A DNA stretch of 64,000 bases from Candidatus Hadarchaeales archaeon (GTDB taxonomy: Archaea > Hadarchaeota > Hadarchaeia > Hadarchaeales > WYZ-LMO6), in contig JAWCKR010000001.1 of the NCBI GenBank assembly GCA_038851755.1, positions 71,139-135,138 on the forward strand. The letters run 5' to 3'. Of the stretch, positions 1 to 64,000 are shown one piece after another; position 1 is the first letter of the stretch; every line of letters begins with the position of its first letter. Position numbers and translations under genes: made by a program. The notes beneath the pieces were generated by a model. That model was not told the origin of the DNA and made no database searches. It saw nothing but the letters and a program-made list of their open reading frames with translations.

Positions 1-909
1 GATGGGATCGGGCTCGGGCAACCGGTCCTTCACATAAACGAGGTTCTTCCCCACCCTCAAACTCTTGGTGAGGCCTCCTCCCGTGTTGTGCACCATGAGC
101 TTCACCCCTTCCCCCACCCTCTTGAGGATCCTCAGAACTACGGGAGCGAAGACGCGGGTGGGTGAGAGGATGGCCTCCCCCACCGTCATGCCCAGCTCGT
201 CCAGATAATCGTCGAACCTGAACCTGCCCCGGTAACCCCCCCTGTCCACGAGCTCGGGATACCTCCGGGTGTACTCCCCCCTCATGAGCACGTGCCTGGC
301 GAGGGTGATGCCGTTGCACATCATGCCGCTGTTTTCCCTCTTCTCGTACCTCGTCCTCCCTCCGCTCCTGAGGCCCACGATCAAATCTCCCGCTTTCACC
401 CTCTCCCCCTTCCTCACCTCCGACAACCTCACTCTGGCCGCCAGGACACCGGCGAGGTCCAGCGTCCTCACCTGATCGGGAAGATCCGCCGTCTCCCCGC
501 CCAGGAAAGGTATCTCCAGCCCCAGGGCCTCCAGCTCCTTGAGGGCCCTCCGGAAGCCGGAAACCAGGTGGAAGAGGAGCTCGCGCTTGGGGAGGAGGCG
601 GGGGTTGAGGGTGAGGTAGTCCGCGAAGGCGAGGGGGTGGAAGGGACCCACGCAGACCACGTCGTCCACGTTCATGGCCAGGACATCCTGGGCCAGCCCC
701 TCGAACCAGGACGGGTCCCCGGTCTCCCTCCAGTGGAGGTAGCTCTGCTGGGGCTTGCTCCCCGCCCCATCAGCATGCAGGATCAGCCCCGTCTCCCTTC
801 CCTCCCTCCCCACCGGGCAGAAGGGTACCAAATCCGCGTCCAGGAGGGAGAGGAAGAGTTCCGTTCCCTCCTTCTTCGCGTCCACTCCTAGGGAACGGTA
901 GAGGCTCAA
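1..909 (-). CDS. purM: AIR synthase (phosphoribosylformylglycinamidine cyclo-ligase), 3' end outside window
   Basis: Manual translation of the minus strand gives GVDAKKEG, DVLAMNVDDVVCVG, GGETADLPDQV, SGMMCNGITLARH, VHNTGGG. The TTG start overlaps the folD stop; purine-gene context. Confidence 0.85.
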   Translation of the reverse strand, partial: MSLYRSLGVDAKKEGTELFLSLLDADLVPFCPVGREGRETGLILHADGAGSKPQQSYLHWRETGDPSWFEGLAQDVLAMNVDDVVCVGPFHPLAFADYLTLNPRLLPKRELLFHLVSGFRRALKELEALGLEIPFLGGETADLPDQVRTLDLAGVLAARVRLSEVRKGERVKAGDLIVGLRSGGRTRYEKRENSGMMCNGITLARHVLMRGEYTRRYPELVDRGGYRGRFRFDDYLDELGMTVGEAILSPTRVFAPVVLRILKRVGEGVKLMVHNTGGGLTKSLRVGKNLVYVKDRLPEPDPI

Positions 910-1775
910 CCCTTTCCCCCCAGCGCCTCCGAGGCCAGGAGGGTGTTGTGGAGGAGCATCACGCGCGTCATGGGGCCCACCCCGCCAGGCACGGGCGCGA
1001 GGTGGGAGGCCTTTCGGCTCACCCCCTCAGGGTCCGCATCCCCCATCAGCTTCCCGCCCACGTAGTTCATGCCCACATCCACCACCACGGCACCCTCCCC
1101 CACCATTTCCTCGGTGAGGATGAAGGAAGGCCTCCTCCCCACCGCCGAGACCAGCAGCTCGGCTTCCCTGGTCCTCTCCTCCAGTTTCTTCGTCTTGGAG
1201 TGGCAGAGGAGGACGCTGGCATCCCTGTCCAAAAGGAGCTTGGCCAGGGGCTTCCCCACCAGGTCACTCCTGTTGATGATGACCGCCAGCTTCCCCCTCA
1301 CCTCTATCCTGTACTTGTCCAGCAGCCTCAGGATGCCCTTGGGCGTGCACGGGAGGAGGCTTCTCTCTGGATCGTACTGTCCCTTCCACAGCTTCCCCAC
1401 GTTGTAGGGGTGGAGGCCGTCCACATCCTTTTCTGGGGAGATCTCCTCCACCAGACGCTTCGGGTCAAGGTGGGGAGGAACGGGGAGCTGCACGAAGATT
1501 CCGTGAACTCTCCTGTCCTCGTTCAGACGGTGGATGAGCCCCTCCAGCTCCCCCTCCTCCACGGAAGAGGGAAAAGCGTGCAGCTCGAAGGAGATTCCCA
1601 CCTCCGCGCAGTCCCTCCTCTTCCCCTCCACATAGATCTTGGAGGCCGGGTTGTCCCCCACCAGAAGGGTGGCAAGGGTGGGGGTTATCCCCCTCCTCTT
1701 CAGGCCCGCGACCCTCGCGCGCAGTTCCACCTTAATTTCTTCGGCCAGGGCCTTCCCGTCCATGAGCACGACCAT
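906..1775 (-). CDS. folD: Bifunctional methylenetetrahydrofolate dehydrogenase/cyclohydrolase
   Basis: Motifs EKDVDGLHP, PCTP, RSDLVGKP and PVPGGVGPMT. Confidence 0.95.
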   Translation of the reverse strand: MVVLMDGKALAEEIKVELRARVAGLKRRGITPTLATLLVGDNPASKIYVEGKRRDCAEVGISFELHAFPSSVEEGELEGLIHRLNEDRRVHGIFVQLPVPPHLDPKRLVEEISPEKDVDGLHPYNVGKLWKGQYDPERSLLPCTPKGILRLLDKYRIEVRGKLAVIINRSDLVGKPLAKLLLDRDASVLLCHSKTKKLEERTREAELLVSAVGRRPSFILTEEMVGEGAVVVDVGMNYVGGKLMGDADPEGVSRKASHLAPVPGGVGPMTRVMLLHNTLLASEALGGKG

Positions 1776-1783
1776 GCTCTCCC

Positions 1784-3232
1784 TCAGAAGGAGGGAGTCG
1801 CCTTCTTCCCCAGCCTCTCCGCGTACCTGGAGAGCACCGGGGCCACCTCCCTCTCAAGAAAGCGATCGCACCTCTCCACGGCATCCCCCACATGCCTGGA
1901 GGGGTCGAGGACCTCCTCCAGCTCCTCAGGCGTCAGGAGACGACCCACCACGGGATCCTCCCTCAGAAGGGAAGGCAGGGGATTCTCCCTTCCTTCCCTG
2001 ACCCTCTCCCAAGCCTGGAAGGAAAGCTTCCTCAGCCTCTCGTGCATCTCCTGCCTGTTCTCCCCCTTCCTCACCAGAAGCATCAGGAGGGGCTCCAGGG
2101 CGGAGAAGGGGGAGAAGAGCTTGAGGTTGCGGGTGATCATGGCCTGGTTCACCGTCATCCCCTCCACCACCTTCTGATATACCATAAGAACTTCTTCCAC
2201 CGCCAGGAAGCTCTCCGCTATGATCACCCTTCGGTTGGCGGAATCATCCAGGGTGCGCTCGAGAAGGGTGTGGGAGGCGTTCTCCCAGGCCACCCTGGGC
2301 AGGGAGGCCACGTACCTGGCCAGCGAGCACATGCGCTCCGAGAGGACGGGATTGCGCTTGAAGGGCATGGCGGAGGAGCCCACCTGCGCCTCCCCCAGGG
2401 GCTCGGAGAGCTCCCCCCACACGGGTGAGTGCAGGTGCCTGAGGTCGGCCCCGAACTTGTGGGCGCTCTGGGCTATCCCTGCCAGAACGGAGAGGACCAT
2501 GAAGTCCAGCTTCCTGGGGGCGGTCTGCCCCGAGATGGTGAAGTAGGAAAGGCCCAGCTTCTCCATCACCTTGGCCTCAAGCTCCGCAGGTTCGGCCTTT
2601 CCCCCAAGCAACCTCTTGAAGCTGGCGGAGGTTCCCACCGCCCCCTTCACTCCCTTCCCCTTCAGAAACTCTGAGAGCAGAAGCTCCACCGCCCTCAGGT
2701 CGAGGAGGAGGTCCTGGGCGTAGAAAGCCAGCCTGTACCCCACCGTGGTGGGCTCGGCCGGCTGGAGGTGGGTCCAGCCCATGCAGACGGTGGCCCTGTG
2801 CTCCTTTATCCTGAGGGAGAGGGAATGGAGGCAGTTGACCAGCCTGGTGAGGAGGAGGTCGAGGGCCCTCCTCATCCTCAGCACGTCCGCGTTGTCCTCT
2901 ATGTCCATCGAGGTGGCCCCGAGGTGGAGCTTCCCTCCCCCTCTGGGACACTGCTGGGAGAAGACCTTGAGCTCCGCCATGAGGTCGTGCCTTATTTCCT
3001 TCTCCACCCTCTGGGAGAGCTCCAGGTCCACATGTTCCTTCCCCGCCTTCTCCCTGATCTCCCTCAGCTCCTCCTCGGAGATCAGACCGTACTCCGCCTG
3101 GGCCTCGGCCAGTGCTTTCCACACCTTCCTCCAGAGGGCCCTGTACTCCAGCTCTGAGAAGAGGGAGCGCATCTCCTCGCTCCCGTATCTCCAAGTGAAG
3201 GGAGACAGAAAGGTACGGTAGTCGAAGCCCAT
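1784..3232 (-). CDS. purB: Adenylosuccinate lyase
   Basis: GSSAMPFKRNP signature, RHD, HLGATSMD, THLQPAEPTT. Confidence 0.95.
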   Translation of the reverse strand: MGFDYRTFLSPFTWRYGSEEMRSLFSELEYRALWRKVWKALAEAQAEYGLISEEELREIREKAGKEHVDLELSQRVEKEIRHDLMAELKVFSQQCPRGGGKLHLGATSMDIEDNADVLRMRRALDLLLTRLVNCLHSLSLRIKEHRATVCMGWTHLQPAEPTTVGYRLAFYAQDLLLDLRAVELLLSEFLKGKGVKGAVGTSASFKRLLGGKAEPAELEAKVMEKLGLSYFTISGQTAPRKLDFMVLSVLAGIAQSAHKFGADLRHLHSPVWGELSEPLGEAQVGSSAMPFKRNPVLSERMCSLARYVASLPRVAWENASHTLLERTLDDSANRRVIIAESFLAVEEVLMVYQKVVEGMTVNQAMITRNLKLFSPFSALEPLLMLLVRKGENRQEMHERLRKLSFQAWERVREGRENPLPSLLREDPVVGRLLTPEELEEVLDPSRHVGDAVERCDRFLEREVAPVLSRYAERLGKKATPSF

Positions 3233-3287
3233 TTCTTCCTTCCTCTCCTTGAAAGGTTTTTAACTTTGGGGAGGAGAGAGGGGGAGG

Positions 3288-4820
3288 ATGCGGGTCAGAA
3301 ACGCCCTGATAAGCGTTTGGGACAAGAGGGATCTGGAGGAGTTCGCGAGGGGTTTGACGGAACTGGGGGTTCAAATCTTCTCGAGCGGGGGAACGGCAAG
3401 GTTTCTGCGGGAGAGGAGGATACCCGTGAAGGAGGTGAGCGAACTCACGGGCTTCCCCGAGATCCTGGACGGAAGGGTCAAGACCCTCCACCCCATCATC
3501 CACGCCGGCATTCTGGCCAGGAGGGATTTGCCCTCCCACCTGAACACCCTCAGGGAGAAGGGAATCCCCGCCATAGACCTGGTGGCCGTGAACCTCTACC
3601 CCTTCGTTGAGACCATCAGCAAGGCCGGGGTCACGCTGGAGGAGGCGCTGGAGAACATAGACATAGGGGGACCCGCCATGGTGAGGGCTGCCGCCAAGAA
3701 CTACAGGGACGTGATCGTGGTGGTCAGGCCAGAGAGGTACGGGGAGGTCCTGAGGGAGCTGAGGGAGAAGGGGGACCTGAGCGAGGAGAAGAGGCTGGAG
3801 CTGGCCGTGGAGGCCTTCGCCCACACCTCCTCCTACGACTCGTCCGTTCAGGCCTACTTGGCGGGACTGACCCACGACAAAGGATTGCCGCCCTTCCTGG
3901 GGCTGAGCTACAGGAAGGTCTCCGACCTAAGGTACGGGCAGAACCCCCACCAGAGGGGGGCACTCTACACCGAGACCCCTGCCTGGGGAATAGCGAGCGC
4001 CAGGCTCCACCAGGGGAAAGAGCTCTCCTTCAACAACCTGATGGACCTGGATGCCGCCCTGGACCTCCTCAGGGAGTTCGAGGAGACGACGGCGGTGGTG
4101 ATCAAGCACACCAACCCCTGCGGGCTGGCCTCGGACCCGGAGGTCAGGAGGGCCTACGTGAAGGCCAGGGAGTGCGACCCCATCTCCGCCTTCGGTGGGG
4201 TGGTGGGGATAAACCGGAGGGTCGACAGGGGAACGGCGGAGGAGATCACCTCCACCTTCATCGAGGCCGTGGTGGCGCCCTCCTACGAACCTGAGGCCCT
4301 GGAGGTGATGAAGAAGAAGACGAACATGAGGGTGCTGGAGCTCCCCTCCTTCGAAAGCAGGGCAAGGCTCCGCTTCAGGCAGATAAGCGGTGGGCTCCTG
4401 GTGGAGGACGAGAACTCCCTCCTCCTGCGCCCCCAGGAGCTCAGGGTGGTCACGGAGAGGAAGCCCACGCCGGAGGAGATGGAACAGCTCCTCTTCGCCT
4501 GGAAGGTGGTGAAGCACGTGAAATCCAACGCCATCGTGGTGGCCAGGGACAAGCAGGCGGTGGGGGTGGGGGCGGGACAAACCAGCAGGGTGGACTCCAC
4601 GGAGATAGCCCTGAAAAAGGCGGGTCCGAGGGCCAGGGGGGCGGTCCTGGCCTCAGACGCCTTCTTCCCCTTCCCCGACTCCGTGCAGAAGGCCGCCGAG
4701 GCTGGAATCACGGCCATCATCCAGCCCGGAGGTTCCATCAGGGACCAGGAGTCCGTGAACGAGGCGAACAGGCACGGGATGGCCATGGTGTTCACCGGAG
4801 TGAGGCACTTCAAGCACTGA
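3288..4820 (+). CDS. purH: Bifunctional AICAR transformylase/IMP cyclohydrolase
   Basis: ALISVWDK, GRVKTLHP, ENIDIGGP, LRYGQNPHQ, ASDAFFPF, C-terminal RHFKH. Confidence 0.96.
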   Translation: MRVRNALISVWDKRDLEEFARGLTELGVQIFSSGGTARFLRERRIPVKEVSELTGFPEILDGRVKTLHPIIHAGILARRDLPSHLNTLREKGIPAIDLVAVNLYPFVETISKAGVTLEEALENIDIGGPAMVRAAAKNYRDVIVVVRPERYGEVLRELREKGDLSEEKRLELAVEAFAHTSSYDSSVQAYLAGLTHDKGLPPFLGLSYRKVSDLRYGQNPHQRGALYTETPAWGIASARLHQGKELSFNNLMDLDAALDLLREFEETTAVVIKHTNPCGLASDPEVRRAYVKARECDPISAFGGVVGINRRVDRGTAEEITSTFIEAVVAPSYEPEALEVMKKKTNMRVLELPSFESRARLRFRQISGGLLVEDENSLLLRPQELRVVTERKPTPEEMEQLLFAWKVVKHVKSNAIVVARDKQAVGVGAGQTSRVDSTEIALKKAGPRARGAVLASDAFFPFPDSVQKAAEAGITAIIQPGGSIRDQESVNEANRHGMAMVFTGVRHFKH

Positions 4821-4847
4821 CCCGGCCTCGGGCTCGAAGGGGAAAGA

Positions 4848-5864
4848 ATGGAGGTGCTGGAGGAGGGAAGGGGGAAGCTGCTGGGATGGTGCGACCCAGA
4901 AGAGCACAGGGAATGGGTGAGGAAGAATAAGAGCAGGGAAATGGTGGAGAAGGTCACCACCCTGCAAGAGGCCGTCGCCCGCTTCGTGAAGAACGGGTGC
5001 CTGGTGGCCTTCGGGGGCTTCGGCCATGTGAGGGTCCCCATGGCCTTCATCTACGAGATGATCAGGCAGGGGAAGAGGGGCCTGAAGGTGGCCGGGAAAA
5101 CTGCCGTGCACGACCTCGACTGCCTGATCGCGGCGGGCTGCGTGGCGGAGGTGGAGGTGGCCTACTCCTTCGGGCACGAGCTCAGGGGGCTCTCCCCCGC
5201 CTCCAGGAGGGCGGTGGAGGGGGGGAAGGTGAAGGTGGTGGCGGAGCTGAGCAACGCGGCCTACCAGTGGAGGTTCAGAGCGGCCGCCGCCGGCCTGCCC
5301 TTCATGCCCGCCTACGTGATGCTGGGGACCGACACCCTCAGGAGGAGCTCCGCGAAGGTGGTGAGGGACCCCTTCACCAAGAGGCCGATCTGCCTCGTCC
5401 CCGCCTGCTTCCCTGACGTGGCGGTGATCCACGTGCACGAGTGCGACGCCTACGGGAACTGCAGAATAGAGGGGGCGCTGGTGGAGGATTTCGAGCTGGC
5501 GAGGGCGGCCAAGAGGCTGGTGGTGACCACGGAGAGGATCATCCCCAACGAGAGGATAAGGAAGGAGCCCTGGAGGACCGTCATTCCCTACCTCTGCGTG
5601 GACGCCGTGGTGGAGGTGCCCTACGGCTCCCATCCCTGCAACATGCCTGGCATGTACTACTTCGACGAGGAGCACCTGGCGGAGTACCTCTCCTTCACCC
5701 GGACAGAGGAAGGCACGGCGGAGTACTTCAGGAAGTACGTGTACGGGGTGAAGGACTTCCCGCAGTACCTGGAGAGGGTGGGGGGGAAGAGGAAGCTGAG
5801 GTTGCTGGAGAGGCTGGAGAGGGGAAGGGGAACCTACTCCTACCCGTGGAGGGAGAAGGGATGA
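4848..5864 (+). CDS. Family I CoA-transferase subunit A (glutaconate CoA-transferase-like)
   Basis: GGFG, AAAAGLPFMP, PDVAVIHVHECDAYGN, VDAVVEVPYGSHP. Confidence 0.85.
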   Translation: MEVLEEGRGKLLGWCDPEEHREWVRKNKSREMVEKVTTLQEAVARFVKNGCLVAFGGFGHVRVPMAFIYEMIRQGKRGLKVAGKTAVHDLDCLIAAGCVAEVEVAYSFGHELRGLSPASRRAVEGGKVKVVAELSNAAYQWRFRAAAAGLPFMPAYVMLGTDTLRRSSAKVVRDPFTKRPICLVPACFPDVAVIHVHECDAYGNCRIEGALVEDFELARAAKRLVVTTERIIPNERIRKEPWRTVIPYLCVDAVVEVPYGSHPCNMPGMYYFDEEHLAEYLSFTRTEEGTAEYFRKYVYGVKDFPQYLERVGGKRKLRLLERLERGRGTYSYPWREKG

Positions 5865-6619
5865 AGTACAGCAGGACGGAGATGATGGTGGTGGCCGCCT
5901 CCCGCCTGCTGGAGGACGGGAAAACCGTTCTCACCGGGACGGGAATGCCCGTGCTGGCTGCCCTCCTGGCCAGGGCCACCAGGGCTCCCGGGCTCTCCAT
6001 CATCTTCGAAGCCGGAGGGGTGGCCCCACTGCAACCCCCCACCCTCCCCCTCTCGGTGGGAGACTCCATGACCGTGCACAGGGCGGTGATGGCCGCCAGT
6101 ATGGACTACGTCATGTCGCTGGCGCAGGCGGGATACGCCGACTACGCCTTCCTGGGGGCTGCACAGATAGACCCCTACGGCAACCTCAACACGACGGTGA
6201 TAGGCCCCTACGAGCATCCGAGGGTCAGGCTCCCGGGAAGCGGAGGGGCCAACGACTTCGGTTCTCTGTGCTGGAGGACCATCGTGCTGATGAAGCAGGA
6301 AAGGAACAGGTTCGTGGAGAAGCTGGACTTCCTCACCACCCCGGGCTACCTCACGGGAAAGGGTGCCAGGGAGAGGGCGGGGCTTCCCAGGAACACGGGG
6401 CCCTGGCGGGTGGTCACGCAGCTTGGAGTGTACGGGTTCGGGGAAGACCTGAGGCTCAGGCTCCTGCGGGTCTATCCTGGAGTGACGCTGGAAGAGGTGA
6501 GGAACTCCAGCGGCTTCGAGGTGGTGAGGGGAAGGGTGGAGGAAGAACCCGAACCCACCGCGAAGGAACTCAAAGCCCTGAGAAAGCTCGATCCCTACGG
6601 GATAGTGGTGGGAAAGTGA
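5861..6619 (+). CDS. Family I CoA-transferase subunit B
   Basis: ATGA overlap with subunit A; IIFEAG (catalytic Glu), FLGAAQIDPYGNLNTT, RLPGSGGAND. Confidence 0.85.
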   Translation: MKYSRTEMMVVAASRLLEDGKTVLTGTGMPVLAALLARATRAPGLSIIFEAGGVAPLQPPTLPLSVGDSMTVHRAVMAASMDYVMSLAQAGYADYAFLGAAQIDPYGNLNTTVIGPYEHPRVRLPGSGGANDFGSLCWRTIVLMKQERNRFVEKLDFLTTPGYLTGKGARERAGLPRNTGPWRVVTQLGVYGFGEDLRLRLLRVYPGVTLEEVRNSSGFEVVRGRVEEEPEPTAKELKALRKLDPYGIVVGK

Positions 6620-6620
6620 A

Positions 6621-8078
6621 CTAGGTGCCCCTCTCCGACTCCGAGGGGAGGAGGACGTCGTGGGGCCTGGTCTCCTGGGCCCCCAGGGGAGAGAGAACGG
6701 CGAACCTGGCCTTCTCCCAGAGGTCCCTGATGCTCCTAGCCCCCGCGTACCCCATGGAGGCCCTCAGGCCCAGCACCAGCTCCTTCACGGCCGTGCTCAC
6801 CTCACCCTTGTAGGGCACCCACCCCTCCACGCCCTCCGCTATCCCCTTGGAAGGAACGGAGTACCTGTCCAGCGAGTACCTCTTGGCCATGGCCGAGGGA
6901 CTCCCCATCCCCCTGTACTGCTTGTAGTACCTTCCCCCTATGCTCACCAGCGTCCCTGGGGCCTCCTTGCACCTGGCGAAGAGGTTCCCCGCCATGACCA
7001 CGGAGGCCCCGGCAGCCAGCGCCAGCGCTATGTCTCCCGGGCCCCTGACCCCCCCGTCGGCCATCACCGGGAGCTCCAGCCCGTAGTCCCTCAGGGCGTC
7101 GGCCACGCTTGCGGTGGCGTAGAGGGTGGGGGATCCCGCCTTCGTGACCTCGGTGGTCACGCATATCGAGCCGGAGCCCACCCCCGCCCTGAAACCGGCC
7201 ACACCCTCCAGCTTGGTGATCACGTCCTCCGCGGCCTGGTAGGTCCCCACGTTCCCCACCACCAGGTCCGCCTCCACCTCCTCCAGCATCCTCTTGGTGG
7301 CCTCCAGCACGGCTGAGTTGTGGAAGTGGGCCACGTCCGTCACCAGCACGTTGACGTACCTGTCCAGCTTCTTCGCCCTCTCCAGGTCGAAGGGGGAGAC
7401 CGCGGCCGCGCACAGGAGCTGTCCCTCCTCGTCCCTGGCCGCCTCCGGGTACTTTCCCCTGAGCATGATGTCCCTGAAGGTGATGAGCCCCCTGAGGTTC
7501 CCGTTCTCGTCCACGATGGGGAGCTTCTCGATCTTGTGCTGGTGGAGAAGGTCCTTCGCCTCCTCCAGGCTTATCCCTTCCCTGGCCGTCACCACCTCCT
7601 TCGTCATCACGCTTTCCACCCTGAACTCGGGGTTGGCGAAGCGCACGTCCCTGCCCGTCAGGATGCCCACCAGCTTCCCACCCTTCACCACCGGAAGACC
7701 CGAGATGTGGTGGGCCTCCATGAGCTTCATGGCCTCGCCCACCGTCTGGTCAGGGGCCACGGTCACCACCTCCCTTATCACCAGGGACTCCGCCCGCTTC
7801 ACCTTCTTGGCCATCTCCACCTGCTCCTCCACGCTGCAGTTGCGGTGGAGGACGCCCACCCCTCCCTCCCTCGCCATCGCTATCGCCATCTCGGTCTCCG
7901 TGACGGTGTCCATCGGGGAGGAGACAAGGGGAATGTTCAGGGAATAGTTCTTGGTGAACCTGGTCCTCACGTCGATCTCGGAGGGCTCGACCGCCAGCCC
8001 GGGGAGCAGGATGAGGTCGTGGAAGGTGAGGGCCAGTTCAGCCCCCGTCACTTTCCTCCTGAAGCCTCCCTCCGGCAC
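6621..8078 (-). CDS. guaB: IMP dehydrogenase with tandem CBS domains
   Basis: LTFHDLILLP, IPLVSSPMDTVTE, GSGSICVT (catalytic Cys), YRGMGS, AEGVEG; GTG start inferred. Confidence 0.93.
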   Translation of the reverse strand: MPEGGFRRKVTGAELALTFHDLILLPGLAVEPSEIDVRTRFTKNYSLNIPLVSSPMDTVTETEMAIAMAREGGVGVLHRNCSVEEQVEMAKKVKRAESLVIREVVTVAPDQTVGEAMKLMEAHHISGLPVVKGGKLVGILTGRDVRFANPEFRVESVMTKEVVTAREGISLEEAKDLLHQHKIEKLPIVDENGNLRGLITFRDIMLRGKYPEAARDEEGQLLCAAAVSPFDLERAKKLDRYVNVLVTDVAHFHNSAVLEATKRMLEEVEADLVVGNVGTYQAAEDVITKLEGVAGFRAGVGSGSICVTTEVTKAGSPTLYATASVADALRDYGLELPVMADGGVRGPGDIALALAAGASVVMAGNLFARCKEAPGTLVSIGGRYYKQYRGMGSPSAMAKRYSLDRYSVPSKGIAEGVEGWVPYKGEVSTAVKELVLGLRASMGYAGARSIRDLWEKARFAVLSPLGAQETRPHDVLLPSESERGT

Positions 8079-8116
8079 TCTTCCACCTTCTATCAAGGAA
8101 AGGGGGGAGTTTAACC

Positions 8117-8626
8117 CTATCGGGAGACGGGGGGTCCTCCCTCGAACTCCCTCAGCAGTCTCTCCACTTCGCCCCTCACCTTCTCCACCTCCACCACCAC
8201 CACTCCCTCTCCCGGCTGCCCGTACAGGACCACGGTGCCCGGAGGGGACTTCGCCACGGCCGCGAGCGTGGCCAGGTCCTCCTCCCCCTCCACCACTATC
8301 TTCAGGGGAGGGGGGAGGTCGAAGGTCTCCCACAGCTCCCTGGAGAGGGTGGCCGGTGGATTCACCACCCTCCTCTCGGGAAAATCCAGCTCCTCCACCC
8401 TCCTCCTCTCCTCTCCAGACAGGGGGGAGCGGAGGGTCTTGAAGTCCACCACGCAGACATCGGGCCTCACCCCCTCTCCCAGGAGGGTGGCGGTGACCAT
8501 GTCCCCCACCGTCACTATCCTTCTCGGTCGGAGGGTTCTCACGTGCCTCAGGGCCTCCCCCATGCTTGGGAAGACCCTGCCCAGCGGCCTCTTGAGCCTG
8601 TCCCTGAGGTGCTCCGGAAGCCTCAT
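8117..8626 (-). CDS. GTP-dependent dephospho-CoA kinase (DUF359 family)
   Basis: TVGDMVT, DFKTLR, VNPPATL, VEGEEDLA, VLYGQPGEGVV. Confidence 0.88.
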   Translation of the reverse strand: MRLPEHLRDRLKRPLGRVFPSMGEALRHVRTLRPRRIVTVGDMVTATLLGEGVRPDVCVVDFKTLRSPLSGEERRRVEELDFPERRVVNPPATLSRELWETFDLPPPLKIVVEGEEDLATLAAVAKSPPGTVVLYGQPGEGVVVVEVEKVRGEVERLLREFEGGPPVSR

Positions 8627-9492
8627 CCCAACCTCCCCAGCAGGAAGGCCAGCAGGCCGAAGAGCATCCAGAGGAGGGAGAGGCGCTTGAGCTCCGCTGC
8701 CTTACTGGCCGAGGGCTTCCTCAGGGAGAGGAAACCCGTGGAGAGGAAGCCCGCGTCCGCCAGCACCACGGGAGGAAGGTACCAGGGGGAGACCTCACCC
8801 AGCAGAAGGGGGAGGGGGCTCAGCGCCACGGCCGAGAGGTAGAAGAGGAGGACGAAGGAAGCCGCACCCTTCTGGCCTCTGGAGACCGCGAGCGTCCTGA
8901 TCCCCCTTCTCCTGTCCCCCTCCACATCCGCCATCCCCTTCAAAATCTCTCTCCCCGTGTTGGAAAGGAAAGCCATGAGCAGGAAGAAGGAGAGGGTAAG
9001 GGTGGGTTCTTCGCCCACCACCAGGGGACCGTAGAGGAAAGGTATGGCCACGCAGGTGCTCACCATCAGGTTGCCGGGCAGCCCCGTCCTCTTCCCCCTC
9101 GCGTTGTAGTAGGTGGAAAGAAGGAAGGAGAGAACGGCGACGAGCAGGGGATAGAGGGTCCCCCTCTCCACCCAGCTCCCGGCCGCGGAGAGAAGGCCGA
9201 GCGCCGCCAGCCAGGAAGCGAAGAGGAGGGCCTCTCCCGTCGAAACGAGGCCGCTTGGGATGGGCCGGCCAGGCTGGTTCACCTCGTCCACGAAGCGGTC
9301 GAAGTAATCGTTCACCGTCATGGAGGCCCCTGTGAGGAAGAAAGCCGTGGAGAAACCGAGAAGGCTCGGGAGGAACTCCAGCCTGCCCACGGCCAGGATC
9401 TCCCCCACCAGGACGGCGAGCCCCATCATGAGGCAGTTGGGAAGCCTGAGAAGGGAGAGAAAAGCCCGGAGCCTGCGCAGGGGGGTCTTCAT
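8623..9492 (-). CDS. UbiA-family prenyltransferase, digeranylgeranylglyceryl phosphate synthase
   Basis: NDYFDRFVDEVNQPGRPIPSG, REILKGMADVEGD, multiple TM helices; adjacent to ether-lipid genes. Confidence 0.88.
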   Translation of the reverse strand: MKTPLRRLRAFLSLLRLPNCLMMGLAVLVGEILAVGRLEFLPSLLGFSTAFFLTGASMTVNDYFDRFVDEVNQPGRPIPSGLVSTGEALLFASWLAALGLLSAAGSWVERGTLYPLLVAVLSFLLSTYYNARGKRTGLPGNLMVSTCVAIPFLYGPLVVGEEPTLTLSFFLLMAFLSNTGREILKGMADVEGDRRRGIRTLAVSRGQKGAASFVLLFYLSAVALSPLPLLLGEVSPWYLPPVVLADAGFLSTGFLSLRKPSASKAAELKRLSLLWMLFGLLAFLLGRLG

Positions 9493-9594
9493 GACTTTCA
9501 AGGGGGATGAACCCTCCAAGTTTTAACCCTACCGAAATCCCCTCCGAAAAAGCTCACCCTATAATAACCCTACGCGCCAAAAACACCGAAGGAC

Positions 9595-11187
9595 ATGGAG
9601 CTCAAGAAAACCACCTCACTCTGCCCGGAGTGCCTCAGTATTCTCCAGGCGACCCTTTACGAGAAAGATGGCAAGGTCTGGATGAAGAAGGTCTGCCCGG
9701 AGCACGGGGAGTTCGAGGAGGTTTACAGCGGGTCCTCCGAGTGGTACAGGAGGGCCGAACGGTACGCGATGGACGGAAGGGGGGTGGAGAACCCGCAGGT
9801 GACCAAGAAGGATCCCTCCTGCCCTCAAGACTGCGGCCTGTGCAGCCTCCACCTGAGCCATACGGCGCTTGCAAACATCGTGCTGACGAACAGGTGCGAT
9901 CTGACGTGCTGGTATTGCTTTTTTTTCGCCCAGCGACTCGGCTACGTCTACGAGCCCACCCTCAAGCAAATTGAGGAGATGCTCAAGGTCCTCAAGAGCG
10001 AGAAACCCATCGCGTGCAACGCGGTGCAACTGACGGGTGGGGAGCCCTGCCTGAGGGAGGATCTCCTCGAGATCATAAGGCTGATCAAATCTTACGACTT
10101 CGACCACATCCAGCTCAACACCAACGGGATAAGGCTGGCGCAGGAACCGGAACTCGCGTCGAAGGTCCGCGAGGCCGGGGTGAACACCCTCTACCTCAGT
10201 TTCGATGGGGTGAGCGAGAAAACGAACCCCAAAAACCACTGGGAGTTCCCCCTGGCCCTGGAGAACTGCCGGAAAGCGGGACTGGGGATAGTGCTCGTAC
10301 CCACCGTCATCAAGGGAGTGAACGACCATGAGATCGGGGACATCGTGAAGTACGCCTTCAGGAACCTCGACATCGTCAGAAGCGTGAACTTCCAGCCGGT
10401 TTCCCTCGTGGGGAGGATGCCCCGCGAGGAGAGGGACCGGTACAGGATAACCATCCCCGACGTCATCAAGAAACTGGAGGAGCAGACCAACGGGGAGGTA
10501 ACCCTGCAGGACTTTTTCCCCGTGCCCACGGCCCTCGTGATAAGCAGGTTCATCGAGGGGCTCACGGGCAGACCGAGCTACGACCTCAGCTCCCACTTCG
10601 CGTGCGGAGCGGCGACCTACGTGTTCAGGGAGAACGGAAGGATGATCCCGATCACCAGGTTCATAGACGTGGAGGGCTTCCTGGAGTACATGAGGGAGAA
10701 GACGGAGGAGCTGAAGAGGGGAAAGAGCAGGACCCTCATGAAACTGAAGCTCCTCGCCTCCATAGGGAAGTTCATAGACTCGAGGAAGAAGCCCAGGGAC
10801 CTCAAGCTGGGCAGGCTCATCTATCAGATTTTCGTGAGACGGAACTACGGCGCCCTCGGCCAGTTCCACATGAAGTCCCTCTTCATAGGGATGATGCACT
10901 TCATGGACCTCTACAACTACGACGTGGAGAGGGTGAAGAGGTGCTGCATCCACTACGTGATGAGCGACAACAGGGTGGTTCCCTTCTGCGCCTTCAACGT
11001 CATCCCCGAGTGGTACAGGGACAAGGACCAGGAGAGCCAGGGAGTCCCCATAGAGGAGTGGGAGAGGAGGACCGGGAAGAAGCTCAGGGACGACCTCTAC
11101 AAGCGCGACGTGGAAAGGCTCAAGCGGACGGACGCTTACCGTAAGTTCGAGCAGGATCTGAAGGAGATAAAGTCAGGCCTTTACTAG
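9595..11187 (+). CDS. tes: Radical SAM tetraether lipid synthase (Tes/GDGT-MAS family)
   Basis: N-terminal SLCPEC...KVCPEHG, CPQDCGLC, CDLTCWYC (CxxxCxxC), NFQPVSLVGR, HFMDLYNYDVERVKRCCIHY, VPFCAFN. Confidence 0.9.
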   Translation: MELKKTTSLCPECLSILQATLYEKDGKVWMKKVCPEHGEFEEVYSGSSEWYRRAERYAMDGRGVENPQVTKKDPSCPQDCGLCSLHLSHTALANIVLTNRCDLTCWYCFFFAQRLGYVYEPTLKQIEEMLKVLKSEKPIACNAVQLTGGEPCLREDLLEIIRLIKSYDFDHIQLNTNGIRLAQEPELASKVREAGVNTLYLSFDGVSEKTNPKNHWEFPLALENCRKAGLGIVLVPTVIKGVNDHEIGDIVKYAFRNLDIVRSVNFQPVSLVGRMPREERDRYRITIPDVIKKLEEQTNGEVTLQDFFPVPTALVISRFIEGLTGRPSYDLSSHFACGAATYVFRENGRMIPITRFIDVEGFLEYMREKTEELKRGKSRTLMKLKLLASIGKFIDSRKKPRDLKLGRLIYQIFVRRNYGALGQFHMKSLFIGMMHFMDLYNYDVERVKRCCIHYVMSDNRVVPFCAFNVIPEWYRDKDQESQGVPIEEWERRTGKKLRDDLYKRDVERLKRTDAYRKFEQDLKEIKSGLY

Positions 11188-11244
11188 CTCGGCGAGCGAT
11201 GCGCAACGCTTCCCTTATAAGTCCACCGGAAAAGTTAGCTGAAG

Positions 11245-12414
11245 ATGTCAGAGCAACAGGAGTACGACGTGATCGTGGTGGGTGCAGGGCCCGCGGGCCT
11301 GATGGCTTCCAGGAAGGCCGCTGAGGCCGGGGCCAGCACCCTCCTGCTGGAGAGGGAGAACTCCCTGGGGAAAAAGCCCTGCGGGGAGGCTGTGTCCGTG
11401 TCCACGCTCGAGGACGCCGGAGTGAAGGGAGGGAGGTTCATCCGCAACCGCGTGGAGATCTTCAGGGTGCACGCCCCTGACGAGCGGAAGTACGTGGACA
11501 TCCTCTCCCGCAAGCTGGGAACGGCGGGATACGTGATAGAGAAGGGACTCTTCCTGAAAGAGCTGGCCTACCTGGCCGTCAAGAGGGGAGTGGAGATGAG
11601 GATGGGTTCGCCCGTGCTGGACCTGAGGAGGGTGGAGGGGTGGTGGGAGGTCCTAGTCAAGCAGGGGGCGGAGAGGAGGAAGTTCAGGGGAAAGATAGTG
11701 ATAGGATGCGACGGGGTGAACTCGGTGGTGGCCGGGAAGGCCCTGCGGGTGAAAAAGCCCGAGGTCATCCCCTGCTTCCAGTACAAGATGGTGAACTGCG
11801 GGGTAGAGGACCCGCACACGCTGGAGGTCTACCTGGGGAAGGAGGTGGCCCCCGGGGGCTACGTGTGGCTCTTCCCGAAGGACGGGGGGGAAGCCAACGT
11901 GGGGATAGGGGTGAGGGGGGCGCCGGCCAAGCCCTACCTAGACCGCTTCCTCTCCTCCCATCCCGAGCTCTTCGGCGGGGCCGGCGTGGTGGAGGTGGGC
12001 GCTGCACCCGTGCCGGTGGGGGGGGAAGTCGAGAGGGTGGTGGGGGAGGGGGTGATGGTGTGCGGGGATGCGGGCGGGCAGGTGATACCCCTCACGGGGG
12101 GAGGAATCCACTCCTCCGTGGTCGCGGGGAAGATGGCGGGAGAGGTGGCGGGAGAGGCCGTGAAGGGGGGCAGGGAACTGCAGGAATACCCCCGGAGATA
12201 CGAGGAGTGGAGCGAAAGGATCTCCCGGAGCCTGAAGGTGCTCAGGCTCATAGAGAAGCTGAGCGACAAGGAGCTGAACCAGCTGGCCGACCTCCTCACC
12301 GGCCAGGACGTGGTGGACCTGGCCAACGGGACCAACCTGAAAAGGGTGGGGAGGAAGCTCCTGCGGCATCCTCACTTCGCCCTCCGCCTGGCGAGGGGGC
12401 TGCTGGGTGGTTGA
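11245..12414 (+). CDS. Geranylgeranyl reductase (digeranylgeranylglycerophospholipid reductase)
   Basis: VVGAGPAG FAD motif, PCGEAV, PGGYVWLFPK, GDAGGQVIPLTGGGI. Confidence 0.9.
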   Translation: MSEQQEYDVIVVGAGPAGLMASRKAAEAGASTLLLERENSLGKKPCGEAVSVSTLEDAGVKGGRFIRNRVEIFRVHAPDERKYVDILSRKLGTAGYVIEKGLFLKELAYLAVKRGVEMRMGSPVLDLRRVEGWWEVLVKQGAERRKFRGKIVIGCDGVNSVVAGKALRVKKPEVIPCFQYKMVNCGVEDPHTLEVYLGKEVAPGGYVWLFPKDGGEANVGIGVRGAPAKPYLDRFLSSHPELFGGAGVVEVGAAPVPVGGEVERVVGEGVMVCGDAGGQVIPLTGGGIHSSVVAGKMAGEVAGEAVKGGRELQEYPRRYEEWSERISRSLKVLRLIEKLSDKELNQLADLLTGQDVVDLANGTNLKRVGRKLLRHPHFALRLARGLLGG

Positions 12415-13174
12415 GCTGGGCAGGGTGGAGAAGTACCTGAGGGAGGGGATGCGAAAGCATCCGCTGCACCTCACGCTGGTGGACCCCGAGAAGACCCGCG
12501 GGGACAAAGCGGGGGAACTCTGCAGGAGGGCGGAGAAAGCGGGGACCTCGGCCATCATGGTCGGGGGCTCCACCGTGTGCTCCACCACCCTCGTGGACGA
12601 AACGGTGAAGGCCATCAAGAAGGAGGTGGAGCTCCCCGTCATCCTTTTTCCCAACAACCTCTCCGGCATCAGCAGGTACGCCGACGCCATCTTCTTCATG
12701 TCCCTCCTCAACTCCTCCAACCCCTACTTCCTCATCGACGCGCAGGCCCTGGGGGCTCCCCTCGTGAGGGAGTACGGCCTGGAGGTCCTCCCCATGGGCT
12801 ACCTCATCCTGGGACCGGGGGGAACGGCGGGCTTCGTGGGGCAGGCGAGGTTCCTCCCGCTGGAAAAGGCGGAGCTGGCGGCAGCCTACGCTCTAGCCGC
12901 CCAGTACCTGGGGATGCACTTCGTCTACCTGGAAGCGGGCTCGGGGGCCCCCACGCCCGTTCCACCCCAGACCATCTCCGCCGTCCGGAAGTGCGTGGAC
13001 CTCCCCCTCATCGTGGGAGGGGGAATAAGGACGGGAGAGGAGGCCAGGAGGGCGGCGCAGGCCGGGGCGGACCTGGTGGTGACGGGAACGGTGGTGGAGG
13101 AGGGAAGGGTGGAGGAGAAGATAGGGGAAATGGTGGAGGCCCTCCGAAAGGTGCGCCGGGGTAAGGAGCGTTGA
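12407..13174 (+). CDS. Geranylgeranylglyceryl phosphate synthase (group II)
   Basis: HLTLVDPEK, AIMVGGST, FMSLLNS, YLEAGSGA, IVGGGIR. Confidence 0.93.
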   Translation: MVELGRVEKYLREGMRKHPLHLTLVDPEKTRGDKAGELCRRAEKAGTSAIMVGGSTVCSTTLVDETVKAIKKEVELPVILFPNNLSGISRYADAIFFMSLLNSSNPYFLIDAQALGAPLVREYGLEVLPMGYLILGPGGTAGFVGQARFLPLEKAELAAAYALAAQYLGMHFVYLEAGSGAPTPVPPQTISAVRKCVDLPLIVGGGIRTGEEARRAAQAGADLVVTGTVVEEGRVEEKIGEMVEALRKVRRGKER

Positions 13175-14211
13175 GGGACATCCACACCATCGACCTCCCC
13201 ACCAGAGTGGTGGTGGGGAGAAAGGTGATCGAGAAGGTGGGGGAGACCTGCAGGGAGCTGGGCTTGAGGGGGAGGGTCCTGGTGCTCTCTGGTCCCCACA
13301 CCCAAACCAGGGCCGGAAGGAGGGTGATCACCTCACTGGAGGAAGAGGGCTTCGAGCCCAACCTCCTCAGGGTGGAGGGGGAACCCCTGGAGGAGGTGGA
13401 GGAGGAGATCCGGAGGACCAGGCCCTCCTTCCTGGTGGGGGTGGGGGGAGGGAGGGTGATAGACCTGGCCAAGTACTCCTCCTCGAGGGCCCGTCTTCCC
13501 TTCCTCAGCGTCCCCACCGCCGCCTCCCACGACGGCATCGCCAGCTCCAGGGCCTCCCTGCGCAGGCTGGGACCCCTCTCCGTGGACGCACGCACCCCCC
13601 TCGCCATCCTGGCCGACGTGGAGGTGATCTCCCGTTCCCCCCACCGCCTCACGGCGAGCGGGTGCGGTGACCTGATGGCCAAGTTCACCGCCGTGAGGGA
13701 CTGGAGGCTCTCCCACCTCCTCACGGGGGAGTACTACGGGGACTACTCCGCACAGCTGGCCCTGATGAGCGCGGAGGTGACGGCGCGCAACTCCAAGCTG
13801 ATAGGGGAGGGAAAGGAGGAAGGGGTGAGGGTGGTGGTGGAGGCCCTCATCAGCTGCGGGGTGGCCATGTGCATCGCCGGCAGCTCCAGGCCCTGCAGCG
13901 GCTCGGAGCACTCCTTCGCCCACGCGCTCGAGGAGGTCTCCCCCAACCCCTCCCTGCACGGGGAGAGGTGCGGGGTGGGCACCATCCTCATGGCCTACCT
14001 CCACGGGATGAACTGGAAGAGGGTGCGCAGGGTCCTCTCGGAGGTGGGAGCACCCACCACGGCGGAGGAGCTGGGAGTGGAGGGGGAGGCGGTGGTGGAG
14101 GCCATGCTCAGGGCCAGGGAAATCAGGCCCGAGAGGTTCACCATCCTGAACAGGAAAAAGCTGAACAAGGAGATGGCGAGGAGGATAGCGGAAAAAACGG
14201 GAGTGGTCTAG
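13171..14211 (+). CDS. egsA: sn-glycerol-1-phosphate dehydrogenase
   Basis: GVGGGRVIDLAK, PTAASHDGIAS, SSRPCSGSEH, LHGERCGVGT. Confidence 0.94.
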   Translation: MRDIHTIDLPTRVVVGRKVIEKVGETCRELGLRGRVLVLSGPHTQTRAGRRVITSLEEEGFEPNLLRVEGEPLEEVEEEIRRTRPSFLVGVGGGRVIDLAKYSSSRARLPFLSVPTAASHDGIASSRASLRRLGPLSVDARTPLAILADVEVISRSPHRLTASGCGDLMAKFTAVRDWRLSHLLTGEYYGDYSAQLALMSAEVTARNSKLIGEGKEEGVRVVVEALISCGVAMCIAGSSRPCSGSEHSFAHALEEVSPNPSLHGERCGVGTILMAYLHGMNWKRVRRVLSEVGAPTTAEELGVEGEAVVEAMLRAREIRPERFTILNRKKLNKEMARRIAEKTGVV

Positions 14212-15302
14212 GAGGGAAAGCCCGTCTCGGAGAGGAGCTCCCGGGAAGAGTTCCCGAAGACCTCCTTTCTCATCTCCTCGAGCAGGAGGTCAAGGTTCCT
14301 CCCCTCCTTCGCGGAGATGGGGAGGACGGGAAGGGGGAGCCTGCCCAGCACCTCCATCTTCTCCCCCAGCTCCTGAGGGGAGAGGAGGTCCACCTTGTTG
14401 AGGGCCACCAGGATCCTCAGTCCCCTCTCCGAGAGGATCTCCAGACTCACCTTGAGCTTCCTGAGGATCTCCGACATGGGGTCGCTTCCGTCCACCACCA
14501 GGACCACCAGGTCCGCGGAGTAAATCTCCTCGAGGGCCGCCTTGAAGGCCTCCACCATCCAGGGGGGCAGTCCCTCGATGAAGCCCACGGAGTCCGTCAT
14601 CAGGACCCTCTCGCAGCCCTTCACGGCCCTCGTCCTGACCGTCAGGGTGGTGAACATCCTGTCGTCCACCTCCACATCGGAGCGGGTGAGGGCGTTCAGG
14701 AGGGTGGACTTGCCGGCGTTGGTGTACCCCGCCAGAGCCACCAGCCTGAAACCCCTCCTCCTGCGCTGACCCCTCCTCTTCTCCCTCGACTCCGCCAGGG
14801 CCCTGAGCTTCTTCCTAAGGATGGCCATCCTCCTCTTCACCATGTCCAGGTACATGTTGAGCTCGTACTCACCCCTCCCCCGGAACCCTGGCTGCTCGAC
14901 CGAGAGGAGGTTCCTTATCCTCTCCCTCAGCCTGGGGAATTCGTAGCTGAGCCTGGCGTACTCCACCTGCAGCTTCGCCTCCGGTGATCCGGCCCTGCGG
15001 GCGAAGATCTCCAGGATGAGCTGAAACCTGTCCATCACCTCCACCCCCAGGGCCCTGTTCAGGTTGAAGAGCTGCGAGGGGGTGAGCTGGTTGGCGAAGA
15101 TCACGAGCTCCGCCCCCTTCAGCCTCACGAGCTCGGCCACCTCCCCCACCTTCCCCCTTCCTATCTGGAAGGCCGGATCGGCCTCCCTCACCTGCACCAC
15201 CTTCCCCACCACCTCGTGCCCCATGGTCTCGGCCAGCTCCTGCAGCTCCCCCAGCTCGTCCCTTCCGCCCGGCTGCACCCTCTGCACGAGAACGGTACGC
15301 AT
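14208..15302 (-). CDS. hflX: GTPase HflX
   Basis: DRFQLILEIF, EAKLQVE, GYTNAGKSTL, FTTL, DSVGFI, NKVD. Confidence 0.93.
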   Translation of the reverse strand: MRTVLVQRVQPGGRDELGELQELAETMGHEVVGKVVQVREADPAFQIGRGKVGEVAELVRLKGAELVIFANQLTPSQLFNLNRALGVEVMDRFQLILEIFARRAGSPEAKLQVEYARLSYEFPRLRERIRNLLSVEQPGFRGRGEYELNMYLDMVKRRMAILRKKLRALAESREKRRGQRRRRGFRLVALAGYTNAGKSTLLNALTRSDVEVDDRMFTTLTVRTRAVKGCERVLMTDSVGFIEGLPPWMVEAFKAALEEIYSADLVVLVVDGSDPMSEILRKLKVSLEILSERGLRILVALNKVDLLSPQELGEKMEVLGRLPLPVLPISAKEGRNLDLLLEEMRKEVFGNSSRELLSETGFPS

Positions 15303-15377
15303 CTCAGTAACTGGGTTTCCTGGAGTTTAATCCTGCCCCTCGGCGTCCCTATAAAGTGTACCTCCCAAGGGGGGAAG

Positions 15378-17147
15378 ATGCGGAGGCATGCGCACGCAGA
15401 CCCCGGAGGGAAGAGGAAACGCGCCTCTCTCCTCATGGCCGCGCTGACGATGTCCCCCCTCATCCTTTCCCTCTCCCTCCCGCCAGCCGGTGCCCTCCGC
15501 CTCTCCCCCTCCTACACCTCGGTGGTGGTGGAGTTCCAGATCCTGGAGGACAGGACGGTAAGGGTGGGAGAGAACTGCGTCCTCAACCTCCCAAGTTTCT
15601 ATTCTTCTATCACCATCAAGCGCACCCTTCCCTCCGAGAACGTGCAGGAGCTGGAGGCCTGGTGCGAACCTGGGGAGCTGAGGCTGGAGAACCGAACCGT
15701 GGAGGAGGGGACCGAGGTGACCCTCACCATCTCGTTCAGCTCTCCCTTCCGGGGGGAGCTGAGGTACGGGCTCTCCTACAGGGCGGCGGGATGGGTGGGC
15801 GGGGCTGGGCCCAAGTACGAGGCGGTGCTCGGGGGGGTGAGGATAGGGGCTGGAGGCTACCCCTACGAGAGCTACCGGATCACCATCAGGGGACCTCCCG
15901 GAAGCAAACTCTTCTGGCACGAGCCCAGGGATGCCGTTCCCTCGGCCGATGGCCTCTCCGTCACCTACTCCACCTCCGTGGGGGCACCAGGAAGCTTCGG
16001 AGGGATGCTCGCCACCTTCTACACCACGCCCGTCTACTACAAGCTCACCCTCACGGAGAGCCTGGGGAACTCCGGTGGGAGCAGCTGCGACCTGGTGATG
16101 AACCTCCTCCTCTTCAGCGAGGGGAAGGCGCATTTCGCCTCGCTGGTTACCTCCGACCCTTCGCCCGGCAGCCTCTACGCGGACGAGGAGAACAACTTCT
16201 ACGCCTCCTTCAGGCTGAAGCTGGCGCCAGGTGAGAACAAACGGGTAAAGGTGGAACTGGTGTGGAAGGTGGAGCTGTACGATCCGGGGATTTCCTCCGA
16301 GAACTCAGGTACCCTCGACGACCTGCCCCAGGGCATGGAGGAGTACACGGTGGAAAGGAAGTGGTGGGAGGTGGAGGAGCTGCGCCCCCTCTCCCTCCAG
16401 CTCACGGGAGGGGAGAGGAACCTCTACCTCCTCTGCCGCGAGCTTCTCCGGTGGATGGACGGCGCCATCGCCTACGTGCCCACCCAGGAGAGGCAGGGGG
16501 CCCTGGAGACCTACCGAAGGGGAGCGGGGGACTGCGACTGCCTGAGCGACCTCCTCATCGCCCTGCTCCGGTCCCTGGGCGTGCCCTCCCGCCTCTCCTT
16601 CGGCTGGACCGCGGAGGAAAACGGGGCTGGGAACCACGCCTGGGTGGAGGTCCATCTCCCGGGATGGGGGTGGCAACCGGTGGACCCCACCTGGTCGAAG
16701 GGCTCCGAGAAGTACCTCTTCAGGATGGACCCCCTCCACCTCTGCAGGGGCTCCAGGGGGCTGACCTCCTCCGACTCCTACCTCTCCAGGGCCTACTACG
16801 GGGGCTACCCGGAGGTGGGGCTCGAGGAAGTCTCCCTCGTCCTCCTCTCGGAGGAGGAGGCCCTGCAGGAGTTCCTCCTCTCCGCCCGCACCCTTCTGTG
16901 CCTGGCGGAGGAGGGGGGGGAGGACCCCAGGCTGGAGGTGGCCCGGGAGAGCCTCCGGAGAGCCGAGAACGGCGGGGGAATGGAAGAAGCCCTTCGATCC
17001 CTCTCCCTTTCCCTCTCGGTGCTGAGGGAAAGGGGGAAACCGCTCGAACTCCCCCGCAGGGTTCCCACCTGGGCTCTGGCGCTACTGGCGGGAAGTGCGG
17101 CGGCGCTGGCGTTGGCGCTGGGGCTGGGCCTGAGGAGGAGAGCCTGA
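15378..17147 (+). CDS. Secreted, membrane-anchored transglutaminase-like domain protein
   Basis: N-terminal signal peptide, GDCDC / HAW / DPTW triad, C-terminal TM helix with basic tail; start uncertain. Confidence 0.8.
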
Positions 17148-18506
17148 CCCGACCCTGGGCAACTCCTTCAGGGCCTTCTCCACCAGCTCCCTCGGGTACT
17201 CGTAGTCCTCCAGCTTCCCCTGCAGGTAGGCGTCCCACGCCCCCAAATCGAGCATGCCATGCCCGCTGCAGTTGAAGAGGATCACCTTTTCCTCCCCCGT
17301 GCGCTTGCACCTCAGGGCCTCGTCCACCACCGCCCTTATCGCGTGGGCCGTCTCGGGGGCGACCACGAAGCCCTCCGCCCTGGCGAAGAGGTTGGCCGCC
17401 TCGAACACCTCGTTCTGGTGGTAGGCCAGGGCACCCACGTAACCCTCCTTGGTGAGCTTGCAGAGGAGGGGGGCGTCACCGTGGTACCTGAGACCACCCG
17501 CGTGGATGGGCGGGGGAACGAAGGTGTGCCCGAGGGTGTACATCTTCAGGAGAGGTGTGAGCCCGGCCGAGTCACCGTGGTCGTAGGTGTAAATCCCCTT
17601 GGTGAGGGTGGGACAGGCTTTGGGCTCGCAGGAGAAGGCCTGCAGCTCGGGCTTTTTCCCCGTGAGCTTGTCCATCAGGAAGGGGAAGAGGAGACCCGCG
17701 TAGTTGCTCCCCCCTCCCACGCACCCGAGGATCACGTCGGGATACTCCCCCGCCAACTCCATCTGTTTCTTGGCCTCCAGCCCCACCACGGTCTGGTGCA
17801 GGAGAACGTGGTTCAGCACGCTTCCCAGGGAGTACTTGGTGTTCCTGTGGGTGACGGCGTCCTCGATGGCCTCGGAGATGGCTATGCCCAGACTGCCGGG
17901 GTTCTGCGGATCCTCCTCCAGAATCCTCCTGCCGTACTCCGTCCTCTCGCTGGGACTGGGAACGCACTCCGCCCCCCATATCTCCATGAGGATCCTCCGG
18001 TAGGGCTTACCCTCGTAGCTAACCCTGACCATGTACACGGTGCACTCCAGCCCGAAGAGCATGGTGGCGAAGGCCAATGCACTTCCCCACTGTCCCGCCC
18101 CCGTTTCCGTGGTCAGCCTCTCCACGCCCTCCTTCATGTTGTAGTAGGCCTGGGCCACCGAGGTGTTCGGCTTGTGGCTCCCCGCGGGGCTCACCCCCTC
18201 CCACTTGTAGTAAATCCTGGCGGGGGTCTTCAGCATGCGCTCCAGCCTGACCGCCCTGTAGAGGGGGGTGGGCCTCCAGATCCTGTAGACCTCCCTCACC
18301 TCCTCGGGGATGGGTATCCACCTCTCCTGGCTGACCTCCTGCTTGATCAGCTCCCTGGGGAAGATGGGCTCCAGATCCTGTGGGCCCACGGGCTTCCCCG
18401 TGGCCGGGTTGAGGGGGGGATCCAGAGGGGAGGGAAGGTCCGCCTGGATGTTGTACCAGGCCTTGGGCAGCTCCTCCTCGTCCAGCAGGAACTTCACGCG
18501 CTCCAT
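17082..18506 (-). CDS. trpB2: TrpB2 (tryptophan synthase beta-like PLP enzyme)
   Basis: [15 protein letters not shown] (PLP lysine), [20 protein letters not shown]. Confidence 0.93.
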
Positions 18507-18544
18507 CGGCTCTTCTTTTTTTTCACAAAGAATAAAAATGTTCC

Positions 18545-19204
18545 TTAAGGCACAAATCTGTTCTTCCCCAGGGAAAGGAGGAACTCACGGGTCTTGGTCC
18601 CCAGACCCAGCGTCTCAGCCCTCAGGAGGTCCTCCACCCCATCCACGTCCGTGGCCACCGTCTCCGACCGGTAAATCTTGGGCCTTATCCCCGCCCTGAG
18701 GCTCTCCCTCACATGGAGGGGGAAGCTCTCCCCTCCGAACCTGAGGGGGATCACGTCGGGCGGGCGCAGGAACAGGGCGTTGGTCCCCCGGGCGTAAGAG
18801 GGGGCGATCACCACCTCCCTCTCGGAGGAAGCCATCCCCACTATCCCCTCCACATCATCCACCCTGAGGAAGGGAAGATCGGCGGGGAGGATCAGGACCT
18901 CCCTCGCTCCCTCCCTCACCGCCCTCCCCACCGCCAGCGAGAGGGCCAGGTTCAGCTCCAGCCCGGGCTCCCTCAGGACCTCCGCGCCCATCCCGGAGGC
19001 GAGGCGCAGGACCTCCTCGTCCGGTGAGACCACCACCCTCCTCATCCTCACCCTGGAGAGGACCCCCAGCATGTCAGAAAGCATGCACAGGACCAGTTCC
19101 CTCCTCTCCGGGGGAGTGAGGACCCCCTCGAAGGTGGACTTGGCCCTAGAGAGGGGTTTCAGGGGCAGAACCACCCAGCCTTTTCCTTCCTCCACGGTCT
19201 CCAT
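18545..19204 (-). CDS. cofC: 2-phospho-L-lactate/PEP guanylyltransferase
   Basis: [36 protein letters not shown]; F420 cluster context. Confidence 0.9.
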
Positions 19205-19279
19205 GAACTCACGGAAGAAGACGCTTTTACCCCTTCGGAGGGATACGTGATTTATTACCGGGGGCATCGAGGAAAGGGT

Positions 19280-20293
19280 ATGGACCCCCCCCGCAAGGTG
19301 GTGACCTATTCCCTGAACGTCTTCGTGCCCCTCACCAACTTCTGTAGGAACCGATGCGCCTACTGCGGCTTCAGAAGGGAGGAGGGGGAAGCCACCTTCC
19401 TCTCTCCACAGGAGGTCTTCTCCCTCGTGCTAAGGGGGAAGAAGGCCGGATGCTCGGAAGTGCTGCTCACGCTGGGGGAGAGACCCGAGGTCTACCCCTC
19501 AGCGAGGGAGAAGCTCAGGGAGCTGGGCTACCGGACCACCTCCGAGTACCTGGAGGACCTGTGCAGGCACATCCTCAGGTTGGGCCTTCTCCCCCACACC
19601 AACGCGGGGGTGCTGAGCGAGGAAGAGCTGGGCAGGCTCAGGAGGTACAACGCCAGCATGGGGTTGATGCTGGAGTGCGCCGCCAGGCTCGAGGCCCACC
19701 GGGAGAGTCCAGGGAAGGACCCGGAGCTCAGGCTGAGGTTCATAGAGAAGGCCGGGAGGCTCAGGATCCCCTTCACCACGGGCCTCCTGGTGGGGATAGG
19801 GGAGAACCGAGAGGACAGGAGGAGGTCGCTGGAGGAGATAAGAAGACTGCACGAGGAGTACGGGCATATCCAGGAGGTCATCGTCCAGCCCTTTTCTCCC
19901 AAGCCAGGGACCCCGATGGGCGGTTTTCCCCCTCCCAGCCCGGAGGAGCTGCTGGACACCGTGAGGATGGCCGCGGAGATCCTTCCCCCAGACATGGGCA
20001 TCCAGATCCCCCCGAACCTGGTTCCGGATGTGGTGCCCTTCCTCGAGGCTGGGGCCAACGACCTCGGAGGCCTCTCCGAGGTCACCCCTGACTTCGTGAA
20101 TCCGGAGCACAACTGGCCTCCGCTGGGGGAGCTCCGGAGGAAGGTGGAGTCCGCAGGTTTCGAGCTCAGGGAAAGGCTACCCCTTTATCCCAAATACGCG
20201 ACCGATGCCTCTTTCATGTCCGAGGAGGTCAGGAAGGTCACCTCCAGGCTGGCCGATGGGGAAGGCTACAGGCGTCCTCTCCAAAAAGATTAA
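19280..20293 (+). CDS. cofG: FO synthase subunit CofG
   Basis: VTYS.NVFVPLTNFCRNRCAYC, LLPHTNAG, PFTTGLLVGIGE, QIPPNL, DLGG.S...D.VNPE..WP. Confidence 0.93.
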   Translation: MDPPRKVVTYSLNVFVPLTNFCRNRCAYCGFRREEGEATFLSPQEVFSLVLRGKKAGCSEVLLTLGERPEVYPSAREKLRELGYRTTSEYLEDLCRHILRLGLLPHTNAGVLSEEELGRLRRYNASMGLMLECAARLEAHRESPGKDPELRLRFIEKAGRLRIPFTTGLLVGIGENREDRRRSLEEIRRLHEEYGHIQEVIVQPFSPKPGTPMGGFPPPSPEELLDTVRMAAEILPPDMGIQIPPNLVPDVVPFLEAGANDLGGLSEVTPDFVNPEHNWPPLGELRRKVESAGFELRERLPLYPKYATDASFMSEEVRKVTSRLADGEGYRRPLQKD

Positions 20294-20318
20294 GAACGTG
20301 GGAACCAGAGGCTCCAAC

Positions 20319-21473
20319 ATGAAAGGGGGAAGAGCGAGGGGCTCCTCCGCCCTGGAGGGACGGTGGGAGAAAAGGCTGGCGGAGATAGACCCCCTCGTGG
20401 CCGGGGCCCTGGACAGATCCCTCTCCGGCAAAAGCCTGAGTTTGAGGGAGACGGCAGAGCTGCTCAGGACGGAGGGGAGGGAACTGCAGCTCCTCCTCCT
20501 GGCGGCGGACCTGGTGAGGAGAGGGCTCGTGGGTGAGGTCGCCACCTACGTGGTCAACCGGAACATCAATCACACCAACATCTGCACGGGCTCCTGCAGG
20601 TTCTGCGCCTTCCGCCGCCCCCCCTCCCATCCGGAGGCCTACTCCCTCACCCCCCAGCAGCTGAGGGCGAAGGTGGAGGAGGCCGTGAGGATGGGGGCCA
20701 CCGAAATCTGCCTGCAGGGTGGTCTCCACCCCGACTTCGGACTGGAAACTTACCTGGACCTCCTCCGCATCATCAGGGGGGTTTCGGAGGAGCTCCACAT
20801 CCACGCCTTCTCCCCCGCCGAGCTCGACCACCTCTCCCGGAAAGAGGGGATGTCCGTGGATGAGGTGCTGAAACCTCTCAAGGAAGCCGGCCTGAACTCG
20901 GTTCCGGGGACGGCCGCGGAAATCCTGAGCGACAGGGTGAGGGAGATCATCTGCCCGACGAAGATCAAGACGAAGAGGTGGGTGGAAATCGTCAAGACCT
21001 GTCACCGGAGGGGGATACCCACCACCTCCACCATGATGTACGGAACGGTGGAAACTCCCGAGGAAAGGGCCGGACACCTCCTGCTCCTGAGGGAAATCCA
21101 GAAGGAAACGGGAGGCTTCACGGAGTTTGTCCCCCTTCCCCTGGTTCCCAAGAAGACCGAACTTTATTCCTCGGGCATCACCGGTCCCACCATAAGGGAC
21201 AACCTGAGGACGCACGCCGTGGCCAGGCTGGCCCTGGCGGGTTACATCAACCACGTGCAGGCCTCATGGGTGAAGCTGGGACCGGAGGGGGCCTGCGCCA
21301 TGCTGATGGCCGGGGCGGACGACCTGGGAGGAACCCTGTTCGAGGAGAACATCACCAGGGAGGCGGGAGGGGAGTGGGGGCAGGGAATGACCCCCCACCA
21401 GCTCAGGCTCCTCATCCTGCGGGCCGGAAGGATACCCAGGCAGAGGTCCACCCTCTACGAACTCCTGGACTGA
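20319..21473 (+). CDS. cofH: FO synthase subunit CofH
   Basis: YVVNRNINHTNIC.GSCRFCAF, QGGLHP, PGTAAEIL, QASWVKLG, DLGGTL.EENI. Confidence 0.92.
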   Translation: MKGGRARGSSALEGRWEKRLAEIDPLVAGALDRSLSGKSLSLRETAELLRTEGRELQLLLLAADLVRRGLVGEVATYVVNRNINHTNICTGSCRFCAFRRPPSHPEAYSLTPQQLRAKVEEAVRMGATEICLQGGLHPDFGLETYLDLLRIIRGVSEELHIHAFSPAELDHLSRKEGMSVDEVLKPLKEAGLNSVPGTAAEILSDRVREIICPTKIKTKRWVEIVKTCHRRGIPTTSTMMYGTVETPEERAGHLLLLREIQKETGGFTEFVPLPLVPKKTELYSSGITGPTIRDNLRTHAVARLALAGYINHVQASWVKLGPEGACAMLMAGADDLGGTLFEENITREAGGEWGQGMTPHQLRLLILRAGRIPRQRSTLYELLD

Positions 21474-22396
21474 CGGCCCATCTCCTCCAGGACCCTCCTG
21501 GCCAGCCTCCTCCTCTCCGCCAGATTCCTCATCCAGAGGTTGGCCAGATGCACCCTCATCCCCACCTCCTCCACGGAGGGAGCGAACTCCCTGTCCGAGA
21601 GGTGCAGGAAGAAGTGCCCTGCCACCTCCCTGTAGTACTCGGCCACCCCCCTGGGGCTCACCTCGAACCCCAGGGCCTCCATCAACTTCCCCGCGGGACC
21701 GCTCACCGGGGCCCTCCCCAGAATGGGACTCACCACCCCCACCTCCTCCTTCCTCCTCCTCAGCTCCTCCCGGATCTTCCTGAGGGAGAGGATGGGCCCT
21801 ATGCTGGTCACGGGGTTGCTGGGCCCTATCAGCACGAAGTCGCTCTCCCTGAGCGCGCGCAGAACCCCGGGGGCGGGCTCAGCCTCCTCAGAACCCCTGA
21901 ACCTCACCCCCCTGACCCTCTCCCTCCCCCCTCGACCCACCCAGAACTCCTGGAAATGCACCCAGCCCCGGGGGGTGAGGATTTCCGTGACCACCCTGTC
22001 GTCCGTCATGGGCAGGACCCTGGCCCTCACCCCCCATCTCCTGCAGAGCTCGGAGGTGAACCGGGAGAGCCTCTTCCCCCTCCTGAGCTCCAGGGTCCTG
22101 AGAAGGCAGGTCGCCCTGTCCCTGTCCCCCAGCCTGAGGAGCTCCTTCACCCCCAGTTCCCGCAGGGCGAGGTGGGTCTCAAAGGTGTCGCCCCTTATCC
22201 CCCACCAGGTCTCCTCGTTGATGAGACCGGAAAGGGTGTAGACCACGGCATCCAGGTCGGGGGAAACGTGCAGACCCGACACCTCCACGTCGTCTCCGGT
22301 GTTGACCACCACGCACAGCTCATCCTCCTCCACCTCCCTCACCATCCCCTGCAGGAGCTTCGGGGTGCCCGTGCCCCCGGAAAGGAGGGCGATCAT
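21455..22396 (-). CDS. cofD: 2-phospho-L-lactate transferase
   Basis: LSGGTGTPKLL, NTGDD, SPDLDAVVY, LGDRDRAT, HFQEFWV, GPSNPVTSIGPIL. Confidence 0.95.
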   Translation of the reverse strand: MIALLSGGTGTPKLLQGMVREVEEDELCVVVNTGDDVEVSGLHVSPDLDAVVYTLSGLINEETWWGIRGDTFETHLALRELGVKELLRLGDRDRATCLLRTLELRRGKRLSRFTSELCRRWGVRARVLPMTDDRVVTEILTPRGWVHFQEFWVGRGGRERVRGVRFRGSEEAEPAPGVLRALRESDFVLIGPSNPVTSIGPILSLRKIREELRRRKEEVGVVSPILGRAPVSGPAGKLMEALGFEVSPRGVAEYYREVAGHFFLHLSDREFAPSVEEVGMRVHLANLWMRNLAERRRLARRVLEEMGRQSRSS

Positions 22397-22467
22397 CTCC
22401 CCAGCTCCCCCTCCCCCCTAAAAAGGGTGGGCTTTTTTTCTTCCCCCTCCAGGTATCGGGGACCTGG

Positions 22468-23091
22468 ATGAGGGTAAAGGCTGTGCTCTTCGACCTGGAC
22501 GGGGTGCTGGTGGACTCCCTAGACGTCTGGTACAGGTCGATGAACGAGACCCTGAGCAAGTTCGGAAGGGAGAGGGTGGGGAAGGGGGAGTACCTCAAGA
22601 GGTACTGGGGCTTCAGCCTCTCCAAGAACTTCGAGAGGCTGGGGCTGGGAAGGGAAGCCGTGGACTACTGCCTCTCCCGATACGAGCACCACCTGGAAGA
22701 GATCCAACCTTTCCCCGAAACGAGGGAGGTGCTGGAAGAACTCAGGAGGAGGAGGTTCAAGCTGGCCCTCGTCACCAACACCCCCTCCCGCATGGTGCAG
22801 CGCCTCCTCTCCAAACTGAACCTGAGGGAGTTCTTTCACGCCGTCATCACGGGGGACGATGTGAGGAAGGCCAAGCCACATCCAGACGCCGTGAGAAAGG
22901 CCTGCCGCCAGCTGGAGGTCCCTCCGGAGCAGGCTGTGCTGGTGGGGGACACCAGAAGCGACGTGCTGGCGGGAAGGAGCGCCAAAGTGGTGGTGGTGGG
23001 AGTGGGGGTGGAGGGAGATGTCAGGATCGAGAACCTGAGAGACCTCCTCCTCTTCCTGAGGACCTCAGGAGAAGAGGTCCTTCTCCCTTGA
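22468..23091 (+). CDS. HAD-superfamily phosphatase
   Basis: FDLDGVLVDS, VTN, KPHPD, VGD...D motifs. Confidence 0.88.
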   Translation: MRVKAVLFDLDGVLVDSLDVWYRSMNETLSKFGRERVGKGEYLKRYWGFSLSKNFERLGLGREAVDYCLSRYEHHLEEIQPFPETREVLEELRRRRFKLALVTNTPSRMVQRLLSKLNLREFFHAVITGDDVRKAKPHPDAVRKACRQLEVPPEQAVLVGDTRSDVLAGRSAKVVVVGVGVEGDVRIENLRDLLLFLRTSGEEVLLP

Positions 23092-23823
23092 CCTCACCAG
23101 CTCCCTGGCTCTCCCCTTTCCCTTCTCGTAGACCGCTCCCCTCACCAGCACCACCGGGGTACCCTCCCCCGCCTCGCCCATCATCAGAACGGCCGCGGCC
23201 GCCAGGGCATCGGCCTGGGCCAGCACCGTGACCTTCAGCTCCTTCCCGTACAGGTCCCTTCTTCCCCTGAGGTCGAGCAGGGGTTTCATTCCCGCCACAC
23301 CTATGGCCACGCCCAGGCACCCCGTCCTGAAGGCCCTGCCCTGGGTGTCGGAGATGATCACGGCCACCTCCACTCCCAGTTCCTCCCTGATCCTCCTCCT
23401 GATCTTCTCGGCGCTACCGTCGGGGTCCCGTGGGAGGAGGGTCACATGGTCCTTCTCCACGTTGGAGTGATCCACCCCGGCGTTGGCGCACACGAAGCCG
23501 TGCTCCGTTCTTGTGATGAGCACGTGAGAGGACCTCAGGATTTCCCTGGCCTCCCTGAGGATCACCTCCACCTCCCTGGCGTCCTTCTCCAGACGCGAGG
23601 CCAGCCTCTTCGCCGCTTCTGAGGGCCTGATCCTTCTGAGGTCCACGACCGCACCCTCCGCCTTGGAGACTATGGACTGGGCAACCACGAGCACGTCCCC
23701 GGATTGGAGGGAGAGCCCCTGGGAGCGAAGGGCCTTCACCACCAGCTCCCCTATGTCGTCCCCCTTCTTCACCATGGGAAAACCGGGGAGGGGGATCACC
23801 TCCATCCTGGAGAGTTCGGGCAT
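23065..23823 (-). CDS. cofE: Coenzyme F420-0:gamma-glutamyl ligase (paralogue 1)
   Basis: SIVSKAEG, CANAGVDHSN, SDTQGRAFR, DLYG, MGEAGEGTPVV. Confidence 0.92.
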   Translation of the reverse strand: MPELSRMEVIPLPGFPMVKKGDDIGELVVKALRSQGLSLQSGDVLVVAQSIVSKAEGAVVDLRRIRPSEAAKRLASRLEKDAREVEVILREAREILRSSHVLITRTEHGFVCANAGVDHSNVEKDHVTLLPRDPDGSAEKIRRRIREELGVEVAVIISDTQGRAFRTGCLGVAIGVAGMKPLLDLRGRRDLYGKELKVTVLAQADALAAAAVLMMGEAGEGTPVVLVRGAVYEKGKGRARELVRSREKDLFS

Positions 23824-23905
23824 CCTAGCAGTTTCCCACACCGGGATTTTATACCCGGCTTAGAACCCGAACACCTTCATAAGGGGGGAGAACCACTTCT
23901 CACCC

Positions 23906-24673
23906 GTGGAAGTGAGGCTGATAGGCATCAGGACACCCCTGGTGAGGCCGGGGGACCATCTCCCCAGCCTGCTCCTGAAGACCCTGAGGAAGGCGGGGGG
24001 GCTGAGGAACGGCGACATCCTGGTCCTCTCCTCCAAGGTGGTGGCCGTCTCCCAGGGAAGGATGGTGAAGCTCTCGGAAGTCAGGCCCAGCGCCAGAGCC
24101 CTGCGCCTCTCCAGGAAGGCCGGCCTGGACCCCTCCTTCGTGGAAGTGGTGCTGAGGGAGGCTGACGCGGTGCTCGGAGTCTCCAGGGGGGCCCTCCTCA
24201 CCCTGGTGAAGGGTCTCCTCTGCGCCAACGCGGGGGCGGACCTCTCCAACGCCCCACCCGGTTACGCCATCCTCCTCCCCTCCGAACCGCAGCGGTTCGC
24301 GGAGGGGCTGAGGGAATACCTCAGGAAAGAGGAGGGGGTGGAGGTGGGAATAGTCCTCTCCGACAGCACGGTGCGACCCCTCAGGCTGGGAACGGTGGGG
24401 CAGGCGGTGGGAATCTCCGGGGTGCCGGGGGCTCTCGACTGCCGGGGAAGGCGTGACCTCTTCGGCAGGAGGCTGAGGGTGACGAGAAGGGCCATCGCCG
24501 ATCAGCTGGCCACGGCCGGTGAACTCCTGATGGGGGAGGCGGGGGAGAGGATTCCCCTAGTGGTGGTGAGGGGCCTCAGGATAAGGGGCAAAGGTGTGGG
24601 CACTCCTGCAGTGAAACCGGAGGAGTGTCTTTACTCCCAGCTGCTGGCGGGGAAGATCAGGAGGAGCGGCTGA
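23906..24673 (+). CDS. cofE: CofE-family gamma-glutamyl ligase (paralogue 2)
   Basis: SSKVVAVSQGR, CANAGADLSN, DSTVRPLRLGT, DLFGR, ADQLA, MGEAGE. Confidence 0.85.
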   Translation: MEVRLIGIRTPLVRPGDHLPSLLLKTLRKAGGLRNGDILVLSSKVVAVSQGRMVKLSEVRPSARALRLSRKAGLDPSFVEVVLREADAVLGVSRGALLTLVKGLLCANAGADLSNAPPGYAILLPSEPQRFAEGLREYLRKEEGVEVGIVLSDSTVRPLRLGTVGQAVGISGVPGALDCRGRRDLFGRRLRVTRRAIADQLATAGELLMGEAGERIPLVVVRGLRIRGKGVGTPAVKPEECLYSQLLAGKIRRSG

Positions 24674-25433
24674 GGGGCTTCAGCTCAACGCCCCTCCTGT
24701 CGGAATGTACCTCAAAGCAAACCTCTTCCAGCAGGGTCCCGGAGAGCTTCTCGCACACCATCAGTTCCCTCCCTCCCGGGGAGGGCTCCTTGCGGAAGCT
24801 TATGATTCCGTCCGCCTTGGAGAGGATGTTGGCCTCGAAGGAGGGGTCCAGGGTCCCGGGAATGAGGGGGGCTATTATGGTAAAGCCCCACTTCCTGCAG
24901 GCCTCGCTTAGCTCCTCCAGGAAGGCCAGGAACTCCACCTTCTCCTCCTCGGAGAAGAAGAGGGCGAAGTCGTTGAGGGGGAAGAAGATCAGGACGGAGT
25001 TGGAGGCCTCCCTCTCCAGGAACTTCGAGAGGTCGGAGAAGATCTTGGACTTGGCATCCCTCACCACCTTCCCATCCGTCTGCTTGAGCCACCTGGCCAG
25101 GTCCACGAAGGACTCGGGGAGTTCCCAGAAGGAGCGGAAGAAGACCTTATGGGAGAACGCCTTGCAGAAGTCCTCCGAGAACTTCCCCCCCACATCCTGC
25201 AGCACGCTCTCCTTGCTGGTGGTGAGGGTGAGATACCAGACACGCTCGGGAAGGACCTGGTTCTCGCGCAGCTTGGAACCGTTGAGTTTCGCCAGCCTCA
25301 CGGAGAGGGTGTGGAGAAAGTCCTCCTTCCTGGTCCCTGGTGGCCCCACCAGCACGACCATGGCGCCCACGGGAAGCCCGCCTTGACAGACTTTATCTAG
25401 GGGCTCAAAACCAGTGGGGATCCGGAGGATCAT
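24657..25433 (-). CDS. KaiC/RAD55-like RecA-fold protein with degenerate P-loop
   Basis: RIPTGFEPLDK..QGGLP, GPPGTRKE, ADGII; no canonical GKT/S. Confidence 0.7.
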   Translation of the reverse strand: MILRIPTGFEPLDKVCQGGLPVGAMVVLVGPPGTRKEDFLHTLSVRLAKLNGSKLRENQVLPERVWYLTLTTSKESVLQDVGGKFSEDFCKAFSHKVFFRSFWELPESFVDLARWLKQTDGKVVRDAKSKIFSDLSKFLEREASNSVLIFFPLNDFALFFSEEEKVEFLAFLEELSEACRKWGFTIIAPLIPGTLDPSFEANILSKADGIISFRKEPSPGGRELMVCEKLSGTLLEEVCFEVHSDRRGVELKPLSRSS

Positions 25434-25566
25434 TCCATTTCCTTTCACTTTCTTTCCTTTTAAATTATAACACCCTTGCTGTACTATATCCAATCTTGGA
25501 ATATCTCTAACTTAAAAATCCTCCACAAAGGTTTATGCCGGACCCTCCCACTTCTCCAGAGGCCCC

Positions 25567-26814
25567 ATGGAGACCCTCAAGTGGTTCACCCTGCTCGTCC
25601 TCCTGGGATGCTACTCGCTGGTGATCTCCCGCAGGACCAGAATTTCCCTGGTCTCCCTCTCCTCCGCCCTCCTCCTCCTGGTGGTGGGGGCCCTGAGCCC
25701 CCGAGAAGCCGCGGACTCCGTAAGATGGGGCGTCCTGGGCCTCTACTGGGGCTTCCTCCTCCTCTCCCTTCTCTTCTCGGAGAGCGGACTGCCCTCCGTG
25801 CTGGCCCACCGCCTCCTCAGGACCTCCGGGAGCGAGGGGAGGGCCCTCCTCCTCCTCTGCGGCCTCACCGCCCTCTTCTCCGCCTTTCTGGAGAACGTGG
25901 GGGTGGTCCTCATGATGGCCCCCATAGCGCTGGAGCTGGCGAGGAAGACCCGCTCCTCTCCCTTCCTCCCCCTCATCTCCGTGGCCCTCTCCTCCAACAT
26001 GGTGACCACCGTGAGCATGGTCGCCGATCCCCCCTCCATCATCCTGGCCTCGGAGACCGGCATGCACTTCGCGGACTTTTACTGGTTCAAGGGCAGGCCC
26101 GGCCTGGGCACCCTCTCGGTGGTCGGGGTGCTGGCCGGTCTCCTCACCCACTATTTCCTCCACCTCAGGAAGAGAGGCGAACCCGTGAGAGTGAGGGAGG
26201 AAAAGAAGAAGGTGGACTACTCCCCCCTCCTCCTCTTCCTGGCGGGCATCCTCCTCCTCTGCCTGGACCCCTACCTGGGGATAGGTCCTGGCGTCATAGG
26301 GATGGGGGTGGGAGCGGGCTCCCTCCTGCTGGGCTGGAGAAGGGCCGGCAGAATCCTCAGGGAGTTCGACTGGGATTCCCTTCTCTTCCTGGTGGGCATC
26401 TTCGTGGTGATAGGGGCCGCCCAGAACGTGGGGCTCCTGGGGGACCTGGCCAGGGGTCTCAGGGATCTCAGGCTCGGTCCGGCCTTCACCCTCCTCCTGC
26501 TCACCTACCTCTCCGTGGCCCTCTCCTCTTTCATGGACAATGTCCCCCTCACCGTGCTGATGCTCCCCGTCTGCGCGGACCTGGGAGCTTCCCTGGGCAT
26601 GAGTCCTCTCCCCCTGATGTACGGGGTGTTGATGGGGACGGGGATAGGGGGGAATATCACTCCGGTGGGGGCCACCGCCAACGTCTTCGCCTGCAGGATG
26701 CTGGAGAAAAGGGGCTACAGGATAAGGCTGAAGGAGTACCTGAAGCTCAGCCTGCCCCTCTCCCTCGTCTCCGTGTCCGTCTCCTATCTCCTCCTGCAGC
26801 TTTTCTGGATGTAG
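25567..26814 (+). CDS. ArsB/NhaD/SLC13-type ion or anion permease
   Basis: SAFLENV, ADPPSIIL, SSFMDNVP, GGNITPVGATAN; about 11-12 TM helices. Confidence 0.85.
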   Translation: METLKWFTLLVLLGCYSLVISRRTRISLVSLSSALLLLVVGALSPREAADSVRWGVLGLYWGFLLLSLLFSESGLPSVLAHRLLRTSGSEGRALLLLCGLTALFSAFLENVGVVLMMAPIALELARKTRSSPFLPLISVALSSNMVTTVSMVADPPSIILASETGMHFADFYWFKGRPGLGTLSVVGVLAGLLTHYFLHLRKRGEPVRVREEKKKVDYSPLLLFLAGILLLCLDPYLGIGPGVIGMGVGAGSLLLGWRRAGRILREFDWDSLLFLVGIFVVIGAAQNVGLLGDLARGLRDLRLGPAFTLLLLTYLSVALSSFMDNVPLTVLMLPVCADLGASLGMSPLPLMYGVLMGTGIGGNITPVGATANVFACRMLEKRGYRIRLKEYLKLSLPLSLVSVSVSYLLLQLFWM

Positions 26815-26853
26815 CCAGGAAACCGATTTAGGCGGACGGACAGAGAGAATAAG

Positions 26854-28302
26854 ATGACCGTGAAGCTCAGGAGGATAGACGAGGTCAGGTGGGAGATCCC
26901 GCAGGACTACAAGCCCCACATGAGCGTTCCCGCCCGCATCTACGCGGACGAAGAGATGATAAGGGAGATGGGAAAGGACCTGACGCTCGAGCAGGCGGCC
27001 AATGTCTCCTCCCTCCGCGGGATCTACAGGTACAGCATCACCCTCCCCGACGGACACCAGGGCTACGGTTTTCCCATCGGTGGTGTGGCTGCCACCGACG
27101 CCGACACCGGGGTGATAAGTCCCGGGGGTGTGGGATACGACATCAACTGTGGAGTCCGGCTGATACGTACCGAACTCCACAAACCGGAGGTGGAGCCCAA
27201 GCTCAAGGAGCTGGTGGAGACCCTCTTCAAGAATGTCCCCTCCGGTCTCGGCAGCACCGGGCACGTGAGGCTCACCCCCTCCGAGCTTGACCAGGTGCTG
27301 GAGAACGGGGCGCTGTGGGCGGTGGAGAACGGCTTCGGCTGGCGCGAGGACCTCGAGCGGCTGGAGGAAGGAGGACGCATGGAAGGCGCGGACCCGCGGA
27401 AGGTGAGCGCCGAGGCCAAGCGTCGGGGCTTCCCCCAGCTCGGCAGCCTGGGAAGCGGGAACCACTTCCTGGAGGTCCAGGTGGTGGACAAGATCTACCT
27501 CCCGGAGGTGGCCAAGGTCTTCGGTCTGGAGGAGGAGGGTCAGGTCACGGTGATGATCCACACGGGATCCCGTGGCCTGGGGCACCAGGTCTGCTCCGAC
27601 TACCTCAGGACGATGGAGAGGGCGGCCCACCAGTACCGCATCTCCCTTCCCGACAGGGAACTCGTCAACGTCCCCTTCACCTCACCCGAGGGACAGGCGT
27701 ACTTCTCCGCCATGAAGGGGGCCGCCAACTTCGCCTGGGCCAACAGGCAGATGATCACCCACTGGGTGAGGCAGAGCTTCGAGCACGTCTTCGGAAGGGG
27801 AGCCGAGGCCCTGGGGCTTCACGTGGTCTACGACGTGGCGCACAACATCGCCAAGCTGGAGGAGCACAGGGTGAACGGGGAAAGGAGGAAGGTGGTGGTG
27901 CACAGGAAGGGTGCCACGAGGGCCTTCGGTCCCGGGCACCCCCAGCTCCCCTCCCCCTACAGGGGGGTGGGCCAGCCCGTCCTCATCCCGGGTGACATGG
28001 GCACGGCCTCCTACCTGCTGGTGGGTACGGATAAAGCCATGGAAGAGACCTTCGGCTCCACCGCCCACGGAGCGGGGAGGCACCTCTCCAGGACGGCCGC
28101 CCTCAGGCAGTTCAGGGGGGAGGAGATCAGGGGCAGGCTGTGGGAGAGGGGGATCTACGTCAGGGCCGCCAAGCTCTCCGTGGTAGCGGAAGAGGCCCCG
28201 GAGGCCTACAAGAGCGTGGACAAGGTGGTGGAGATCACGCACCGGGCTGGCCTCTCCTTGAAGGTCGCCAGGCTCACCCCCCTGGGAGTGGCCAAGGGCT
28301 GA
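26854..28302 (+). CDS. rtcB: RNA-splicing ligase RtcB
   Basis: [47 protein letters not shown]. Confidence 0.97.
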
Positions 28303-28304
28303 GG

Positions 28305-29141
28305 ATGAGCTCCCTCTCCGTTCTGCTCCCCTCCTCCCTGGTCTCCGACGGCAGGAGCCAGCTGGAGAAGACCTTCAAGCTCGGGACGGTGGCACGTGCC
28401 CTGGCCATCTTCAGGGTGGAGGAAGTGGTGATCTACCGGGACGGGGACCCCCACGTCAGGGACCACCGAAGGGAGGCCGAGTTCATCAGCACGGTGCTGA
28501 GGTACGCGGAGACCCCCCAGTACCTCAGGAGGCTCCTCTTCCCGAAAAAGGAGGCCCTCAAATACGTGGGAGTCCTTCCTCCCCTCCGCACCCCCCACCA
28601 CCCCCTCCAGGGTGAGAAGAACCAGCCCGGGGCCTTCAGGGAAGCCGCGGTGGTGAGGGCGGAGAGGGGGAGGAGCCTGCTGGAGCTGGGACTGGCGGAG
28701 AAGGGGGTGGCGGAGAGGAGGCTGGAGGAAGGAAGCAGGGTGACCGTGAGGCTGGTGGAGAGGGAAGGGAACCTTTGGAGGGTGGAGGTGGTGCCCAGGG
28801 AGAGCACCGGGGAATACTGGGGGTACCGAGTGCTGGAGAAGGGGGGCCTGGCGGAGGCCGTCAGGCGGTATGAGGCTTACTTTAAAATAGGAACGTCGAG
28901 ATACGGTAAAAAACTGGAGGAGCTGAGAAGGAGCCTGAGGGAGATGAAACCCGAACGGATCATGGTGGCCTTCGGAGGCCCTTACGGCGGCCTGCTCTCC
29001 GTGTGCGAGAGGGAGGGCAGGAGAGCGGAGGAACTCTTCCACCTCCTGGTGAACACCCTCCCGGGACAGGGGGCGGCCACGGTGAGGACGGAGGAGGCCC
29101 TGATGGCCACGCTTGCCCTCCTGCGTGCGGAGGTGGAGTGA
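28305..29141 (+). CDS. SPOUT-family RNA methyltransferase (DUF171/MTH1-like)
   Basis: ARALAIFRV, ETPQYLRR, PPLRTPHH, YWGY, QGAATVRTEEA; typical position upstream of archaeal rpl3. Confidence 0.88.
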   Translation: MSSLSVLLPSSLVSDGRSQLEKTFKLGTVARALAIFRVEEVVIYRDGDPHVRDHRREAEFISTVLRYAETPQYLRRLLFPKKEALKYVGVLPPLRTPHHPLQGEKNQPGAFREAAVVRAERGRSLLELGLAEKGVAERRLEEGSRVTVRLVEREGNLWRVEVVPRESTGEYWGYRVLEKGGLAEAVRRYEAYFKIGTSRYGKKLEELRRSLREMKPERIMVAFGGPYGGLLSVCEREGRRAEELFHLLVNTLPGQGAATVRTEEALMATLALLRAEVE

Positions 29142-30137
29142 GTGGGAAGGAGAGCACACAGGCCCAGGCGCGGATCCCTTGCCTACTCACCCAGGGTGAG
29201 GGCACCCTCCCCGGTACCGCATATCAGGGCCTGGCCCGAAGTCAAGGAAACGCGCCTGCTGGGCTTCGCGGGCTACAAGGCGGGGATGACCCATGTCTTC
29301 TACGTGGACGACAGGAAGAGCAGCCCCACCTCGGGGAAGGAAATCCTCTCTCCCGCCACCGTCATCGAGGCTCCACCCCTGAGGGTCTGCGGGATAAGAT
29401 TGCTGGGCAAAACCGACCACGGGCTCAGGACGCTCACCGAGGTCTGGGCCGGTGACCTCCCCAAGGAGCTGGGCAGGAAACTGAACCTTCCCAAGGCTTC
29501 CCCGGAGGAGGGAAGGAAGAAGGCGGAGGAACTCGTGAGGGAGGGGAAGGTGGAGGAGGTCAGGGCCCTCGTGTGCACCCAGCCCTGGCTCTGCTCGGGA
29601 CCCAAGAAAAAACCGGACGTCTTCGAGGTAGGGGTAGGAGGACCCGACGTGGCCTCAAGGTGGGAGTACTGCAAGAACCTGCTGGGCAAGGAGGTGAAGG
29701 CCTCGGAGGTGTTCAAGCCAGGGGAGTACGTGGACGCCACCGCCATCACGAAGGGCAAGGGGTTCGAGGGACCCGTGAAGAGGTGGGGTGTGAAGATCCT
29801 GCCCAGGAAGACGGACGAGGGAAGGAGGCAGGTGGGTACCCTGGGACCCTGGACCCCCGCCAGGATCATGTGGAGTGTCCCCGCCGCCGGGCAGATGGGC
29901 TATCACCAGAGAACGGAGCTGAACAAGCGCATCCTGAAGATAGGGAAGGGGGAGGAGGTGACTCCTCCGGGAGGGTTCAGGAGGTGGGGACCCGTGAAGA
30001 GCGAGTACCTGCTGGTGGCCGGATCCCTCCCAGGTCCCACCAAGAGACTGGTCCAGCTGAGACCGGCGAGGAGGGCTGAGGGAACCGGGGGCGTCCCCGT
30101 GCTGACCTACATGGCGGGTACGGGTGTGGAGAGATGA
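29142..30137 (+). CDS. rpl3: 50S ribosomal protein L3
   Basis: PRRGSLAYSPR, FAGYKAGMTH, TKGKGFEGPVKRWG, GQMGYHQRTE. Confidence 0.97.
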   Translation: MGRRAHRPRRGSLAYSPRVRAPSPVPHIRAWPEVKETRLLGFAGYKAGMTHVFYVDDRKSSPTSGKEILSPATVIEAPPLRVCGIRLLGKTDHGLRTLTEVWAGDLPKELGRKLNLPKASPEEGRKKAEELVREGKVEEVRALVCTQPWLCSGPKKKPDVFEVGVGGPDVASRWEYCKNLLGKEVKASEVFKPGEYVDATAITKGKGFEGPVKRWGVKILPRKTDEGRRQVGTLGPWTPARIMWSVPAAGQMGYHQRTELNKRILKIGKGEEVTPPGGFRRWGPVKSEYLLVAGSLPGPTKRLVQLRPARRAEGTGGVPVLTYMAGTGVER

Positions 30138-30910
30138 AAGCTCCCGTTTTCTCCCTCGAGGGAGCGAAGGTGGAAGAGGTGGAGCTCCCCGAGGTCTTCC
30201 AGGAAGAGTACAGGCCCGACCTCATCAGGAGGGCCGTCCTCTCCTCCCAGACCGCCCGCTTGCAACCCAAGGGAGTGGACCCCATGGCCGGAAAGCGCAC
30301 CTCGGCCGAGACCTGGGGGAAGGGATACGGGGTGGCCAGGGTGCGGAGGGTGAAGGGAAGGGGGTCTCCCGCCTCCGGCAGCGGGGCCTTCGCTCCTCAC
30401 ACGGTGGGCGGCAGGAGGGCCCATCCACCCCTCCCCCAGAAGGTCCTCCGGGAGAGGATAAACCGGAAGGAAAAGAAGCTGGCCTTCCGCTCCGCGGTGG
30501 CCGCCACGGCCAGGAAGGAACTGGTGAGCTCCCGAGGCCACCTGACGGAGAAGGTCCCCTCCCTTCCCCTGGTGGTGGAGGACGGGCTGGAGGAACTCTC
30601 CGAGACCAAGAGGGTGAAGGAGGTCTTCCAGAAACTGGGGCTCTGGGAGGAGGTGGAGAGGGTCTACCAGCGTGTGAAGATCAGGGCGGGGAGGGGAAAG
30701 ATGAGGGGCAGGAGGTACAGGAGCCCCGTGGGGCCCCTGGTGGTGGTCTCCGGGGACAGGGGTATAAAGAAGGGGGCGGGGAACCTTCCTGGGGTGAAGG
30801 TGGTGGAGGTTAGGAACCTGGGGGTGGAGGACCTCGCTCCGGGGGGGATGCCCGCCAGGCTCACCCTCTGGACCCGCTCCGCCCTGCGGCAGCTGGAGGG
30901 CAGGATATGA
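30134..30910 (+). CDS. rpl4: 50S ribosomal protein L4
   Basis: RPDLIRRAV, AGKRTSAETWG, VGGRRAHPP, LAPGG.PARLT. Confidence 0.97.
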   Translation: MKAPVFSLEGAKVEEVELPEVFQEEYRPDLIRRAVLSSQTARLQPKGVDPMAGKRTSAETWGKGYGVARVRRVKGRGSPASGSGAFAPHTVGGRRAHPPLPQKVLRERINRKEKKLAFRSAVAATARKELVSSRGHLTEKVPSLPLVVEDGLEELSETKRVKEVFQKLGLWEEVERVYQRVKIRAGRGKMRGRRYRSPVGPLVVVSGDRGIKKGAGNLPGVKVVEVRNLGVEDLAPGGMPARLTLWTRSALRQLEGRI

Positions 30911-31170
30911 AGGATCCCCACAAGGTAATCCTGTACCCGCTCGCCACCGAGAAGGCCGTGAGGCTGATAGAGGCGGAGAACAAGCTGACCTTCGTGGTCT
31001 CCCCCGATGCCAACAAGACGGATGTGAAAAGGGCGGTGGAGCTCCTGTACGGGGTGGAGGTGGAAAGCGTGAACGTGGAGCGGGACCGGGAGGGGAAGAA
31101 GCGGGCCTACGTGAAGCTCACCCCAAGATTTATTGCGGATGAAGTGGCATCCAAGCTGGGGGTGATCTGA
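30907..31170 (+). CDS. rpl23: 50S ribosomal protein L23
   Basis: TEKA...IE.ENKLTF, KKRAYVKL; operon order. Confidence 0.95.
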   Translation: MKDPHKVILYPLATEKAVRLIEAENKLTFVVSPDANKTDVKRAVELLYGVEVESVNVERDREGKKRAYVKLTPRFIADEVASKLGVI

Positions 31171-31874
31171 TGGGAAAGATCATAAGGGCGCAGAGGATCG
31201 GGAAGGGCTCCCCCACCTACAGGGCGAAGAGCTGGAGGAGGGTGGGGGAGGTGAGGCTTCCCCCTCCCAAGGCGAGCAGGGGGGTGGTGGTGGACCTCGT
31301 GCACGAGCCCGGCAGGGGATACCCGCTCATGCTGGTGAAGTTCGAGGAGGGCTTCAGGGTGGTGCTGCCCGCCCCTGAGGGCATAAAGGTGGGGGAGGAA
31401 GTGGAGTGCGGCCCCGGGGCCAGCGACAGGCCCGGGAACATCAAGCCCCTGGCGGAGATACCTGAGGGCACCAGGATCTTCAACATCGAGTCCCTGCCGG
31501 GGGACGGGGGAAAGTTCGTCAGGACCTCAGGATCCCACGGTATCCTGGTCGCCAAGGAGGCGGGGAGGGCGATGGTGCAGCTGCCCTCCGGGGAGATAAA
31601 GACCCTGGACCTCAGGTGCAGGGCCGTCATAGGAACGGTCTCCGGAGGGGGGAGGATCGAAAAACCCTTCCTCAAGGCGGGGAAGAGGTATCACGCCATG
31701 CTGGCCAGGGGGAAACCCTACCCGCGTGTGAAGGGTGTGGCCATGAACGTGGTGGACCATCCCTTCGGAGGGGGGAGGGGAAGGCACGCGGGAAGGCCCA
31801 AGATAGTGTCGAGGAGGGCGCCCCCGGGACAGAAGGTGGGCCTCATCGCCGCCAGAAGGGTGGGCAAGAGGTAG
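31170..31874 (+). CDS. rpl2: 50S ribosomal protein L2
   Basis: [37 protein letters not shown]. Confidence 0.97.
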
Positions 31875-31878
31875 GCGA

Positions 31879-32286
31879 ATGCCCAAGAAGTTCACTTACC
31901 GCGGGTACACCCTGGAGGAGCTGAAGAAGCTCCCTCTCGAGGACTTCGCCAAGCTCCTTCCCTCCCGCCAGCGCAGGGCCATCCTCAGGCTCGTGCGCGG
32001 GCTCCGCCCGGAGGAGAAGAAGCTCCTCTCGAAGGTGAGGGAAATCTCCAAGAAGGGCGATGGGGAGACCATCATACGCACCCACCTGAGGGAGATGGTC
32101 ATCCTCCCCGAGATGGTGGGGTTGAAGTTCGGGGTGCACAATGGAAAGGAGTTCGTGGTGGTGGAGATAAAGCCGGAGATGATCGGGCACCGGCTGGGGG
32201 AGTTCAGCCAGACCAGGAAGAAGGTGACGCACGGGGCCCCGGGCATAGGGGCCACCCGCAGCTCCATGTTCGTGCCCCTGAAGTGA
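31879..32286 (+). CDS. rps19: 30S ribosomal protein S19
   Basis: [42 protein letters not shown]. Confidence 0.97.
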
Positions 32287-32290
32287 TGAG

Positions 32291-32746
32291 ATGCCCAAGT
32301 TCGGTTACTCCTGCAAGGTGGAAGAACCCTGCGCCAAGGCCATGGGCAGGGAGCTCAGGATCTCCCCCAAGGACGCGGTGGAGATCTGCAGGGAGATAAA
32401 GGGCATGAAGCTCCGCGAGGCCCAGTCCTACCTGGAGGAAGTGGTCAAGGGGGAGAGGGCCGTGCCCTTCAGGAGGCACGCCAAGAAGGTGGCCCACCAC
32501 AAGGGCACGAAGGGGGCAGGGGCCTTCCCCGCCAAGGCCGCGAAGGCCATCCTGGAGGTGCTGAAAAACGCGGAAGCCAACGCCGCCTACAAGGGACTGG
32601 ACGCCGAAAAGCTGAAGGTGGTGCACGCCAGCGCCAGCAGGGGCATCATCCTGCCTGGCATCCTGCCCAGGGCCTTCGGAAGGGCCACCCCCTACAACAG
32701 GCCCCTCACCAACGTGCAGATCGTGCTGAAGGAGGCCCAGGCTTGA
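32291..32746 (+). CDS. rpl22: 50S ribosomal protein L22
   Basis: RISPKDAVEI, AVPFRRH, NAEANA.YKGLD, PRAFGRA. Confidence 0.96.
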   Translation: MPKFGYSCKVEEPCAKAMGRELRISPKDAVEICREIKGMKLREAQSYLEEVVKGERAVPFRRHAKKVAHHKGTKGAGAFPAKAAKAILEVLKNAEANAAYKGLDAEKLKVVHASASRGIILPGILPRAFGRATPYNRPLTNVQIVLKEAQA

Positions 32747-33402
32747 GGGTGGACAAGCTCTTCGTGAAGAGGGCCATAGATTTCGCGGAGCTGAACGAGT
32801 ACCTGGAGAAGGAACTTGAGCATGCGGGCTATGCGGGAGTGAGCATGAGCAGGGTGCCCACGGGCACCAGGATCACCCTCTACGTGGAGCGTCCGGGGGC
32901 CGTCATAGGGAAGAAGGGGAAGAGCGTGCAGGAGCTGACGGACGAGCTGACCAAGAGGTTCAAGGTGGAGAACCCGCAGGTGGAGGTGGTGGGAATAGAG
33001 AAGCCCGAGCTGAGCGCACCCATCATGGCGAAGAGGATAGCCTTCGCCCTGGAGAGGGGGGCCCACTTCAGGTCACTGGGATACACCTTCATGAACAGGA
33101 TCATGGAGGCCGGGGCCAGGGGGGTGGAGATCGTGATCTCGGGGAAGCTGGGTGGGGAGAGGGCCAAGCGGATGAGGTTCTATCAGGGATACCTGAGCAA
33201 AGCCGGGGACCCCGCCCACAGGCTGGTGAGCTACGGCTACGCCTACGCCAAGCTGAAGCCCGGGGTGGTGGGGGTGAAGGTCAGGATCATGCCTCCCGTG
33301 CCCACGCCGGACGAGATAAAGATGAGGACCGAAACCCAGAAAACCGAGGAACCACCAACGGAAAAGGCTGCGGAGGGAGAGAGTGGCGGTGCTGAGGGCT
33401 GA
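32743..33402 (+). CDS. rps3: 30S ribosomal protein S3
   Basis: KH domain RPGAVIGKKG, IMEAGARGVEIVISGKL, GVVGVKVRIM. Confidence 0.96.
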   Translation: MRVDKLFVKRAIDFAELNEYLEKELEHAGYAGVSMSRVPTGTRITLYVERPGAVIGKKGKSVQELTDELTKRFKVENPQVEVVGIEKPELSAPIMAKRIAFALERGAHFRSLGYTFMNRIMEAGARGVEIVISGKLGGERAKRMRFYQGYLSKAGDPAHRLVSYGYAYAKLKPGVVGVKVRIMPPVPTPDEIKMRTETQKTEEPPTEKAAEGESGGAEG

Positions 33403-33595
33403 TGAGATAAGGGGAATGAGCCTGGAGGAGATGAAGGCCAAGCTCAGGGAGCTCCGCGCTGAGCTGGCCAGGGAGAGGGCGGTGAGGAGGGGGGGAGTCC
33501 CCTCCGACAACCCCATGAGGGCCAGGGAGCTCAAGCGCGCCATAGCAAGGATTTTAACGGTGGTGCGAGAAAAGGAAAGGGTGAAAGTTCCATAA
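33383..33595 (+). CDS. rpl29: 50S ribosomal protein L29
   Basis: LRADEIRGMS, ELKRAIARILT; operon order. Confidence 0.93.
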   Translation: MAVLRADEIRGMSLEEMKAKLRELRAELARERAVRRGGVPSDNPMRARELKRAIARILTVVREKERVKVP

Positions 33596-33906
33596 TGCAG
33601 GGAATCTGTCCACGCTGCGGCCTTCCCACCGAACTCTGCGTCTGCGGTGAAATCTCCCGGGAACAGCAGAAGATCACCGTCTACTCGGAGAGCCGCAGGT
33701 TCGGGAAGGTGGTGACGGTGATAGAGGGGCTGGACGAGAAGAAGAGCGACCTGAAGGAGCTGCTGAAGAAGCTGAAGAGCAAAATGGCCTGCGGGGGGAC
33801 GATGAGGGAGAGGAGCATCGAACTCCAGGGGGACCACAAGGACAGGATAAAGGAAGTGCTGGTGGAGCTCGGGTTTTTACCCGAGTCCATAGACGTTATC
33901 GAGTGA
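33595..33906 (+). CDS. sui1: Translation initiation factor SUI1/aIF1
   Basis: CPRCGLP.ELCVC, RRFGKVVT, LKSKMACGGT, IELQGDH. Confidence 0.95.
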   Translation: MQGICPRCGLPTELCVCGEISREQQKITVYSESRRFGKVVTVIEGLDEKKSDLKELLKKLKSKMACGGTMRERSIELQGDHKDRIKEVLVELGFLPESIDVIE

Positions 33907-33907
33907 G

Positions 33908-34177
33908 ATGCCCCTGCGGCCCGCCAACCTGCCCAGGCACGAGCTGATAGGACTGGAGGTGGAGGTGCTGGAGAGCAGGGACCCTGGGCTGAAGGGCCTG
34001 CGTGGCAGGGTGGTGGACGAGACGAAGAACATGCTTAAAATACGGGTGGGGGGAAAGGTAAAAAGCGTGCCGAAGTCCATAGTCTACCTGAGGTTCGTCC
34101 TGCCGGAGGGAGAAGAAGTGAGGGTGGAAGGAAAGAGGCTGGTGGCGAGGCCCGAGGAGAGGGTGAGGAAGGTATGA
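33908..34177 (+). CDS. rnp1: Ribonuclease P protein component 1 (Rpp29)
   Basis: [23 protein letters not shown]. Confidence 0.93.
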
Positions 34178-34494
34178 AGAGCGTGCTGGGAATGAGGGCC
34201 CCAGAGACCCCTTGCTCCGATCCGCGCTGTCCCTTCCACGGGAGCCTCTCCGTGAGGGGGAGGGTGCTGGAGGGGACGGTGGTGAGCGACAAGAGGGCGA
34301 AGACCGTGACGGTGGAGATCCCCCGCGTCCACAGGGTGGAGAAGTACGAGAGGTTCGAGAAGAGAACCTCCAGGATCCACGCCCACAACCCCCCCTGCAT
34401 CAACGCCAGGGTGGGGGAGAGGGTGAAGATAGCGGAGTGCCGGAGGCTGAGCAAGACGAAGGCCTTCGTGGTGATAGGGAAGGAGGGGGGCTGA
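34174..34494 (+). CDS. rps17: 30S ribosomal protein S17
   Basis: [34 protein letters not shown]. Confidence 0.96.
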
Positions 34495-34917
34495 ATGGGG
34501 AAGAGGGCAGGAGGCATCATGGCCACGGGCATGGCCGCCCCCGTCCGCGCGCTGCCCATAGGCGCCAGGCTGAGCTGCGCCGACAACACGGGGGCCAAGG
34601 AGATTCAGATCATCTCGGTGGTGGGGTTGAAGGGGAAGAGGAGGAGGCTGCTCTCGGCGGGGGTGGGTGACCAGGTCGTGGCCTCCGTGAAGAAGGGGAC
34701 CCCCGAGCTCAGGAAGCAGATCGTGCGCGCCGTGGTGGTCAGGCAGAGGAAGCCTTACCTCAGGAGCGACGGGATCAGGATCAAGTTCGAGGACAACGCC
34801 GCCGCCATCATCACCCCGGACGGCTCCCCCAAGGGCTCGGAGATCAGGGGGCCCATAGCCAAGGAGGCGGCCGAGCGCTGGCCCAAGCTGGCGGGAATAG
34901 CCACGATGGTGGTGTGA
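34495..34917 (+). CDS. rpl14: 50S ribosomal protein L14
   Basis: [36 protein letters not shown]. Confidence 0.97.
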
Positions 34918-35298
34918 GTGAAGAGCAAAAAGCCTGGAAGGCAGAGGCTCAGGCTCCACACCATGCCCCTCCACAGAAGGCACAAACTGCTCTCCGCCAC
35001 CCTCAGTCCGGAACTGAGGGAGAAGTACGGCAGGAGGTCCCTCCCCGTGAGGAAGGGGGACAAGGTGAGGATCCTCAGGGGGGACTTCAGGAAGCTGGAG
35101 GGGGAGGTGCTGGGGGTGGACCTGAAGAGGGTGGCGGTGACGGTGGGAGGAGCCAGCACCAGGAAGGCGGACGGGACAGAGGTCCCGAGGAAGATCCACC
35201 CCTCCAACCTCATGATCCTGAAGCTGGCCCAGGACAAGGAGAGGGAGAAGGCCCTCGCCAGGTCAAAACAGCAAAAAATTCCTACAAAATCTCTTTAA
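34918..35298 (+). CDS. rpl24: 50S ribosomal protein L24
   Basis: SKKPGRQR, LS.ELREKYG.RSLPVRKGDKV, IHPSNL. Confidence 0.95.
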   Translation: MKSKKPGRQRLRLHTMPLHRRHKLLSATLSPELREKYGRRSLPVRKGDKVRILRGDFRKLEGEVLGVDLKRVAVTVGGASTRKADGTEVPRKIHPSNLMILKLAQDKEREKALARSKQQKIPTKSL

Positions 35299-35329
35299 AT
35301 CTCATTTCAAAAGAAAAAAAACGAAGAAC

Positions 35330-36460
35330 ATGGACCGGAGAGGGATTGCGCCCATCTTGCTGGTGGCAGTAATAGCAGTGGTAGCGGTGGTGGCTGGCGC
35401 TGCAGTGGTGGTGATGAGGGGAGGCGCGAAGTCAGGGACTCCTGTGTACGCTGGATCGCAGGAAGCCTCCATGCCCTCGTACCTCGCCGGACAGCTCTGG
35501 TACATGGATGTGGAAGGAATCACCATCCACGCCTACTTCATTCAGGGAAAAACCGCGGGCGAGATCCTGAGCTGGTACAGAGAGGAGATGGCTGACAGGG
35601 GCTATGAGAACTACGCGGAGCTGTTTGCAGCTACCCTTCCCATACCCCCATACGGTACCTTCGAGTGGGGGTGGATAGCGTTCAGGAAAGGGGACCGAGC
35701 TGTGGTGGTGGGTGCCTTCAGCGGGACCACGGAAGGTCAGACGGGATGCTGGTACGCCGTAGCGGAAGGACCGTTGAACAAGCTGATGCCACCCGGAGCA
35801 CCGGGAGGAGGTCCGGAGCAGCTCCCTGGCTCCGACCAGGCGAGCGGTGTCGAGCCCATTAGCAGGTACCCAGGATCGATAATGCTATCGCACGAAACCT
35901 CAGGACCTTGGCCGGACCGGATCTCGATCGGCTATGGAAGCACAGAAAACCGACACCGCGTTATAGGGAGCTGGTTCGAAACCCACCTCACCCAGGCTGG
36001 GTGGAGCGTCATAGAAGAGAGTGAAAGCGAAGAGGAGGTCGTCCTGTGGTTCAGAAAAGGTGAGAACGAGGTGGGCCTGTACGTGTACCCGCCGGAGGAG
36101 CAGAGAGCGTACTCCAGGATAAACGTGGTTTTCGATTGCTGGAGGATCCCCGAAAGGGATCTCAAATCCGGAGAGGAACCTGTCGAGCGGTACCCGGGAG
36201 CGGTGATCATCGAGTATTTGCAAGTCGTCATGCAAGGGGGAAAAACCATCACCATCAACTACGTCAGCAAAGCAGGGGCTGACAACATCTTCAACTGGTA
36301 CCTGAACTCCCTGCCCCAACAGGGATGGACCATCATCGCCTATTCCCCGAGCGAGTGGGGCATCTCCGCTACGAAGGGTTACAGCACGCTGACGGTGGAG
36401 GTTTCCCCCAACGAGCGACAGTATGCGGAGATAGACGTAATGTACATGGGACCAGCATAA
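35330..36460 (+). CDS. Secreted protein with class III (prepilin-like) signal peptide and three tandem domain repeats
   Basis: MDRRG|IAPI followed by a hydrophobic stretch; three repeats of (R)YPG...Y...I..WY/F...L...GW/Y; lower GC than flanks. Confidence 0.75.
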   Translation: MDRRGIAPILLVAVIAVVAVVAGAAVVVMRGGAKSGTPVYAGSQEASMPSYLAGQLWYMDVEGITIHAYFIQGKTAGEILSWYREEMADRGYENYAELFAATLPIPPYGTFEWGWIAFRKGDRAVVVGAFSGTTEGQTGCWYAVAEGPLNKLMPPGAPGGGPEQLPGSDQASGVEPISRYPGSIMLSHETSGPWPDRISIGYGSTENRHRVIGSWFETHLTQAGWSVIEESESEEEVVLWFRKGENEVGLYVYPPEEQRAYSRINVVFDCWRIPERDLKSGEEPVERYPGAVIIEYLQVVMQGGKTITINYVSKAGADNIFNWYLNSLPQQGWTIIAYSPSEWGISATKGYSTLTVEVSPNERQYAEIDVMYMGPA

Positions 36461-36462
36461 GT

Positions 36463-36479
36463 CTCTTCTCTTTTTTTTG
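36463..36479 (+). terminator. Oligo-T archaeal terminator
   Basis: Pyrimidine/T-tract ctcttctctttttttt directly after the stop codon. Confidence 0.5.
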
Positions 36480-36523
36480 AAACCGGCATAAACAGATAAG
36501 AGGGAGCAGGCCCTAGAGGGAAG

Positions 36524-37183
36524 ATGCGCATAGACCTGCACACCCACTCCCTCCTGAGCGACGGGAAGGTCCTGCCCGTGGAGCTCGCCAGGAGGGCGGA
36601 GGTCATGGGGCACGTGGCCCTGGCCATCACCGACCATGCCGATCCCTCCAACCTCGAGAGGCTCGTGCCCCAGATCCTCAAGGCCTCCGAGGAGGTGAAC
36701 AGGAGCATGAAGATCAGGCTCGTGCCGGGAGTGGAGCTCACCCATCTCCCCCCCTCCAGCATAGGAAAGATGGCGAAGCTGGCGAGAAAGCTGGGGGCCG
36801 CCCTGGTGGTGGTGCACGGGGAGAGTCCCGTGGAGCCCGTCCCCCCGGGAACCAATGAGGCCGCGCTGAACTGCGGGGAGGTTGACCTGCTTGCCCATCC
36901 AGGTTTCCTCTCCCCACAGCTGGCCGAGAAGGCGGAGAAGGAGGAGGTGTACCTGGAGCTGACCTCCAGGAGGGGACATTCCCTCACCAACGGGTGGATA
37001 GCCAGGGTAGCGGGGGGGTCCGGATGCAGGCTGCTGGTGAACACCGACGCCCACGACCCGGAAGACCTCCTCACCCAGGAGGAAGCCAGGAAGGTGGCGC
37101 TGGGGGCGGGGTTGGAGAAGAGGGAAGCGGAGAGGGCCGTGAAGGAGAACCCGAGGGCCCTCCTCAAGAGGTTAGGATATTGA
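36524..37183 (+). CDS. PHP-family phosphatase, probable histidinol-phosphate phosphatase
   Basis: DLHTHS..SDG, AITDH, GVELTH, VHGE, LAHPG, NTDAH; first gene of the his operon. Confidence 0.82.
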   Translation: MRIDLHTHSLLSDGKVLPVELARRAEVMGHVALAITDHADPSNLERLVPQILKASEEVNRSMKIRLVPGVELTHLPPSSIGKMAKLARKLGAALVVVHGESPVEPVPPGTNEAALNCGEVDLLAHPGFLSPQLAEKAEKEEVYLELTSRRGHSLTNGWIARVAGGSGCRLLVNTDAHDPEDLLTQEEARKVALGAGLEKREAERAVKENPRALLKRLGY

Positions 37184-38262
37184 GGCTCCTCTCGAGGAGG
37201 GTCAGGGAGTTCCTGAAGGCGGGGAGGGCCTACCCCTACGCCGGAGAGTACGGGAGGAGGAGGGAGGTGGTGAACCTTGCCTCCAACGAGAGCCCCTTTG
37301 GTCCCTCCCCCCTCGTCCTCAGGGCCCTGAGGGAGGCCCTCCCCCAGGTGGGCTACTATCCCGACCCGAAGGCGGAGGGACTGAGGAAGGCCGTGGGAAG
37401 GTACGTAGGACTTGGAGGGGAGGAGGTGCTGCTCGGGAACGGGTCGGATGAGCTCATGGACCTCCTCTGCCGGGCCCTCCTCGATCCGGGGGACCGCGTC
37501 CTCCTCCCCCTCCCCACCTTCAGCTTCTACGAGACCGGGGTGCTGCTGAGCGGCGGAGTGCCGAGGTTCTACAGGGGGAGGGGGGTGGAGTGGGACCCGG
37601 AGGAGCTGGTCTCGGCCTGCAGGGGGGTCAAGCTGGTCTTCCTGGGGCGGCCGAACAACCCCACCGGGAGCTGCCTGGAGGAGGAAGCGGTGGAGGGGCT
37701 GCTGGACACCGGGGCCCTGGTGGTGGCCGACGAGGCCTACGTGGAGTTCTCCTCCAGGGGGTCCCTGGCGCGGTGGGTCAGGAGGAGGGAGAACCTGGCG
37801 GTGCTCAGGACCTTCTCCAAGGCCTTCGGGCTGGCCGGGCTCCGGGTGGGCTACCTGCTCGCCCGACCCGAGCTGGTCTCCGTGCTGGAGAGGCTGCGCC
37901 AGCCCTTCAACGTGAACAGGCTGGCCCAGGTGGCCGCCGAAGCCGCCCTCAGGGACCTGAAGCACATGAAGAGGGTGGTGGGGGAGGTGAGGAGGGAAAG
38001 GGAGCGTTTGAGGCACGAGCTCCTCTCCCTGGGGCTGAAGGTCCTCCCCTCGGAGGCCAACTTCCTGATGGTGGGGACCTCTCCCTGGGGGAAGACGGCG
38101 CCCGAGCTCTGCAGGGAGCTCTACCGCGAAGGGATCCTCATAAGGGACCTCTCCGGCTTCAGGGGGGCGGGAAAGGAGTGGGTGAGGATCACGGTGGGGA
38201 GAAAGGAAGAAAACGAAAGACTCATAGAGGCGCTTGGAAAGGTGAAGGGGGGAAGAAAGTGA
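37180..38262 (+). CDS. hisC: Histidinol-phosphate aminotransferase
   Basis: LASNESP, GNGSDEL, PNNPTG, DEAYVEF, RTFSKAFGLAGLRVGY; TTG start overlaps the upstream stop. Confidence 0.93.
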   Translation: MRLLSRRVREFLKAGRAYPYAGEYGRRREVVNLASNESPFGPSPLVLRALREALPQVGYYPDPKAEGLRKAVGRYVGLGGEEVLLGNGSDELMDLLCRALLDPGDRVLLPLPTFSFYETGVLLSGGVPRFYRGRGVEWDPEELVSACRGVKLVFLGRPNNPTGSCLEEEAVEGLLDTGALVVADEAYVEFSSRGSLARWVRRRENLAVLRTFSKAFGLAGLRVGYLLARPELVSVLERLRQPFNVNRLAQVAAEAALRDLKHMKRVVGEVRRERERLRHELLSLGLKVLPSEANFLMVGTSPWGKTAPELCRELYREGILIRDLSGFRGAGKEWVRITVGRKEENERLIEALGKVKGGRK

Positions 38263-39125
38263 AGCTGACGATGAGCGTGCCCAAGGGACACCTGGAGGAG
38301 CCCACGGTGAGGCTGCTCCAGAACTCCGGCATAGGGGTGGTGGGGAGGGACGGCAGGCAGCTCTTCTGCCGGACCCACGACCCGGAGCTGGAGCTGGTGT
38401 TCGTGAGAGCGGAGGACATACCCGACTTCGTGGCCGGGGGAGCCACCGAGCTGGGCATCACGGGATACGACCTGGTGTGCGAGAGCGGGAGGGAGAAGGA
38501 GGTGGTGGAGCTGCTGGACCTGGGATACGGCTTCACCAGGATGGTGATAGCCTCCCCCGAGGGGTCCGGGATAGCCTCGCCCTCCGACTACCGCCCGGGG
38601 CTGAGGGTGGCCACGGAGTTCCCCAACCTCACCCGCCAGTACTTCTCGAAAAGGGGGATAGAGGTGGAGGTGGTCAACCTCACCGGGGCCGCCGAGATCG
38701 CCCCCCTCATAGGGGTGGCCGACCTGATCGTGGACGTGACCAGCACGGGAACCACCCTGCGCACCCACCGCCTGCGGGTGGTGGACACCATCCTGGAGAG
38801 CACCGCCAGGCTGGTGGCCAACAGGAAAAGCATGGGGGAGAAGGGGGAGAAGATCGAGGAGATCAGGACGGCCCTGAGGAGCGCCACGGAGGCCGAGGGT
38901 AAGAAGCTGATCCTCCTCAACCTGCCCGAGAACAGGCTGGAGGAGGTCAAGAAGATACTCCCGGGCATGTCGGGCCCCACCGTCTCCCGGGTGGAGGCCA
39001 AAGAGCCCATGCTGGCCGTTCAGGCGGTGGTGAAGGAGTCGGAGGTGTACAGGGTGGTGAGGGAGCTCAAGAGGGCGGGGGGGAGGGACATCCTGGTGCT
39101 TCCCATCGAGCGCGTCCTCCCCTAG
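38259..39125 (+). CDS. hisG: ATP phosphoribosyltransferase (long form)
   Basis: VPKGHL, VRAEDIP, GITGYD, ATEFP, DVTSTGTTL, PGMSGPTVS. Confidence 0.94.
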   Translation: MKLTMSVPKGHLEEPTVRLLQNSGIGVVGRDGRQLFCRTHDPELELVFVRAEDIPDFVAGGATELGITGYDLVCESGREKEVVELLDLGYGFTRMVIASPEGSGIASPSDYRPGLRVATEFPNLTRQYFSKRGIEVEVVNLTGAAEIAPLIGVADLIVDVTSTGTTLRTHRLRVVDTILESTARLVANRKSMGEKGEKIEEIRTALRSATEAEGKKLILLNLPENRLEEVKKILPGMSGPTVSRVEAKEPMLAVQAVVKESEVYRVVRELKRAGGRDILVLPIERVLP

Positions 39126-39133
39126 GTGCCAGC

Positions 39134-39841
39134 TTGCTGGTGATTCCCAGCGTGGACATCAGGAGGGGGAGGTGCGTCAGGCTGAGGGAGGGGAGGGTGG
39201 AGGGGGAGAAGGTCTACGGGAATCCCCTGGAGTGGGCGAGGAGGTGGGAAGGAGAGGGGGCCCGCCTCCTGCATGTGGTGGACCTCGACGCCGCCATGGG
39301 CATGGGGAGCAACCTGGGGCTGATCCTGGACCTCCTCAGGGGAAAGAGGTGCAGGATCCAGGTGGGTGGTGGGATAAGGTCCCTGGAGGTGGCGAGGAGG
39401 TACCTCGAAGGGGGGGCTGAGAGAGTGGTGGTGGGCACCTCCGCCGTTAAAAACCCCGGGCTGGTGAAGAGGTTAGTGGAAGCCCTGGGAGGGGAGAGGG
39501 TGGTGGTGGCCCTGGACTCCAGGGGAGGAAAGGTGGTGGTGGAGGGCTGGAGGGAGGAGACGGGAAGGGAAGTGGTGGAGGTGGCCAGGGAAATGGAGGA
39601 GCTGGGGGTAGGGTGCCTCCTCTACACCGACGTGGAGGCCGATGGCACGATGCGGGGGATAGGGGAGAGGGTGGCGGAGATCCTCTCCAGGATAAGGCTC
39701 CCGGTGATCCTCTCGGGGGGGGTTCGCTCCCTGGAGGACGTGAGGAGGGCGAAGGAGGCGGGGGCGGCGGGGCTGATCGTGGGCACGGCCCTCTACGAGG
39801 GAAGGTTCACCCTGGGGGAGGCCATGGAGGTGGCGGAATGA
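39134..39841 (+). CDS. hisA: ProFAR isomerase
   Basis: IPSVDI..GRCVRL, HVVDLDAA, QVGGGIRS, TDVEADGT, SGGV. Confidence 0.93.
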   Translation: MLVIPSVDIRRGRCVRLREGRVEGEKVYGNPLEWARRWEGEGARLLHVVDLDAAMGMGSNLGLILDLLRGKRCRIQVGGGIRSLEVARRYLEGGAERVVVGTSAVKNPGLVKRLVEALGGERVVVALDSRGGKVVVEGWREETGREVVEVAREMEELGVGCLLYTDVEADGTMRGIGERVAEILSRIRLPVILSGGVRSLEDVRRAKEAGAAGLIVGTALYEGRFTLGEAMEVAE

Positions 39842-40406
39842 GGAGGTGCAGGCTGGAGAGGAAGACCGGGGAGACGGAGGTGGAGGTCTCCCTCAAGCTC
39901 GACGGTGAGGGCGAGGCCGAGGTGGAGACGGGAATAAGGTTCCTGGACCACCTCCTCTCCCACCTGGCCAAGCACTCGGGCTTTGACCTGCAGGTGAAGG
40001 CGAAGGGTGACATGGAGCACCACGTGGCCGAGGACGTGATGCTCGTGCTGGGACAGTGCCTGGAGAGGGCCCTGGGGGACAAGAAAGGGATAAGGAGGAT
40101 GGGGGACGCGATCGTGCCCATGGACGAGACCCTGGTGATGGTCTCCGTGGACCTGAGCGGGAGGGGCTACTCCTCCCTCGAGCTCAAGCTCAGGGCCAAG
40201 AAGGTGGAGGATCTGGACGCGGACCTGCTCGAGCACCTCCTCCAGACCTTCGCCCAGAACGGAAGGTTCAACCTGCACGTGCAGGTGCTGAGGGGCAGGA
40301 ACGACCACCACAAGGCGGAGGCGGTCTTCAAGGCCCTGGGGCTGGCCCTGGGGGAGGCCTGCAGCAGGAGGGGGGGAGGAATCCCCAGCACGAAGGGTGT
40401 GCTCTC

Positions 40407-40410
<4 letters not shown>
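39838..40410 (+). CDS. hisB: Imidazoleglycerol-phosphate dehydratase
   Basis: RKTGET, FLDHLL, HHVAED, PMDE, NDHHKAEA, PSTKGVL. Confidence 0.94.
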
Positions 40411-41680
<1,270 letters not shown>

Positions 41681-41684
<4 letters not shown>

Positions 41685-42109
41685 AGCTGAAACCCGAACG
41701 GGCGGAGGAGCTGGTGAGGGGGCTGAACTTCAGGGAGGGTCTGGTGACGGCGGTGGTGCAGGACGAGAGGACGGGGGAGGTGCTGATGGTGGCCCACCAG
41801 GACCCGGAGGCCGTGAGGAGGACCCTCACCACGGGGCTGATGCACTACTGGAGCCGCTCCAGGGGGAAGCTCTGGCTGAAGGGGGAGAGCTCCGGGCACG
41901 TGCAGCGCCTGAGGGGTGTGAGGGTGGACTGCGACGGTGACGCCCTCCTCTACAGGGTAAGGCAGGTGGGGGGCGCCTGCCACGAGGGCTACCGCTCCTG
42001 CTTCTTCAGGGGACTGAAGGGTGGAAGGCTGGCGGAGGTGGAGAGGAGGATCTTCGACCCGGAAAAGATTTACGGGGAGGAGGGGAAGCGGAGGAAGGCG
42101 GTGAGATGA
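41681..42109 (+). CDS. hisI: Phosphoribosyl-AMP cyclohydrolase
   Basis: [33 protein letters not shown]. Confidence 0.94.
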
Positions 42110-43293
42110 AGTACGTGGTGGTGCTGGGGGACGGGATGGCGGACCACCCCGTCCGGAGGCTGGGGGGGAAGACCCCTCTGGAGGTGGCCCACAAGCCCAA
42201 CCTGGACTCCCTGGCCAGGGAAGGAGAGATGGGGATGCTGAGGACCGTTCCGAACGGCATGCCCCCGGGATCGGATGTGGCCAACCTCTCCATCCTGGGG
42301 TACAGGCCCGAGACCTGCTACACGGGAAGGGGGCCGCTGGAGGCGGCTGACCTGGGGGTGAGGCTCGGGCCCAACGATGTGGCCTTCAGGTGCAACCTGA
42401 TCACCGAGAAGGACGGGAGGATGCACGACTACTCCGCCGGGCACATCACCACGGAGGAGGCGGCGGAGCTCCTAGGGGAGCTGGGGCGCAGGTTCAGGAA
42501 GGGGGAGTTCCACGTGGGGATCACCTACCGCCACGTCTTCGTCCTCAGGAACTGCGATCCCAGGCTGGAGACCGATCCGCCCCACGAGATCCCGGGGGAG
42601 CCCATAGCCCGGCACCTGGTCAGGCCCCCCGACGATCCCCTGGCCAGGGAACTGAACCGCCTGATGCTGGAGTCCAAGCGGGTCCTCTCGGAGCACCCCG
42701 TCAACAGGGCCAGGGAGATGCAGGGGAAGAACCCTGCGAACATGATCTGGCTCTGGAGCCAGGGGGGGAGGCCCAGGCTGCAGAACTTCAGGAAGAAGTA
42801 CGGGGTGAAGGCCGCCCTGATCTCCGCCGTCCCCCTCATCCGCGGGATAGGGGTGTACACGGGGATGACCCTGGTGAAGGTGCCTGGCGCCACGGGCTAC
42901 TTCGACACCAACTACGAGGGGAAGGCCCTGTACGCGCTCAGGGCGCTGGAAGACCACGACTTCGTCTACCTGCACGTGGAAGCCCCTGACGAGGCCGGGC
43001 ACGAGGGCAACCTGGAGATGAAGGTGAAGGCCATAGAGGACCTGGACCGGAGGCTCCTCGGCCCCCTCCTGGACGGTCTGCCCGAGGGGTGCAGGATAGC
43101 CGTCCTCCCGGACCACCCCACGCCCCTGGAGGTCAAGACCCACGTGGCCGAGCCCGTGCCCTTCGTCATCCACGGCCCCGGGGTGAAAGGGGACGGCATG
43201 ACCTTCTCCGAGAGGAACGGGGAGAAGGGATCGGCGGGCTTCCTGGAGGGGGAAGGGTTCATGCGGAGGTTCCTGGCCACCGGACGCCGGTAG
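42106..43293 (+). CDS. apgM: Cofactor-independent phosphoglycerate mutase (archaeal ApgM)
   Basis: [44 protein letters not shown]. Confidence 0.92.
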
Positions 43294-43299
43294 GGTGGT

Positions 43300-44388
43300 C
43301 TACGCCAACCCCTCGAGCGCCTCCACGATCGCGTCCGCCATCTCCCTGGTCCCCACCGCCGAGGGATCGGAGGGGTCGGGCTTCATGTCGTAGGTCACCC
43401 TCTTCCCCTCCGCTATCACCTGCGCCACGGCCCTCTCCAGCCTGGAGGCGGCGTCCACCTCCCCCAGGTACCTGAGCATCATCACCGCGCTCAGGATGGT
43501 GGCCGTGGGGTTCACCTTGTTCTTCCCCGCGTACTTGGGGGCACTGCCGTGGACGGGCTCGAACACCGCTCCCCTCTCCCCGATGTTGGCGCTGGGGGCC
43601 ACCCCCAGTCCACCCACCAGACCGGCGCAGAGGTCGGAGAGGATGTCCCCGTAGAGGTTGGGACACACGAGGACATCGTAGAGTTCGGGCTTCTGGACCA
43701 GCTGCATGGACATGTTGTCCACGATCCTGTCCTCGAACTCTATATCGGGATACTCGTTCGCCACCCTCCTGGCGGTCTCCAGGAAGAGCCCGTCAGAGAA
43801 CTTCAGGATGTTGGCCTTGTGCACGGCGGTGACCTTCCTCCTCCCGTTCCTCCTGGCGTACTCGAAGGCGAACCTCACGATCCTCTCCGAGGCTGCCACC
43901 GAGATGGGCTTCAGGCTCACCCCGGAGTCCTCCCTGAGGGAGATCCCCCTGAGCCTCCTGAGGAACTCCAGGAACTGCCTGGTGTCCTCCTTCCCCCTCT
44001 CGAACTCCACCCCTGCGTACAGGTCCTCGGTGTTCTCCCTGATCACCACCAGGTCCACCCCCTCATACCTGCTCCTCACCCCCCTGTACCACCTGCAGGG
44101 CCTGACGTTGGCGTAGAGGTCCAGGGCCTGCCTGAGGGCCACGTTCACGCTCCTGAAGCCCTTCCCCACGGGGGTGGTGATGGGCCCCTTGAGGGCAACG
44201 CCGTTTCTCCTCACCGACTCCAGCACCTCCTCCGGGAGGGGAGTTCCCTTCTCCCGCATGACCTTCTCCCCGGCCTCCACCACCTCCCACTCTATCCTCA
44301 CCCCCGTGGCCTCCACGCACCTCCGAGCCGCCTCCGTGACCTCGGGGCCCACTCCATCCCCAGGGATGAGGGTGACGCGGTGGACCAT
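43300..44388 (-). CDS. Isocitrate/homoisocitrate/isopropylmalate dehydrogenase family protein
   Basis: [53 protein letters not shown]. Confidence 0.9.
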
Positions 44389-44393
44389 TCTCC

Positions 44394-45707
44394 TCAGACC
44401 TCGAAACCCGCCTTCCTGGCCAGCTGCCTGAACTCCTCGTCCCTCAGGGGCATCCTGCGGGTTCCGTTGACGAACTTCTCCTTGATGACCTCCACCAGCT
44501 GCTCGAGCCTGGGGTCCTTCTCCTCCACCGGCCTCCCCAGTATCTCCTGCAGCCTGAGCCTGATCCCGTGCTTCCCGGACCTCTTCCCTATCACGATGGT
44601 CCTGCGCTGTCCCACCAGCTCGGGAGGGAAGGGCTCGTACGTGAGGGGAAGGGCGGAGATCCCCTGCAGGTGGATCCCGGACTCGTGGGCGAAGGCCGCG
44701 TCCCCCACGATGGCCTTGTTGAGGGGGAGGTGGTACCCGGTGGCGGAGGAGAAGAGGAGGGCCAGCTCCCTGAGGGGGGCGAAGTTCCACTTGGTCACGT
44801 CGTGGTGCAGGTAGCAGTTGAGCATGACCTTCTCCGTCTCCGCGTTCCCCGCCCTGTCCCCCACCCCCAGGAAGGTCGTGCTCACGTAAACCTTGTCGTA
44901 GAGCCCCGAGGCCGCCCTCACCGCCGCCATGGTGTTCTCCACCGCGTTCCCGAGATCGTCGTGCGCGTGGATCTCCACGTAGGGGATCCTGGTCTCCCTG
45001 CGGATGTGCCTGATCTTGGCCGGGATGCCGTTGGGGAGGGTGGCGAGGGGATCGGAGAGGCCCACCCCCACCGTGTCGCAGATGCGGTAGACCGTGGCAC
45101 CGGCCTCCGCCACGGCGTTGATGAACAGCCTCTCGAACTCCCAGTCCGCCCTGGTGCTGTCCTCCCCGTGCACGAAGACGGTGAGGCCGTGCTCCGCCGC
45201 GTAGGAGACCACCTCCACCACCCTCTCCAGCAGCTGGAGGGGGGTGCTCTCCCACTTCTCGAAGTGGATGTAGGAGACCGGATGCGAGATGCCCACCTGC
45301 TTGAAGTCCAGGGAGAGGGCCGCGTCCACGTCCTCCTTGGAGGCCCTGCACCAGGCCGCCATCATGTCCCCCAGCCCGGCATCCCTCATGAGCTTCACGG
45401 CCTGCTGGTCCGTCTTCGTGAAGGTGAGGACCTCCAGCCTCTCCACCCCCAGGTCCCTCAGGAGGCAGGCGATGCGGCAGGTGTCCTCGGGCTTCGGGGT
45501 GACCATCCCGGCCATCTGCAGGCCCTCCCGGAGGGTGGTGTCGTCCACCACCACCTCCACGTTGAGCGGGACGGGACGGTATACCAGCTTGCGCAGGCGC
45601 TCCCACTTCTCCCTGTCGAAGTGGGGGGAGGAGAGCTCCCTCAGCAGGGTAAGCTCCTGCAGCCTCTTCTTCTGGAAGGAATCCTCTCCGGGTTTCAAAG
45701 GCTCCAC
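44394..45707 (-). CDS. DRE-TIM acyltransferase (homocitrate synthase/Re-citrate synthase-like, no LeuA regulatory domain)
   Basis: [50 protein letters not shown]. Confidence 0.85.
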
Positions 45708-45728
45708 GATTTTTAACGGGGGTTCTGC

Positions 45729-46790
45729 CTAATTAGCCTTCCGAAAGCCTTTCCCCTCCACCGAGAGCTTGGAGGGACTCCCCAATCCCCCTTCCACCGA
45801 GAACTTCACCCCGAGCATCCCCTCCACCAGCTCCACGTTGGTGAGGGCGTGGAGGGTGAGATGGGTGCTCCAGAGCTCCGACCTCCCCTCCGCCAGGGCC
45901 ACATAGGGGACGAGCTGATCCGTGAGGTACCTGTCCACGGCATGCCCCGTCCTCAGCTCCTCCAGCAGGAACTCCGCCGCCTCCCTTCCCACCTTCTCCG
46001 CGGGCTTCCCCGGCCTGCCCAGGGAACTGCTCCCCAGGATCCCTCCCCTCGAGGTGAGGGCCCAGAGGACCACCCCGCTCCCGGGCCCTGGAGAGGGTCC
46101 CTCCGGTGTTTCCACCCTCACCCTGGCCCCGTATCCCTCCTTCAGGAGGCGAAGCTTGGCGGCATGGGCCTGCCTGGTGGCCACATGGGGGGGCAAACCC
46201 GCGCAGTGGGAGATCCCCTCCACCCTCTCCACCCTCCCCGCCTCGGTGAGCTCCAGGGATCGAAGCACCTCCACGGGATGGGTCCTCACCACCACCTTTC
46301 CCCCTCCCTTCGGGTAGTGACCCCTCCGGAGGCACTCCAGCTCCACCCTGTATCCCATCCTGGCCAGCACGGGAAGGGTCACGTGCCTGAAGTAATCCAC
46401 CGGAGGGGCGAGGGGATTGTCCGTTCCCCCCGTCACCTCCACCTCCGCGGGCCCCGAGGCGAAAGCCAGGGGGGGAAGCAGGGCCTGCAGGAGGAGGATG
46501 GTGCTCCCGGCCGTGCCTATGTCAAACCTGTACTTCCCCCCCAGGATCTCCCCGGGCTCGAAGTAGACCTCCGTGGAGCCGAGCTCCGTCCCCTTCACCC
46601 TCGCCCCCGCGACCTCCGACAGGGCCTCCACTCCCCTCAGGTGCTGGGGTTGCAGGCCTGGCTTCTTGCGCTTCACCCTGACGTTGTAGACCCTCACCGG
46701 CCTTCCCATCACCGCCGACAGGGCCAGGGCCGTGCGGAGGACCGCTCCCCCGCCTTCCCCTCTGGATCCATCTATCTCCAGGAATCCCAT
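45729..46790 (-). CDS. rtcA: RNA 3'-terminal phosphate cyclase
   Basis: IDGS.GEGGG, PGLQPQH, GTAGS, GGTD, RRG.YPKGGG, DQL, HALTN. Confidence 0.94.
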
Positions 46791-46849
46791 TCCAAAAACC
46801 CACCTCTCTCCCCGTTAGAGCTTTTCGGAGAAACCCCCGATTTCTCTGG

Positions 46850-47263
46850 ATGGAACTGCGCTCCAGGGTGCTGGAGCTCACCTCCCTCATCCCAAGGGGA
46901 AGGGTGACCACCTACGCAGAGCTGGCCAGGGCGGCGGGTAAGCCCGGAGCCTGCAGGGCGGTGGGGCTCATCCTCTCCCGCAACCCGAGACCGGTGGAGA
47001 TCCCCTGCCACAGGGTGGTGAGGTCGGACGGAAGGGTGGGGGGCTACGCGCTGGGGGAGAGGAAGAAGGTGGAGCTGCTGAAGGGGGAGGGGGTGGAGGT
47101 GAAGGAAGGGAGGGTGGACCTGAACAGGTTCATGTTCCGGTTTTGCTGGGACCGAGCAGGCGATCGCTCCGGGAGAGGTCCCTCATCCTCCCCACCCCGT
47201 CGATCTCCTCGATCACCCTCACCACGGCTGGAGGGACCAGCTGCTCCCACTTCTTCCCCTTGA
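46850..47263 (+). CDS. ogt: Methylated-DNA-protein cysteine methyltransferase (short MGMT)
   Basis: IPRGRVTTY.ELA, RAVG, PCHRVV active-site motif. Confidence 0.88.
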   Translation: MELRSRVLELTSLIPRGRVTTYAELARAAGKPGACRAVGLILSRNPRPVEIPCHRVVRSDGRVGGYALGERKKVELLKGEGVEVKEGRVDLNRFMFRFCWDRAGDRSGRGPSSSPPRRSPRSPSPRLEGPAAPTSSP

Positions 47264-47678
47264 CCATGCGCTCCCTGATCTTCGTCCCCATCAGGTCCCT
47301 CCGGTTGTACATGGGAAAGGACCTCACCTCGTAGCCCGCCTCCTTGAAGAGCCTCCTGACCAGCGGGTTTCCGGTGTAGACCACGGAAAAGGGGGGGGAG
47401 TAGGAGAGCACGTGGGAGACCCAGAGGGCGTTGTTGTTCACATCGGGGATGGGGACGATGTGGACCCTCGAGGTCCCTATTCCCTCCTCCGCCAGGGCCC
47501 TCCCGAGCATGAGCATGCGCTCCCCGGCCGTGAAGGGGTTCTCCAGGGTGTGGCTCTCCTGGGCGCTCCCTATCCCTATGATGAGCTCGTCCACCTCCTT
47601 CAGGATCCGCTCGAAGACCTTCAGGTGCCCCCTGTGGGGGGGCTGGAAGCGTCCGATGAAGAGGGCCCTCCTCACCAT
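47130..47678 (-). CDS. nadM: Nicotinamide-nucleotide adenylyltransferase
   Basis: IGRFQPPHRGH, IGSAQESHTLENPFTAGER. Confidence 0.94.
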   Translation of the reverse strand: MVRRALFIGRFQPPHRGHLKVFERILKEVDELIIGIGSAQESHTLENPFTAGERMLMLGRALAEEGIGTSRVHIVPIPDVNNNALWVSHVLSYSPPFSVVYTGNPLVRRLFKEAGYEVRSFPMYNRRDLMGTKIRERMVKGKKWEQLVPPAVVRVIEEIDGVGRMRDLSRSDRLLGPSKTGT

Positions 47679-47741
47679 CCTCTCCCCCATCCCCCTTGGT
47701 TCCCACCCCTTTTATTCCTCCCCACGGAAGGAAGAAAGAAC

Positions 47742-49022
47742 ATGCAGGTGAGGGAGGCGAGGAAGGGAAGGTCCACGCCCGAGATGAGGGCGGTGGCGAG
47801 GGAGGAAGGGGTACCCCTTTCCCTCGTGGTGAGGGGGGTGGCGGAGGGCAGGATCGTCATACCCCACAACCCCTGCAGGAAGGAGAGGATCCGTGCCAGG
47901 GGGATAGGGGAGGGACTGAGGGTCAAGGTCAACGCCAACGTGGGCTCCTCGCCGGACTACGTGAAGGTCGAGGAGGAGGTGGAGAAAGCCAGGGTGGCGC
48001 AGGAGTGCGGGGCCGATGCGGTGATGGACCTGAGCATAGGGGGGGACCTGGACCTGATAAGGAGGAGAATCCTGAAGGAGGTGAGCCTGCCCGTGGGGAC
48101 CGTGCCCATCTACCAGGCCGGGATAGAGGCCTCGAAGAAGGGGAGTCTGCTGGACATGACCTCGGACGACATGTTCAACACCATAAGGAGGCAAGCGAAG
48201 GACGGGGTGGACTTCGTCACCGTGCACTGCGGGGTGACCAGGGAGGTGGTGGAGAAGCTGGGGGGGAAGAGGCTGCTGGGGATCGTGAGCAGGGGAGGGG
48301 CCTTCCTGGCCGCCTGGATCCTGAAGAGGGGGGAGGAGAACCCGCTCTACAGGGAGTTCGACTACCTGCTGGAGGTGGCCTCGGAGTTCGACCTCGTCCT
48401 GAGCCTGGGGGACGGCCTGCGCCCCGGGAGCATAGGGGACGCCTCCGACTACTTCCAGCTGCACGAGCTCATGACCCTGGGAGGACTGGTGGAGAGGGCC
48501 AGGGAAAAGGGGGTGCAGGCCATGGTGGAGGGACCGGGGCACCTGCCGCTGGACCAGGTGGAATGGAACGTGAAGCTGGAGAAGGCCGTGTGCAAGGGGG
48601 CGCCCTTCTACGTGCTGGGACCGGTGGTGACGGACCTGGCCCCCGGCTACGACCACCTGGTGGGTGCGATAGGGGGGGCCGTGGCCGGGATGGCGGGGGC
48701 TGACTTCCTGTGCTACGTGACACCCTCCGAGCACCTCTGTCTCCCCTCCGTGGAGGACGTGAGGGAAGGGGTGATCGCCACGAAGATAGCGGCCCACGTG
48801 GCTGACGTGGCCAGGGGCATAGACCTGGAGAAGGAAGTGGAGATGGGGAGGGCGCGGAAGGAGCTGGACTGGGAGAAGCAGTTCAGGCTCTCCCTCTACC
48901 CGGAGAGGGCGAGGAGGATCAGGGGCGAGAGGCCGCCCAGGGTCGACCCCAGCACCTGCAGCATGTGCTCCAAGTTCTGCGTCATCAAGTTCCTGGGGGA
49001 GGTGCTGGAGGGCAAAGCCTGA
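47742..49022 (+). CDS. thiC: Phosphomethylpyrimidine synthase
   Basis: KVNANVG.S, MDLS, GTVPIYQ, VSRGG, SLGDGLRPG, EGPGH, YVTPSEHL, CSMCSKFC. Confidence 0.92.
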   Translation: MQVREARKGRSTPEMRAVAREEGVPLSLVVRGVAEGRIVIPHNPCRKERIRARGIGEGLRVKVNANVGSSPDYVKVEEEVEKARVAQECGADAVMDLSIGGDLDLIRRRILKEVSLPVGTVPIYQAGIEASKKGSLLDMTSDDMFNTIRRQAKDGVDFVTVHCGVTREVVEKLGGKRLLGIVSRGGAFLAAWILKRGEENPLYREFDYLLEVASEFDLVLSLGDGLRPGSIGDASDYFQLHELMTLGGLVERAREKGVQAMVEGPGHLPLDQVEWNVKLEKAVCKGAPFYVLGPVVTDLAPGYDHLVGAIGGAVAGMAGADFLCYVTPSEHLCLPSVEDVREGVIATKIAAHVADVARGIDLEKEVEMGRARKELDWEKQFRLSLYPERARRIRGERPPRVDPSTCSMCSKFCVIKFLGEVLEGKA

Positions 49023-49049
49023 AAGGGGCCGCCTCTTGGGGGCGAACGG

Positions 49050-50114
49050 CTAGGGTGCTTTCAGCACCTCCGCCAGCTTCGCCAGCATCTCCTCTATGTC
49101 CTGGTGGGTGATGTACCCCATGTTCCCTATCCTGAACGTCCTCTCCTTCAGCCTCCCGTAGCCCTGCGCCAGCTCCACCCCCTTCTCCCTCATCCTCCTG
49201 TAGATCTCCTGCCCGCTCAGGTGCGCGGGCGCGTTGACGCAGAAGATGGTGGGACTGGCGTACTTTTCCTCCGTGAAGAGGGTGAGGCCCAGGTCCTTCA
49301 CTCCCTGCAGGATCCTCCTCGCCCTCCCGGCGTACTCCTCGAAGTACCTCCCCTTCCCCTTCTCCTCGATCATCCTCAGGATCCTGTTCAGGGCCAGGAT
49401 GAGGGGGATGGGCGGGGTGACGGGGGTCTCGTCCTTCTGCTGGGAGCGATCGTACCTCTCGAAGTCGAAGTACCACCCCTTGCTCGTCATCTCCCTTGAC
49501 CTCGCCATGGCCTCCTCCGACACCGACACCACGGCCATGCCCGGGGGAAGACCCAGGCACTTCTGGGAGCCCGCGAAGCACACGTCCACCCCCAGCCTTT
49601 CAGGGGAGAACTCCACTCCACCGAGCGCGCTCACGGCATCCACCAGCAGGAGCTTCCCGTGCCCCTTCACCACCTCCGCCAGCTCGGGGAGGGGGTTGAG
49701 CAGGCCGAGGCTGGTCTCGGAGTAGGTCACGGTGACGGCCTCCACGTCGGGGTGCCGGCGGAGCTCCTCCTCCAGCCTGTCGGGCAGGACCGGTTTTCCT
49801 GGCTCCGTCTGCAGAACCACCACCTCCCTGCCGTTGGCCTCCGCCACCTTCGCGTACCTCTCACCGAACTCCCCCGTCACCGTGCAGAGGAGTTTCTTCT
49901 TCACGCAGTTCCTGACGGAGGCCTCCATCAGCCCCGTGCTGGAGCTCGGGAAGAGGAAGACCCTCTGCCGGGTGTCCAGGAACCACCTCAGCCTCTCCAC
50001 CGTGTCCCTGTGCAGGCGGTGGTACTCCTCGCTCCGGTGGCTGAACATCTGCCTGCCCATCTCCTGAAGGACCTCTGGGTAGCAGGCCACCGGGCCCGCC
50101 GTGAAGAGCTTCAC
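49050..50114 (-). CDS. Class V aminotransferase (serine-pyruvate/alanine-glyoxylate type)
   Basis: FTAGP, SHRS, GEFGER, ETS.G, DAVS, GSQKCLGLPPG, FRIGNMG. Confidence 0.9.
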   Translation of the reverse strand: MKLFTAGPVACYPEVLQEMGRQMFSHRSEEYHRLHRDTVERLRWFLDTRQRVFLFPSSSTGLMEASVRNCVKKKLLCTVTGEFGERYAKVAEANGREVVVLQTEPGKPVLPDRLEEELRRHPDVEAVTVTYSETSLGLLNPLPELAEVVKGHGKLLLVDAVSALGGVEFSPERLGVDVCFAGSQKCLGLPPGMAVVSVSEEAMARSREMTSKGWYFDFERYDRSQQKDETPVTPPIPLILALNRILRMIEEKGKGRYFEEYAGRARRILQGVKDLGLTLFTEEKYASPTIFCVNAPAHLSGQEIYRRMREKGVELAQGYGRLKERTFRIGNMGYITHQDIEEMLAKLAEVLKAP

Positions 50115-50119
50115 AGGTA

Positions 50120-50150
50120 TCTCCCTTAAAGGGAAGGAAGCTATAAAAGG
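50120..50150. promoter_or_regulatory. Overlapping divergent TATA boxes for the aminotransferase and tRNA-Pro
   Basis: CTTAAA at 50125-50130 lies ~25 nt before the tRNA; TTTTATAG on the minus strand (50148-50141) lies ~27 nt before the GTG at 50114. Confidence 0.5.
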
Positions 50151-50152
50151 AT

Positions 50153-50229
50153 GGGGCCGTGGGGTAACTTGGCCAGCCTACCAGCTTGGGGTGCTGGCGA
50201 TCTGGGTTCAAATCCCGGCGGCCCCACCA
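50153..50229 (+). tRNA. tRNA-Pro(GGG), no intron, CCA encoded
   Basis: Acceptor stem GGGGCCG/CGGCCCC, anticodon arm CCAGC-TTGGGGT-GCTGG, T-loop GGTTCAAATCC, ends ACCA. Confidence 0.95.
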
Positions 50230-50273
50230 GCGGCCCGCGGACCTGCGCCTGCTCCCAGCACGCCGGCCGGGGC

Positions 50274-50612
50274 TCAGCACTCTCGGGATTTTCCCCCGGG
50301 TCCCCTCCCGCGGAGCCTGGTCGCCCTGATGGGGTCCAGCCGTGTGAAGGGGGGAGTGACGACGATCCTCGCGTCCACGAGCCACTCCTCCACGCCACCG
50401 GAGGAACCCGGTTCTGCAACACGACACTCCCTGCACCTGAAAAGGAGGTACAGGGCACCCCCCTCGACGAAGGCCACGTGTACCTGGGCCGGCTCCCCGC
50501 TCAGGATCTCCTTCCCGCAGGAGCCGCAGCGCACCAGGCTCCCCACCAGGACCCAGGACCTCCTCAGGACCCTCAAAATCCGCACAGGTATGCGTTTGCT
50601 CCTCACCAACAC
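50274..50612 (-). CDS. Hypothetical Zn-finger protein (CxxC...CxxC)
   Basis: CGSC and CREC motifs; last gene of the minus-strand operon; start uncertain. Confidence 0.6.
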   Translation of the reverse strand: MLVRSKRIPVRILRVLRRSWVLVGSLVRCGSCGKEILSGEPAQVHVAFVEGGALYLLFRCRECRVAEPGSSGGVEEWLVDARIVVTPPFTRLDPIRATRLRGRGPGGKSREC

Positions 50613-50617
50613 CCTCT

Positions 50618-51142
50618 CTACCGTTTTTTCCCCTCGGCCTTCCACTGGGTCCTCAGCTCCTCCAAGAGCCCGGGATTTGCCTCCTCAAGGATTTGCTCTA
50701 TCAGGCGCCTGACGGCTTCCCCCCTTATCGGCTCGTGGCAGTGGCCGCAACCAAAACCATACTCCTCCCCGAAGTAGAAGTTCTTGAGCACGGATTCCCC
50801 TTTCTCGGCTTTCCACCTGGCCTTCACCCTCACCAGGAGTTCCGGGTTAGCCACCGCCAAAACCCCATCGATCACATATCTGATGAGGTCCTCAGGTATC
50901 CCCCCTCCGCACGCCGGGCATATGAAGAACCTCTTCCCGGCGTAGAGCTCCTCCAGCCAGGAAAAATCCTCTTCCTCTCCTTTCCTTTGGGCCCTCATCT
51001 CCCTCAGCATCTCTGGGTTGGCATCCAGCAGGATCCGCTCCACCAACCACCTGAGATCCTCCTTCTCCACTTCCTTCCCGCACCTGGGGCAAGGAAAGGT
51101 AAGCTCACCAGACCATATCCTCCGGATCCTCATCCCTTTCAT
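50618..51142 (-). CDS. Hypothetical protein with three tandem CxxC-helix-ANP repeats
   Basis: FPCPRC...DANPEMLREMRAQRKGE / FICPAC...VANPELLVRVKARWKAE / FGCGHC...EANPGLLEELRTQWKAE. Confidence 0.8.
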   Translation of the reverse strand: MKGMRIRRIWSGELTFPCPRCGKEVEKEDLRWLVERILLDANPEMLREMRAQRKGEEEDFSWLEELYAGKRFFICPACGGGIPEDLIRYVIDGVLAVANPELLVRVKARWKAEKGESVLKNFYFGEEYGFGCGHCHEPIRGEAVRRLIEQILEEANPGLLEELRTQWKAEGKKR

Positions 51143-51923
51143 CCTCCTCGAAGCGCAGGTGAAACATCAACGATTCGAGCTCGTGCATCAGCATCCGCAC
51201 GCGCCCCAACTCCCACCAGTTCCTCCTTCTCCTCCTGAGCGTGCTTATGCTCTCAGGCCTATCGCGGATGGCCAGGTACTTGGCCAGCACCAGGTCGTAG
51301 ATGGGGAGTTTTTCACCATCCCTCACCTGCACGCAGAAACGCTCCCTTCCGTCCGGGGAGAGCACCTCACCCCTCTTCGTGAGCAGGTACTCCCTTCCGT
51401 TCGCCGCCTTCACCAGGATCTTCCCCTCCCCCAGGAGCTTTTCCGTCAGTTCCTCCCCCAGCACGCTCCTGAGCGTCCGCAGCGCCCTCTCCTCGGCCTC
51501 CCTCTTGGAGGAGAGGAGCAGCTCGGCCAGCTCCCAGGCCCTCTCGGGGGTGAGCTCCCAGAAACCCTGCACACATACCTTGATCCACTCCTCCAGTTCC
51601 TTCCAGCCCACCTCGAAGTCCCCCAGGAAGAACTTCCCGTCCCTCACCTCCAGGACGCCGAGGGGCAGGGAGCGGTGCTCCTGCTCAAAGAGACCCTCCA
51701 CCCCCTTTTCAAGGTGCCCGGGGGAGGGGTTCCTCCTCAGCCTTTTGCGGAACCCCTCCATGTAGAGTCTGAGCTTCCCCTCCATCCTGGCCTTCCTCAC
51801 TCCCTCCAGGAAGAACCCCAGCCCATCAACCGAGTGACACTCCTGCCCACTATCGAGGAAGTGCCTCCTCTCCCCCGGACCCTGGAGGTGGATCTCCCCG
51901 ATCTCCTCGACCGTCCGCGACAA
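51105..51923 (-). CDS. Hypothetical protein, partner of the ubiquitin-like gene
   Basis: SD-like AGGAGGGAGG before a TTG start; C-terminal AEERALRTL...GREYLL...FCVQV...LPIYDLVLAKYLAI domain. Confidence 0.75.
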   Translation of the reverse strand: MSRTVEEIGEIHLQGPGERRHFLDSGQECHSVDGLGFFLEGVRKARMEGKLRLYMEGFRKRLRRNPSPGHLEKGVEGLFEQEHRSLPLGVLEVRDGKFFLGDFEVGWKELEEWIKVCVQGFWELTPERAWELAELLLSSKREAEERALRTLRSVLGEELTEKLLGEGKILVKAANGREYLLTKRGEVLSPDGRERFCVQVRDGEKLPIYDLVLAKYLAIRDRPESISTLRRRRRNWWELGRVRMLMHELESLMFHLRFEEDERDEDPEDMVW

Positions 51924-51940
51924 GACGGATCCTCCCTCCT

Positions 51941-52186
51941 TCAGCCCCCCGTCACGCGGGGGACCAGCAGGAGTTCCACCTCAACGGCGCCCCTTCCGCT
52001 CTCCTCCTTCACGGCGCTCTCCACGGCTTCGAGGTCTTCCCCCAGCAGTCGCGTTCCCTCCCCGGTCCTGATGGCCACCTGGTATCCCTCCTCCAGCTCG
52101 GGCTGCAAACGGTCCTGGAGTTCCTGCTCGGCGCAGACCAGACAGGTGTCTCCCGAGGCCCCCAATTTCCTGATCACCACCTTCAT
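51941..52186 (-). CDS. Small ubiquitin-like (SAMP/beta-grasp-like) protein with C-terminal Gly-Gly, 81 aa
   Basis: Own ATG preceded by perfect SD GGAGGTGA; MKVVIRKLGASGDT...EVELLLVPRVTGG-stop. Confidence 0.75.
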   Translation of the reverse strand: MKVVIRKLGASGDTCLVCAEQELQDRLQPELEEGYQVAIRTGEGTRLLGEDLEAVESAVKEESGRGAVEVELLLVPRVTGG

Positions 52187-52269
52187 CCTTTCCTCACCTC
52201 CTTTTTTGTTAGAAGGAACCTCGGCTCCGGTATTAAGCGATGGAAAAAGAGAGTTATCCCTGTAAAAAA

Positions 52270-52600
52270 AGTTCACCTCCCGGTCCGAGCGCCCCCGGTT
52301 GAACCTCAGGGACCTGGAGAACTCGCGGAACTCTCTGGTCTGGTGATAGATCTCCTCCCCCTTTGCGGTGACCTGGTACCTGCGCGGATAACCCGGGACG
52401 ACCTCCACCCACCCCCTCTCGACCATGAGTTCCAGGATCTGGCGCATCCTGTCCCTGCGCTGGCGGCTCTTCACCCCGTGGTTCATCAGCTGGTAGAGGG
52501 TGAAGGGGCCCTTCTCCTTCATGAGGATCATGTACTCCAGAACCTCCAGGGCGATGCACTCGGCCGGAAGGTACTTGACTCTCTTCTTTCCTCCTTCCAT
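52270..52600 (-). CDS. Winged helix-turn-helix protein (frame continues into the ubiquitin-like gene; 3' end approximate)
   Basis: RMRQILELMVERGWVE...RRYQVTAKGEE is a typical wHTH wing motif. Confidence 0.7.
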
Positions 52601-52706
52601 GGGGTCCCCGTCCTACCCTTGGTGTCCCCATCTTAAATACGTTTCGGTAATCCCTAATCGTAAGGAATTCCCTAAACTTTTTAAGGCGGAAAATGGAAGA
52701 TGGAAA

Positions 52707-53300
52707 GTGCCGGAGATAGGTCCCTTCGCCAGCGTGGGGGTCTCGAACGTCTTCTTCAGGATGGTGCTTGGGGAGACCACGCCCAAGGCGATAGCGGAGG
52801 CCCTGGGGACCAAGCCGTCGACCGTGGTGGAGCACCTGCGCAGGCTCCAGGAGATGGGGGTGGTGAGGCTGGGGGAGAAGGAGGGGAAGTACCAGCACTA
52901 CGAGATCGACTGGGGGAGGTTCGCCAGGGCCTTCCTGAGGCACTCCTACACCCTTTCCCTGCTGCAGGAGGGGGGGAGGACCGAGGAGCTGGAGGAGATG
53001 AAAGGGGTGGCCGAGGAGCTGGGCAGGATGGAGGAGTTCAGGGAGCTCCTGCGCCTTTACTTCCGGGAGCTGGTGGGGAACATGGAAGGGGGGAGGTACC
53101 CCAGGCGCACCATCTGGGGGGCCATCTACGGGTTCGAGGACTCCCTGGAGATCCTCCCCTCTCTGAAGGGAAGACTGGGCGAGAGAGGGGGGAAGCTGGC
53201 GGCCCTGCTGGAGAGGTGGGAAAGGTGCGCCAGGGAGTTCAGGTCGAAGGGGCCTGCCTGTGCCCTGGAAAGGGCGATGCTCGGGCTTGAGAAGCCCTGA
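52707..53300 (+). CDS. ArsR-like winged-HTH transcriptional regulator
   Basis: TPKAIAEALGTKPSTVVEHLRRLQEMGVV...KEGKYQHYEID; GTG start inferred. Confidence 0.8.
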   Translation: MPEIGPFASVGVSNVFFRMVLGETTPKAIAEALGTKPSTVVEHLRRLQEMGVVRLGEKEGKYQHYEIDWGRFARAFLRHSYTLSLLQEGGRTEELEEMKGVAEELGRMEEFRELLRLYFRELVGNMEGGRYPRRTIWGAIYGFEDSLEILPSLKGRLGERGGKLAALLERWERCAREFRSKGPACALERAMLGLEKP

Positions 53301-54699
53301 GGGCGGGAAGACCGGGGGCTGGGGTCACCCACATCCTCCTTCCGCCCAGCAGCTCCTCCACCTCGTCCCCCAGGAGATACTCCCTCTCCCACAGGGCCTT
53401 CGCCACCTCCTCCAGCTTCCCCCTGCCCAGCCCCTCCAGGATCTCCCTAGTCTTGGCCAGGCAGGCCTCCCTGAGTTCCTTCGCTCGGGCGTAGATCTCC
53501 TCCCTCTCCGCCTCTGGGGTGGGCTTGAGGGCACCGAACGTGCCGCTCAGCTCCTCCAGCAAGGGAGTATCGTAGTTGGTGCACGCCCCCCGCTCCATGA
53601 AGTACTCGAGCGAGATCTCTGTGGCCTCGGCCGTGTCCTTGGGCTCGTCGAGGGTGGGGCTTCCCAGCACCATCTCCTCCGCCGCCTTCCCCGCCAGGAG
53701 GGTGCAGATCCTCTTCTCGTACACTTCCAGGCTGTGGGGGCCGGGACCCCAGCAGGGCAGGGTGCACCCCTTCCTGTAGTTCCTGGCAGGCACCACCACC
53801 AGCCTCAGGCCCACGCCCAGCCCCCGGGCCACGGCCGCGTGACCGGCCTCGTGGACGCAGGTGGCCCACCTCTCCCCCTCGCTCTTCCAGCTGCCCTCGG
53901 GTGCGCCCATGAGCTCCCTGACGAGGGCCGAGACCAGGTGCCTGGTCTCCACCTCCTTGCTCCCCGCCAGGGTGGCCTGCAGATGGGCCTCCTCCACCAT
54001 CTCCTCTATGGCCGAGGGCCTGAGCTCGGGGAGGGCGCCCGCCAGCCTCTCCACCTCCACCCCCGCGGTGGGCTTTTTGGAGAGGTAGTACTCGAAGATC
54101 TCCCTCCTCCCCGCCTCGTCCAGGGTGAACTCCACGATTCTGGAGAGCCTCCCCGCCCTGGTGAGGGCCTCGGGCAGGAGGGAAAGGGAGTTGGTGCAGG
54201 CGACCACGAAAACACCCTGCGGTCTCCCCCTGATCCCGTCCAGCTCGGAGAGGAAGGCCGTGTAGGCGGGGGAAGCCACGAACACGTTCTTCTCCTCCTT
54301 CTCCCTGTTCAGGAGGGAGAGGAGCTCCTCGAAGTGCAGGAGGACCACCTCCCCCTTCTTCTCGTAGTGATCCCTGGCGAGGGAGAAGAGCGAAACGACG
54401 TCCTCCGTGGTCCACCCGTCCCCCTCCCTGGGGAAGCGTGTCCCGTCCACCAGCCTCGCCCCGCTTTCGGTGGCCAGGATCCTGGCCGAGAGGGTCTTTC
54501 CCATCCCGGGCGGGCCGCTGAAGATCACGCCGCCGGGAAGCCTGTACCCTCCCTCCCAGAGCTCCCTGTACCTGCGGAGGAGGGAGATGAGCTCCGAAAG
54601 CTCCTTGGAGACGTGGGGCATGCCCCTGAGCTGCTCCAGGCGGGCGGGCTTGAAGTCCCCCTCCTCGAAGTACCTCCTCCTGCTCTCCTCCAGGGTCAT
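53239..54699 (-). CDS. Soluble FtsH-like AAA+ ATPase with M41 Zn-peptidase domain
   Basis: Walker A GPPGMGKT, variant Walker B LLHFEE, LSELDG, ACTN, ALTRAGRL, HEAGH, LLAGKAAEEM, downstream Asp ligand; no TM segment. Confidence 0.85.
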   Translation of the reverse strand: MTLEESRRRYFEEGDFKPARLEQLRGMPHVSKELSELISLLRRYRELWEGGYRLPGGVIFSGPPGMGKTLSARILATESGARLVDGTRFPREGDGWTTEDVVSLFSLARDHYEKKGEVVLLHFEELLSLLNREKEEKNVFVASPAYTAFLSELDGIRGRPQGVFVVACTNSLSLLPEALTRAGRLSRIVEFTLDEAGRREIFEYYLSKKPTAGVEVERLAGALPELRPSAIEEMVEEAHLQATLAGSKEVETRHLVSALVRELMGAPEGSWKSEGERWATCVHEAGHAAVARGLGVGLRLVVVPARNYRKGCTLPCWGPGPHSLEVYEKRICTLLAGKAAEEMVLGSPTLDEPKDTAEATEISLEYFMERGACTNYDTPLLEELSGTFGALKPTPEAEREEIYARAKELREACLAKTREILEGLGRGKLEEVAKALWEREYLLGDEVEELLGGRRMWVTPAPGLPALRASQARASPFPGHRQAPST

Positions 54700-54814
54700 C
54701 GAAGGGTGGGAGGGAACCCGAGGGTTTTAAGGTTGGAGGAAAAGTTTTCCGCCCCGTCGCCGGGGCCCCCAGGGCGACCGGAGGGCGGGGAAAGCGTTTA
54801 TTCCCCAGCCACCA

Positions 54815-54828
54815 GATATCCGGATATC
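54815..54828. promoter_or_regulatory. Perfect 14-bp palindrome GATATCCGGATATC, candidate operator
   Basis: Self-complementary; ends 3 nt before the ATG at 54832. Confidence 0.45.
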
Positions 54829-54831
54829 CCC

Positions 54832-55332
54832 ATGGTCCAAGAAGACCTCACCAGGAAGGTGCCTGGGTGGAGCGATGCGCCCGTCCCCATCTGCCACGGG
54901 GGGGACCTCAGGGCCCTGACCTTCTGCTGCCACCCCGACTACCCCCTCACCTTCTCCGCCGTCTGCCTCAGGGAGAGGGCCCTGAAAGAGGCGGGACTAC
55001 CCTCCCGTAAGTACGTGGAGATCAAGGACTGGTTCTCCGAACAGGTGGGCTGGGACTCCCCGGACGTTTGCTTCGGCTCCCTCTCCTACTGCTGCATGAG
55101 GAGGAGGGGATGCCCCGGGGAGAGGGATCGCGTCCTCGCGAGGCTCTACGGCGAAGACTTCGAGAAGGCCCTGGAGGAGTACTTCCTGAGGAAGAGGGTC
55201 CTGGCCGTGCACCTCCTCCGGAGGGCCTCCAACCAGGGCGCCGTGAGGGGGCTGGTGGAAGAGGAGACCAGGACCATCTCGCGGACCGAAAGAGAGGATC
55301 TGATCTCCCTCCTCCGCCTGAAACCCCCCTAA
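54832..55332 (+). CDS. Cys-rich protein resembling the methanogenesis marker 9 C-terminal domain
   Basis: WSDAP.PICHGGDLRALTFCC, CFGSLSYCC...CP..RD; real gene at the 3' end of a long shadow ORF. Confidence 0.75.
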   Translation: MVQEDLTRKVPGWSDAPVPICHGGDLRALTFCCHPDYPLTFSAVCLRERALKEAGLPSRKYVEIKDWFSEQVGWDSPDVCFGSLSYCCMRRRGCPGERDRVLARLYGEDFEKALEEYFLRKRVLAVHLLRRASNQGAVRGLVEEETRTISRTEREDLISLLRLKPP

Positions 55333-55404
55333 CCCCCTCGGCCGCTTCCCAGGCAAAAGTTTTTACCCATCCTTTATCCCCGTCGAGCGCCAGGGTTTCA
55401 CCGA

Positions 55405-55554
55405 ATGAAAGAAGCCTTTGCCGCCTTCCTCACCGCCTCAACCCTGGCGGTGGTCACCACCGTGTTCTGGCCCGAGTGCACGCTCCTGTGGGCCGTTCCG
55501 GCGGCGGTGATGCTGGGGATAGTAGCGGTCTCGAGGAAGCCGGGAAGAAGGTAA
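55405..55554 (+). CDS. Putative 49-aa two-helix membrane microprotein
   Basis: MKEAFAAFLTASTLAVVTTVFWPECTLLWAVPAAVMLGIVAVSRKPGRR; below the ORF-track cutoff. Confidence 0.5.
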   Translation: MKEAFAAFLTASTLAVVTTVFWPECTLLWAVPAAVMLGIVAVSRKPGRR

Positions 55555-55650
55555 GCGGGGAACCGGGTCAGGCGGGCCTGGCTGGACCCGTCAGCTCAGC
55601 CCGGGGCACGGTCCCCGGGTGATCCCTTTACCCGGTCCGGGGAAAGGAGA

Positions 55651-56508
55651 GTGATGGAGCTCCTGAGGGACTTCGACCCCTGGAGGGATCCCCTCTGCAC
55701 CTGCCCGCCCAAGCTCTCCCTCAATCCATACACGGGCTGTCCCCACGCCTGCCTGTACTGCTACATCACCTCCTACATCCCGCGCGGGTTCGAGTGCCGG
55801 CCCAAGAAGGACCTCCTGCGCAGGCTGGAGAGGGAGGTGGAGAAGCTGACGGGAAGGCCTCTGATCTCCATGTGCAACAGCAGCGACCCCTACCCCCCTG
55901 CGGAAAGGGAGCTCCTGCTCACCAGGGAGTGCCTGGAGAGGCTGGTGGGAAGGGCAAGGGTGCTCGTGGTGACCAAGTCCGACCTGGTGGTGAGGGACCT
56001 GGACCTCCTCTCCCGCCTGCCCTGCGCCGTGAGCGTGACCCTCACCACCCTCAGGCCCGGGCTTGCCCGCAGGCTGGAGCCGGGCGCCCCTCCCCCGGAG
56101 AGGAGGCTGAAAGCCCTGAGGGAGCTGTCCGATGCCGGCGTGCCCGTGAGCGTGAGGCTCGACCCCGTGATCCCCGGTCTGAACGAGGAGGAGATCGAGA
56201 GCCTCGTGGAGGCCGCGGCCTCCTCCGGTGCAAAGCACCTCACCTCCTCCACCTTCAAGCCCAGGGGGGACAGCTGGGAGAGGATGAGAAGGGGGTTCCC
56301 CGGGCTCTTCCCGCGCCTCAGGGAGCTCTACCTGGGAGGGGAGAGGAGGAAGAGGAGCCTCTACCTCCCGGGCGAAATGAGGAGGGAACTCATGGAGAGG
56401 GTGAGGGAGGCCTGCCTTTCCCTCGGTCTGACCTTTTCCACCTGTAGGGAGGGCTTTCCTGAACTCCACACTTCTGAGAGTTGCGACGGGAGCCACTTAA
56501 TAAAATGA
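55651..56508 (+). CDS. Radical SAM protein, spore-photoproduct-lyase-like family
   Basis: FDPWR.PLCTCP.K.SLNPYTGCPHACLYCY, SSDPYP, TKS, LEPGAP, CDGSHL. Confidence 0.87.
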   Translation: MMELLRDFDPWRDPLCTCPPKLSLNPYTGCPHACLYCYITSYIPRGFECRPKKDLLRRLEREVEKLTGRPLISMCNSSDPYPPAERELLLTRECLERLVGRARVLVVTKSDLVVRDLDLLSRLPCAVSVTLTTLRPGLARRLEPGAPPPERRLKALRELSDAGVPVSVRLDPVIPGLNEEEIESLVEAAASSGAKHLTSSTFKPRGDSWERMRRGFPGLFPRLRELYLGGERRKRSLYLPGEMRRELMERVREACLSLGLTFSTCREGFPELHTSESCDGSHLIK

Positions 56509-56509
56509 T

Positions 56510-57182
56510 TCAATCCGTTTCTGGGAGGAGACATACTGCCGCCCCTATGGCCAGACTGGCGGAAACCCTAACGTCCAATTTCCTCAGCTTCGGGAGGAGC
56601 CCTTCCTCACATATGAACCTGACGGAATCGAGATAGAGCAGGAACTCCTTTCCTTCCCCTCGATTCTCCAATACCTCTTCACGTCCTTCCTTATCCTCTC
56701 CGCACGCTCCTTCAGTATCTCCTCCGGCTTCTGGGTCCAAAGTTTCTCCGCGCTTTCCACGCTCCAGTGGAAGTCCAAAACCGTATAATCAGCGATCCTC
56801 AAGTGGAGCTCTCCCTGTCCGTGAGCTTCCTGGAAACCCTCACGCTCCCCACCTCCAGGGGTCTGAGGGATTCGACGGAATCCCCATCCAAAACGAAGAG
56901 GGGACTCACGTAGGTGGAGGAGAGCACGACCACCTCGGCAACACCTTCACCGAGTCTCCTACCCAAGAGTTTGGTAAGTTTGATGAGCTCTCCGTCGGGA
57001 TAGACGAGCTCTACGAAGGGCTTCTTCATCTCCATCTTTCCGGAGAGGGAAGGGATGACCCCCAAGTTCCTGTACTTGAAACGCTCGGTCAGCCAACGGA
57101 TGCGCTCCAGGGCTTTTTCGGAATTGGAGAAGAGGAGGACCCCTCTCAGGTTCTTGACGGTGACCGCATACTTGGCAAGCAT
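56510..57182 (-). pseudogene. Hypothetical gene split by two frameshifts
   Basis: Three abutting or overlapping ORFs join into one plausible protein (...KLTDRE/LHLRIADYT...YWRI/GEGKEFLLYLD...). Confidence 0.6.
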
Positions 57183-57221
57183 CCGCTTTCTATTTTGTTC
57201 CAGAAAAAAATTTAGCTGAAG

Positions 57222-57917
57222 ATGGAGGAGAAGGAAAAAATCCGCCGGAGGATCTGGAAACTCCTCGAGGAGAAGGGTGTAGCCACCTTCCCGAAACCCA
57301 TCGTGGGGAGGATTCCCAACTTCTTGGGAAGCGAAAGGGCTGCCGAGCTCCTCCGCTCCTCCGAAATCTATTCCAGGGCAGAGGTGGTCTTCGTGAGTCC
57401 CGACTCACCCCAGCTTCCCGTCAGGAGGATGGTTTTGGAGGATGGGAAGAAGCTGATAATGGCCTCCCCGAGGCTCAAGGGGGGCTTCTTGGAAATCGAA
57501 GGGAATCCATCGAAGGCCACCCTTTCCCGGGCGATGGAGTGGGGGAAGGAGGTGATGCCCTGGGACCTAAAAATAGATTTGATGGTGGAAGGATCCGTGG
57601 CCGTTGACCCTTTCGGGGGAAGGGTGGGGAAGGGAGGGGGCTTCGGGGATCTCGAATTCGCCATCCTGCTGGAGACCGGGGCCATAGGAAAGGAAACACC
57701 CATCGCCACCACGGTTCATGAGTTCCAGATAGTCGAAAACGTGCCCATGGAATCCCACGATGTGCCCGTGGATTGGATCTTCACCCCAAAGCGTCTCCTC
57801 GAGGTAAAGGTGAAACGCCCAAAACCCAAGGGAATCCTCTGGGAACTCCTCGAGCCTTCCAGGATGAGGGAAATCCCCATCCTTTCCGCCCTGAAGGAGA
57901 GGAGGGAGATGGGTTGA
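57222..57917 (+). CDS. 5-formyltetrahydrofolate cyclo-ligase family protein
   Basis: GRIPNF.G, SPDSPQ, GSVAVD..GGRVGKGGGFGDLE, TTVHE.Q, HDVPVD.I.TP. Confidence 0.88.
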   Translation: MEEKEKIRRRIWKLLEEKGVATFPKPIVGRIPNFLGSERAAELLRSSEIYSRAEVVFVSPDSPQLPVRRMVLEDGKKLIMASPRLKGGFLEIEGNPSKATLSRAMEWGKEVMPWDLKIDLMVEGSVAVDPFGGRVGKGGGFGDLEFAILLETGAIGKETPIATTVHEFQIVENVPMESHDVPVDWIFTPKRLLEVKVKRPKPKGILWELLEPSRMREIPILSALKERREMG

Positions 57918-58169
57918 ACTCTCATCAAATGGAGAGTTCTCCCCGCGTGCCCAACCATTTTCACGAAACTAAGCTATCCCCGCAAACCCTATTTTTAAAG
58001 TCCTAGGGTACTGCGCGATTCTTAGAAGCAACTTTCACGCTAGATTTTCTGAGTATTCTTTATTGTTAAATCGATAGGTGGTTTGAGGGGATATTTTATC
58101 AAGGAAGGAGTTGCTCTAATTGTTCATACAACCATCGCATACCTCAGACATCCTCACCATCTCTCAAAC

Positions 58170-58808
58170 TTAAAAACTCTGGATTAGCCTTTCTACATCT
58201 TCTCCCCTATGGTAGTTACTTCCACTTCCAAACCCAGAGTAATCGTGCGCTATGTAGGCCACACCCAGTCTTCGAATCTCACTTTGAAACGGCTGTACAG
58301 CTTCCGAATAATCTAAAGAAAGGAAGTCGTGAACCACTCTGATTCTGCTCGTTATTATGTAATCAATTAGAATATCGCATAAGCGATGCTTTTTCCACCA
58401 AGTTTTTAATTGCTTTCCTTCGATTTTATCCTTCATTGCCCTATTGTAGAACCTTATAAATTCATCGTGCCTAACCACGCCATAAAAGGCGGAAATAACC
58501 AACAAGCTTAAGTTTTGAGAAGTATTGAGCTTCTCCCAAGAATCTCTGGATATTCTACAGTAAAGTTTTCCCTTATACCTTTCATACGCCCTCATAAACT
58601 CTATCTGAGTTTCAGACTCTTCGACTCCTACGTCAGATCCAAACCTATCTCCAAAGGCAACTGCAACATATTTCCTTAACTCCATTAACCTTCTCCCTGC
58701 TTCTGGACTTAAGTAGTTTACAATACAACTTCCACGGTAGTACGTTGGAATTCCGCCACGATTCTTTGAACCACAACAAGGAATAAGGACCAATGTTTTT
58801 TCGTTCAT
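58170..58808 (-). CDS. YaaA/DUF6884-like protein
   Basis: LIPCCGSK, MRAYERYKGKLY, ISAFYGVV...I..YN..M. Confidence 0.7.
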   Translation of the reverse strand: MNEKTLVLIPCCGSKNRGGIPTYYRGSCIVNYLSPEAGRRLMELRKYVAVAFGDRFGSDVGVEESETQIEFMRAYERYKGKLYCRISRDSWEKLNTSQNLSLLVISAFYGVVRHDEFIRFYNRAMKDKIEGKQLKTWWKKHRLCDILIDYIITSRIRVVHDFLSLDYSEAVQPFQSEIRRLGVAYIAHDYSGFGSGSNYHRGEDVERLIQSF

Positions 58809-58992
58809 TTAACTGCACCTACGCCTGAAATTTTTGTGTCGCGGCTTTTTTAAAACTTCACTTTAATCATTATTATCGCATTCAGAATTTTTCCCTTATT
58901 TTGAGGAAGTAAAAAAATACTACCGCCTAGCCTTAGCCAGAGATTGCGCAGGTTTTTCTCCGGATAAAGATGTTGCAATCGCTTTTAAGCAC

Positions 58993-59270
58993 ATGTTCAT
59001 TAGCGTGCTTGAATTGCCTAAAGAAGAGATAGAAGAGCAGAATCCACACTCCGGGTGAAGAAGTCAGCGTTCCGATAGTCTATGCGAAGTACTTCGCTCC
59101 AGACTCTCATTGGGCTTGGTATGTTTTGGGGTTTGACGGGAAAGACACATTCTTCGGGTATGTAGAGGGCAATTACTCAGAGTTTGGCTATTTCGGCTTG
59201 TCGGAGCTAGAGAAGATTAGAGGCCCTCTAGGTCGAGGGACTTGTACTAGGAGCCGAAACCTTTGAGTGG
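58993..59270 (+). pseudogene. DUF2958-like remnant
   Basis: PIVYAKYFAPDSHWAWYVLGFDGKDTFFGYVEGNYSEFGYFGLSELEKIRGPLG, then frameshifted RDLY*EPKPLS. Confidence 0.7.
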
Positions 59271-59310
59271 GGCAGTAAAAAGAAATCATAATGTGTCAGG
59301 AGTAAAAAAA

Positions 59311-60162
59311 TCACTTCCTGCCTCTGCAGCTATCACATACTTCAGCAATTGGGCATTCATTACATCTTGGATTTCTTTCATGACAATACTCACGACCTAC
59401 AGTCCAGAATATTTGATCCAATTTTGCTGGCATATCTGGGAAAGCAAGTTTTGAAAAAGCAAGAATATCTTGGATATGGTTCGGAAGTTCCTCTTTCCAC
59501 TTTCCTTGGAACCTTCCGGTTATTCTGTTGAATACCTTAACGACATGAACGTCTATAGGCATGTCCAACAGCTTTTCGTCCACAACCCTAAAGTTAGGAA
59601 ACGTTGTTTTTATCTGGTCAAACCACGGATTACTCTGCGATAGATCTAGAGACCTGTAGATGAAGTCCCTGGTTATCATGTTAGCCTTTTTAGGACCGAT
59701 TCCGGGTATTCTCCTAAGCATAAAGTAGACTTAAAGAGACGAATATTCTCTGTTTTCAAACATTGTTATTGGTGTTTTCTTTTCTTGCTGGAACAAGCCA
59801 AGCGCTTCATGCAAAGCTCTTGAGGTCTTTTCCAAGTATTTCTGCTTATCTTCCGCGCTCATACCGCTCGGCCATTTCCCTTTCAGATACTCATTTAGGA
59901 GCTGCTCGAAATCCATGCTTAGCAACTTGGACAAATCACACGTCCTTAATTTATTATTCAACCATCCCGGGAAATCCCAAGCATCTTCAGACCTTATTTG
60001 TTCGTCGCATATAGTGCCAACTAATGGAGCAAACTCATTTTTGAAAATAAAGCTTCCAAAGGATGACCATGATCCTGAAGGAAACTTCTGAAATAGCTCG
60101 CGCAGCTTGTCGGCTTTCTTCTTTATCTCTTGAAAACTGAGGCTTTTTATACTTATGTCACA
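59311..60162 (-). pseudogene. HhH-GPD/endonuclease III-like DNA glycosylase with [4Fe-4S] motif, in-frame TAA at 59731-59733
   Basis: One continuous frame DISIKSLSF...YSSL*VYFMLRRIPGIGPKKANM...PIDVHV...GREYCHERNPRCNECPIAEVC; no clean start codon. Confidence 0.75.
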
Positions 60163-60562
60163 TCACTTAAAATTTAAGAAATTAAAAACTTTTGGAAGAA
60201 AATTCTCTCAACTTTTAGCTTCATCACCTACATGAGAATCTTTCCACAATCTTTCTCCCATCAGAGAACTCCTAATCATCATGTCATAAAATTTATCGCT
60301 TTTCGTCGTTAATCGAAGTGTAAAACTCATATAGATATTTATTTAAACCTCTTCTGTATACCAAAATCCGTAAGAAATTAAATCGATTTTAAGCGTGTTT
60401 GTTACATCCTCGATTCTCTTCACACAATCACTTTCCAGATCTTTCGAAAAAAACTTTACTTATTTGCAGACATGACATGAAACATAAGCGAAGAGTACAG
60501 ATTACCTTTTTCACGCATGCTTTCTGCAATCTCCAAGAGTTTGGTTGTAACGGTTTCGCGTA

Positions 60563-60682
60563 ATGTTTTATGTTCATTCCAAGGTTACAAGAACTGTTGA
60601 AGAGGCGAAGCAGCTTATAGAAGCGGGATTCGAGTACGTTGATACTATTGACGGTTTTCACCTCTATAGAAAGCGTAAGTAG
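60563..60682 (+). pseudogene. C-terminal remnant of an archaeal tyrosine recombinase/integrase
   Basis: HSKVTRTVEEAKQLIEAGFEYVDTIDGFHLYRKRK* resembles, from recall, the tail of Bathyarchaeia-type integrases. Confidence 0.6.
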
Positions 60683-60695
60683 CGGCTGTCTGTGG

Positions 60696-61135
60696 GTGGC
60701 GCCAAAAAGCCGGGGGTGGGAGTTAATCTCCTACCAAGAGATGTGCAGGAGGGCCTGAGGCTGAGAAGGGGGATGTACTACCGTTCCGGGAAATACAGCC
60801 TGGTGCTGGTTTCTCCCATGGCACCCTACGACGATACTTGGCGGGAGAAGGGGAAGATTCTCCTCTACCAAGGGCATGACGCCCCCAAGAAGGGCAAGGA
60901 CCCAAAAACCCTAAATCAACCCTACAGAACGAAAACTGGAAAACTCACCCAAAATGGTCTTTTCTTCGAAGCGGTGAAGGCCTTCAAGCTCGGGAAGAGG
61001 AAGGCGGAAGTGGTGAAGGTATACGAGAAGGTGGCAACTGGGATTTGGAGGGAAAGGGGCCTTTTCAGGCTGGTGGATGGATGGAGGGAAAGGAAGGGGG
61101 GTCGTGTGATCTTTAGGTTCAAGCTGGAGAGGATC
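60696..61135 (+). pseudogene. SRA/YDG-like N-terminal domain of an SRA-HNH endonuclease, frameshifted and lacking HNH
   Basis: LISYQEMCR / EGLRLRRGM...APYDD...YQGHD...DPK..NQP...GKLTQNGLF...VKVYEK...GIW...GLFRLVD...IFRFKLE; runs into the antisense of the next gene. Confidence 0.6.
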
Positions 61136-62029
61136 TCAGGCCATGGCCTTCCCCGCCCCCAGCCCCACCACCCCCAGCATCACCAGCAGGATGCCCAGCG
61201 CGGCCAGGGACTTGGCCCTCCTCCCCCTCTCCCCGAACTCCCTGTAGTACAGGGCACCCCAGAGGACCGCCACCACCGTGCTGGCGGTGCCTATGGGGAA
61301 GGCCACGGCCACGCCCAGGGAGGGAGCGGAGGAGAAGTTCATCAGGTTGCCGCCCATCCACATGAGACCAGCCAGCAGGCCCAGGAGGTGTTCCCTCCTC
61401 CCCCCTCCCAGCCAGGGGCCCAGAACCCCGACCAGCAAAGTGCGGAGGAGGTAGACCAGGAAGGCCCCCACCGCGATGAGGGCGCAGTACTGGACGGGGG
61501 TGATCCCGGCTTCCAGGGAGGCCGCCACCCCCGCGCCCCCGAAGGTCCCGAAGCAGAGGGCCCCCAGGAGGGCCCATCCCACTCCCTTCCGTCCCTTCCT
61601 CCCTTCCAGGGACCTCCCGAGCACGAAGGCTCCCAGGAGCATGGCCAGGAGGCCTGCGGAGGCCACGGCCAGCGGGAGTCCAGCCTCCATCTCCCCGAAG
61701 AGGAGGATCCCCCAGAGGAAGGCCACGGCCGCGGAGAGGTTCAGGAAGGAATAGGAGTAGGCCAGGCCCAGCTCCCTCACCGCCGAGAGCCCGGCGTAGT
61801 TCCCCGCCGCCCACACCATCCCGGAGAGGAGGGGAAGGAGGACCTCTGGCCCCCAGCTCCCTCCCCCTTCCACCAGGAAGACCGCCCAGGAGAGGAGCAG
61901 GCCACCCAGGAGGAGGTCGTTGGAGAACTCCCAGGGGCCGAACCTCCTCAGGTGCTTCAGGGGGTTGCAGTAGGTCCCCCAGAGGAAGGCGGAGAGGAGG
62001 CTGAGGGAAAGGGCCGTGTGGTCGATCAA
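61136..62029 (-). CDS. DMT-superfamily (GRP/GlcU-like) transporter
   Basis: 10 TM helices with internal duplication: LSGMVWAAGN / LAGLMWMGGN, WGILLFGE / WGALYYRE. Confidence 0.8.
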   Translation of the reverse strand: MIDHTALSLSLLSAFLWGTYCNPLKHLRRFGPWEFSNDLLLGGLLLSWAVFLVEGGGSWGPEVLLPLLSGMVWAAGNYAGLSAVRELGLAYSYSFLNLSAAVAFLWGILLFGEMEAGLPLAVASAGLLAMLLGAFVLGRSLEGRKGRKGVGWALLGALCFGTFGGAGVAASLEAGITPVQYCALIAVGAFLVYLLRTLLVGVLGPWLGGGRREHLLGLLAGLMWMGGNLMNFSSAPSLGVAVAFPIGTASTVVAVLWGALYYREFGERGRRAKSLAALGILLVMLGVVGLGAGKAMA

Positions 62030-62166
62030 CCGCTCACCTCACCCCCTTACTTGAACACGCCTAAAAGAGCGCCTACCGCCTTGTCCTCTTCAGGATTCCT
62101 CCCCCGAACTCCAAGCCACCCGGCCCCTCCACCAGCATCCCATATCCCGCCATCCACGACCCCGTC

Positions 62167-62508
62167 TCAGCAGGTGAGGTGGAGGGCCGCGGCCACCCTC
62201 CTGCCCCGGGAGAGCCTGTTGAAGCTCTCCACCGCCTTGGCCGTCACCTCCGCCACGAGCTCTATCCCCCTCTCCCTCACCGCCCTCACCGTCTCGGGCG
62301 GTACCTCCATCTCCCCCGAGTATCCCCTTCCCACCACCAGCACCTCCGGCCTCTCCTCCAGCACTTCCCTCAGGTCCTCGGGGCTGAGCCTGTGCCCCTC
62401 CCTCCTCCACCACTTCCTGACCCCGCCGGGAAGGATGAGGACGTCGGAGGTGTAGACCTTCCCGTCTATCACGATCCTCCCGAACTCGTACGAGTCCACC
62501 CTGGACAT
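62167..62508 (-). CDS. Mth938-like (DUF498) domain protein
   Basis: YEFGRIVIDG..YTSD, WWRREGH, LVVGRG..G, AAALHLTC. Confidence 0.9.
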   Translation of the reverse strand: MSRVDSYEFGRIVIDGKVYTSDVLILPGGVRKWWRREGHRLSPEDLREVLEERPEVLVVGRGYSGEMEVPPETVRAVRERGIELVAEVTAKAVESFNRLSRGRRVAAALHLTC

Positions 62509-62509
62509 C

Positions 62510-63196
62510 TCAGACCTTGTAGACCTTGCCGGGCTCGGGGAGCACCACCTTCACCCCGGGCAGTTCCTTCCCGGCCCTCCTCCCGAACTCCTCCGCCTCG
62601 TCCGGGGAGCAGTGGAAGGGGACCGCCAACCTGCACCCCAGGTCCTTCGCCATGCGGAGGGCGTCCTCCACGGAGGCGGTGGGGGAGGGCATGCCCGCGG
62701 GCACGAAGGCCACGTCCGCCCTGTGCTTCCCCACCTCCGGAGTGAAGGAGGAGTCGGAGCCGTGGAAGATCCTGAGGCCTCCCGACTCCACCAAGAACAT
62801 GAGCGGGTCCTCGGCGGGGTGCTCCGCCCCTATGCCCGTGACCCTGGCCCCCTCCACCTCCGCCGACCCGCCGGCCTTCAGCTGCACCAGCTTCCCCACC
62901 TTCCCCTTCAGCATGTGGTAGCTTCCGGCATTGCAGACCACCGTCCCACCGGAGGCGCGCTGGAGCTCCACCAGGTGGGAGGGCTCGAGGTGGTCGAAGT
63001 GCTCGTGGGTGATGAGGAAGAGGTGGGGCCTCCAGACCGAGAGGTCCTCCTTCCTCACCAGCTCGGCGGGGTCGAAGAGGAGGCGGTGGTCCGCGGTGCT
63101 GACGGCCAGGGCCGAGAACTCGAAGTGGACGAAACCCAGCTCGCCCCTGGAGAGCTTGAGCCTGGCGAGGCCTCCCAGCCCCTCCCCCACCCTCAT
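62510..63196 (-). CDS. Metallo-beta-lactamase-fold hydrolase
   Basis: LFDP, ITHEHFDHL, AEHP, FHGSD, VPFH. Confidence 0.88.
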   Translation of the reverse strand: MRVGEGLGGLARLKLSRGELGFVHFEFSALAVSTADHRLLFDPAELVRKEDLSVWRPHLFLITHEHFDHLEPSHLVELQRASGGTVVCNAGSYHMLKGKVGKLVQLKAGGSAEVEGARVTGIGAEHPAEDPLMFLVESGGLRIFHGSDSSFTPEVGKHRADVAFVPAGMPSPTASVEDALRMAKDLGCRLAVPFHCSPDEAEEFGRRAGKELPGVKVVLPEPGKVYKV

Positions 63197-63233
63197 TCAC
63201 CTGCCTTATACCTCGGAGGATAAATATCTGGAG

Positions 63234-64000
63234 ATGGCCGGTCCCGGGCAGAGGGAGCTGGAGGACGCCTGCCTGGAGCTGCTGAGGAGGGCCAGCACGG
63301 GCCTCCCCCCGGACGTGAAGGCCGGTCTCAGGAGGGCGCTCCGCTCCGAGAGGGACGCCGTGGGAAAGGTGAACCTCAGGGCCATCCTAGAGAACGTGGA
63401 GGTAGCGGAGGAGAGGAAGGTACCCCTCTGCCAGGACACGGGCATACCCTTCTTCTACTTCTGGATGGACCCCTCCGGCCTGGACCCCGCGAGGGCCGCG
63501 GCACGGGCCGTGAGAAGGGCCACGGAGGAGGGCCTGCTCCGCCCCAACACCGTCCACCCCCTCTCCAGGAGAAATCCCGGTGACAACCTGGGGAGCAGGA
63601 TGCCCCTGGTGAAGGTGTTTCCCCAGCGGGGGAAGGAGGTGGAGCTGGCGGTGATGCTGAAGGGCGCGGGGTCGGAGAACGTGAGCAGGCTGGGCATGCT
63701 CACCCCTGCGGAGGGGGAGGAGGGTCTGGTGGAGTTCGTGGTGAGGACCGTGAGGGAGGCGGGTGGGAGACCCTGTCCGCCCGTGATCGTGGGAGTGGGG
63801 GTGGGGGGAACGGCCGCCCTCTCGATGGAGCTGGCCCAGCTCTCCCTCCTCCGCCCCCTGCCCGAGAGGCACCGCGAGGCCCCCTTCAGGAGGCTGGAGG
63901 GTGAGCTGGAGAGGAGGATCAACCGGCTGGGCCTGGGGCCCATGGGGCTCGGAGGCAGGACCACCTGCCTGGGGGTGAAGGTGGAGTACGCCCACACCCA
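63234..64000 (+). CDS. Fe-S hydro-lyase alpha subunit (fumarate hydratase/tartrate dehydratase), 3' end outside window
   Basis: Manual translation: ILENVEVAEERKVPLCQDTG, LRPNTVHPLSR.NPGDN, KGAGSEN, PCPPVIVGVGVGG, GLGPMGLGGRTT. Confidence 0.9.
   Translation, partial: MAGPGQRELEDACLELLRRASTGLPPDVKAGLRRALRSERDAVGKVNLRAILENVEVAEERKVPLCQDTGIPFFYFWMDPSGLDPARAAARAVRRATEEGLLRPNTVHPLSRRNPGDNLGSRMPLVKVFPQRGKEVELAVMLKGAGSENVSRLGMLTPAEGEEGLVEFVVRTVREAGGRPCPPVIVGVGVGGTAALSMELAQLSLLRPLPERHREAPFRRLEGELERRINRLGLGPMGLGGRTTCLGVKVEYAHT

Follow-up and report, generated by a model that had tools for sequence, protein, structure and literature searches.

A window of 64,000 nucleotides from a Candidatus Hadarchaeales genome was analysed, and on its minus strand, at positions 51941-52186, it contains what is very probably a gene in its own right. 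We hold with high confidence the joint view that this gene encodes an 81-residue beta-grasp (ubiquitin-like, Ubl) protein with a flexible PRVTGG tail, that the protein represents an uncatalogued family, that it forms a pair with a protein of about 270 residues, and that both belong to a patchily distributed accessory cassette. The Ubl and its partner are tied together by adjacency, by gene fusion and by complex prediction, and they often occur together with a soluble protease of the FtsH type; these associations hint at a protein-tagging module that has not been described before. The best overall reading, to which we give slightly less than even confidence, is that of an accessory module composed of the Ubl and the partner, for which we infer a role in covalent tagging. 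The features of the cassette and its surroundings in the window are the following.

50153..50229, plus strand: tRNA-Pro(GGG) at the border of the cassette (tRNA call).
50618..51142, minus strand: 174-aa protein with three CxxC-plus-helix repeats (zinc-ribbon-like) that overlaps the end of the partner gene (sequence).
51105..51923, minus strand: partner protein, 272 aa, of no known family (adjacency, fusions, complex prediction).
51941..52186, minus strand: 81-aa beta-grasp (ubiquitin-like) gene with a PRVTGG-stop end (ORF, orthologues, dN/dS, AlphaFold2 model).
52187..52600, minus strand: winged-helix (wHTH) regulator gene, conserved over about residues 1-113, the rest being a non-conserved run-on (weak HTH_45, TrmB and HVO_A0261_N matches).
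52194..52201, minus strand: Shine-Dalgarno-like element GGAGGTGA, 7 nt before the ATG of the Ubl gene (core and ATG conserved in congeners).
52231..52243, minus strand: TATA-like block CGCTTAATACCGG, about 44 nt before the same ATG, a putative internal archaeal promoter (conserved in three genomes, within a dip in GC content).
52264..52270, minus strand: T7 run, where the genomes differ in length by 2 nt (alignment of the junction DNA).
52707..53300, plus strand: ArsR-type wHTH protein of about 197 aa with a GTG start, divergently transcribed (profile matches).
53239..54699, minus strand: soluble FtsH-like AAA + M41 metalloprotease with an intact HEAGH motif (PF00004, 6.5e-16; PF01434, 2.8e-9).

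The small ORF consists of 81 codons, from the ATG at 52186-52184 to the TGA at 51943-51941, and its product ends in PRVTGG. Stand-alone versions of 81, 81 and 80 residues are encoded in three congeneric Hadarchaeales genomes (G002, G003, and G004, respectively), each with the C-terminus PRV[TQ]GG, and further stand-alone orthologues are carried by unbinned metagenome contigs. When the genomes were searched, the wHTH part and the small part gave separate matches in G002 and G003, and the small part alone was matched in G004. In an alignment of four sequences, the small ORF showed dN/dS ratios of 0.15-0.28 in all six pairs, and most of the differences were located at third codon positions. This pattern supports the interpretation of 51941-52186 as a genuine gene that is separate from the wHTH gene. 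In the genome annotation, the small gene is concealed within a longer ORF.

The AlphaFold2 model of the small protein, built from seven sequences (pLDDT 89.1, pTM 0.76), has strands at residues 2-7, 14-19, 35-41, 44-49, and 69-76 and helices at residues 20-32 and 52-64, in the order expected of a beta-grasp fold, followed by a floppy tail of five residues modelled with low confidence. A Foldseek search with this model gave no match at E 1e-3, and every one of its top rows was a beta-grasp protein (PB1, RA, MoaD, and ubiquitin). The Foldseek-independent VIA scan placed the PB1 domain 4mjs_A first (Z 8.8, rmsd 2.8, 77 residues); below it stand DIX and, at Z 5.0-5.5, SUMO, ISG15, the bacterial Ubl 8tyz_B (Z 5.1), and MoaD 5mpo_B (Z 5.0). 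MoaD is represented among the fold matches by 5mpo and 3rpf. Beta-grasp proteins make up most of the VIA list, the exceptions including several rows of the RuBisCO small subunit, which cover residues 12-80 at Z 4.8-5.6. Modelling thus supports a ubiquitin-like nature of the small protein at the level of fold and tail.

Close homologues are few, as only three were found in a set of 5.8 billion proteins, one of them named 'hypothetical protein [Candidatus Hadarchaeales archaeon]'. When 1.84 billion representatives were searched with a profile, 22 clusters were recovered at E 1e-3 or better. Two of these were set aside as giant repetitive proteins matched in many short stretches, and the remaining 20 constitute a family with a GD[T/E] loop and a P-x-V-x-GG end, comprising 13 full-length stand-alone proteins (80-89 aa), four fragments or frame-broken sequences, and three fusions. 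The conserved columns are an RK-x-G-x-x-GD[T/E] loop after the first strand and the P-[RP]-V-x-GG end. Among the full-length stand-alone representatives, 11 of 13 end exactly in GG, the exceptions being P0028, with five residues after the GG, and P0029, which ends in AG; in the loci examined, all 12 stand-alone Ubl ORFs end in GG-stop. This GG-stop is kept across Ubl sequences down to 25-39% identity. The Ubl has no match in Pfam or NCBIfam, and PADLOC likewise gave no family. Within the order, the Ubl profile matches 5 of 65 genomes: three of the four other genomes of the genus, none of the one sister-genus genome, and one of 46 in the largest family. These searches strongly support an uncatalogued Ubl family that has been detected so far in a few Hadarchaeota and on unbinned metagenome contigs.

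The preliminary description, made from the letters of the window, had proposed a ubiquitin-like fold and a terminal Gly-Gly resembling that of SAMP/MoaD proteins; both proposals are borne out by the predicted structure with its beta-grasp matches and by the GG retained among the homologues. It had also pointed to a prokaryotic and viral family with a 'GDT...P..GG' pattern. A family with a conserved GD[T/E] loop and a P-x-V-x-GG end does exist, as the 20 clusters demonstrate; no curated model for it and no viral member were found.

Downstream of the Ubl gene lies the partner, whose relatives were detected at three loci in species genomes, all of them Hadarchaeota, and on 13 metagenome contigs. 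A Ubl ORF immediately precedes the partner gene on the same strand at 13 of the 16 loci, and the exceptions are a contig whose start falls within the partner gene and two matches to short fragments. The Ubl is moreover fused in front of the partner domain in four proteins (P0016, P0018, P0019, and L027), where the GG is internal, retained, and followed by Q-[PL]-[SP]-P. These natural fusions provide independent support for a functional link between the two proteins. Three of the four (P0016, P0019, and L027) have zinc ribbons C-terminal to the partner domain; their place is taken in the window by a separate CxxC-repeat protein of 174 aa, which was found in the window, in G002, and at L017 only, among the window and 18 further loci. 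Taken together, the evidence strongly supports a functional pairing of the Ubl with the protein of about 270 residues encoded just downstream.

The 16 partner sequences share several invariant elements, namely Cys117, Cys197-Val-x-Val, Leu-Pro-x-x-Asp, and LA-x-YL-x-x-RD-x-P-x-x-I-x-TL, the last two of which form the signature block LPxYDxxLAxYLxxRDxPxxIxTL. In the AlphaFold2 model of the partner (pLDDT 78.5), an alpha/beta domain at the N-terminus is followed by a long helix, by a small alpha+beta domain in the C-terminal part, and by a helix at the end of the chain. No Pfam, NCBIfam, or PADLOC family was assigned to it, and Foldseek against the PDB gave no match at E 1e-3 or better. For residues 139-234, roughly 20 of the 50 rows listed by VIA are E2, UEV, RWD, or FANCL proteins by title, with Z of 2.8-4.3, the best of which is within noise by the tool's own rating; Cap2 (7to3) and Bub (9eav) are included among these weak matches. 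Neither the PDB profile search nor Pfam nor the ESM Atlas (at 0.9 or above) supported an E2/RWD assignment. Cys197 is situated in a strand, and no invariant His, Asn, or HPN-like motif was observed among the partners. The E2/RWD likeness of the modelled C-terminal domain is therefore treated as a lead only. A relationship to the OB domain of proteasomal ATPases (PF16450) was considered and rejected: 2 of the 16 partners gave short sub-threshold matches of 16-18 bits against a cut-off of 23, an Rpt4 fragment was matched at E 0.43, and in an hhalign comparison with 10 Hadarchaeales PAN N-termini the probability was 3.2% (P 0.014; reversed control, P 0.073), which does not support the relationship. 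In the viral structure set BFVD, Foldseek matched an unnamed viral protein at E 7.5e-3 and another protein with a probability of 0.97; no relatives of the partner were found by sequence in viral_contigs or phage records.

Complex prediction for the Ubl and the partner, for which we used alignments of our own with 11 and 16 rows, gave an ipSAE of 0.70 (0.68-0.72 between runs), a score that expresses the confidence of the model, compared with 0.01 for the best of three controls. In the calibration of the tool, 58 of 80 solved complexes reached the ipSAE mark, as did 2 of 110 mismatched pairs. The runs have at least 95% of contacts in common, and the pLDDT of the partner in them is at least 85. 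On the Ubl side the predicted interface is formed by residues 6, 8-13, 34-49, and 73-81, and on the partner side by residues 139-154, 196-203, 205-207, 210, 213-222, and 225-229. It coincides with the invariant columns of both families, and Cys197 is in the contact set; thus, the GD[T/E] loop and the tail of the Ubl meet the most conserved stretch of the partner. According to the prediction, the Ubl would dock on the C-terminal domain of the partner through the GD[T/E] loop, the beta3-beta4 face, and the C-terminal tail, and the tail would lie against the strand bearing the invariant Cys197, with the invariant helix behind it. The predicted complex supports binding between the two proteins.

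The gene neighbourhoods were surveyed by phmmer with the proteins of the window in the window and 18 loci (19 sources, of which L004 and L014 are one place in G003, and L008 and L015 one place in G004). A wHTH gene recurs upstream of the Ubl; it is clear in eight sources, L004 and L014 being the same place, and weak and on the opposite strand in four. The ArsR-type protein is present in 10 sources (the window and nine further loci), and a beta-CASP metallo-beta-lactamase in four. The AAA-M41 protease occurs in 9 of the 19 sources (the window, G002, G004, L018-L021, L022, and L024), which span three divergent groups. In L022 and L024, the genes for wHTH, AAA-M41, Ubl, and partner follow one another in this order on one strand. 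No protease was found within 17 kb of context in G003, and several contigs also lack it.

The protease scores 133 bits with the FtsH equivalog model TIGR01241, which has a cut-off of 600. In its translation, a hydrophilic stretch of about 57 residues precedes the Walker A motif, and the enzyme is presumed to be soluble and to lack a membrane anchor. A soluble FtsH-type protease is an unusual type of protein in archaea; the M41 family matched none of four archaeal control genomes. The same Hadarchaeales genome encodes a second AAA-M41 with a wHTH paralogue directly after it and neither Ubl nor partner at that place. The protease thus does not need the Ubl and the partner, and we regard protease and wHTH as one pair and Ubl and partner as another, the two being often joined.

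Several observations point to an island-like setting. The neighbours in the scanned loci are regulators, proteases, nucleases, CRISPR, integrase, and ParB. CRISPR arrays end a few hundred bases before the Ubl in L018 (14 repeats), L020 (eight repeats), and L021 (12 repeats), the last of which also contains type III cas genes (Cas10 and RAMP); an integrase is located beside the module in L022, and ParB in L024. At the border of the cassette in the window, the tRNA-Pro gene has a different neighbour in G001, a congener that lacks the Ubl. No direct repeat derived from the tRNA-Pro was found to bound the cassette. The gene content and distribution strongly support an accessory, island-like and patchy cassette, usually with a winged-helix regulator and often with a soluble AAA-M41 protease.

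Enzymes of ubiquitin-type conjugation were sought in the same neighbourhoods, and no E1, E2, or JAB was found by Pfam among 66 neighbour ORFs of nine loci or among six genes scanned in the window. The genome contains one ThiF (E1-type) and one Prok-JAB gene over their cut-offs, both on other contigs. We tentatively propose a covalent mechanism, to which we give somewhat less than even probability. The single ThiF/UbaA-type E1 of the cell, encoded elsewhere, would activate the free Gly-Gly carboxylate of the Ubl, which would then be handed to, or held by, the partner in the role of an E2-like carrier. A target would next be marked, perhaps the wHTH regulator or proteins of invaders, and the soluble AAA-M41 protease would unfold and cut the marked protein; mobile or defence islands would in this way carry a switch that tags and degrades. 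The functional link between tag and protease in this scheme is suggested by gene neighbourhood. A stricter form, that of a self-contained tag-and-degrade device in which the Ubl is loaded through its Gly-Gly end on the invariant cysteine of an E2-like partner and attached to a target, such as the winged-helix repressor of the cassette or viral proteins, and the anchor-less AAA-M41 destroys the target, appears improbable. Counting against the covalent model are the lack of E1, E2, and JAB genes in the loci scanned, the non-conjugating nature of the best Ubl match (PB1), and the internal GG of the four fusions, together with the weak E2/RWD likeness of the partner (Z 4.3, within noise), the missing HPN-like motif, the loci that have no protease, and the protease pair that has no Ubl.

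As an alternative, the Ubl may be a non-covalent subunit, i.e., an unconjugated PB1/DIX/UBL-like module that binds the C-terminal domain of the partner, regulates or assembles the partner, and perhaps serves as an adaptor for the AAA-M41 protease; the GG tail would then owe its conservation to its place in the binding interface. The structural ranking, in which PB1 (Z 8.8) is followed by DIX, fits this explanation, as do the use of the tail itself in the predicted interface, the scanned loci without E1, E2, or JAB genes, and the fusions with an internal GG. It is nonetheless rather unlikely. A stop directly after GG is the hallmark of C-terminal carboxylate chemistry, and such a stop is present in 11 of 13 full-length representatives and in 12 of 12 stand-alone ORFs of the loci, down to 25-39% identity; moreover, the last residue of the Ubl is modelled as floppy, and the strand on which the tail is predicted to dock contains an invariant Cys. 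The covalent reading of the Ubl-partner module is slightly preferred.

A further question concerns the window's own strain, in which the Ubl gene is merged in frame with the upstream wHTH gene. Gene callers report an ORF of 219 aa, since there is no in-frame stop between the start of the wHTH gene (ATG 52600) and the small ORF. Four deposited sequences from two contigs, grouped in one cluster, represent the 219-aa form. Contigs of a 98%-identical strain, from two runs, show no indel in 52187-52313, the T-run included; the merge is thus probably real rather than an assembly slip, and the in-frame fusion of the two reading frames is probably the true state of this lineage. It might then be argued that the 81 residues are, in this strain, mainly or only the C-terminal domain of a 219-aa winged-helix protein. 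The continuous frame, the deposited 219-aa form, and the concordant contigs of the related strain all speak for such a domain; the comparison with other genomes makes it very improbable. In the DNA alignment of the junction, the AGGAGG core, the ATG, the CGCTTAATACCGG block, and an A-run are conserved in the congeners in spite of their differing frames. The genomes differ in length by 2 nt at two places, the T-run 52270-52264 and a site immediately before the ATG; as a result the upstream gene ends in three different frames in three genomes, so the linker is read in three ways while its DNA is conserved. The wHTH homologues of more distant loci end near 'NFF', at about residue 113 of 219 and well before the small ORF, and the later tail is therefore a run-on across an apparent internal promoter. 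No other wHTH-Ubl fusion besides the one of this strain was found in a search that was weak. As the upstream wHTH stop has been lost in this strain, a 219-aa wHTH-Ubl read-through product may also be made alongside the separate Ubl.

The putative start signals of the small gene would be consistent with separate expression. The AGGAGG core and the ATG are kept in G002 and G003, and an A-run precedes GGAGGTGA. GC content is 0.43 at 52200-52289, compared with 0.60-0.70 on the flanks, and this dip resembles that of the true intergenic spacer at 52620-52709; the DNA between the wHTH gene and the small gene thus looks like a putative internal promoter. The GGAGGTGA octamer itself occurs 29 times in the window against 6.7 expected copies, and 5 of the 29 precede an ORF of at least 60 aa; because of this frequency, it is weak evidence by itself, and the conservation of the Shine-Dalgarno-like element and the ATG in the congeners is the better argument. 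The 3' end of the 16S rRNA was not found in the MAG. A bacterial-type scan, which is ill-suited to archaea, found no sigma-70 promoter and one terminator-like site, equal to the chance expectation. In contigs labelled RNA, which are probably DNA, a 5- to 10-fold bump in depth extends over 51955-52342 and is unreadable as expression; the one RNA run of raw reads yielded 0 aligned reads.

Several proposals of the preliminary description concern this junction. It had postulated a hidden 81-aa gene that ORF calling merges into a 219-aa frame, which agrees with the missing in-frame stop downstream of ATG 52600, with the stand-alone orthologues in G002-G004 and on metagenome contigs, and with the wHTH homologues that stop near 'NFF'; the peptide clearly exists in forms other than the tail of the wHTH protein, and its homologues retain the terminal GG. 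The AT-rich stretch that it placed before the gene is evident in the A-run and the lowered GC content. Its 'perfect' Shine-Dalgarno sequence is present 7 nt before the ATG with a conserved core, and only the weight attached to it has to be reduced, the octamer being common in the window.

Finally, a role as a ThiS/MoaD-like thiocarboxylate carrier, with the partner as a new synthase that takes sulfur from the tail as MoaE does from MoaD, is likewise very improbable, for although it would fit the terminal GG, the one E1-like ThiF in the genome, the predicted docking of the tail, the MoaD structures among the fold matches (5mpo and 3rpf), and the fused Ubl-partner forms with internal GG, which recall MoaD-MoaE fusions, the Ubl of the window (P0001) has no match to PF02597 (ThiS/MoaD; 1 of 16 family members at E 0.16), a PF02597 scan of the genome shows five other genes over cut-off elsewhere and not the Ubl, no sulfur, thiamine, molybdopterin, or tRNA-thiolation gene was found in the neighbourhoods scanned, and the distribution is patchy (5 of 65 genomes).

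Small beta-grasp proteins ending in Gly-Gly are the root of ubiquitin signalling, and the prokaryotic variants (SAMP, Bil/Bub, and the CBASS Cap2 system) each revealed a new use of Gly-Gly chemistry. If the tail of the Ubl acts covalently, the module would amount to an accessory system for protein tagging in archaea that relies on the E1 of its host; if it does not, the family would clearly exemplify a ubiquitin fold whose conserved GG serves binding alone. Should the improbable tag-and-degrade device be true, it would represent ubiquitin-proteasome-like logic assembled from unrelated parts and adjoining CRISPR-Cas. A full-text literature search found no description of such a Ubl-partner module.

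Among known systems, the archaeal SAMPs and the ThiS/MoaD family (PF02597) share with the Ubl a beta-grasp fold in a small archaeal protein and a flexible Gly-Gly at the C-terminus; in both cases, the genes for the E1 (UbaA/ThiF type) and for the JAB peptidase stand at other places in the genome and not next to that of the Ubl. The Ubl may thus be likened to a SAMP- or MoaD-type protein by analogy, yet it fails the ThiS/MoaD profile test, and it differs in its obligate partner of no known family and its patchy, island-like distribution. Molybdopterin synthase (MoaD-MoaE; 5mpo and 3rpf) offers a parallel for a GG tail that docks on a larger subunit, as predicted here, and for fused forms; in contrast, the partner showed no likeness to MoaE in any search, and a molybdopterin context is missing. 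The solved structure nearest in fold is that of PB1 (4mjs_A; Z 8.8, rmsd 2.8 over 77 residues), at 8% sequence identity; PB1 is an internal, non-conjugated domain without a terminal GG.

The module differs from Caldiarchaeum-type systems in having no in-operon E1, E2, or JAB. The bacterial Bil/Bub antiviral operons, as portrayed in excerpts of two papers (PMC10557695, PMC11601596), encode E1, E2, and a deconjugating peptidase together. The resemblance to the operons of these excerpts consists in a Ubl with a presumably reactive C-terminus in defence-island settings and in a partner with a possible UBC-like fold (weak matches to Cap2 7to3 and Bub 9eav), whereas the scanned loci have no E1, E2, or peptidase of that kind and contain a wHTH regulator and the AAA-M41 protease instead. 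The bacterial FtsH ternary conflict systems with Ubl ligases, which an excerpt of PMC7159879 describes as MoxR-vWA based, likewise link a Ubl gene to a classical-clade AAA+ protein in conflict-type neighbourhoods; relative to that account, the archaeal AAA protein carries its own M41 peptidase and lacks an anchor and MoxR/vWA components. In a broader sense, the module resembles ubiquitin-26S, Pup-Mpa, and SAMP/Urm1-proteasome systems, in which a tag is linked to an AAA+ machine, the link of the tag gene being here one of gene neighbourhood.

The proteasomal ATPase OB domain of PAN (PF16450) was found in none of the six genomes of the family to which the window's genome belongs (G000-G005, 88-95% complete); of two sister families, one has it in 8 of 8 genomes and the other in 6 of 7. 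G000 contains three genes for subunits of the 20S proteasome. This genome also carries a second soluble AAA-M41 protease gene, located on its contig 2:

L059 4884-6523, plus strand: second soluble AAA-M41 protease, 438 aa, with winged-helix paralogue

The 108-aa paralogue of the winged-helix protein is encoded directly 3' of the protease gene, and the pair lies within a low-GC stretch with a tRNA-like sequence nearby. Both the ubiquitin-like protein (Ubl) and its partner are absent at this locus.

In three metagenome contigs, the Ubl gene is located a few hundred bases downstream of the end of a CRISPR array (repeat of about 37 nt, spacing of about 73 nt), and L021 additionally contains Cas10 and RAMP genes:

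L018 169-1158: CRISPR array
L020 10-571: CRISPR array
L021 8402-9256: CRISPR array

Genes for nuclease-like metallo-beta-lactamases recur within a few kilobases of the Ubl-partner module in four contigs, and are adjoined by UDG-like and NucS-like genes in L022 and L024:

L018 7012-8529: beta-CASP/RMMBL metallo-beta-lactamase
L021 12965-14923: beta-CASP/RMMBL metallo-beta-lactamase
L022 10165-10629: beta-CASP/RMMBL metallo-beta-lactamase
L024 5598-6944: beta-CASP/RMMBL metallo-beta-lactamase

In the contigs of sequencing runs X1 and X2, which are labelled as RNA and are probably DNA, summed word depth is 5- to 10-fold higher at window positions 51955-52342, across the Ubl gene and the spacer upstream of it, and the assemblies break at this place. 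In contig data such a rise may stem from expression, from a mixture of strains or from a conserved segment that is shared.

The window also encodes a protein with three repeats, in each of which a helical 'ANPxxL' segment comes after a CxxC knuckle:

50618-51142, minus strand: 174-aa CxxC-repeat protein

The only matches of this protein are weak ones to zinc ribbons; one of them, to a ubiquitin-binding zinc finger, has an E-value of 1.7e-4 and falls below the threshold.

Paralogues of the partner occur in tandem, two on each of the contigs L016 and L026, and one of them terminates in Gly-Gly, as do the Ubl-partner fusion proteins P0018 and P0019:

L016 4967-5827: second partner copy, C-terminus Gly-Gly

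In Foldseek searches, the sole high-probability matches of the partner were two unnamed viral proteins from BFVD with adjacent accession numbers, A0A1P8DIP4 and A0A1P8DIR1, for which the comparisons gave an E-value of 7.5e-3 over 99 columns and a probability of 0.97 over 86 columns.
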